Assembly (NCBI GenBank): GCA_964199315.1
Contig: OZ116712.1
Coordinates: 1,736,001 to 1,800,000 of the forward strand
Reading direction: 5' to 3'
From: Orbicella franksi
Taxonomy: Eukaryota
Length of the DNA: 64,000 nucleotides
Made by a program: the position numbers and the translations under genes. A model generated the notes under the pieces. It saw only the letters and a list, made by a program, of their open reading frames with translations. It had not been told where the DNA came from and did no database searches. This document shows positions 1 through 64,000 of the stretch, piece after piece; within the stretch, counting starts at the first letter, position 1; every line of letters begins with the position of its first letter.

Positions 1-1241
1 TTGTCTCGTGAGTTGAAATTTTGCAATTTGAGAGGTTTTTTATGTACCTCTGGTTCAACTCAGTGTTTTTTCTTCTAATGTTTAATCTCTTGTTGCTTTT
101 ACGTTCTCGGTGTTTATTGTTTACGATTTTGCGCTTTTCTTTCTCCCTCCCTTTTCCTGAACAGTCAGAAAATACACAGGGATAAGATTCACTCTTTTTA
201 TTGTCTAAAGCTTTCATCATTTCTTCCACTTTCTTGATTTTGTCTGTCAGTTCGGTGGCTAAAGCTATTACATTCTCAGTGCGAGTTGGCCTTTCTGGAC
301 GTGGCCTGTTCTTAACTAGATCAGGATTGTTCGTTTTCTTCTCTCTGGTAGTGTTCGGTCTATGCTCAACTTTACTGAGCTTGATCTTGTTGCTTTCCAC
401 GCGTCTGTAGTGGTAACGTGTGAGCGCTCCGATAAGTTTTTGTTCTGCTTCTCTCCGGATATGCTTGATGTCACTTTTGAAGTCATCATCCGGCACTATG
501 TTCACTCTTACGTTGTAGTGCAGATCTTTTGGGCACGTTTTCTTTGTTCTGTGTGCTTCCAGTTTCTCTATGGACGCTTTGGATTTTTCAACTTTCCTCT
601 CCAGAGATGGGGCGCTGTAGCGATTGTTCAGGCGAAATCTTTTCTGAGGGATGTTTTCCTTCCTACCTTCTGTGTGGCGGCGCTTTCGGAGAGGCGACCG
701 TTGGCCACTTTTAAATTCGCCATCTGATGCTAACAGCCATTCCTCGGACGGTTCTTGTCCGTTTTGGTCTGATGTAGATGGGCTTGACAAGAAGCCGTCT
801 TCATTTAGTGTTTGGTTCATGTTCTATCTCAAACAAGACTGCAGTTTCGTTCCTTTAGCGGAACTCTTCAGTTGTTTCTATGTTAAGTGTCTTAGGAATG
901 GCAGTGATAACTGATAACATTCCGTGGCAGATGCACGCTTCTACTGCTTTTATATCTGTTGTTAGGATCGAAAATAAAGGTTCACCATTGGTTGTATGGA
1001 TTAGCCAATGCAGGGCCTTGGATTTCGATCCGAATGAAGTTGTGTTTCTTGTTAAGGTCATTTTTCTGCTTTAAAGGCGCAAAAAACTTTTTTCTCAAGC
1101 TGAGAAAATGTTGAGGGATAGTATAGTCGTCAGTCTAAATGACTTGCTAGTCCATTTCTTTGTTATTTCCCTCTTAAAACTATTGCAGACTGTTGAATGG
1201 TGCTCTATCACGTAGCAGGACGGAGCACTGTCTAAAAATAT
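1..1241 (-). mobile_element. 5' part of a Penelope-like retroelement (same element as 24822-27822), cut by the window edge
   Basis: Near-identical to 26582-27822, which encodes the N-terminal part of the 831-aa RT ORF. Confidence 0.9.
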
Positions 1242-1447
1242 CGCAATGATTAAAAATCTACCGCCACTCTCAAACAACAGTTAGAGAAGGGCATCACAAA
1301 TTTAATGCCGACTATATATGTTCTTCCCAAATCAAACTGATGAAACACGGCCTTTCATGATCTTTCATGCTCTCTTCCGCCAACAGGGTAATTTTAATTT
1401 TTCAAGCCTTTTTTCCAGCTGAAAGGGCAACGGGGACTATTTTCTTA

Positions 1448-1855
1448 GGCCCAGTTCAGACGCCGAACTTTTCATGAGCCGAACTAAATACATTGAATTA
1501 AGTACATGAAAAGTTCGGCGTCTGAATCATTTAAGAACGGCTATTTGAATTTGGAACGGCCCAGCCGTTCTTCCCGCCTAGCTCAGCCGGGAATTTCGGC
1601 TTTGGAACGGCTTTGATTTAGACGTCGAACTTTTCATGAGCCGAACCTAATGTATAAATTATTATAACGTATTTTACAAGCAGTTTTTACTTTGCCTGAA
1701 AATCGCTGACATTTCTATGTGTTTTGGTTTAAACTAAATAAAGTTCGGCGAATTAAGTTCGACGTCTGAATCAACAGGTGTACTTTTGATAATTTGGGTC
1801 GGTCCAAATTCAAATTAAGTTCGGCTCATGAAAAGTTCGGCGTCTGAACTGGGCC
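1448..1855. mobile_element. PIF/Harbinger-type MITE, 408 bp
   Basis: 38-bp TIR GGCCCAGTTCAGACGCCGAACTTTTCATGAGCCGAACT with TTA on both flanks (1445-1447, 1856-1858); TIR motif repeated internally. Confidence 0.88.
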
Positions 1856-2664
1856 TTACATGGATTTTACCAGTGAGATTATAGTAATCACTTGTACACT
1901 TGAGGAACTTTGCCTGTGGTATTTCGTTTTGGATATTGAACGGTTGGATGTTATATCATCGAGAACGCTCGCCGGCGCGATCATTTACATTCACTTCTAG
2001 GTTATAGAAATGAGCTTATTTTGAAATTTAACATGATATGATCTTTACATAAAGGCTTTTGGTATGTTACTGTGCAACTGGTAAAAAGAGTAACTTCTTC
2101 CTGTAAACTATCTTTTATCTATGAATTTTGGCTATGTTTTTCCCTTGTGAACCCAAGACTGGGTAAAGCCGAAAAGCAACCCAGACCGTACCTGTATTCT
2201 TTGTCTACCAATTTAAGCAAATTTTGCCACACTTTCTAGCCTTGTGTTTCGGTCGCTCGTCTTGTTTTTGAAGAACCCGTCAAGTTAGCCTCACTTCACT
2301 GAATATCTAGTGACCTGTAGAGCTCAGTGTGTCATGCCTCCTTCTAAAAAGAACTGTTTTCACGGCTAATCTATATTATATTTGGCAGACAAAACAAGAT
2401 TTAGCATTCTGCGTTTAATCCAGTGTTGTGGGCTGCTCTGGCTGTGAATGTAGCTGAATGTTTTACACTGTTAAGTCATTGCAAGTACAAGAAGAAATCT
2501 TACAATGAATCGACGATTTTGGTATTTAGGAAATATAGCGAAAGATTTCATGTGTAATTTATGCTTGTTGATAATTACCCTGGGAGGACTCCTATACTAT
2601 GAAAAGGACAGGGACGCTCGTCATCTCGCTCAGAGGTATAAATCAAGGATTCTGGTCTCACTAA

Positions 2665-3346
2665 GAGCCTGATTACATGGCGAATTTCTGCCCGGGCTGA
2701 AATTTCAGCCCGGCTAGGGGGGCTGAAATTATGTTGCGATTACATAACGAATTTCAGCCCGGGCTGAAATATTAGCCTCCGCGCCAAATATGAAATTGTG
2801 TGCGAAAAGTCTCCAGAGAATCAAAATGGCGCCGAGAACATGAATCGTGAAAATAGGCGCATTACTTCTCTCGTGGTTTGACCTTTTATTGGCGCTCAAT
2901 TTTTAACTTTTTGGGATAGTAACACCCTACAGTGATGATGGAACTGAAAGGAAACCTGTCTCTCAGCCAGAAAGACGTACTTTTATAGAAAGAAAATATG
3001 TCCTCAAGCTTGCCGAGTTCATGCCTTCCCTGACAGTCACGTGCTGTTTAACCTTGTCTCGATGTTCTTATATTCCATCTAAGCTTTGAAATTAGAGAGA
3101 TTCTCTATTTTATCGCCCTTATTCCATTGAGATCGCTTCTACTTCTTAGCGGCAGCCATCTTATTTCCTGCTTTTCAGCCCGGGCTGAAATTCCGTTTCG
3201 ATTACATGGGATTTTTTCAGACTTTTCAGTCTGTTTGCCCGGGCTGGATTGCGGCCCGGGCTGAATCCCTCTTCATGTAATCGCCAATTTGATTTCATGA
3301 GAATTTGTTTCAGAAGCCGGCTGAAATTCGCCATGTAATCAGGCCC
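2665..3346. mobile_element. PIF/Harbinger-type MITE, 682 bp, nested in an older repeat
   Basis: TIR G(A/G)GCCTGATTACATGGCGAATTTC; TAA TSD (2662-2664, 3347-3349); many internal CAGCCCGGGCTGAA palindromes. Confidence 0.88.
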
Positions 3347-3419
3347 TAAGGGTGTTCATGAAGAAACGCCCCTTTTCAGCTGTCAAAGTATCTTTTAGTG
3401 TGCACTACCCGAAGAAATA

Positions 3420-3605
3420 CAGTGGAACCTCGTTAATACGACCACATTCGGGCCATGGAAAATTGGTCGCATTAATGGGGTTGTCGTGTTAAAGGGGTTC
3501 TTTAAATAAGAAATGAGTGACTGAGCTTTTTGGGGGTCAGAATAAAGTGGCCGTAATAACGAGGTGGTCGTATTAACGGGGTGGTCGTAAGGCGGGGTTC
3601 CACCG
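3420..3605. mobile_element. Tc1/mariner (pogo/Tigger-like) MITE
   Basis: TA|CAGTGGAACC ... GGTTCCACCG|TA. Confidence 0.8.
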
Positions 3606-4082
3606 TAATAATGAAAAACTCCCTGTTCCCATCGTTAGGCTCGATTTTCGCTGGTCTCTCGAGTCCGGTGTACTAGCGCGGGCTCCTTTCCTGAACAGCG
3701 GCTGGTAATCATTTTAAAGCACGAAAATCTGCATTCACATGTTCAGTTAACCACAGTCAGTAAACTAAACATAAGGCGAAACCTGAAGGACTTCAGTTCC
3801 CTCCTAAACCATCAGCCTTTGACCCAGTTGTAAGAGAAATAACAGTTACTTAATATGGATTTTTCCAGGTTTTAATAATCATACACATGACTACTGAAAG
3901 TAAAAATTTCGTCTGAATATGACCAAATTTCGTTCGCCGAGTTTTCAGCTTTTTTTTTTTTTGAAATAGGTTTCAAACGAAGTGAGGGGGCAAATATAGG
4001 TCTTGGCAAATCACTGGACTTTTGAGCTTGCCAAACATTTCGTCCATTGCTTGCTTTTTCAGTTCCTTTACCTGAATTTATT

Positions 4083-4129
4083 GTATGGCTAGCTCCGCGA
4101 GCGGGCAAGATGAATCAAATCCTGCGCTG

Positions 4130-4160
<31 letters not shown>

Positions 4161-4395
4161 TATCTTGCCCGCTCGGGACTACCTGCCGTGTCCCGCAAGA
4201 AATATTTCCCCGAAAGCCATATAATAAATCCTTTATTGACCAAGCTTCTTCGGTCAAGATGGCTGGATATTGGCCTCCTTCTTTTTATTGCGAGTTTATG
4301 GACCGAGACGGAGTCGAGGTCCATAAACTCGCAAAAAAAGAGCTTGGCCAGTATCCAGCCATCTTGACCTCACACTTGGTCAATAACCCATATAT
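4083..4395. repeat. Interspersed repeat with a ~154-bp hairpin (4233-4386); possibly a non-autonomous Crypton-like element
   Basis: Arms TTATTGACCAAG..GGTCAAGATGGCTGGATATTGGCC and GGCCAGTATCCAGCCATCTTGACC..CTTGGTCAATAA; inner arms TTGCGAGTTTATGGACC/GGTCCATAAACTCGCAA. The family assignment is inference. Confidence 0.65.
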
Positions 4396-7300
4396 ATTAG
4401 GAAATTGCGGAAAATGGAAACATAAGTTTGGCAGAATTAGCGTTTTGGATTAACATAAACAAACGGCGCTCACAAAATGAGATGTTTATGATTTAATATG
4501 ATCAAATTTTCATAAAATTAATCCTAAGTTCTTCTCTTTTCTATCTTAAATTTTGTTCTTTTTAGCAGAAAACTTCCCTTCAAAATGACAAAACTGTGTT
4601 GAATTTTGTCTCAATGCTTTAGTTCCGTCATTTGAATATCCCAATTAGCACAGATGCGTACGATAAATTGTTTATTTACATCGGTCCTGAAAAGCCCCAA
4701 TGGGGAGTGGCCAATTACGTATACATTTCTTTTACATACATAAATAAGGTATTTTATACCATCAAACTTATTTTGTGGTCCTTCTTTACAGGTTAGCAAC
4801 CTGTCCCACCACACCCCACTTTTGCTCAGTTATTCTGAATGGCTACACAACCATGTCACCCTAATGTTTTTGATATTTTTCACAGATGTCACGTGACTCC
4901 CGAAAGTTAGGGAAGGACTCAGCTTGGGGTCGGAAACGCAAGTCCGAGGATGTGCCTAGGTTCGATGACGTAAAACGGAGAAGAACGGGAAATGGAGAAG
5001 GAACAGACAAAACCACTCGGCCCATTGGGTTTAAAGAACTGGAAAACATCTGTAGAGAAGCTGTTCCAGAGACGGGAATTCTAGGACTGGTTCAGAAAGC
5101 CGAAAGATTTGAAGCCCTCTTAACTTCAGAAGAAATCAGACCAGATTTGTTGAAGTTGGTAATTTCTGCTTTTCGTCTTTTGTGCTCGGCGAACAGCTTA
5201 ACGACCGGAAACGCGGAGAAGTTACTACGCTCTCCGGCAGCGGAGAATTTCATAACAGGGCCCGTTCTTTCCACGTTTGTCAAAAAGATGCCTTTTTCAG
5301 AATACTGGAAAGACGAAAGCGATCGTGTCACTGTGCTAAACGATCTGGCTGAAATTTCTCTTGCGTTGATTCAACGGCTCGGTGAGAAAATATTGTACGG
5401 GCTGCCGCTTCCCGAACTAAGTAACTCGTTGGATGAGCTAAAAGAGGAGAATCTCATCAAGGACGCCTGCGAACTTGAGAAGAAGCTTCAGCAAGTCAAG
5501 GAGTTGAAACATGAAGTGATTCGGCGGGCAAAGTCTGCGTATGATCAACAATCAGGGGCGGAGCCTCCGCAGAACTTCAGGGAGCTCAGCGTCATTCCGC
5601 AAGCAGCAGACCTTTGTTTCAAGCCTTTTCTGCGCGAAAACATCGTAGACAGAAAGTTTAAGGACCTGGATCATTATCTTGACGTGCAGTTTCGCCTTCT
5701 AAAAGAAGACTTCGTAATGCACCTACGCGATGGCATCAAACAGCTAACAAGAGAAAACAACTCCTTGGAAACGAGTCCTACCAAGAAAGTTAAACGCGCG
5801 GATGATGTCTCTGTGTACAATGACGTCACAGTCCTGCATCCCGTATGCAACAGGAAAGGCCAGGTTTACAGAATCAGGTTCAACCCGTCTCATCCAAGGG
5901 TAAAACGAGTAAACTGGGAAAGGTCCAAACGACTCAAGTTCGGTTCGTTGGTTTGCCTTTCTTCAGATGACTTCAACACACTACTTGTCTTCGCAACGGT
6001 GGAAAATCGACGTGCCGAGGGGCTAAGTGTTGGTGAATTGGATGTGCGTTTTGAAAACGTCACGAAAGAGGAAATAAATGTTTTTGTCACAGGGAAAGAA
6101 AGGTTTGTCATGATAGAGTCGTCTGCTTATTTTGAAGCGTACAGACACGTGTTGGAGGCGTTGAAGGAAATAAAACCTGAAGAATTCCCTTTCCAGAAGC
6201 ATATTGTGGAATGCTGTCGGGAAGTTGGACCTCCAGCGTATCAAGTACAAAGACAAAGAGAAGACAAAGAAGTTCTGTTTAATTTCACTGGCGTTCTTAC
6301 AAAGAAAGAGCCTTCAATGTCTTCTCAAAGACGTCATTCCGATACCGTGAATTCGAGGAAGTCCATGAAGATGAGCCCAACGTCCAGCTCACAGCAAGAA
6401 CAGCTGTCAGCCGTTAACGAATCGTCGAACAGCCTGGATGTTGCTATGGACGTCGAAGTGCCTCAAGAGATCTTTAATTGGCCAGACAGAAAAAGCCTCG
6501 GTTTCAATGAGTCTCAGATGCGCGCGTTTAAACTGGCGCTGACCAAAGAGTTCGCTGTGATCCAAGGACCGCCGGGAACAGGGAAAACGTACGTTGGTTT
6601 GAAGATAGCTCAAGCTCTCTTGCAGAACACCTCTTTTTGGCAAAACCGCGGTGAAAGATCTCCAATCTTGATGGTGTCTTACACGAATCACGCTTTGGAT
6701 CAGTTCCTGGAAGGTCTTCTTCCAATGCACGGTGAGTTTACTCAGCGCTTTATATATGTTATATTTTTCACGTAAGAGATTACAGGTGATCTAGAAAGAC
6801 ACACATGCATAGATTGACAGATAGATAAATAAAGGTGACTCATCACTGTTCAGATAACTGTACAAGATATTCGGTGTACCGCGAACGAAACTATTTCTAA
6901 GTATTTCTAGAGGTTCTGACTTTGTCGTTAAACCTCAAAAAGATGCGCATTGAGCAGCAGGCTACATGCAAATAAACAACGGGAAATATGGAAAGAGAGG
7001 AAACAAACAAAACTAATGATTTTGGTGGCTCGGTTTTGACCAAAAAAGTGATATGTGAGCATAAGCTGGGGATTGGAAGCATAAAGTAAGGAAATAATAA
7101 CTTGACGGTCGTTTATTAATTGACAGGTATAGTTCGCGTTGGCGGCCGCAGCAAAAGTGAAAAATTGAAGAGCCATTCTCTGGTGTCAATTCGTCGCCAA
7201 CCATGCCAGCCTGATATGACGATCCGCAAGGCAAGAAACGCAGCTAAGAATCATATCGGCGTTCTTCACTCTTGTTAGAAGCCTCAAGATCAAGCATTTT

Positions 7301-10300
7301 GTCGATGGATGTCTTTTCCCCACACAGGTATATTCGACGCCGGCATTATGCTCAATTTACAAGAAACCCTTGGAATGGATCGGTTGATGAAGAGCTTCTA
7401 AAGTGGCTCTACGTACAAAAGAAGGAAAGCTCGCAAAGTTCCCACTCGAAAGATGTGAAAAAGCATCATGAAAGAGATGACTTCCAAATGGAGTTTGAGG
7501 CGCGAGGATTCAGTTTTGACAACAGAGGGGTTTTGGACAAAGATGACAACGCCGTGCGTATGGGACTAGCTGTGCTCTCGTGGAAAGATGCTACGAACTC
7601 CGGAAAGGTGAGACAAAATTTGATTAGCGAACAAGCGATGTCTGATAACGAAGAAAGAGGAGTTCGTGATATCTACCGTTTGCCGAGTGAGGACCGTTGG
7701 AGGTTATACAGATTATGGCGGCAGAGATTGGTCAACGACCAAAGGCAGCAGTTGCAAATTTGCCAGGTGGAGTTTGAAGAGGCTTTAGCCCGTGATAAGG
7801 AAGTAACCACGATGGAAGAGTACAGGGTTCTTCAAAAAGCACGTGTCATTGGCATGACAACCACGTGCGCCGGCAGATACCGCACAATTCTCCAAAAGAT
7901 TTGCCCCAAAATCATTCTAGTTGAAGAGGCTGCTGAGGTACTGGAGGCTCACATTATTACGTCATTGACGAAAGGCTGTCAGCACTTAATATTGATTGGT
8001 GATCACCTGCAACTAAGGCCTACTCCTGCTGTCTATGAATTAGCTACGAAGTACAAACTGGATGTGTCGCTGTTCGAGAGAATGGTGAATGTTGGAATTC
8101 AGTGTGAGAGGCTATCCGTTCAACATCGCATGAGGCCTGAGATTGCTGCCTTGATGAAGCACATCTACGACGATCTGGAAAATCATGAGTCAGTGGAGAA
8201 ATACGAAGACATCAAAGGAATGAGGAAGAACATGTTCTTCATCAGCCACAGCCATTTGGAAGAATCCTGTGATGAGACGCACAGCCATGTAAACGAGCAC
8301 GAGGCTCAGTTTCTAGTTGCGCTGTGTCGCTACTTACTACAACAAGGATACTCGTCCAATCAAATCACTCTCCTGACGACCTACACTGGACAGATGTTTG
8401 CCATTAGAAACTGTCTCCAAGCGACTAAAAGTGAAGAACTGGAACACGTACGCCTTACGACCGTGGACAACTTTCAAGGCGAAGAAAGTGACATCATTCT
8501 TCTTTCACTCGTGCGCAGCAACAAAGACGAAAAAGTTGGCTTCATCAAGGTTGAAAACCGCGCATGTGTGGCGCTTTCGCGTGCCAAGAAAGGCTTCTAC
8601 TGCATTGGAAACTTTGATCTTCTCTCAGAGCACAGCGACATCTGGAGTAAGATTGTAGCCGATTTGAAAGCAAGTGGTAACATCGGAAACGCCTTGCCCT
8701 TTTCCTGTCAAATCCACCAAGACGAAATGACTGCGGAAACAGCAGAAGATTTCAGAGAAAAAGCTCCTGATGGGGGATGCCAGCGGCCATGTGGTGTGCG
8801 TCTGAAGTGCGGTCATGCGTGCAGACAGTTATGTCATCCACGTGACATCGAGCACAAGACGTACCCGTGTGGAGAGCCTTGCGGAAAAACCATTAAAGGC
8901 TGTGATCATTTGTGTTCGAACTCTTGTAGCAAGCCTTGTATAACTCGATGCTTGGAAATGGTCGATAAGGTTTTGCCAGGGTGTGGTCACATTTTAAAGA
9001 TGAAGTGCAGCGCTGACCTTAAGGATGCTGAGTGCAAAGAAAGGTGCGATAGAATCCTGTCCTGTGGCCATCGCTGCCAAAACTACTGTACAAAACCGTG
9101 CACGACTGAATGTAAGGAGCTCGTAAAGAGAACGGATTGGCCGTGTGGACATGAAGTCACCATTGCTTGCGCGGCCACTTCAAAAGATTGTCCAGTTCCT
9201 TGCGATGGCACTTTAGATTGCGGTCACCAGTGTTCTGGGCATTGTGGTGAGTGTCGAATGGGTCGAATTCACAAGGGCTGTACAAAGAAATGTAAACGTG
9301 TGTTGTTTTGTTCTCATGGCTGTAAAGAACGGTGCAGCATGCCATGTCCGCCATGTTCCAAGGCGTGTGAAAATCGTTGCACCCACAGCAACTGTGATCA
9401 AACTTGTGGAGAGCCATGCATTCCTTGTCGTTATCCATGTCCGTGGGAATGTCAGCATCATAAGTGCTACAAGCAGTGCCACGAGATTTGTGACAGGCCC
9501 AGATGTGACGAGCCTTGCTTCAAAATTCTGGAATGCTATCATGTTTGCCGTGGGTTGATGTGCGAGGCGGAGTGCATTTGTGCTATCTGCACAAAACAAT
9601 ACAATGGTGATCCTATTACCGAAATCTTCCTCGGTGGAGAGGCAGACGAAGATGCCCGCTTCATCAGGCTGCCAGACTGCAAGCATATCTTCGCTGTGTC
9701 TGATCTTGACAGGTACTTGTGGTTTTAAGCTTTTTTAAGTGATACCAAACAAAACAGCAAGAGTTGACGGAGGTTCAAACACTTACGTTTTCTCTTGCTC
9801 GTTGACTTGTGAGGATCGCTTGAGGGTTTTGGGAAGGTATTTTCTATATGAAGTCATTTTGTTGAGTTACCTTTGTAACGTTTCTCAACGTTTTGGCCTC
9901 GCAATAACGATATTGCATGAACTTTCCGTGAAAATTCCTGGACAGCTGAAAACCAAAATTTATAGAACCATTCTTCAAGATTAACCATTGGTTCAACTTC
10001 GTTAACTTTGTTTGACCAAACCTATGCACACATTGTGGCCTGTCCTATAAAATCTCCAATCCTCATGCACAGCTTATTCTCAGGGTCTTGGAGATCAAAA
10101 TGTGAAAAGAGGATGGCAAACAAATATTTCCCAGGTTCCCCGCGACTATAATACTCCTTCGTTCTCAGAATCCCAAATCAGTAAATAAAACATAATATCG
10201 CCGGCAGAGGAAAAGCTGTTTTGATGCATTTAAGCTTTGCTCGAGAGCTAACAGTATTCATTTCGTAGTGTTTCTCACATCTGTCCCTTCTTCTTCTTTG

Positions 10301-11824
10301 TTTTTTTTTTTCCAGATATATGGACATGTCAAAGGATGCCAATACTGAGAGTCATGCGATTCAAATGAAAGCGTGTCCCCTTTGTTCCACTCCAATCCGT
10401 ACGAGCTTGCGATACCGCAACGTTATTAACCAGCAGCTACAAGACGTAGAGAAAGTAAAGCTGGAGATGTGGAGGCAGATACGTAATGAAAGTGGGGGTA
10501 ACTGTGGATTGAAGAAGACGAAGCGTGATTTAGCCAAACGCCTGGACACTTTGGAAAAAAGATTTGGCGCAGAACACACGAGGGATTCACTGGGCAGGCT
10601 GAAACGTGCCGTTGATATTCTTCTGGAAGTCAAGCAGGAACTGAAGATATCTCTCATTGACAACAAACTTACCGTTGCCCTGGTTGAGAACAAAGTGATG
10701 TTGATGGAGCGTCTTTGTTTCATGAGGGAGAAAGTGAGGGTTAATCTGAGACAACTGCCAATGGAAATCTGCAAAGAGTATCACTTGGAAAGTAAGTCTT
10801 GATTTTAACTTCTTTTAAAATTGAAGTGTCTTCAAGCTGCCAAACCACTGAAGACGGTACGATGACGAAACAAGATCATCAGATTTGCACGTGCGTTACA
10901 CGCCACTGTGCGTGCATTCAACATCAATGGCTCTACGTACACGCGCGTTGTATACACCTGATTGAAAAAACGTTGTCCGAAACAAAGTATAAACGATACG
11001 ACTTTATGGAATTACGGAGAGACGGAGGAAGCTTGGAATCTTGTGGATGATTATTATTCAAAGTTTCCACTTGGTATTTAATGATCACAGGTCAGCTTCC
11101 CGGGGTGGTGATTTAGAAAAACATTGATCGTGTCCACGATTTCCTGAAGGTAGCTAAGTTGGAGAACAAAGGATAATTTGAACGATATGTGAGCTTTGAT
11201 ATGAGCCATGCAGCCCATAAACCTAAGTCTTCAGTGTATGCTTTAGCATGCTGATCTCGTTAACCGCTTTAATGCAAGTACACGGTCAGTAAAAATGCAA
11301 ATTGGTATTAGTTCGCAAGTTTCTCAGAAAAATCGTAGGCTACAATTTAAAACGATTTTTCCTTTGAAACGCTTCTCTGAACATAACCACAGATCCAATA
11401 AGCCCCATTGCAAAAACGCTTCTTGTTTTGAACTGAATGGCATGAAAGGATGAAGTAAGCCTTACGACTAACAGTTAAACGTATCTCAATTGAACAGGTG
11501 ACCAAGTTGAAAATGAACTGTGTTTCCTTGAGAGGCGTTTCATGTCAATTAGAGTGACCCAAAGAGAGTTACGAGACATCAACACAGAATTCTCCAGACT
11601 CAATCTCCTACTCGAGTATTGTTTGCTGCGTCACGACATCAAGAGCCTGGCACTAGAGTTAGACGAACCTTCCTCTCAGATGATGACTGCAGTACAGGAG
11701 GGCCTGTCCAGCGGCAAGCGCATAGTAGACGAGGAGTTGGACAAACTTCTGAACAATATAGTGACAATAAGGTGTGTTTTAACAGTTGAATAGAAAATGA
11801 CATAGAGGAATTTTAGAACCCTTT

Positions 11825-12120
11825 GGGTAGCAAGGATGGCGCAGTGTTTAGAGCGCTCTCCTCCCACCAATGTGGCCTGGGTTCGATTCCGGCCCGGTGC
11901 CATATGTGAGTTGAGTTTGTTGATGGTTCTCGCCTTGCTCCGAGGGTTTTTCTCCGGGTTCTCCGGTTTTCCTCCCTGCACAAAAACCAACACTCTAAAT
12001 TCCAATTCGACCAGGATAGAGGACCTGCATGAAAACCAGATGAGGCTGATGTGGCTTCTTCTCTAAATATTGTAAATTTATTTTTATTTATTTATTTGTT
12101 TATTTATTCATTTATTTATT
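11825..12120 (+). mobile_element. tRNA-derived SINE in the last intron of copy 1
   Basis: A-box TGGCGCAGTG, B-box GGTTCGATTCC, central TTCTCCGGGTTCTCCGGTTTTCCTCCC block (V-SINE-like domain), (TTTA)n tail; absent from the copy 2 intron. Confidence 0.85.
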
Positions 12121-12122
12121 TA

Positions 12123-23797: not shown

Positions 23798-24187
23798 AAT
23801 ATTAACAACGGGGATTTATATGAGAAGTCAAATTCTGACCGGAAGGAGCATTGACGTACTTCGTTTTAGAAAATAGCCCAAAGAAAATACGCCCGCCGAT
23901 TGGTTAAAAATCTTGTTTCTAGAACTGGACAGAAACACAAGTCTGACGTAATGATGGCGCGAGCAATTAAAGAATTTCCATTTTGATGATCGAAGTGAAC
24001 AAGTTGTTTTTCTTTTTTTCTTCGCGGTATTTTCTAGGAGAAATAGAAAACATATTCTCCGTGTTTCAATCGAGTTATAGAGACGCTCGTGAAAGTTTGG
24101 GAGAACTCGAAATGTAAGCATGTAAACCAAATTTAAGGGACAGATTCATCGGTTCCGTTTACTCGGAAAGATGTCAGCTGCACTTAA

Positions 24188-24333
24188 CCGGAAGAAGAGG
24201 GTTTTTGACTGTGTTTCTGAGAACTGACGGCTAAATATAACGGACCAATGACAATGACATGGGTGATTGATTAGATGGCATAAAAACGGGGAGGTTTCTG
24301 AGAACTGAGAAACGAAAACACACTTTCCTGGAA
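24188..24333 (+). promoter_or_regulatory. Putative promoter of ZNFX1 copy 2: ETS, GAS x3, CCAAT, ISRE-like
   Basis: CCGGAAG 24188-24194; TTCTGAGAA 24215-24223 and 24296-24304; CCAAT 24245-24249; GAAACGAAA 24309-24317; TTCCTGGAA 24325-24333. All retained in the diverged paralog at 53380-53526. Confidence 0.7.
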
Positions 24334-24451
24334 TTGCGAATGCCCTTTTAAATGCAATAATTTTTTACACAGAAACACGTATTTCATGTATAATTGCTGC
24401 TCTGATAATTACCGAGAAATGTGTCGACAAATCGCCTAGAGGGGTTTAAAG
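24334..24451 (+). other. Putative non-coding first exon of copy 2 (TSS unknown); intron 1 = 24452-31466
   Basis: Consensus donor AAG|GTAAGT at 24452, conserved at 53626. The ZNFX1 ATG directly follows a polypyrimidine-CAG acceptor at 31466. Confidence 0.6.
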
Positions 24452-24821
24452 GTAAGTTGCTCAAATACTTTTCTCTTTAGGATCTCCTACTAAGTACTTG
24501 CATTACAAAGATAGGATTATTCGATTATTGCGAGACAACTGCAAGGTGCATGAAGTCGAAACACTGCCTAGTGACATACCACATGATTCTATACTGCCTT
24601 GATTCTATACAGCTACCGTTTCGCAGTGTTACAGACGTAACGATTGGAACAACGAGAAAAAATGTTGACTGAATTTTGAGCGTTGTGTATTAACTCGCCA
24701 CTAATGATTAGACTCGCTAGTCTTGCCAGTCGACTGAGTTACGACGCGAAACTTACTGTGTTAGACTATCTATTATAAAAGAAACCACTGAGAAGATTTA
24801 GTAGCGCAATGATTTAAAAAA

Positions 24822-27800
24822 TGATAGACAGGCCTAGCACGACTCCCACTGTTTCGTGATAAACGGTCTTTGACCTTTAGAGTTTAGCTCTAACAAGTAT
24901 GTCTTTCAGAGATTTTCCTCTCCTGTAGGAGATGAAAGGAGGGTCTCTGTATATTTCTCTAAGCAGGGTTGATCTTGGATTAAATGCCATTTGCTCATTA
25001 AAATGCTCTTAAGATTGGGCACTGATGGATTATATTGTGTGACAAAAGGCAATAATCTCTTTTGCAATTTTGGTTTCTGTTGTAGTGCCGACTTCCTGTT
25101 TTTAAATTCGATTTCTGCGAGGACTTTGTTGACCAGTTTCTCTGGATAGCCTCGAACACGCAAATTTGATCTGAAATTTTTGATCTTTTCTTCAAAACTT
25201 GTTTTTGAAGAGTTTGTTCTCAGAAGCCTAAGTGCTTCACCTTTTATAAAACCTTTTTTCACACCTGGAGCGTGACAGGAAGAGAAATGCGTGTATTGAA
25301 ATTTCTCAGTCGGCTTGAAGTGTGTGCAGATATCAAAGATTGAATCTTTGTTAAATCTCTCGCCTTTGAAGATAGTAGTGTCTAGGAAATTTATTTCCTT
25401 CTCTGATATTTCAGCCGTGAATTTAAGGGTAGGATGGTGCCTGTTTGCTTCTGAAATAAACTGATCTATTTCCTCTCTGTTTGTGTTCCACAACGAAAAC
25501 ACGTCATCTATGTATCTCTTCCACTCAATGGGTTTTATCTTGCTTTTACCGATAATTTTAGATTCTACTGCGGACATAAAAATGTTCGCGAAAGCAACTG
25601 CCATTTTTGTCCCCATTGCGGTACCATGGGTTTGGAGATAGTTCCTTCCGTTGAAATGGAAGGAGTTCTCCTGAGGTATAAGTCTAAGCATGTTGTGGAG
25701 TGAATTTGTAGGAATGGGAGTGTTGTTCTTATAGAAGTCTTCGTATGCTATGCATACAGTGTTTATCCCTTCCTCTTGGGGGATATTGGTGTACAGGCTG
25801 GTAACATCCATTGAAACTAGAATCGTATTTTGTTGGACTTTTGTCCTTTCTATAAAGTTAATGAAATCTGTGGTATCTTTGAGGTACGATTTTTGCGCTT
25901 TGGCAATAGGCTGGAGGATGTGGTCTATAAATGATGATATACGTTCTGTCGGACCTTCACAGCCCGAAATTATTGGTCTTCCAGTAAGAGTCGGTTTGTG
26001 AATCTTTGTTAGTATGTAAAACACTGGTATGCGCGGTGGGTTAGGTGTTTGAGAAAGCCATTCTTTGGTCTTTGCGTCTATGTGACTTCCTAAATGGAGT
26101 TCATTAATTAAATCTTTGACCTTTTGTGAGGTCTCCTTCACCATTGGTGTTTCTAGGGGCATGTAGTTCTTTCTATCATCAAGTTGAGTTTGGCCCTCTG
26201 TTATCTTATCTTGTTTGTTCATAATGACCGTTGTGGATCCTTTGTCTGCCTTTTTGATAACTATTTCTGTGTTAGATTTCAAATCTTTCAGTGCTATACG
26301 TTCTTGGTAAGGCAGGTTATTTCGTGGCTTAGTAATCTCGATCTCAGCGAGTTGTACTTTAATTTCTTCTAAATATGTTTCAAGTGCAACTGATGGTTGA
26401 ACTGGAGGTTCCCAGTTCGATTTAACGTGGAAGGGGTGCTGTTCACTATCTTTGTTGTTAAAAATGTATCGGAGACGCATTCGTCTCGCGAAATGTTTGA
26501 AGTCTAGAAGCAGTTGTTGCCTGACGCGATTCTTATCTGGAATCGGTGTTTGGATAAATTTCAGACCCCTTGATAGTAAATTTGTCTCGTGAGTTGAAAT
26601 TTTGCAATTTGAGAGGTTTTTTATGTACCTCTGGTTCAACTCAGTGTTTTTTCTTCTTATGTTTAATCTCTTGTTGCTTTTACGTTCTCGGTGTTTATTG
26701 TTTACGATTTTGCGCTTTTCTTTCTCCCTCCCTTTTCCTGAACAGTCAGAAAATACGCAGGGATAAGATTCACTCTTTTTATTGTCTAAAGCTTTCATCA
26801 TTTCTTCCACTTTCTTGATTTTGTCTGTCAGTTCGGTGGCTAAAGCTATTACATTCTCAGTGCGAGTTGACCTTTCTGGACGTGGCCTGTTCTTAACTAG
26901 ATCAGGATTGTTCGTTTTCTTCTCTCTGGTAGTGTTCGGTCTATGCTCAACTTTACTGAGCTTGATCTTGTTGCTTTCCACGCGTCTGTAGTGGTAACGT
27001 GTGAGCGCTCCGATAAGTTTTTGTTCTGCTTCTCTCCGGATATGCTTGATGTCACTTTTGAAGTCATCATCCGGCACTATGTTCACTCTTACGTTGTAGC
27101 GCAGATCTTTTGGGCACGTTTTCTTTGTTCTGTGTGCTTCCAGTTTCTCTATGGACGCTTTGGATTTTTCAACTTTCCTCTCCAGAGATGGGGCGCTGTA
27201 GCGATTGTTCAGGCGAAATCTTTTCTGAGGGATGTTTTCCTTCCTACCTTCTGTGTGGCGGCGCTTTCGGAGAGGCGACCGTTGGCCACTTTTAAATTCG
27301 CCATCTGATGCTAACAGCAATTCCTCGGACGGTTCTTGTCCGTTTTGGTCTGATGTAGATGGGCTTGACAAGAAGCCGTCTTCATTTAGTGTTTGGTTCA
27401 TGTTCTATCTCAAACAAGACTGCAGTTTCGTTCCTTTAGCGGAACTCTTCAGTTGTTTCTATGTTAAGTGTCTTAGGAATGGCAGTGATAACTGATAACA
27501 TTCCGTGGCAGATGCACGCTTCTACTGCTTTTATATCTGTTGTTAGGATCGAAAATAAAGGTTCACCATTGGTTGTATGGATTAGCCAATGCAGGGCCTT
27601 GGATTTCGATCCGAATGAAGTTGTGTTTCTTGTTAAGGTCATTTTTCTGCTTTAAAGGCGTAAAAAACTTTTTTCTCAAGCTGAGAAAATGTTGAGGGAT
27701 AGTATAGTCGTCAGTCTAAATGACTTGCTAGTCAATTTCTTTGTTATTTCCCTCTTAAAACTATTGCAGACTGTTGAATGGTACTCTATCACGTAGCAGG

Positions 27801-27822
27801 ACGGAGCACTGTCTAAAAATAT
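24822..27822 (-). mobile_element. Penelope-like retroelement, ~3.0 kb, antisense in the inferred intron 1 of copy 2
   Basis: Contains the RT ORF. Flanked by imperfect duplication CGCAATGATT(T)AAAAA (24805-24821, 27823-27837). Absent from the paralogous intron of copy 3 (about 53950-54000). Confidence 0.88.
24877..27401 (-). CDS. Penelope-type reverse transcriptase with no GIY-YIG endonuclease; 1-nt frameshift near 24967
   Basis: KADKG, TKIHK..RPIISG, DVTSLYTNIP, GTAMG, WKRYIDD, FLDT, GEALRLLRTNS, RGYP. Shifting frame at QDQP gives LLREIYRDPPFISYRRGKSLKDILVRAKL* (stop 24879-24877). The ORF track frame ends at 24906. Confidence 0.88.
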
Positions 27823-28028
27823 CGCAATGATTAAAAATCTACCGCCACTCTCAAACAACAGTTAGAGAAGGGCATCACAAATTTAATGCCGACTATATAT
27901 GTTCTTCCCAAATCAAACTGATGAAACACGGCCTTTCATGATCTTTCATGCTCTCTTCCGCCAACAGGGTAATTTTAATTTTTCAAGCCTTTTTTCCAGC
28001 TGAAAGGGCAACGGGGGCTATTTTCTTA

Positions 28029-28436
28029 GGCCCAGTTCAGACGCCGAACTTTTCATGAGCCGAACTAAATACATTGAATTAAGTACATGAAAAGTTCGGC
28101 GTCTGAATCATTTAAGAACGGCTATTTGAATTTGGAACGGCCCAGCCGTTCTTCCCGCCTAGCTCAGCCGGGAATTTCGGCTTTGGAACGGCTTTGATTC
28201 AGACGTCGAACTTTTCATGAGCCGAACCTAATGTATAAATTATTATAACGTATTTTACAAGCAGTTTTTACTTTGCCTGAAAATCGCTGACATTTCGATG
28301 TGTTTTGGTTTAAACTAAATAAAGTTCGGCGAATTAAGTTCGACGTCTGAATCAACAGGTGTACTTTTGATAATTTGGGTCGGTCCAAATTCAAATTAAG
28401 TTCGGCTCATGAAAAGTTCGGCGTCTGAACTGGGCC
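28029..28436. mobile_element. Harbinger MITE (duplicate of 1448-1855)
   Basis: Same 38-bp TIR and TTA TSD. Confidence 0.88.
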
Positions 28437-29245
28437 TTACATGGATTTTACCAGTGAGATTATAGTAATCACTTGTACACTTGAGGAACTTTGCCTGTGG
28501 TATTTCGTTTTGGATATTGAACGGTTGGATGTTATATCATCGAGAACGCTCGCCGGCGCGATCGTTTACATTCACTTCTAGGTTATAGAAATGAGCTTAT
28601 TTTGAAATTTAACATGATATGATCTTTACATAAAGGCTTTTGGTATGTTACTGTGCAACTGGTAAAAAGAGTAACTTCTTCCTGTAAACTATCTTTTATC
28701 TATGAATTAAGGCTATGTTTTTCCCTTGTGAACCCAAGACTGGGTAAAGCCGAAAAGCAACCCAGACCGTACCTGTATTCTTTGTCTACCAATTTAAGCA
28801 AATCTTGCCACACTTTCTAGCCTTGTGTTTCGGTCGCTCGTCTTGTTTTTGAAGAACCCGTCAAGTTAGCCTCACTTCACTGAATATCTAGTGACCTGTA
28901 GAGCTCAGTGTGTCATGCCTCCTTCTAAAAAGAACTGTTTTCACGGCTAATCTATATTATATTTGGCAGACAAAACAAGATTTAGCATTCTGCGTTTAAT
29001 CCAGTGTTGTGGGCTGCTCTGGCTGTGAATGTAGCTGAATGTTTTACACTGTTAAGTCATTGCAAGTACAAGAAGAAATCTTACAATGAATCGACGATTT
29101 TGGTATTTAGGAAATATAGCGAAAGATTTCATGTGTAATTTATGCTTGTTGATAATTACCCTGGGAGGACTCCTATACTATGAAAAGGACAGGGACGCTC
29201 GTCATCTCGCTCAGAGGTATAAATCAAGGATTCTGGTCTCACTAA

Positions 29246-29926
29246 GAGCCTGATTACATGGCGAATTTCTGCCCGGGCTGAAATTTCAGCAGGCTAGGGG
29301 GGCTGAAATTATGTTGCGATTACATAACGAATTTCAGCCCGGGCTGAAATATTAGCCTCCGCGCCAAATATGAAATTGTGTGCGAAAAGTCTCCAGAGAA
29401 TCAAAATGGCGCCGAGAACATGAATCGTGAAAATAGGCGCATTACTTCTCTCGTGGTTTGACCTTTTATTGGCGCTCAATTTTTAACTTTTTGGGATAGT
29501 AACACCCTACAATGATGATGGAACTGAAACGAAACCTGTCTCTCAGCCAGAAAGACGTACTTTTATAGAAAGAAAATATGTCCTCAAGCTTGCCGAGTTC
29601 ATGCCTTCCCTGACAGTCACGTGCTGTTTAACCTTGTCTCGATGTTCTTATATTCCATCTAAGCTTTGAAATTAGAGAGATTCTCTATTTTATCGCCCTT
29701 ATTCCATTGAGATCGCTTCTACTTCTTAGCGGCAGCCATCTTATTTCCTGCTTTTCAGCCCGGGCTGAAATTCCGTTTCGATTACATGGGATTTTTTCAG
29801 ACTTTTCAGTCTGTTTGCCCGGGCTGGATTGCGGCCCGGGCTGAATCCCTCTTCATGTAATCGCCAATTTGATTTCATGAGAATTTGTTTCAGAAGCCGG
29901 CTGAAATTCGCCATGTAATCAGGCCC
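29246..29926. mobile_element. Harbinger MITE (duplicate of 2665-3346)
   Basis: Same TIR and TAA TSD. Confidence 0.88.
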
Positions 29927-29999
29927 TAAGGGTGTTCATGAAGAAACGCCCCTTTTCAGCTGTCAAAGTATCTTTTAATGTGCACTACCCGAAGAAATA

Positions 30000-30185
30000 C
30001 AGTGGAACCTCGTTAATACGACCACCTTCGGGCCATGGAAAATTGGTCGCATTAATGGGGTTGTCGTGTTAAAGGGGTTCTTTAAATAAGAAATGAGTGA
30101 CTGAGCTTTTTGGGGGTCAGAATAAAGTGGCCGTAATAACGAGGTGGTCGTATTAACGGGGTGGTCGTAAGGCGGGGTTCCACCG
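30000..30185. mobile_element. pogo-like MITE (duplicate of 3420-3605)
   Basis: TA|CAGTGGAACC...GGTTCCACCG|TA. Confidence 0.8.
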
Positions 30186-30663
30186 TAATAATGAAAAACT
30201 CCCTGTTCCCATCGTTAGGCTCGATTTTCGCTGGTCTCTCGAGTCCGGTGTACTAGCGCGGGCTCCTTTCCTGAACAGCGGCTGGTAATCATTTTAAAGC
30301 ACGAAAATCTGCATTCACATGTTCAGTTAACCACAGTCAGTAAACTAAACATAAGGCGAAACCTGAAGGACTTCAGTTCCCTCCTAAACCATCAGCCTTT
30401 GACCCAGTTGTAAGAGACATAACAGTTACTTAATATGGATTTTTCCAGGTTTTAATAATCATACACATGACTACTGAAAGTAAAAATTTCGTCTGAATAT
30501 GACCAAATTTCGTTCGCCGAGTTTTCAGCTTTTTTTTTTTTTTGAAATAGGTTTCAAACGAAGTGAGGGGGCAAATATAGGTCTTGGCAAATCACTGGAC
30601 TTTTGAGCTTGCCAAACATTTCGTCCATTGCTTGCTTTTTCAGTTCCTTTACCTGAATTTATT

Positions 30664-30710
30664 GTATGGCTAGCTCCGCGAGCGGGCAAGATGAATCAAA
30701 TCCTGCGCTG

Positions 30711-30741
<31 letters not shown>

Positions 30742-30976
30742 TATCTTGCCCGCTCGGGACTACCTGCCGTGTCCCGCAAGAAATATTTCCCCGAAAGCCA
30801 TATAATAAATCCTTTATTGACCAAGCTTCTTCGGTCAAGATGGCTGGATATTGGCCTCCTTCTTTTTATTGCGAGTTTATGGACCGAGACGGAGTCGAGG
30901 TCCATAAACTCGCAAAAAAAGAGCTTGGCCAGTATCCAGCCATCTTGACCTCACACTTGGTCAATAACCCATATAT
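30664..30976. repeat. Hairpin repeat (duplicate of 4083-4395; hairpin 30814-30967)
   Basis: Identical arms to the unit A copy. Confidence 0.65.
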
Positions 30977-31466
30977 ATTAGGAAATTGCGGAAAATGGAA
31001 ACATAAGTTTGGCAGAATTAGCGTTTTGGATTAACATAAACAAACGGCGCTCACAAAATGAGATGTTTATGATTTAATATGATCAAATTTTCATAAAATT
31101 AATCCTAAGTTCTTCTCTTTTCTATCTTAAATTTTGTTCTTTTTAGCAGAAAACTTCCCTTCAAAATGACAAAACTGTGTTGAATTTTGTCTCAATGCTT
31201 TAGTTCCGTCATTTGAATATCCCAATTAGCACAGATGTGTACGATAAATTGTTCATTTACATTGGTCCTGAAAAGCCCCAATGGGGAGTGGCCAATTACG
31301 TATACATTTCTTTTACATACATAAATAAGGTATTTTATACCATCAAACTTATTTTGTGGTCCTTCTTTACAGGTTAGCAACCTGTCCCACCACACCCCAC
31401 TTTTGCTCAGTTATTCTGAATGGCTACACAACCATGTCACCCTAATGTTTTTGATATTTTTCACAG

Positions 31467-34400
31467 ATGTCACGTGACTCCCGAAAGTTAGGGAAGGACT
31501 CAGCTTGGTGTCGGAAACGCAAGTCCGAGGATGTGCCTAGGTTCGATGACGTAAAACGGAGAAGAACGGGAAATGGAGAAGGAACAGACAAAACCACTCG
31601 GCCCATTGGGTTTAGAGAACTGGAAAACATCTGTAGAGAAGCTGTTCCAGAGACGGGAATTCTAGGACTGGTTCAGAAAGCCGAAAGATTTGAAGCCCTC
31701 TTAACTTCAGAAGAAATCAGACCAGATTTGTTGAAGTTGGTAATTTCTGCTTTTCGTCTTTTGTGCTCGGCGAACAGCTTAACGACCGGAAACGCGGAGA
31801 AGTTACTACGCTCTCCGGCAGCGGAGAATTTCATAACAGGGCCCGTTCTTTCCACGTTTGTCAAAAAGATGCCTTTTTCAGAATACTGGAAAGACGAAAG
31901 CGATCGTGTCACTGTGCTAAACGATCTGGCTGAAATTTCTCTTGCGTTGATTCAACGGCTCGGTGAGAAAATATTGTACGGGCTGCCGCTTCCCGAACTA
32001 AGTAACTCGTTGGATGAGCTAAAAGAGGAGAATCTCATCAAGGACGCCTGCGAACTTGAGAAGAAGCTTCAGCAAGTCAAGGAGTTGAAACATGAAGTGA
32101 TTCGGCGGGCAAAGTCTGCGTATGATCAACAATCAGGGGCGGAGCCTCCGCAGAACTTCAGAGAGCTCAGCGTCATTCCGCAAGCAGCAGACCTTTGTTT
32201 CAAGCCTTTTCTGCGCGAAAACATCGTAGACAGAAAGTTTAAGGACCTGGATCATTATCTTGACGTGCAGTTTCGCCTTCTAAAAGAAGACTTCGTAATG
32301 CACCTACGCGATGGCATCAAACAGCTAACAAGAGAAAACAACTCCTTGGAAACGAGTCCTACCAAGAAAGTTAAACGCGCGGATGATGTCTCTGTGTACA
32401 GTGACGTCACAGTCCTGCATCCCGTATGCAACAGGAAAGGCCAGGTTTACAGAATCAGGTTCAACCCGTCTCATCCAAGGGTAAAACGAGTAAACTGGGA
32501 AAGGTCCAAACGACTCAAGTTCGGTTCGTTGGTTTGCCTTTCTTCAGATGACTTCAACACACTACTTGTCTTCGCAACGGTGGAAAATCGACGTGCCGAG
32601 GGGCTAAGTGTTGGTGAATTGGATGTGCGTTTTGAAAACGTCACGAAAGAGGAAATAAATATTTTTGTCACAGGGAAAGAAAGGTTTGTCATGATAGAGT
32701 CGCCTGCTTATTTTGAAGCGTACAGACACGTGTTGGGGGCATTGAAGGAAATAAAACCTGAAGAATTCCCTTTCCAGAAGCATATTGTGGAATGCTGTCG
32801 GGAAGTTGGACCTCCAGCGTATCAAGTACAAAGACAAAGAGAAGACAAAGAAGTTCTGTTTAATTTCACAGGCGTTCTTACAAAGAAAGAGCCTTCAATG
32901 TCTTCTCAAAGACGTCATTCCGATACCGTGAATTCGAAGAAGTCCATGAAGATGAGCCCAACGTCCACCTCACAGCAAGAACAGCTGTCAGCCGTTAACG
33001 AATCGTCGAACAGCCTGGATGTTGCTATGGACGTCGAAGTGCCTCAAGAGATCTTTAATTGGCCAGACAGAAAAAGCCTCGGTTTCAATGAGTCTCAGAT
33101 GCGCGCGTTTAAACTGGCGCTGACCAAAGAGTTCGCTGTGATCCAAGGACCGCCGGGAACAGGGAAAACGTACGTTGGTTTGAAGATAGCTCAAGCTCTC
33201 TTGCAGAACACCTCTTTTTGGCAAAACCGCGGTGAAAGATCTCCAATCTTGATGGTGTCTTACACGAATCACGCTTTGGATCAGTTCCTGGAAGGTCTTC
33301 TTCCAATGCACGGTGAGTTTACTCAGCGCTTTATATATGTTATATTTTTCACGTAAGAGATTACAGGTGATCTAGAAAGACACACATGCATAGATTGACA
33401 GATAGATAAATAAAGGTGACTCATCACTGTTCAGATAACTGTACAAGATATTCGGTGTACCGCGAACGAAACTATTTCTAAGTATTTCTAGAGGTTCTGA
33501 CTTTGTCGTTAAACCTCAAAAAGATGCGCATTGAGCAGCAGGCTACATGCAAATAAACAACGGGAAATATGGAAAGAGAGGAAACAAACAAAACTAATGA
33601 TTTTGGTGGCTCGGTTTTGACCAAAAAAGTGATATGTGAGCATAAGCTGGGGATTGGAAGCATAAAGTAAGGAAATAATAACTTGACGGTCGTTTATTAA
33701 TTGACAGGTATAGTTCGCGTTGGCGGCCGCAGCAAAAGTGAAAAATTGAAGAGCCATTCTCTGGTGTCAATTCGTCGCCAACCATGCCAGCCTGATATGA
33801 CGATCCGCAAGGCAAGAAACGCAGCTAAGAGAGATATTCGTTATGAGAAAGAATCATATCGGCGTTCTTCACTCTTGTTAGAAGCCTCAAGATCAAGCAT
33901 TTTGTCGATGGATGTCTTTTCCCAACACAGGTATATTCGACGCCGGCATTATGCTCAATTTACAAGAAACCCTTGGAATGGATCGGTTGATGAAGAGCTT
34001 CTAAAGTGGCTCTACGTACAAAAGAAGGAAAGCTCGCAAAGTTCCCACTCGAAAGATGTGAAAAAGCATCATGAAAGAGATGACTTCCAAATGGAGTTTG
34101 AGGCGCGAGGATTCAGTTTTGACAACAGAGGGGTTTTGGACAAAGATGACAACGCCGTGCGTATGGGACTAGCTGTGCTCTCGTGGAAAGATGCTACGAA
34201 CTCCGGAAAGGTGAGACAAAATTTGATTAGCGAACAAGCGATGTCTGATAACGAAGAAAGAGGAGTTCGTGATATCTACCGTTTGCCGAGTGAGGACCGT
34301 TGGAGGTTATACAGATTATGGCGGCAGAGATTGGTCAACGACCAAAGGCAGCAGTTGCAAATTTGCCAGGTGGAGTTTGAAGAGGCTTTAGCCCGTGATA

Positions 34401-45987: not shown

Positions 45988-48900
45988 CTTTTTATGTCAA
46001 AAAGCAATTTCTTACAGACTGTCTTGTTTGCGCGCAAAATTTGAATGTGACACTTCAACTGAAAGGAATATCAGTGTCAGCAACATCTCCTACTCTTATT
46101 GGACGGTTCAAGTGTGACAGGTGTCGGGTATCAGCCAGGAGAATCTGTCATATTCGCAGCGGCCGATGAGATTTCACTTGTGGTTTTCTCTCTTTGTCGA
46201 GAACAGCAAATAAAGGTAAAGATAATTTGTACATATATTTCATTTTCTTCATGGCTGCGATATACTTACATGTTTATACCCCCAAATTGAGGCATCACAT
46301 TTCTTATCACTAACAAACATGCCACTTAGGTCACCCGGTTATGCAAATCAGGGTCTGCGTTACTGACTCATTCTTGTAAGATAATGATGGTTTGAAACGT
46401 GATGTATTTCACCTCTGCCATTTCCGGGGCGTAGAAGACATCAAGATTTTAAGAACGTCTCCTTATGTTTTGAAGCTGTTGTAGGTATAAGAAAAATAAT
46501 CATAGTACAGAGATTTAACCATCTTGTTCCACTTTTCATTATTCATTCACGTGTTGACTTCAACTTTCGTATCGTTGTTCTATCAACACTGATATGTCGA
46601 TCGATGAAATGTTTTTCCCTGAGCATTTAGAACTGGGAATTTAACACCAATGTGCCCTGCAGTGCTCTTAAATTTTATTGAAAGGATGTGTTAGGCATAT
46701 GTGTCTAATCCCTATATAATAAGAATAAATTAAGGTCGAAAGTGTATTTATCATTTAATTTAAGTGTTCAATTGACGTATAACATTTGATTTACTAGCAC
46801 GTTGTACGTAAGTGGCTGACCATTTATGCCTCTTATTTACGCATTTTCAATGTTCGACTATCTTTTTATTCGTAGAATCGAACTATTTTATTCATCTCAA
46901 AACCAACCAGTCATGACTGATCCAACTAAGGTTAATATACCCAAGTGACGATACAATGAATGGTCTATCGATCCGGTTTTTGGACTTCAACGTGTTGCAG
47001 ATCATCTGCAGACGCTGCAGATATTCTGCAGATCTGTTGTTCGTCTGTTTTCGTCTGCAGTCTTAAAATCGGGAAGAGTTTTCAAGCTCAACGTCTGCAG
47101 CAGACTGAAAACAGACTCTGCAGACGATAAATTAGTCTGCAGTTGATCTTTTTTTGTCAAAACAGATCTGTTGCAGATCTGCTGCAGATCTGCTCGTTTC
47201 GTACGGGAGGGAACACAAATAGGGAAATTACAGGCAACCCACGGTGATCGCCGGGGTGCACCCGCAGCATATGAACGGGGCAGCCACGTAATGCTTACAC
47301 TATGGCAACAATGCATTTGAGGATGCACGGGAGAAAGGGAGCAAATTGTGCTTGAAATGTTAGATGGACGAACCTGCGGTGAAATGGTCACGTAAACGCA
47401 TGGGAAACCCACAGTGGAAATACAGGGAAAACACGAAGTACCCTGCGGGAACTCACAGGGGAAGAAGGGGCAAAATAGAGGGTACCCCGGCTGTGGAACC
47501 ATAGTGGAAGTACAGGGACCTGTGGGAATCCACAGCGGAAGCACGCGGGGGAAATAGAAGGTACCCTGTGGGAACCCACAATGGAAGAATGGGGAATATA
47601 GGGGATACCCTGTGGGAAAGAATAAAGGGTAACCAGCGAGAACACACACTGAAAATCATCAAATTTAAGAGAGAAAACATAACCCAGTAGTTTATACGGT
47701 AATACTTGTTTATTTACCCCGTAATTTAATTCCTTACTCCTACACCAATCAATTTATTAGAAATGGTAATGCAGCAAAGTGGAGACCTAGTAACTCATTA
47801 ATGTACTACATTATACACAACACGAAGTCGTTAATGCGGTCCTGTTTAAAGCAATTTTTACTCAGAAAAGTAACTGGTAACGCTAGACGATGGCCTCAGA
47901 AGAAACTCACGCCACTTTTGCATCCAATCAGAAGTAAAACCAAAACCAATCTTGACTCTCTCACACACGTTTTCCCGCGCTTCTCGTCAGCTACATGTAT
48001 TTGCTTCGAGTTTTCTTTGTTTCATTGGATTGTCTGCGTCCTACCCTGGGGTTTGATTTTACGACACTCAATTAAAAAACCTACAGTAACAAAACTCAAG
48101 AATAGAGAAATTCAGTACGAACTCTAAAGTTAAAAGCCCAACCAACGAGTTTCGTTTCACAATGTGATCCCGGAAACAATCTAGTATTTTACGCTAGGAC
48201 ACAAATGATGGCAGTGTAAGAGGGAATAATCAGCTACCCTAATTAACTTCATTCACTGAGTTATCGATTAACTGGAGATGCTACTCAATACACTGCATAC
48301 ATCTAAGATGCTTGGGACAATCTCTTTTCGTTTTTCTAGGATCGATCACAACTGGTATAGAGTCCATAATTTAAATCACAGCTTTTTATGGACCGAACCA
48401 CTCTTTAAATCTCAGTTTACTTGCTAAAAAAATTCTTACCGTATTAGAATATATATTACTTTACATAAACGCATTATCGCTTTATCTGAATATATTAATA
48501 TGATGAATAGATGATGTTATTTATTACTATTTCTATACATACAAATACTGTCTGTATTTATCCAAGGTTTCCATTGCCTGACCAGCTGAAAAAAATTGAC
48601 AATTCGAACTTACATTAAAGACGCAGTTTAAGACTTCAGAATCCTGGGCTCATTCAAACTTGACACGTCATAACAAAAAAATCCAAAACTTTTGAAACGG
48701 GGGCAAATGGTACGGAAATTTCCTTGTAAAGTTCCTGTCAAGAATTGTTTTAAAATTTCTGAAATGTGAACCATTCAACCGAAAATTCAGGAAATTCCAG
48801 GATGACAATAAAATGGAACAGTAATTCCCGGGACGGAATTTTCCAAAAAAATTGGGTATAGTTCCCGAGGTTGTTCTCTTTTCCAGAAATTGGGGGAAAT

Positions 48901-49176
48901 GGTGTTCCATTCGTCACTATAAATCTGCGAGTGTTTCATAATGGAAAAGGACATGCCGTCCGCTTGCTGGCACACTGACGGCATATCTTGAAAAACCTGG
49001 CTTTTCCAAGTTTGTCGGTTTTAACCTGTGTTGATTTGCTTGTTTTCTCTCGATTAATTACTGTTTTTACCTTAGACTGTTATAGGTTTTCTCTATTAAA
49101 AGTAATTTTGTACATCACAAAATGGTTGAAAATTTCGTGCCATTGCATAGCTCCCTTAATTAATCAATTGTTACAA

Positions 49177-49465
49177 TTAACGCCAACACTGTTTATCGTA
49201 ATTCTGTTGGCCATGACCAAACCTCGTTCTGGTGTTGTTCATCTCAAACGCCGGCATATTTCCTTCAGTCAATCGGTGTTCTGTTCCACCAATCACAACC
49301 CTGCATTCAGGACACGTGCTTCGCTGCATGGCTTGTCCACATCCGCCAATCGTGTAGACATGTCCCTGGGGGCATTTGTACCAACGACCTTGAGACAGGT
49401 TCATCGCAGACACGATCTCTTTCTTTTCTTCGGGCGTTATTGGCGAGAGGAAGCGGTAGGCTTGC
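49177..49465 (-). other. Second orphan RZ-finger exon (unspliced 146-aa ORF 49617-49177)
   Basis: Paralog of 19024-19297; acceptor CAG at 49468-49466; RZ core WYKCPQGHVYTIGGCGQAMQRSTCPECRVVIGGTEHRL; C-terminus differs because of a 1-nt indel. Confidence 0.85.
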
Positions 49466-52400
49466 CTGCAAAGAAAAACAGGAATAATTGTCATGTCAAG
49501 GTGTCTTGAAAGATCTGCAACTGAGGTAGTTTGCTTTTGCAAACATGTGATAAGCATATCTTTTAGCAGACAGGGCGTGACGGCCAGGCGTGAGAGATTC
49601 CGGAAGATTGATTCCATATTTAAGATTTGACTGGATGTCTTTTATCCAGTATTAGATCATAAGAAATCATGAGATTCAAGCTGTAGAAAATTTACTCTGA
49701 TGATGTGCATATTAAGGGTGAGGTCTGGTTTTTAATTTACAGTGCATGAAATTCAAATGAAAGATAGTTTGTCATGGACTGAGTTGCAACCTTTATTCCA
49801 ACCTTTATTCCAATCAACTGAAACCTGAAATGAATGGCTTACAATACGTGTACATGCAGTACAGAAACTAATCATTATTGTAAGTAATCTATTAAAAGTA
49901 TGTTAATTAATGTTAATTTCTATGCTTTTAACAGGAAAATAGCGCCCAAGAAGGACATCAGCAACAAGAAAAGGAAAGCGACAGAAATAATTAATTGAAA
50001 TGTACATACTGTCAAAATGCTGCAATAGTTTCCAGTGGAATGGTCTAACTGGAGAGCAAATGTTTTTTGCAATGGATCAGAAACTTCCAATGTTACTAAT
50101 AATACAATTGCTTTTTTATTTACTGTATAATGTGGTATGGATTAAACAAGACTTAAAAAAAGACAAAAAAATTACTGTTACTCTGAATAATTTTTCCTTA
50201 CATCAACTTAATGCACCGAGCAATAACTGCTGCATATATCGTAATTATACATGTAGCGCAATTTAAGGTGGCTCTGACTGAAGCCTTATTTGTTGCCTTT
50301 GTTAAATTAGAAAAAATGTCAACTTACATTGTGGCCCGTAACCAAATTAATTCCAAGTTTAGAATTTTTATTCTTAGAAATAAATTGAATGTTGCAATGT
50401 GTGCTGTTGGTCATCGTCACAACAGTTGTCATCAAGTTTTGCTTTAGAAAATATTTCAGAGCCACCTTAAATTTTCCTGTGTGGAATGTTTGTTATTTGG
50501 CAAGACGTTATGTTCCGGTATATATGTATACTGTATGTATTTCAAATGTGAATATTACTAATATGTTGGCTTTCTGTATATTTTTACTTGTTGCACTTAG
50601 GCTAAAATTTTGTGAATTTACCAATTTACAAACCCACACAGACCTACCAGTAATGCCAAATGCCTGCCTTTGAATTTTGCATCGCAATTAAATTATTTTT
50701 CATAAGAGGCTTCATTGACTTTGTTCAAAGGAGAGAAAACTGATTGTCAACAATAATAATAAAAGGAGAGAATGTTGCAGTTAAACCTCCTGTTTAGAGG
50801 TGCTTTCCATTTGATCAAAAATCCTGGTTTGCATTTCTGGAAATTCCCAATGGTAAATGGGAAAGGATTTTCCAAAATTTCCAGAAAAGAGGACAACCTT
50901 GCGAGGTATACAGAAATTTTTGGAAATTTCTAATTTCTGTTTCCCTCCCGGCATTTCCATAGTTTTCGGTTGAATGTTTTGGGTTTTTTGGAAATTCAAC
51001 AATTTCAAATTTTCTGGCAATTTCTGCACCATTTGTCCATTTTGAAATTTTTGGAATTATTGGTTGAATGGAGAGCACCCTATGACACCACGTGTACCTG
51101 CTAGAAAACAAAACATTGCTTATGATCCATAAGTTAGTAATTCCTGTTTAACTAAAGACTTAACTAAATGAGCATCCTACAATTACATTAGAGTTCTACA
51201 TGTACTATAGAGCAGTTTCACTCGTGACCACCAGCCATGGGCATTCACTAGAGCAAAAGAAAACATTTTATAAGAAAATAATTCAACTCCCATGGGATTG
51301 GTTTGAGGTACCAACATGACCACCGTTTCATTGTGTTTAGATGCCAAAATGGCTGTCATGTTGTCATGAAAACACTCTATAGAGGCCATTGTATCGCTGA
51401 ATCCATTAATTAGATTGCCTGTGAAATAAGTATGTAAGCAAATAATGAGAATACTTCCCAAATTAAACAACAATACAAAAAATAATTCAATATTTCCCTT
51501 GGGTTAAACGAAAAACGTAATACAAAACCCAGGAGTGAATGAGATTCTCTGCTTTGTTCGAGCTCAATGTGAATTGCTGTACTTGTACATGGACATATTG
51601 TAAATGGATGTCTTCAGTTTATTAACCTGTGATACGATAAGTCCCTTATTTTTCTCTCAGAACAACTCAAGTTGGTGAGCATGCAAGCATGCATGAAAAC
51701 CAGCTTGCGGAGGAGTTGGCATGTTCACATGCTCACCCACTAACTAACTCTAAGAAAAAAATGAGAGGCTATTCATAGGATGTCTGACTTGTAGGCTTTA
51801 AAATCAGAAGTGAGGGAAGGATATGAGTGTTTGTCTTGTAAACTCCAGGGCCAGGTTGTTCGAAGGTGGGTTAACCCTAACCTAGGATTAAAAGTTAACC
51901 AAAGTATAAATTTATCTTGTATTTAGATATTTTTGACTGCTTAAGATTACTCAAGCTCAAAACTGAAGGACAAGCAATAGAACCTGGAAACCGCACTGAA
52001 AAGTTGCAAAACTGAAATCAACCCACGCATTTCATAGGTTAGCTTAATCGGGCTTTGAACAACCTGGCCCAGAATATTAGAAAATATGTGAGTTTTCTTT
52101 GTAGTTATTTTTATCTCTTTGCTAGTGAGACACAAGAAGTAAGGTTAGGTTGCCCGGTTTTTTGGTTTTTGTTTTTGTTTGTTTTTTTTTTGGGGGGGGG
52201 GGTGCACAAAAGACGCAGAAAGATTGCAATTTTTTACATGTATACCTTGACTTGCACCCTGTGTGTTCTTTTGTATCTAAAACAGTCAGAAAGCATGACT
52301 TATTACTGAGTTATGCTCTTATTGTGGCTGTTCTGTTTTAAATATCTAGGGTCTTATAACAATAGATTTATATTTGTAAGTTAAAAAACTTACTATCTTT

Positions 52401-53379
52401 AATTTTCATGGATTGAATGGTGTATGATATTTAAGTTACTTGAAAGTTTGCTTAACCACTGCAGTGACCAAGTATTTCAAAGAGTAAGTTCAAGTAACAA
52501 TACTCAATGTTGTTAACTACCAAGTTCTATTCTGAAGGAATATTGTGAATTTGTACATTAATTTTGCCTGATTTCAGAAGGGTTAAGTAAAGTGATACAG
52601 CATTTTAGTCGTCAACTTTATTGTGCATGGCAATTCTTTGTACAATAAATAATTATGGTTCAGGTATAGCTATTAACCTTTGTGACATTTTCAGTCTCTT
52701 GTTTGAAATATGAATTCTCCTTGCTTGTTTCCACACAGTTCTTTTAATTGTAGTTAGGAGAATGGTCAAGTATATCAAGACAGTATCTTGAAGATTAATA
52801 ATCATCACTTGTGCGAATCATTGCTCGACAAAGAATCAAATAACTGGGATGCAAGCACACTATGCACACCCTTACTTGAATTTCTCACCAGTAATTCATC
52901 ACCCCCACACCCTCCCTGGAGGGAAATTACCTTTTTGCAAATCTTTCGCTAAAACAGTTCCATTACGGCGCCCACAGATGCTAACATTAACAACGGGAAT
53001 TTATACGAGAAGTCACATTCTGACCAGAAAGGAAATTGACGTATTTCGTTTTAGTAAATAGCCCAAAGAAAATGCGCGCGCTGATTGGTTGAAAATCTTG
53101 TTTCTAGAACCCGATAGAAACACAACTAACTTGACGTAATGATGGCGGGTGCGAAGAGAATTTAGATTTTGATGATGACAGTAAACTCGATAGAAATCTA
53201 TTTCTCGAGAGAACGTCATTGAAAATTCTTCCCGAAAGGCGGTATTAGACTTCCTAAGGGTCTGTAATGGGCGATTTTAGGGCCGGTAAAATTTTATTTA
53301 GGACCTATGTAAGCATGTAATCCAAATTTAAGGGACAGATTCACCGGGTTCGTTTAGTTTTAAAGTCAGCTGCATTTGA

Positions 53380-53526
53380 CCGGAAGAAGAATATTTTTTG
53401 ACTGTGTTTCTGAGAATCGACGGCTAAAAATAACGGACCAATGACAACGACGTATGCATGGGTGATAGTTATGCATAAAACGGGGGAGGTTTCTGAGAAC
53501 TGAGAAAGGAAACAGGTTTCCTGGAA
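53380..53526 (+). promoter_or_regulatory. Putative promoter of ZNFX1 copy 3; first-exon donor at 53626
   Basis: CCGGAAG 53380-53386; TTCTGAGAA 53408-53416 and 53491-53499; CCAAT 53438-53442; GAAAGGAAAC 53504-53513; TTCCTGGAA 53518-53526; AAG|GTAAGT at 53626. Confidence 0.7.
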
Positions 53527-54704
53527 TCGAGAGTATGTTCAAAGAGAAATTCGTATTTCATGTGTTATTGCTGCTCTGAAAATCACCTAGATATGTGTCG
53601 AAAAATCGCCTAGAGGAGGTTTAAGGTAAGTTGCTCAAATACGTGTCTCTTTAGGGTCTGCTATTTGCTATGAAAGTAAGACAGGTTTGTTCGCATTGCG
53701 AAGCAACTGCAGGTTGGCAGCATGAAGTCGGAACACTGCTTTGTGCTACATACCACATGATTCTACACTGCCTTGCAGCGTTTCCTTTTCCGCTATCGTT
53801 TCGAAAAGTTTTACAGACGCAACGATTGGAACGACGAGAAAAGATGTTGAACTTTTGAGTGTAGTTAGTACATTAAACTTGTCGACAATAATTCATAGAC
53901 CCTCTAGTCTAGCCAGTCAAGTTACACCGCAAAACTTACTATCTATTATAACAAAAACCACTCAGAACGTCCAGCGGCACTACACATAAATCTACCGTCA
54001 CTTTCAAACCACAGTTAGACCGTGGAGAAGGGCATCTCTCATTTAAATGCCGACCGTGCTCTTCATAATAAACTAAAATTAAAATGAAACACGACCTTTC
54101 ATGGTATTTCGTTTTGAACAAAGGACGGTTAGATGTTTATGTCATCCAGAACATTCTCCGCGACCATTCAGACTCACCTCTGTGTGATAAAAATCAGCTA
54201 ATTTTGAATGATTTGATCGGTACATATAGACTTGTGGTAGGTAACTGTGTAACTGGTAAAAAAGAGTAAGTGAAAAACGGCAAATAGACAATTAACGTCG
54301 AGTGAATTATTTAAAATTATCGTAACTATTTCGTGTAAACTATCTTTTATCAATGAATTTAGGCAACTTTCTTCCAAGAGGTATAACTGAATAGCAAACC
54401 AGATCTTATCTGTATCATTTGACTACAAATTAAAGCAAATTTTGCCACACTTTCTAGACTTGTGTTTCGGTCGTCTTTTGTTACCTCAATTTATTGAATA
54501 TCTATAGTGAACTGTGGAGCCCATTGTGTCACGCTTCCTTCTAGAGCGTACACTGAATTAATATTCAGCTATCCCGCATCTTCATATTTGAGTATAAGGC
54601 CACTGACAGACAAAACAAATTAAGATTTAATTTAATCTGCGTAACTGCGTTTTGTTCGGTATGTGGTCTGTTAATTCTCATGTCCTGTCCTCGCTATGCC
54701 AGTT

Positions 54705-54891
54705 AACAAATAAAGAAGCCTCGACTGTGCTCTGTTCTGTTGTAAAGCACTTAGGAAGCGGTAGAGCACGAAAGAAGTGTAGGGGAAAACACGAGACGTA
54801 GTCGAGTGTTTTTCCCTACATCTTGAGTGCTCTACCGCTTCCTAAATGCTTTACAACAGAACAGAGCACAGTCGAGGCTTCTTTATTTGTT
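54705..54891. repeat. 187-bp near-perfect palindrome, probably a terminus of a Crypton-like element
   Basis: ~65-bp arms AACAAATAAAGAAGCCTCGACTGTGCTCTGTTCTGTTGTAAAGCA..AGAGCAC and their reverse complement, with inner TGTAGGG-AAAACAC stems. Confidence 0.85.
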
Positions 54892-56110
54892 TTATGATAA
54901 AGAATCCGATAATTTCCTCACGAATTTGGCTGAATTTTTTCAAACCAAACTTTATTTTCCAAACGAGCAAAAGTGGCGTCAGCCGTGAACTGTTCCCTGA
55001 TAAAGCACGCTAAAATAAGCCAATCAGAATCCTTGTGAGAATTGTTCAAATAATTTGATTGGCTAACGAAGCGACAGCTGTCAATCACAAACTGGCCTTC
55101 AGCTAAGCTTTCAGTTTCGAGTAGTTTGAGCGGCTTTCGAGAGAGGAACGATGCCTTCGAAGTTCGCTTTTCAGTTAAATTTTAAATACGGATCTAAAGG
55201 CAGGTGAAGGTTTATAGTCCAGAGGAATACGGCCATATTGTGGCCCATGAAAACGTGCACTTTTCCAGTGGAAATTACGAAACGCGGAGCTCAAAGCCTG
55301 TGGATGAAAGTGCAAAATGCCGAGTCGAATTTGAACGGAGCTACAGTTATTTACGGCTTGTAGCCGCATGCAGCAAGATTGCTCGAACTAGCGTAAGAGT
55401 TAGAAAGACTAAACGGCTCCCACTGGTTCTACTCCAAGCACAGAAGAGAATATTAGAGCAAGCTTTGCACTGACCACTCGTCGGTTCACTTCGCTGCGAT
55501 GACCGGAGAACGAGCATTACTACACTACATGCAAAAAAAATTGGCGGTCGCCGACTTAATTTCAGAGATAAAGAGTGTGGAAAACTCCCCTGATTTTGAA
55601 AAGTTAACGCACGTAATTCAGCATGGTCTACAGGGGTTTATAGCTAAAAATATCCAAGGTGAGTCAACGGAGACAAACGATCTTAGCCATATTTTGTAGA
55701 AGTGGGTCTGCTGCGTAAATAATTCCAAATTTTACCAGCGTTTTCACAAAACTTAACCCTTCAAGAGGCATTTGAAACCGTCGCACAGATAAACGAAGAG
55801 CTAAAAAAAACAGAATTCAATGGTGCATTTTGCAAAAAATTCAAACTTCTAGTCGATAGATTTTCTTCATTTTTTCGCTAAACGTAGAAAATCGGTAGAC
55901 AAAATGATCCATTAGAAGAAAAATAGGGGTCACCGAACGTCCAAGATCGTTAAATCCAGGCAAAGCTATAGCAATGGCCATCTGCATTGTTCATTTTATT
56001 ACTTAGCGCGCGCGCTCATGCATGACGTGGCAAGTGAATTTGCGTGCGCAGTAAGGTTGCGCAGAAACAATTAGCGCGAACGTCCTAAAAAACGCATAAA
56101 ATGCATGTTT

Positions 56111-56408
56111 CCGTCCACATCACGCCGGAAAAATTTGAAAACGCAACAATCACCGGTCATTTGGATTTGTGTTTAAGGAAAACTCGGGAAAGGAAATCAC
56201 ATGATTATCATGAGGCCTCGTCTTCGAAAAATCTTCGTTTTCAAAATGTTTGCCCTCCACGCGAAAACGCAAAGCCGGCGTTTTCAAATTCCTCCGGTTT
56301 AAAGAGCGTTTTCGAAAAGCTCTGTTTTCGTGACGGATTAGTGTGAACGGTAGGCCTAGCCGTAGAAAAAAAGCTGCGTTTTCAAATTTCTCCAGCGTAG
56401 TGTGGACG
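56111..56408. mobile_element. Degenerate Harbinger-type MITE
   Basis: CGTCCACATCACGCCGGAAAAATTTGAAAACGCA ... TGCGTTTTCAAATTTCTCCAGCGTAGTGTGGACG imperfect TIR. Confidence 0.7.
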
Positions 56409-56729
56409 CTGCCTCACTTGCAACATGCACTTATGGGCAAGTTCCAAGTAGAATAATTAAATACCTACGTTAGAAACATATTGATTTATTAGCCTATCTA
56501 TAATAAAATAAACTGGAAAAATTTCATAATGTCATTATGGAGACCCGGCCAGGTATTGTTACAGTTCTAGCTAAAGGGGTGTCTTAACAAAGGAGCCTAT
56601 TAACGTTATCATTGCAACCTTTTGAATTTTAGTACAACTTATTTCTAACCATAGCGGTACATGAGATCTACTCAATAACAAGAGAAAAGAGAGGATCCCT
56701 AATTCAGACCTTAATCAATTTATGTTTAG

Positions 56730-57015
56730 ATAAATAAATAGAATAAATAAATCAATTTATTTAAGGGTTGAAGTGTTTAGCACTGCTGTACTAATTGGTG
56801 ACCCTAAAATATGCAAACAAATCTTGTAAATTGACCAGAAACTTGTTAAAAATCCCAACTGGCGGGAGGGTGACCAGTTGGCTATTTATAAAGCGAGGAG
56901 GAGTTGAATCTGGGACCACCAAACACAAATCAATCCAGTAGCAGGGAAGAGGATTCGAACCTGGGACCTGCGGATCACAAATCCAGCGCACTAACCACTA
57001 GGCCACGCCGCCTCC
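56730..57015 (-). mobile_element. tRNA-derived SINE
   Basis: Minus strand: A-box TGGCCTAGTGG, B-box GGTTCGAATCC, central CAACTGG..CCGCCAGTTGGGATTTTTAAC block, AT-rich tail. Confidence 0.82.
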
Positions 57016-57239
57016 ACAAAATATTTCTAACTCCAGGGTTAGTGTTAACGGTATTCATTCTGATCAATGCAGCCTGATTCTGTAGTCTTTTCTGTATATA
57101 GATCAACAAAAACAACTATTGTTTGTTTTCATGGCCATAAATACATACAGTGTTGCAAAAGCTCTCAAACAACACTTCCCCACATACCCCACCCTTTTTC
57201 AGTTATTTTGATTACTTACTTACCTAATATTCTTCATAG

Positions 57240-64000: not shown

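What the first reader, a model, noticed from the sequence alone, without database searches (positions are those of the whole stretch)
24188..24451. Interferon-stimulated-gene-like promoter (GAS x3 + ISRE + ETS) conserved between old paralogs in an animal lineage without known interferons
Seen: in both 24188-24333 and 53380-53526 the order ETS (CCGGAAG), GAS (TTCTGAGAA), CCAAT, GAS (TTCTGAGAA), ISRE-like (GAAACGAAA or GAAAGGAAAC), GAS (TTCCTGGAA) is preserved while intervening bases vary, followed by a conserved GTAAGT donor. The GAS-ISRE-GAS triplet is packed into under 40 bp. Established: TTCN3GAA is the STAT site and GAAAN(1-2)GAAA the IRF site; vertebrate ZNFX1 is an ISG; cnidarians have STAT and IRF genes but no recognised interferon. 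Inference: phylogenetic footprint of a pre-interferon STAT/IRF antiviral regulon.
Basis: partly seen in the sequence, partly recalled or inferred. Interest (0 to 1): 0.8.

Follow-up and report, generated by a model that had tools for sequence, protein, structure and literature searches.

The report
STAT-site promoter of coral ZNFX1 genes
This is the likely promoter and first non-coding exon of tandem ZNFX1-like antiviral helicase genes in a stony coral; its STAT-type sites are conserved across corals and probably a sea anemone, which fits published cnidarian data but adds little new in kind.

Summary
Both copies carry ETS, GAS, CCAAT, GAS, a purine-rich IRF-like element, GAS and a consensus splice donor, in that order, upstream of two of three tandem ZNFX1-like genes.

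- **Why B versus C alone is weak.** The whole 1-kb block is about 73-85% identical. Promoter blocks of tandem paralogs have also been homogenised in at least one related genome.
- **What the wider comparison shows.** I compared 13 promoter blocks from about six coral genomes and Nematostella. TTC-N3-GAA is 16-fold enriched in the 300 bp before the exon-1 donor (31 found, 1.9 expected). Every other spacing, N0-2 and N4-7, is at background.
- **Conserved layout.** A GAS pair 27-31 bp apart, with a third site about 85 bp upstream, recurs in blocks that BLAST no longer aligns.
- **Weaker motifs.** CCAAT is also invariant within the alignable coral family. The ISRE-like element is confined to the window's close relatives and is polymorphic. 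ETS is only moderately kept.
- **Not shown.** The transcription start site and factor binding are unmeasured.
- **Prior work.** In Nematostella, ZNFX1 homologs are poly(I:C)-induced, and Stat5 and ETS motifs top the enrichment list for induced genes.

Verdict: a real, probably STAT-responsive promoter. It is a new example of a known kind.

The parts
23796..24794 (+). Conserved block of gene B: upstream module, proximal promoter, putative exon 1 and the first ~340 bp of intron 1
   Evidence: Self-BLAST 23796-24794 vs 52981-53967, 73.5%; alignment A1; also aligns to L003, L004, L005, L006 and L008
24188..24194 (+). ETS-type site CCGGAAG (ACCGGAAG)
   Evidence: Intact in winB, winC, L004, L005 and L001; altered in L003, L006 and L008. 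No more conserved than random segments
24215..24223 (.). GAS1, TTCTGAGAA (palindromic STAT-type site)
   Evidence: Invariant in 7 of 7 aligned promoters and present in Desmophyllum L001
24245..24249 (+). CCAAT box with conserved flanks (ACCAATG)
   Evidence: Invariant in 7 of 7 aligned promoters and in L001
24296..24304 (.). GAS2, TTCTGAGAA
   Evidence: Kept in 6 of 7 aligned promoters, lost in L003
24309..24317 (+). Purine-rich IRF-like element GAAACGAAA. It matches the IRF core AANNGAAA but is not a canonical ISRE
   Evidence: The central base is G in copy C, in L015 and in other species. Lost in L005 and L006. Permutation p = 0.2-0.4
24325..24333 (.). GAS3, TTCCTGGAA
   Evidence: Kept in 6 of 7 aligned promoters. 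L005 and L008 change only the spacer (TTCCCGGAA). Lost in L006
24346..24354 (+). TATA-like TTTTAAATG; inferred only
   Evidence: Read. Shared with L005 and L006, deleted in copy C
24380..24451 (+). Putative non-coding exon 1. The 5' end is not mapped. It carries a uATG with a 6-codon mini-ORF
   Evidence: Conserved up to the donor. uORF table
24452..24457 (+). Splice donor GTAAGT
   Evidence: GTAAGT or GTGAGT in all 12 coral blocks; GTAACT in the Nematostella block
31465..31469 (+). Acceptor AG followed directly by the ATG of the first coding exon of gene B (ORF 31467-33356)
   Evidence: YAG|ATG (AAG|ATG in L003) in 8 of 8 genes; ZNFX1 domain and AAA_11
52981..53967 (+). Conserved block of gene C (paralogous promoter, exon 1 and start of intron 1)
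   Evidence: 99.4% identical genomic contig L013 from the same species
53380..53526 (+). Copy C motif series: ETS 53380, GAS 53408, CCAAT 53438, GAS 53491, GAAAGGAAAC 53504, GAS 53518
53626..53631 (+). Splice donor GTAAGT of copy C
57238..57242 (+). Acceptor AG followed directly by the ATG of the first coding exon of gene C (ORF 57240-59183)

Best explanation
**What it is.** The interval 24188-24451, and its paralog 53380-53625, is the proximal promoter plus a short non-coding first exon of ZNFX1-like antiviral helicase genes. These genes form a tandem array in a stony coral.

**Conserved core.** The core consists of a CCAAT box and three STAT-type palindromes (T-TTC-YNR-GAA). The layout is fixed: a distal site, about 85 bp, then a pair 27-31 bp apart. 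The pair lies roughly 100-170 bp before the exon-1 donor.

**Proposed mechanism (inferred, not shown).**
- A constitutive CCAAT factor such as NF-Y keeps the promoter competent.
- The cnidarian STAT protein occupies the GAS sites, possibly cooperatively at the close pair. Nematostella has a single STAT gene, which published annotations label STAT5A.
- STAT occupancy raises transcription during the dsRNA/antiviral response.
- An ETS-class site (ACCGGAAG) and a purine-rich element that could bind an IRF or ETS factor act as lineage-specific modifiers.

**What is shown.** Motif presence, their conservation, the spacing-specific enrichment, and the splice-site logic.

**What is inferred.** The transcription start site, the identity of the binding factors, and inducibility.
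For: 1. **Gene identity.** The ORFs carry PF25396 ZNFX1, AAA_11 and AAA_12 and an RZ finger.
2. **Exon logic.** The donor is conserved as GTAAGT or GTGAGT in all coral blocks. An acceptor lies immediately before the ATG in 8 of 8 genes.
3. **Footprint.** In the 7-sequence alignment A3 the named motif columns have mean pairwise identity 0.90 against 0.67 for the rest. Permutation gives p <= 5e-4. GAS1 and CCAAT are invariant.
4. **Spacing control.** In the 300 bp before the donor of 13 blocks, TTC-N3-GAA occurs 31 times against 1.9 expected. N0-N2 and N4-N7 are all at background. TTCYNRGAA occurs 26 times against 0.6 expected.
5. **Architecture.** Site spacings are 81-89 bp and 27-30 bp in the window's family. 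They are 87 and 30 bp in L009 block p2, whose first coding exon is only 58-60% identical in protein with four-fold sites near saturation. The pair is 31 bp apart in the Nematostella block.
6. **Substitutions keep the motif.** The spacer changes from CTG to CCG in L005 and L008 while the site stays intact.
7. **Nematostella locus L012.** GAAAGTGAAAGT, a CRE-like site, two GAS sites and a donor lie 3.8 kb upstream of a ZNFX1-like gene. Simulation gives P about 0.002.
8. **Literature.**
   - Nematostella ZNFX1 homologs are induced by poly(I:C), with log2FC of 5.3, 3.7 and 3.3 (supplement of PMC8476169).
   - Stat5b, ELF5, Stat5a::Stat5b, Stat5a, STAT1 and ELK3 are the six top-ranked motifs in the top-10% induced genes (same supplement).
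   - STAT5A, IRF2, ELF1 and ELK1 rise in activated immune cells (PMC13319465).
   - Znfx1 is listed with Ifi44 and Rsad2 in Stylophora.
Against: - No transcript, CAGE or binding data were available, so the start site and exon 1 are inferred.
- The promoter blocks are homologous, so the Poisson P values overstate independence. There are about six quasi-independent lineages.
- Gene conversion or unequal crossing-over between paralogous promoter blocks inflates the B-C similarity.
- Within orthologous pairs, intron 1 aligns as well as the promoter does, so those comparisons carry no information.
- nvSTAT knock-down did not measurably reduce cGAMP-induced expression in Nematostella (PMC8713801).
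- The Nematostella block is not proven to belong to the ZNFX1-like gene. The first annotated exon there lacks an ATG, and one of its GAS sites overlaps a perfect kappa-B site.
- The Desmophyllum paralog has lost the proximal GAS pair, next to a MITE-like insertion.
Confidence: 0.68

Rival explanations
1. The similarity is shared ancestry and concerted evolution only. The motifs are carried along in a recently homogenised 1-kb block and are not under selection.
For: - Promoter blocks L005 and L006 group together at 100/100 although their coding exons belong to different paralog clades. The AU test rejects the coding topology at p = 5e-6.
- The B-C promoter path length is 0.23, against 0.53 for B-L005. 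In the coding tree B is closer to L005 than to C.
- The block starts exactly at the boundary of the recent 26.5-kb duplication.
- Orthologous introns align as well as the promoters do.
Against: - GAS sites persist in blocks that BLAST no longer aligns (L002 and L009 blocks p1 and p2, L012), with the same pair spacing.
- Only the N3 spacing is enriched.
- Motif columns beat random segments of the same block.
- Changes in the spacer keep the palindrome.
Confidence: 0.1
2. The promoter is real, but the TTCYNRGAA palindromes are read by a factor other than STAT. Candidates are a BCL6-like repressor or a Rel/NF-kappaB factor. In that case the module is not an interferon-like STAT/IRF circuit.
For: - NF-kappaB, not STAT or IRF, was the factor with a demonstrated role in the Nematostella cGAMP response (PMC8713801).
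- In L012 one GAS site overlaps a perfect GGGACTTCCC site.
- No binding data exist.
Against: - No kappa-B consensus occurs in the coral blocks: 1 hit in 13 blocks, and that one is in Nematostella.
- The strict N3 spacing and the YNR spacer are the STAT signature (established knowledge).
- STAT5-type matrices are the top enriched motifs in poly(I:C)-induced Nematostella genes.
Confidence: 0.15
3. The block is the promoter or first exon of a different transcript (a non-coding RNA or another gene), or a transposon-derived promoter that happens to sit upstream of ZNFX1-like genes.
For: - The exon-1 donor lies 3.6-8 kb upstream of the ATG exon.
- Retroelement and MITE-like insertions lie nearby.
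- No transcript evidence was available.
Against: - There is one block per ZNFX1-like gene in most loci examined, and two tandem blocks per gene in L002 and L009. All are on the same strand and upstream of the gene. No extra dispersed copies appear in 64 kb or in the other loci.
- The acceptor directly before the ATG requires an upstream exon.
- No other called gene lies between the block and the ATG exon.
Confidence: 0.07

Closest known systems
Vertebrate GAS/ISRE-driven interferon-stimulated gene promoters (for example IRF1 and GBP-type promoters; vertebrate ZNFX1 is itself interferon-stimulated, PMC13710534)
   Same: - Several TTCN3GAA palindromes lie in a compact proximal promoter of an antiviral helicase gene.
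- ETS-class and IRF-like elements sit beside them.
- The orthologous gene family is pathogen-inducible in both lineages.
   Different: - No interferon is known in the host.
- The window has no canonical ISRE (GAAANNGAAA), only an IRF core with N1 spacing that is not conserved.
- The sites match the STAT5-type TTCYNRGAA.
- Binding and induction were not tested here.
The poly(I:C)-induced gene set of Nematostella vectensis, with Stat5/STAT1/ETS motif enrichment (Lewandowska et al. 2021, PMC8476169)
   Same: - The motif classes rank the same way: STAT5-type GAS first, then ETS, with IRF far behind.
- ZNFX1 homologs are among the strongly induced genes.
   Different: - That work is a statistical enrichment using vertebrate matrices over 500 bp plus the first exon and intron.
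- Here a single promoter is resolved to the base, with cross-species conservation and a fixed site spacing, in stony corals.
Clustered STAT92E sites in Drosophila JAK/STAT target enhancers (recalled knowledge, not checked here)
   Same: Multiple TTCN3GAA sites with T/A-extended flanks (TTTC...GAAA) are used as the invertebrate STAT read-out.
   Different: - The Drosophila sites sit in a defined cytokine-receptor-JAK pathway.
- According to a review, no functional study of JAK-STAT exists in non-bilaterians (PMC11193209).

Membership tests
ISG-type promoter (GAS and ISRE driven) | One or more GAS palindromes TTCN3GAA in the proximal promoter | tested here: met
   Three per copy. Present in all 13 related blocks, 16-fold enriched, and only at N3 spacing.
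ISG-type promoter (GAS and ISRE driven) | Canonical ISRE, GAAANNGAAA(C/G) | tested here: not met
   The window has GAAACGAAA and GAAAGGAAAC (N1 spacing, IRF core only). A canonical ISRE was found in only 1 of 13 blocks, the Nematostella block L012.
ISG-type promoter (GAS and ISRE driven) | Motifs more conserved than flanking sequence | tested here: met
   Met for the motif set as a whole and for GAS plus CCAAT (p <= 0.002). Not met for the ISRE alone or ETS alone.
ISG-type promoter (GAS and ISRE driven) | Sites lie within about 200 bp of a mapped transcription start | tested here: inconclusive
   Only the exon-1 donor is fixed; GAS centres lie 104-251 bp before it in the window's close relatives. 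No transcript data were available.
ISG-type promoter (GAS and ISRE driven) | Gene is induced by viral mimics or cytokine, and STAT/IRF occupy the sites | not testable with these tools
   Indirect only. Nematostella ZNFX1 homologs are induced by poly(I:C). STAT knock-down was negative for cGAMP induction.
ZNFX1 helicase family (the genes downstream of the promoter) | ZNFX1 domain plus SF1 helicase core (AAA_11 and AAA_12) | tested here: met
   PF25396 at E = 9e-32 and 9e-34; AAA_12 at E = 3e-41 and 5e-41.
ZNFX1 helicase family (the genes downstream of the promoter) | C-terminal RZ-type zinc finger | tested here: met
   PF20173 at 13823-14113 for gene A, E = 4e-24. A homologous segment lies at 38809-39217 for gene B.
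Transposon-derived STAT/IRF enhancer (MER41-like co-option) | Dispersed multi-copy element with terminal repeats | tested here: not met
   There are only two copies in 64 kb, each upstream of a ZNFX1-like gene. Other loci have one block per gene, or two tandem blocks in L002 and L009.

The most novel reading that the evidence does not exclude
The fixed three-site layout would be a conserved docking platform for cooperative binding of the cnidarian STAT. The layout is one GAS site about 85 bp upstream of a GAS pair 27-31 bp apart, kept from sea anemone to stony corals. STAT would be activated downstream of RLR or STING sensing without any interferon. This would be an ancestral STAT arm of antiviral transcription that predates cytokine control. 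It would also give the first defined cis-element for testing STAT function in a non-bilaterian.
Probability: 0.25. Interest if true: 0.75.

Novelty: new member of a known kind. Interest (0 to 1): 0.5.

Why it matters
Cnidarians induce many homologs of interferon-stimulated genes without any known interferon. The factor that drives this response is unresolved. NF-kappaB explains part of it, and knock-downs of STAT and the IRFs were negative but inconclusive.

This promoter offers a compact, base-resolved test object. It has three conserved STAT-type sites at fixed spacing upstream of a gene family already shown to be dsRNA-inducible in Nematostella. Reporter mutagenesis or STAT binding assays on about 250 bp could settle whether STAT controls antiviral genes in non-bilaterians.

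The result also warns that comparing tandem paralogs within one genome is a poor phylogenetic footprint, because their promoter blocks can be homogenised.

Tried and rejected
- **P0167 look-up.** The protein was not on record.
- **L010 and L011.** These contigs from the window's species have only 0.8-2.2 kb upstream of the ATG exon. They did not reach gene A's promoter.
- **L007.** This C-type paralog shows no homolog of the promoter block within 10 kb. A Maverick/Polinton-like insertion (DNA polymerase B plus integrase) lies upstream and its helicase ORF is split. I left it out of the promoter set.
- **Metagenome scan with the exon-1 20-mer.** I hoped for spliced transcripts. It returned only genomic contigs of the same species (L013, L015, L016) and two unrelated hits (L014, L017), so there is no junction evidence.
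- **HSF reading.** Rejected for the proximal module: TTCN2GAA occurs once against 1.8 expected.
- **NF-kappaB reading.** Rejected for the coral blocks.
- **Divergent minus-strand gene sharing the promoter.** tblastn with a full-length ZNFX1 homolog finds only the three plus-strand genes. The minus-strand RZ-finger ORF at 19024-19449 is an isolated fragment.
- **Transposon origin of the block.** Rejected on copy number.
- **Simulation.** The first run timed out; it was redone.
- **Mapping L012 to NVE18649.** This rests on my recollection that DS469507 is scaffold 1, which makes DS469994 scaffold 488. Treat it as probable, not shown.

Full report
**1. What the window holds**

The window contains three tandem ZNFX1-like genes on the plus strand.
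- Gene A covers about 1-14.1 kb, and its promoter lies outside the window.
- Gene B has its first coding ORF at 31467-33356.
- Gene C has its first coding ORF at 57240-59183.
- The ORFs hit the Pfam ZNFX1 domain and the SF1 helicase domains AAA_11 and AAA_12. An RZ-type zinc finger closes gene A at 13823-14113.

The duplication history has two layers.
- A and B belong to a recent duplication of about 26.5 kb: 1-22800 matches 26582-52984 at 96-97% identity.
- C is an older paralog. Exons are 72-79% identical in DNA. The first coding exon is 67% identical in protein and 61% identical at four-fold degenerate sites.

The host is a cnidarian.
- The closest named protein comes from the stony coral Desmophyllum pertusum.
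- Near-identical contigs occur in ENA and JGI assemblies.

**2. The observation**

- The order is ETS, GAS, CCAAT, GAS, IRF-like, GAS.
- A donor AAG|GTAAGT follows, with GT at 24452 in B and at 53626 in C.
- The GAS-ISRE-GAS triplet spans 38 bp in B and 36 bp in C.

On chance: these are the only two places in 64 kb with three TTCN3GAA sites within 120 bp. A Markov simulation gives such a triple in 3.6% of random 64-kb sequences.

**3. Is it a promoter with a first exon?**

In all eight related genes I aligned, a polypyrimidine tract and a YAG (AAG in L003) sit immediately before the ATG of the first coding exon. A non-coding upstream exon must therefore exist.

The conserved block ends in a donor that is GTAAGT or GTGAGT in all twelve coral blocks. 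These are the two forms a working donor tolerates at position +3.

In most loci one block lies upstream of each ZNFX1-like gene, on the same strand, 1.6-8 kb before the ATG exon. L002 and L009 carry two tandem blocks per gene. In gene B the first intron is enlarged by a reverse-transcriptase ORF on the minus strand at 24906-27401.

No transcript data could be reached, so the start site is inferred.

**4. Why B versus C alone is weak evidence**

The whole 1-kb block is alignable, including about 340 bp of intron 1, with the core at 80-85% identity. Between orthologs, such as C against L004 or L008, most of intron 1 aligns as well as the promoter does. Those comparisons carry no information.

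The promoter tree also disagrees with the coding tree.
- The first coding exons place L006 with the C-type clade (support 100/99) and L005 outside it.
- The promoter blocks of L005 and L006, which lie on the same contig, are each other's closest relatives (100/100).
- The AU test rejects the coding topology at p = 5e-6.
- B and C promoters are much closer to each other than B is to L005 (path 0.23 against 0.53). The coding exons show the reverse.

Promoter blocks of tandem paralogs have therefore been homogenised by gene conversion or unequal crossing-over. The block boundary at 23796 and 52981 coincides with the edge of the recent duplication, which fits that picture.

**5. The wider test**

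I collected 13 promoter blocks.
- The window's B and C.
- L003 and L004, which come from one genome.
- L008.
- L005 and L006, which come from another genome.
- Desmophyllum L001.
- Two tandem blocks (p1 and p2) in each of L002 and L009. This is a more distant paralog family at 58-61% protein identity, with four-fold sites at 36-43% identity.
- A block in Nematostella L012.

Results:
GAS1 and CCAAT are invariant. The ISRE-like element alone (p = 0.2-0.4) and ETS alone are not distinguishable from random segments.
- *Spacing control.* In the 300 bp before the donors, TTC-N3-GAA occurs 31 times against 1.9 expected. TTC-Nk-GAA for k = 0-2 and 4-7 is at background in every case. The STAT5-type form TTCYNRGAA accounts for 26 of the 31, against 0.6 expected.
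- *Site spacing.* Spacings are 81-89 bp and 27-30 bp in the window's family, 87 and 30 bp in L009 block p2, 30 bp in L002 block p2, and 31 bp in Nematostella.
- *Substitutions.* Changes inside the spacer (CTG to CCG) leave the palindrome intact in L005 and L008.

The blocks are homologous, so the P values overstate independence. The spacing specificity and the survival of the layout in blocks that BLAST no longer aligns cannot be explained by shared ancestry alone.

**6. The ISRE and ETS parts**

GAAACGAAA and GAAAGGAAAC have N1 spacing. They match only the 8-nt IRF core, which is common in this AT-rich DNA (1.6-fold enrichment, not significant).
- The element occurs only in the window's close relatives.
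- It is replaced in L005 and L006.
- Its central base differs within the species: L015, a 98.5% identical contig, has G where B has C.
- It also contains a GGAA core, so an ETS-type reading is equally possible.

ACCGGAAG is intact in five blocks, including Desmophyllum, and altered in three.

A textbook ISRE (GAAAGTGAAAGT) does sit next to the GAS pair in the Nematostella block. Simulation puts a GAS pair with an adjacent canonical ISRE in 10 kb at P about 0.002. That block is not proven to be the promoter of the gene 3.8 kb downstream, and one of its GAS sites overlaps a perfect kappa-B site.

**7. Context from the literature**

- Vertebrate ZNFX1 is described as interferon-stimulated (PMC13710534).
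- In Nematostella, several ZNFX1 homologs are strongly induced by poly(I:C): NVE19355 at log2FC 5.3, NVE9167 at 3.7 and NVE18649 at 3.3. The six top-ranked motifs in the top-10% induced genes are Stat5b, ELF5, Stat5a::Stat5b, Stat5a, STAT1 and ELK3, with IRF1 far lower (supplement of PMC8476169). This ranking of STAT, then ETS, then IRF matches the conservation ranking found here.
- NVE18649 lies on scaffold 488. That is probably the scaffold of L012, by accession arithmetic recalled from memory.
- Activated Nematostella immune cells raise STAT5A, IRF2, ELF1 and ELK1 (PMC13319465).
- A Stylophora preprint lists Znfx1 with Ifi44 and Rsad2.
- Against the hypothesis: knock-down of the single nvSTAT, or of each nvIRF, did not measurably change cGAMP-induced expression, although the authors list technical caveats (PMC8713801).
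- A review states that no functional study of JAK-STAT exists in non-bilaterians (PMC11193209).

**8. Verdict**

The feature is real. It is best read as the promoter and 5' leader exon of ZNFX1-like paralogs, with a conserved CCAAT box and a conserved three-site STAT-type array.

The interferon-like reading is supported for the GAS part, weak for the IRF part, and untested at the level of binding and induction.

The concept is already in the literature as a motif enrichment. The new contribution is a base-resolved, evolutionarily conserved example with a fixed architecture. I rate it a new member of a known kind, of moderate interest.

Noticed in passing
window 24386-24439 and 53560-53613; related loci: The putative exon 1 carries a conserved uATG (GAAATG) 21-38 nt before the donor, opening a mini-ORF of 1-7 codons in 11 of 12 coral blocks. 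In the window's close relatives the peptide is MCR(Q/K)IA*. The only other codon changes are synonymous (TGT to TGC in L003, ATC to ATA in L008). A longer in-frame 17-codon uORF exists in B, C and L004. This suggests translational control of the leader.
   Followed up: partly
window 23800-23990 and 52985-53170: A second conserved module lies about 250-400 bp upstream of the GAS array. It holds TGACGTA(A) CRE-like sites, an inverted CCAAT (GATTGG), another CCGGAAG (copy B only) and a GTTTCTAGAAC palindrome with N2 spacing. It could be an upstream enhancer or a degenerate older promoter copy.
   Followed up: partly
window 28498-28927, 54102-54543 and 1917-2346: A block inside intron 1 is conserved between the B-type and C-type paralogs at 72-75% identity and is also present in L004 and L008. 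It has a near-invariant TTTCGTTTT (an IRF core on the minus strand; TTTCGCTTT in L008) and two TTCTAGAA palindromes. It may be an intronic enhancer or an alternative exon.
   Followed up: partly
window 24906-27401 (minus strand); partial copy at 1-820: An intact 831-aa ORF with a reverse-transcriptase domain (RVT_1) sits in intron 1 of gene B, and also in gene A. It accounts for part of why B's first intron (about 7 kb) is longer than C's (about 3.6 kb).
   Followed up: no
window 19024-19449 (minus strand) and 49237-49468 (minus strand): An isolated, inverted copy of the RZ-type zinc-finger exon (PF20173, E = 1.5e-22) lies about 5 kb downstream of the true RZ exon in each duplication unit. It is either a small separate gene or a pseudo-exon.
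   Followed up: partly
window 42495-47207 and 22800-23796: The B unit has 4.7 kb that the A unit lacks. About 1 kb just upstream of B's promoter block has no counterpart upstream of C or in other genomes. Both are probably insertions. None of the ORFs tested there has a Pfam hit.
   Followed up: no
L001 8067-8285 (Desmophyllum pertusum): A hairpin-forming, MITE-like insertion splits the promoter just after the CCAAT box. The proximal GAS pair is missing in this paralog. A TATATAA box and a new GAS site inside exon 1 are present instead.
   Followed up: partly
L002 1640-1840 and 2500-2690; L009 8019-8352 and 8879-9179: In the more distant paralog family the promoter plus exon-1 unit is tandemly duplicated about 870 bp apart. 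Each copy has CCAAT, a CRE-like site, two GAS sites and its own donor, which implies alternative first exons.
   Followed up: partly
L007 480-5421: A Maverick/Polinton-like element (protein-primed DNA polymerase B plus an rve integrase) lies upstream of a ZNFX1-like paralog. That paralog's helicase ORF is split and it has no recognisable promoter block.
   Followed up: no
L012 6160-6175 (Nematostella vectensis): A perfect NF-kappaB consensus, GGGACTTCCC, overlaps the first GAS site of the pair, next to a canonical ISRE and a TGATGTCA site. A SEFIR-domain gene lies downstream of the ZNFX1-like gene.
   Followed up: no
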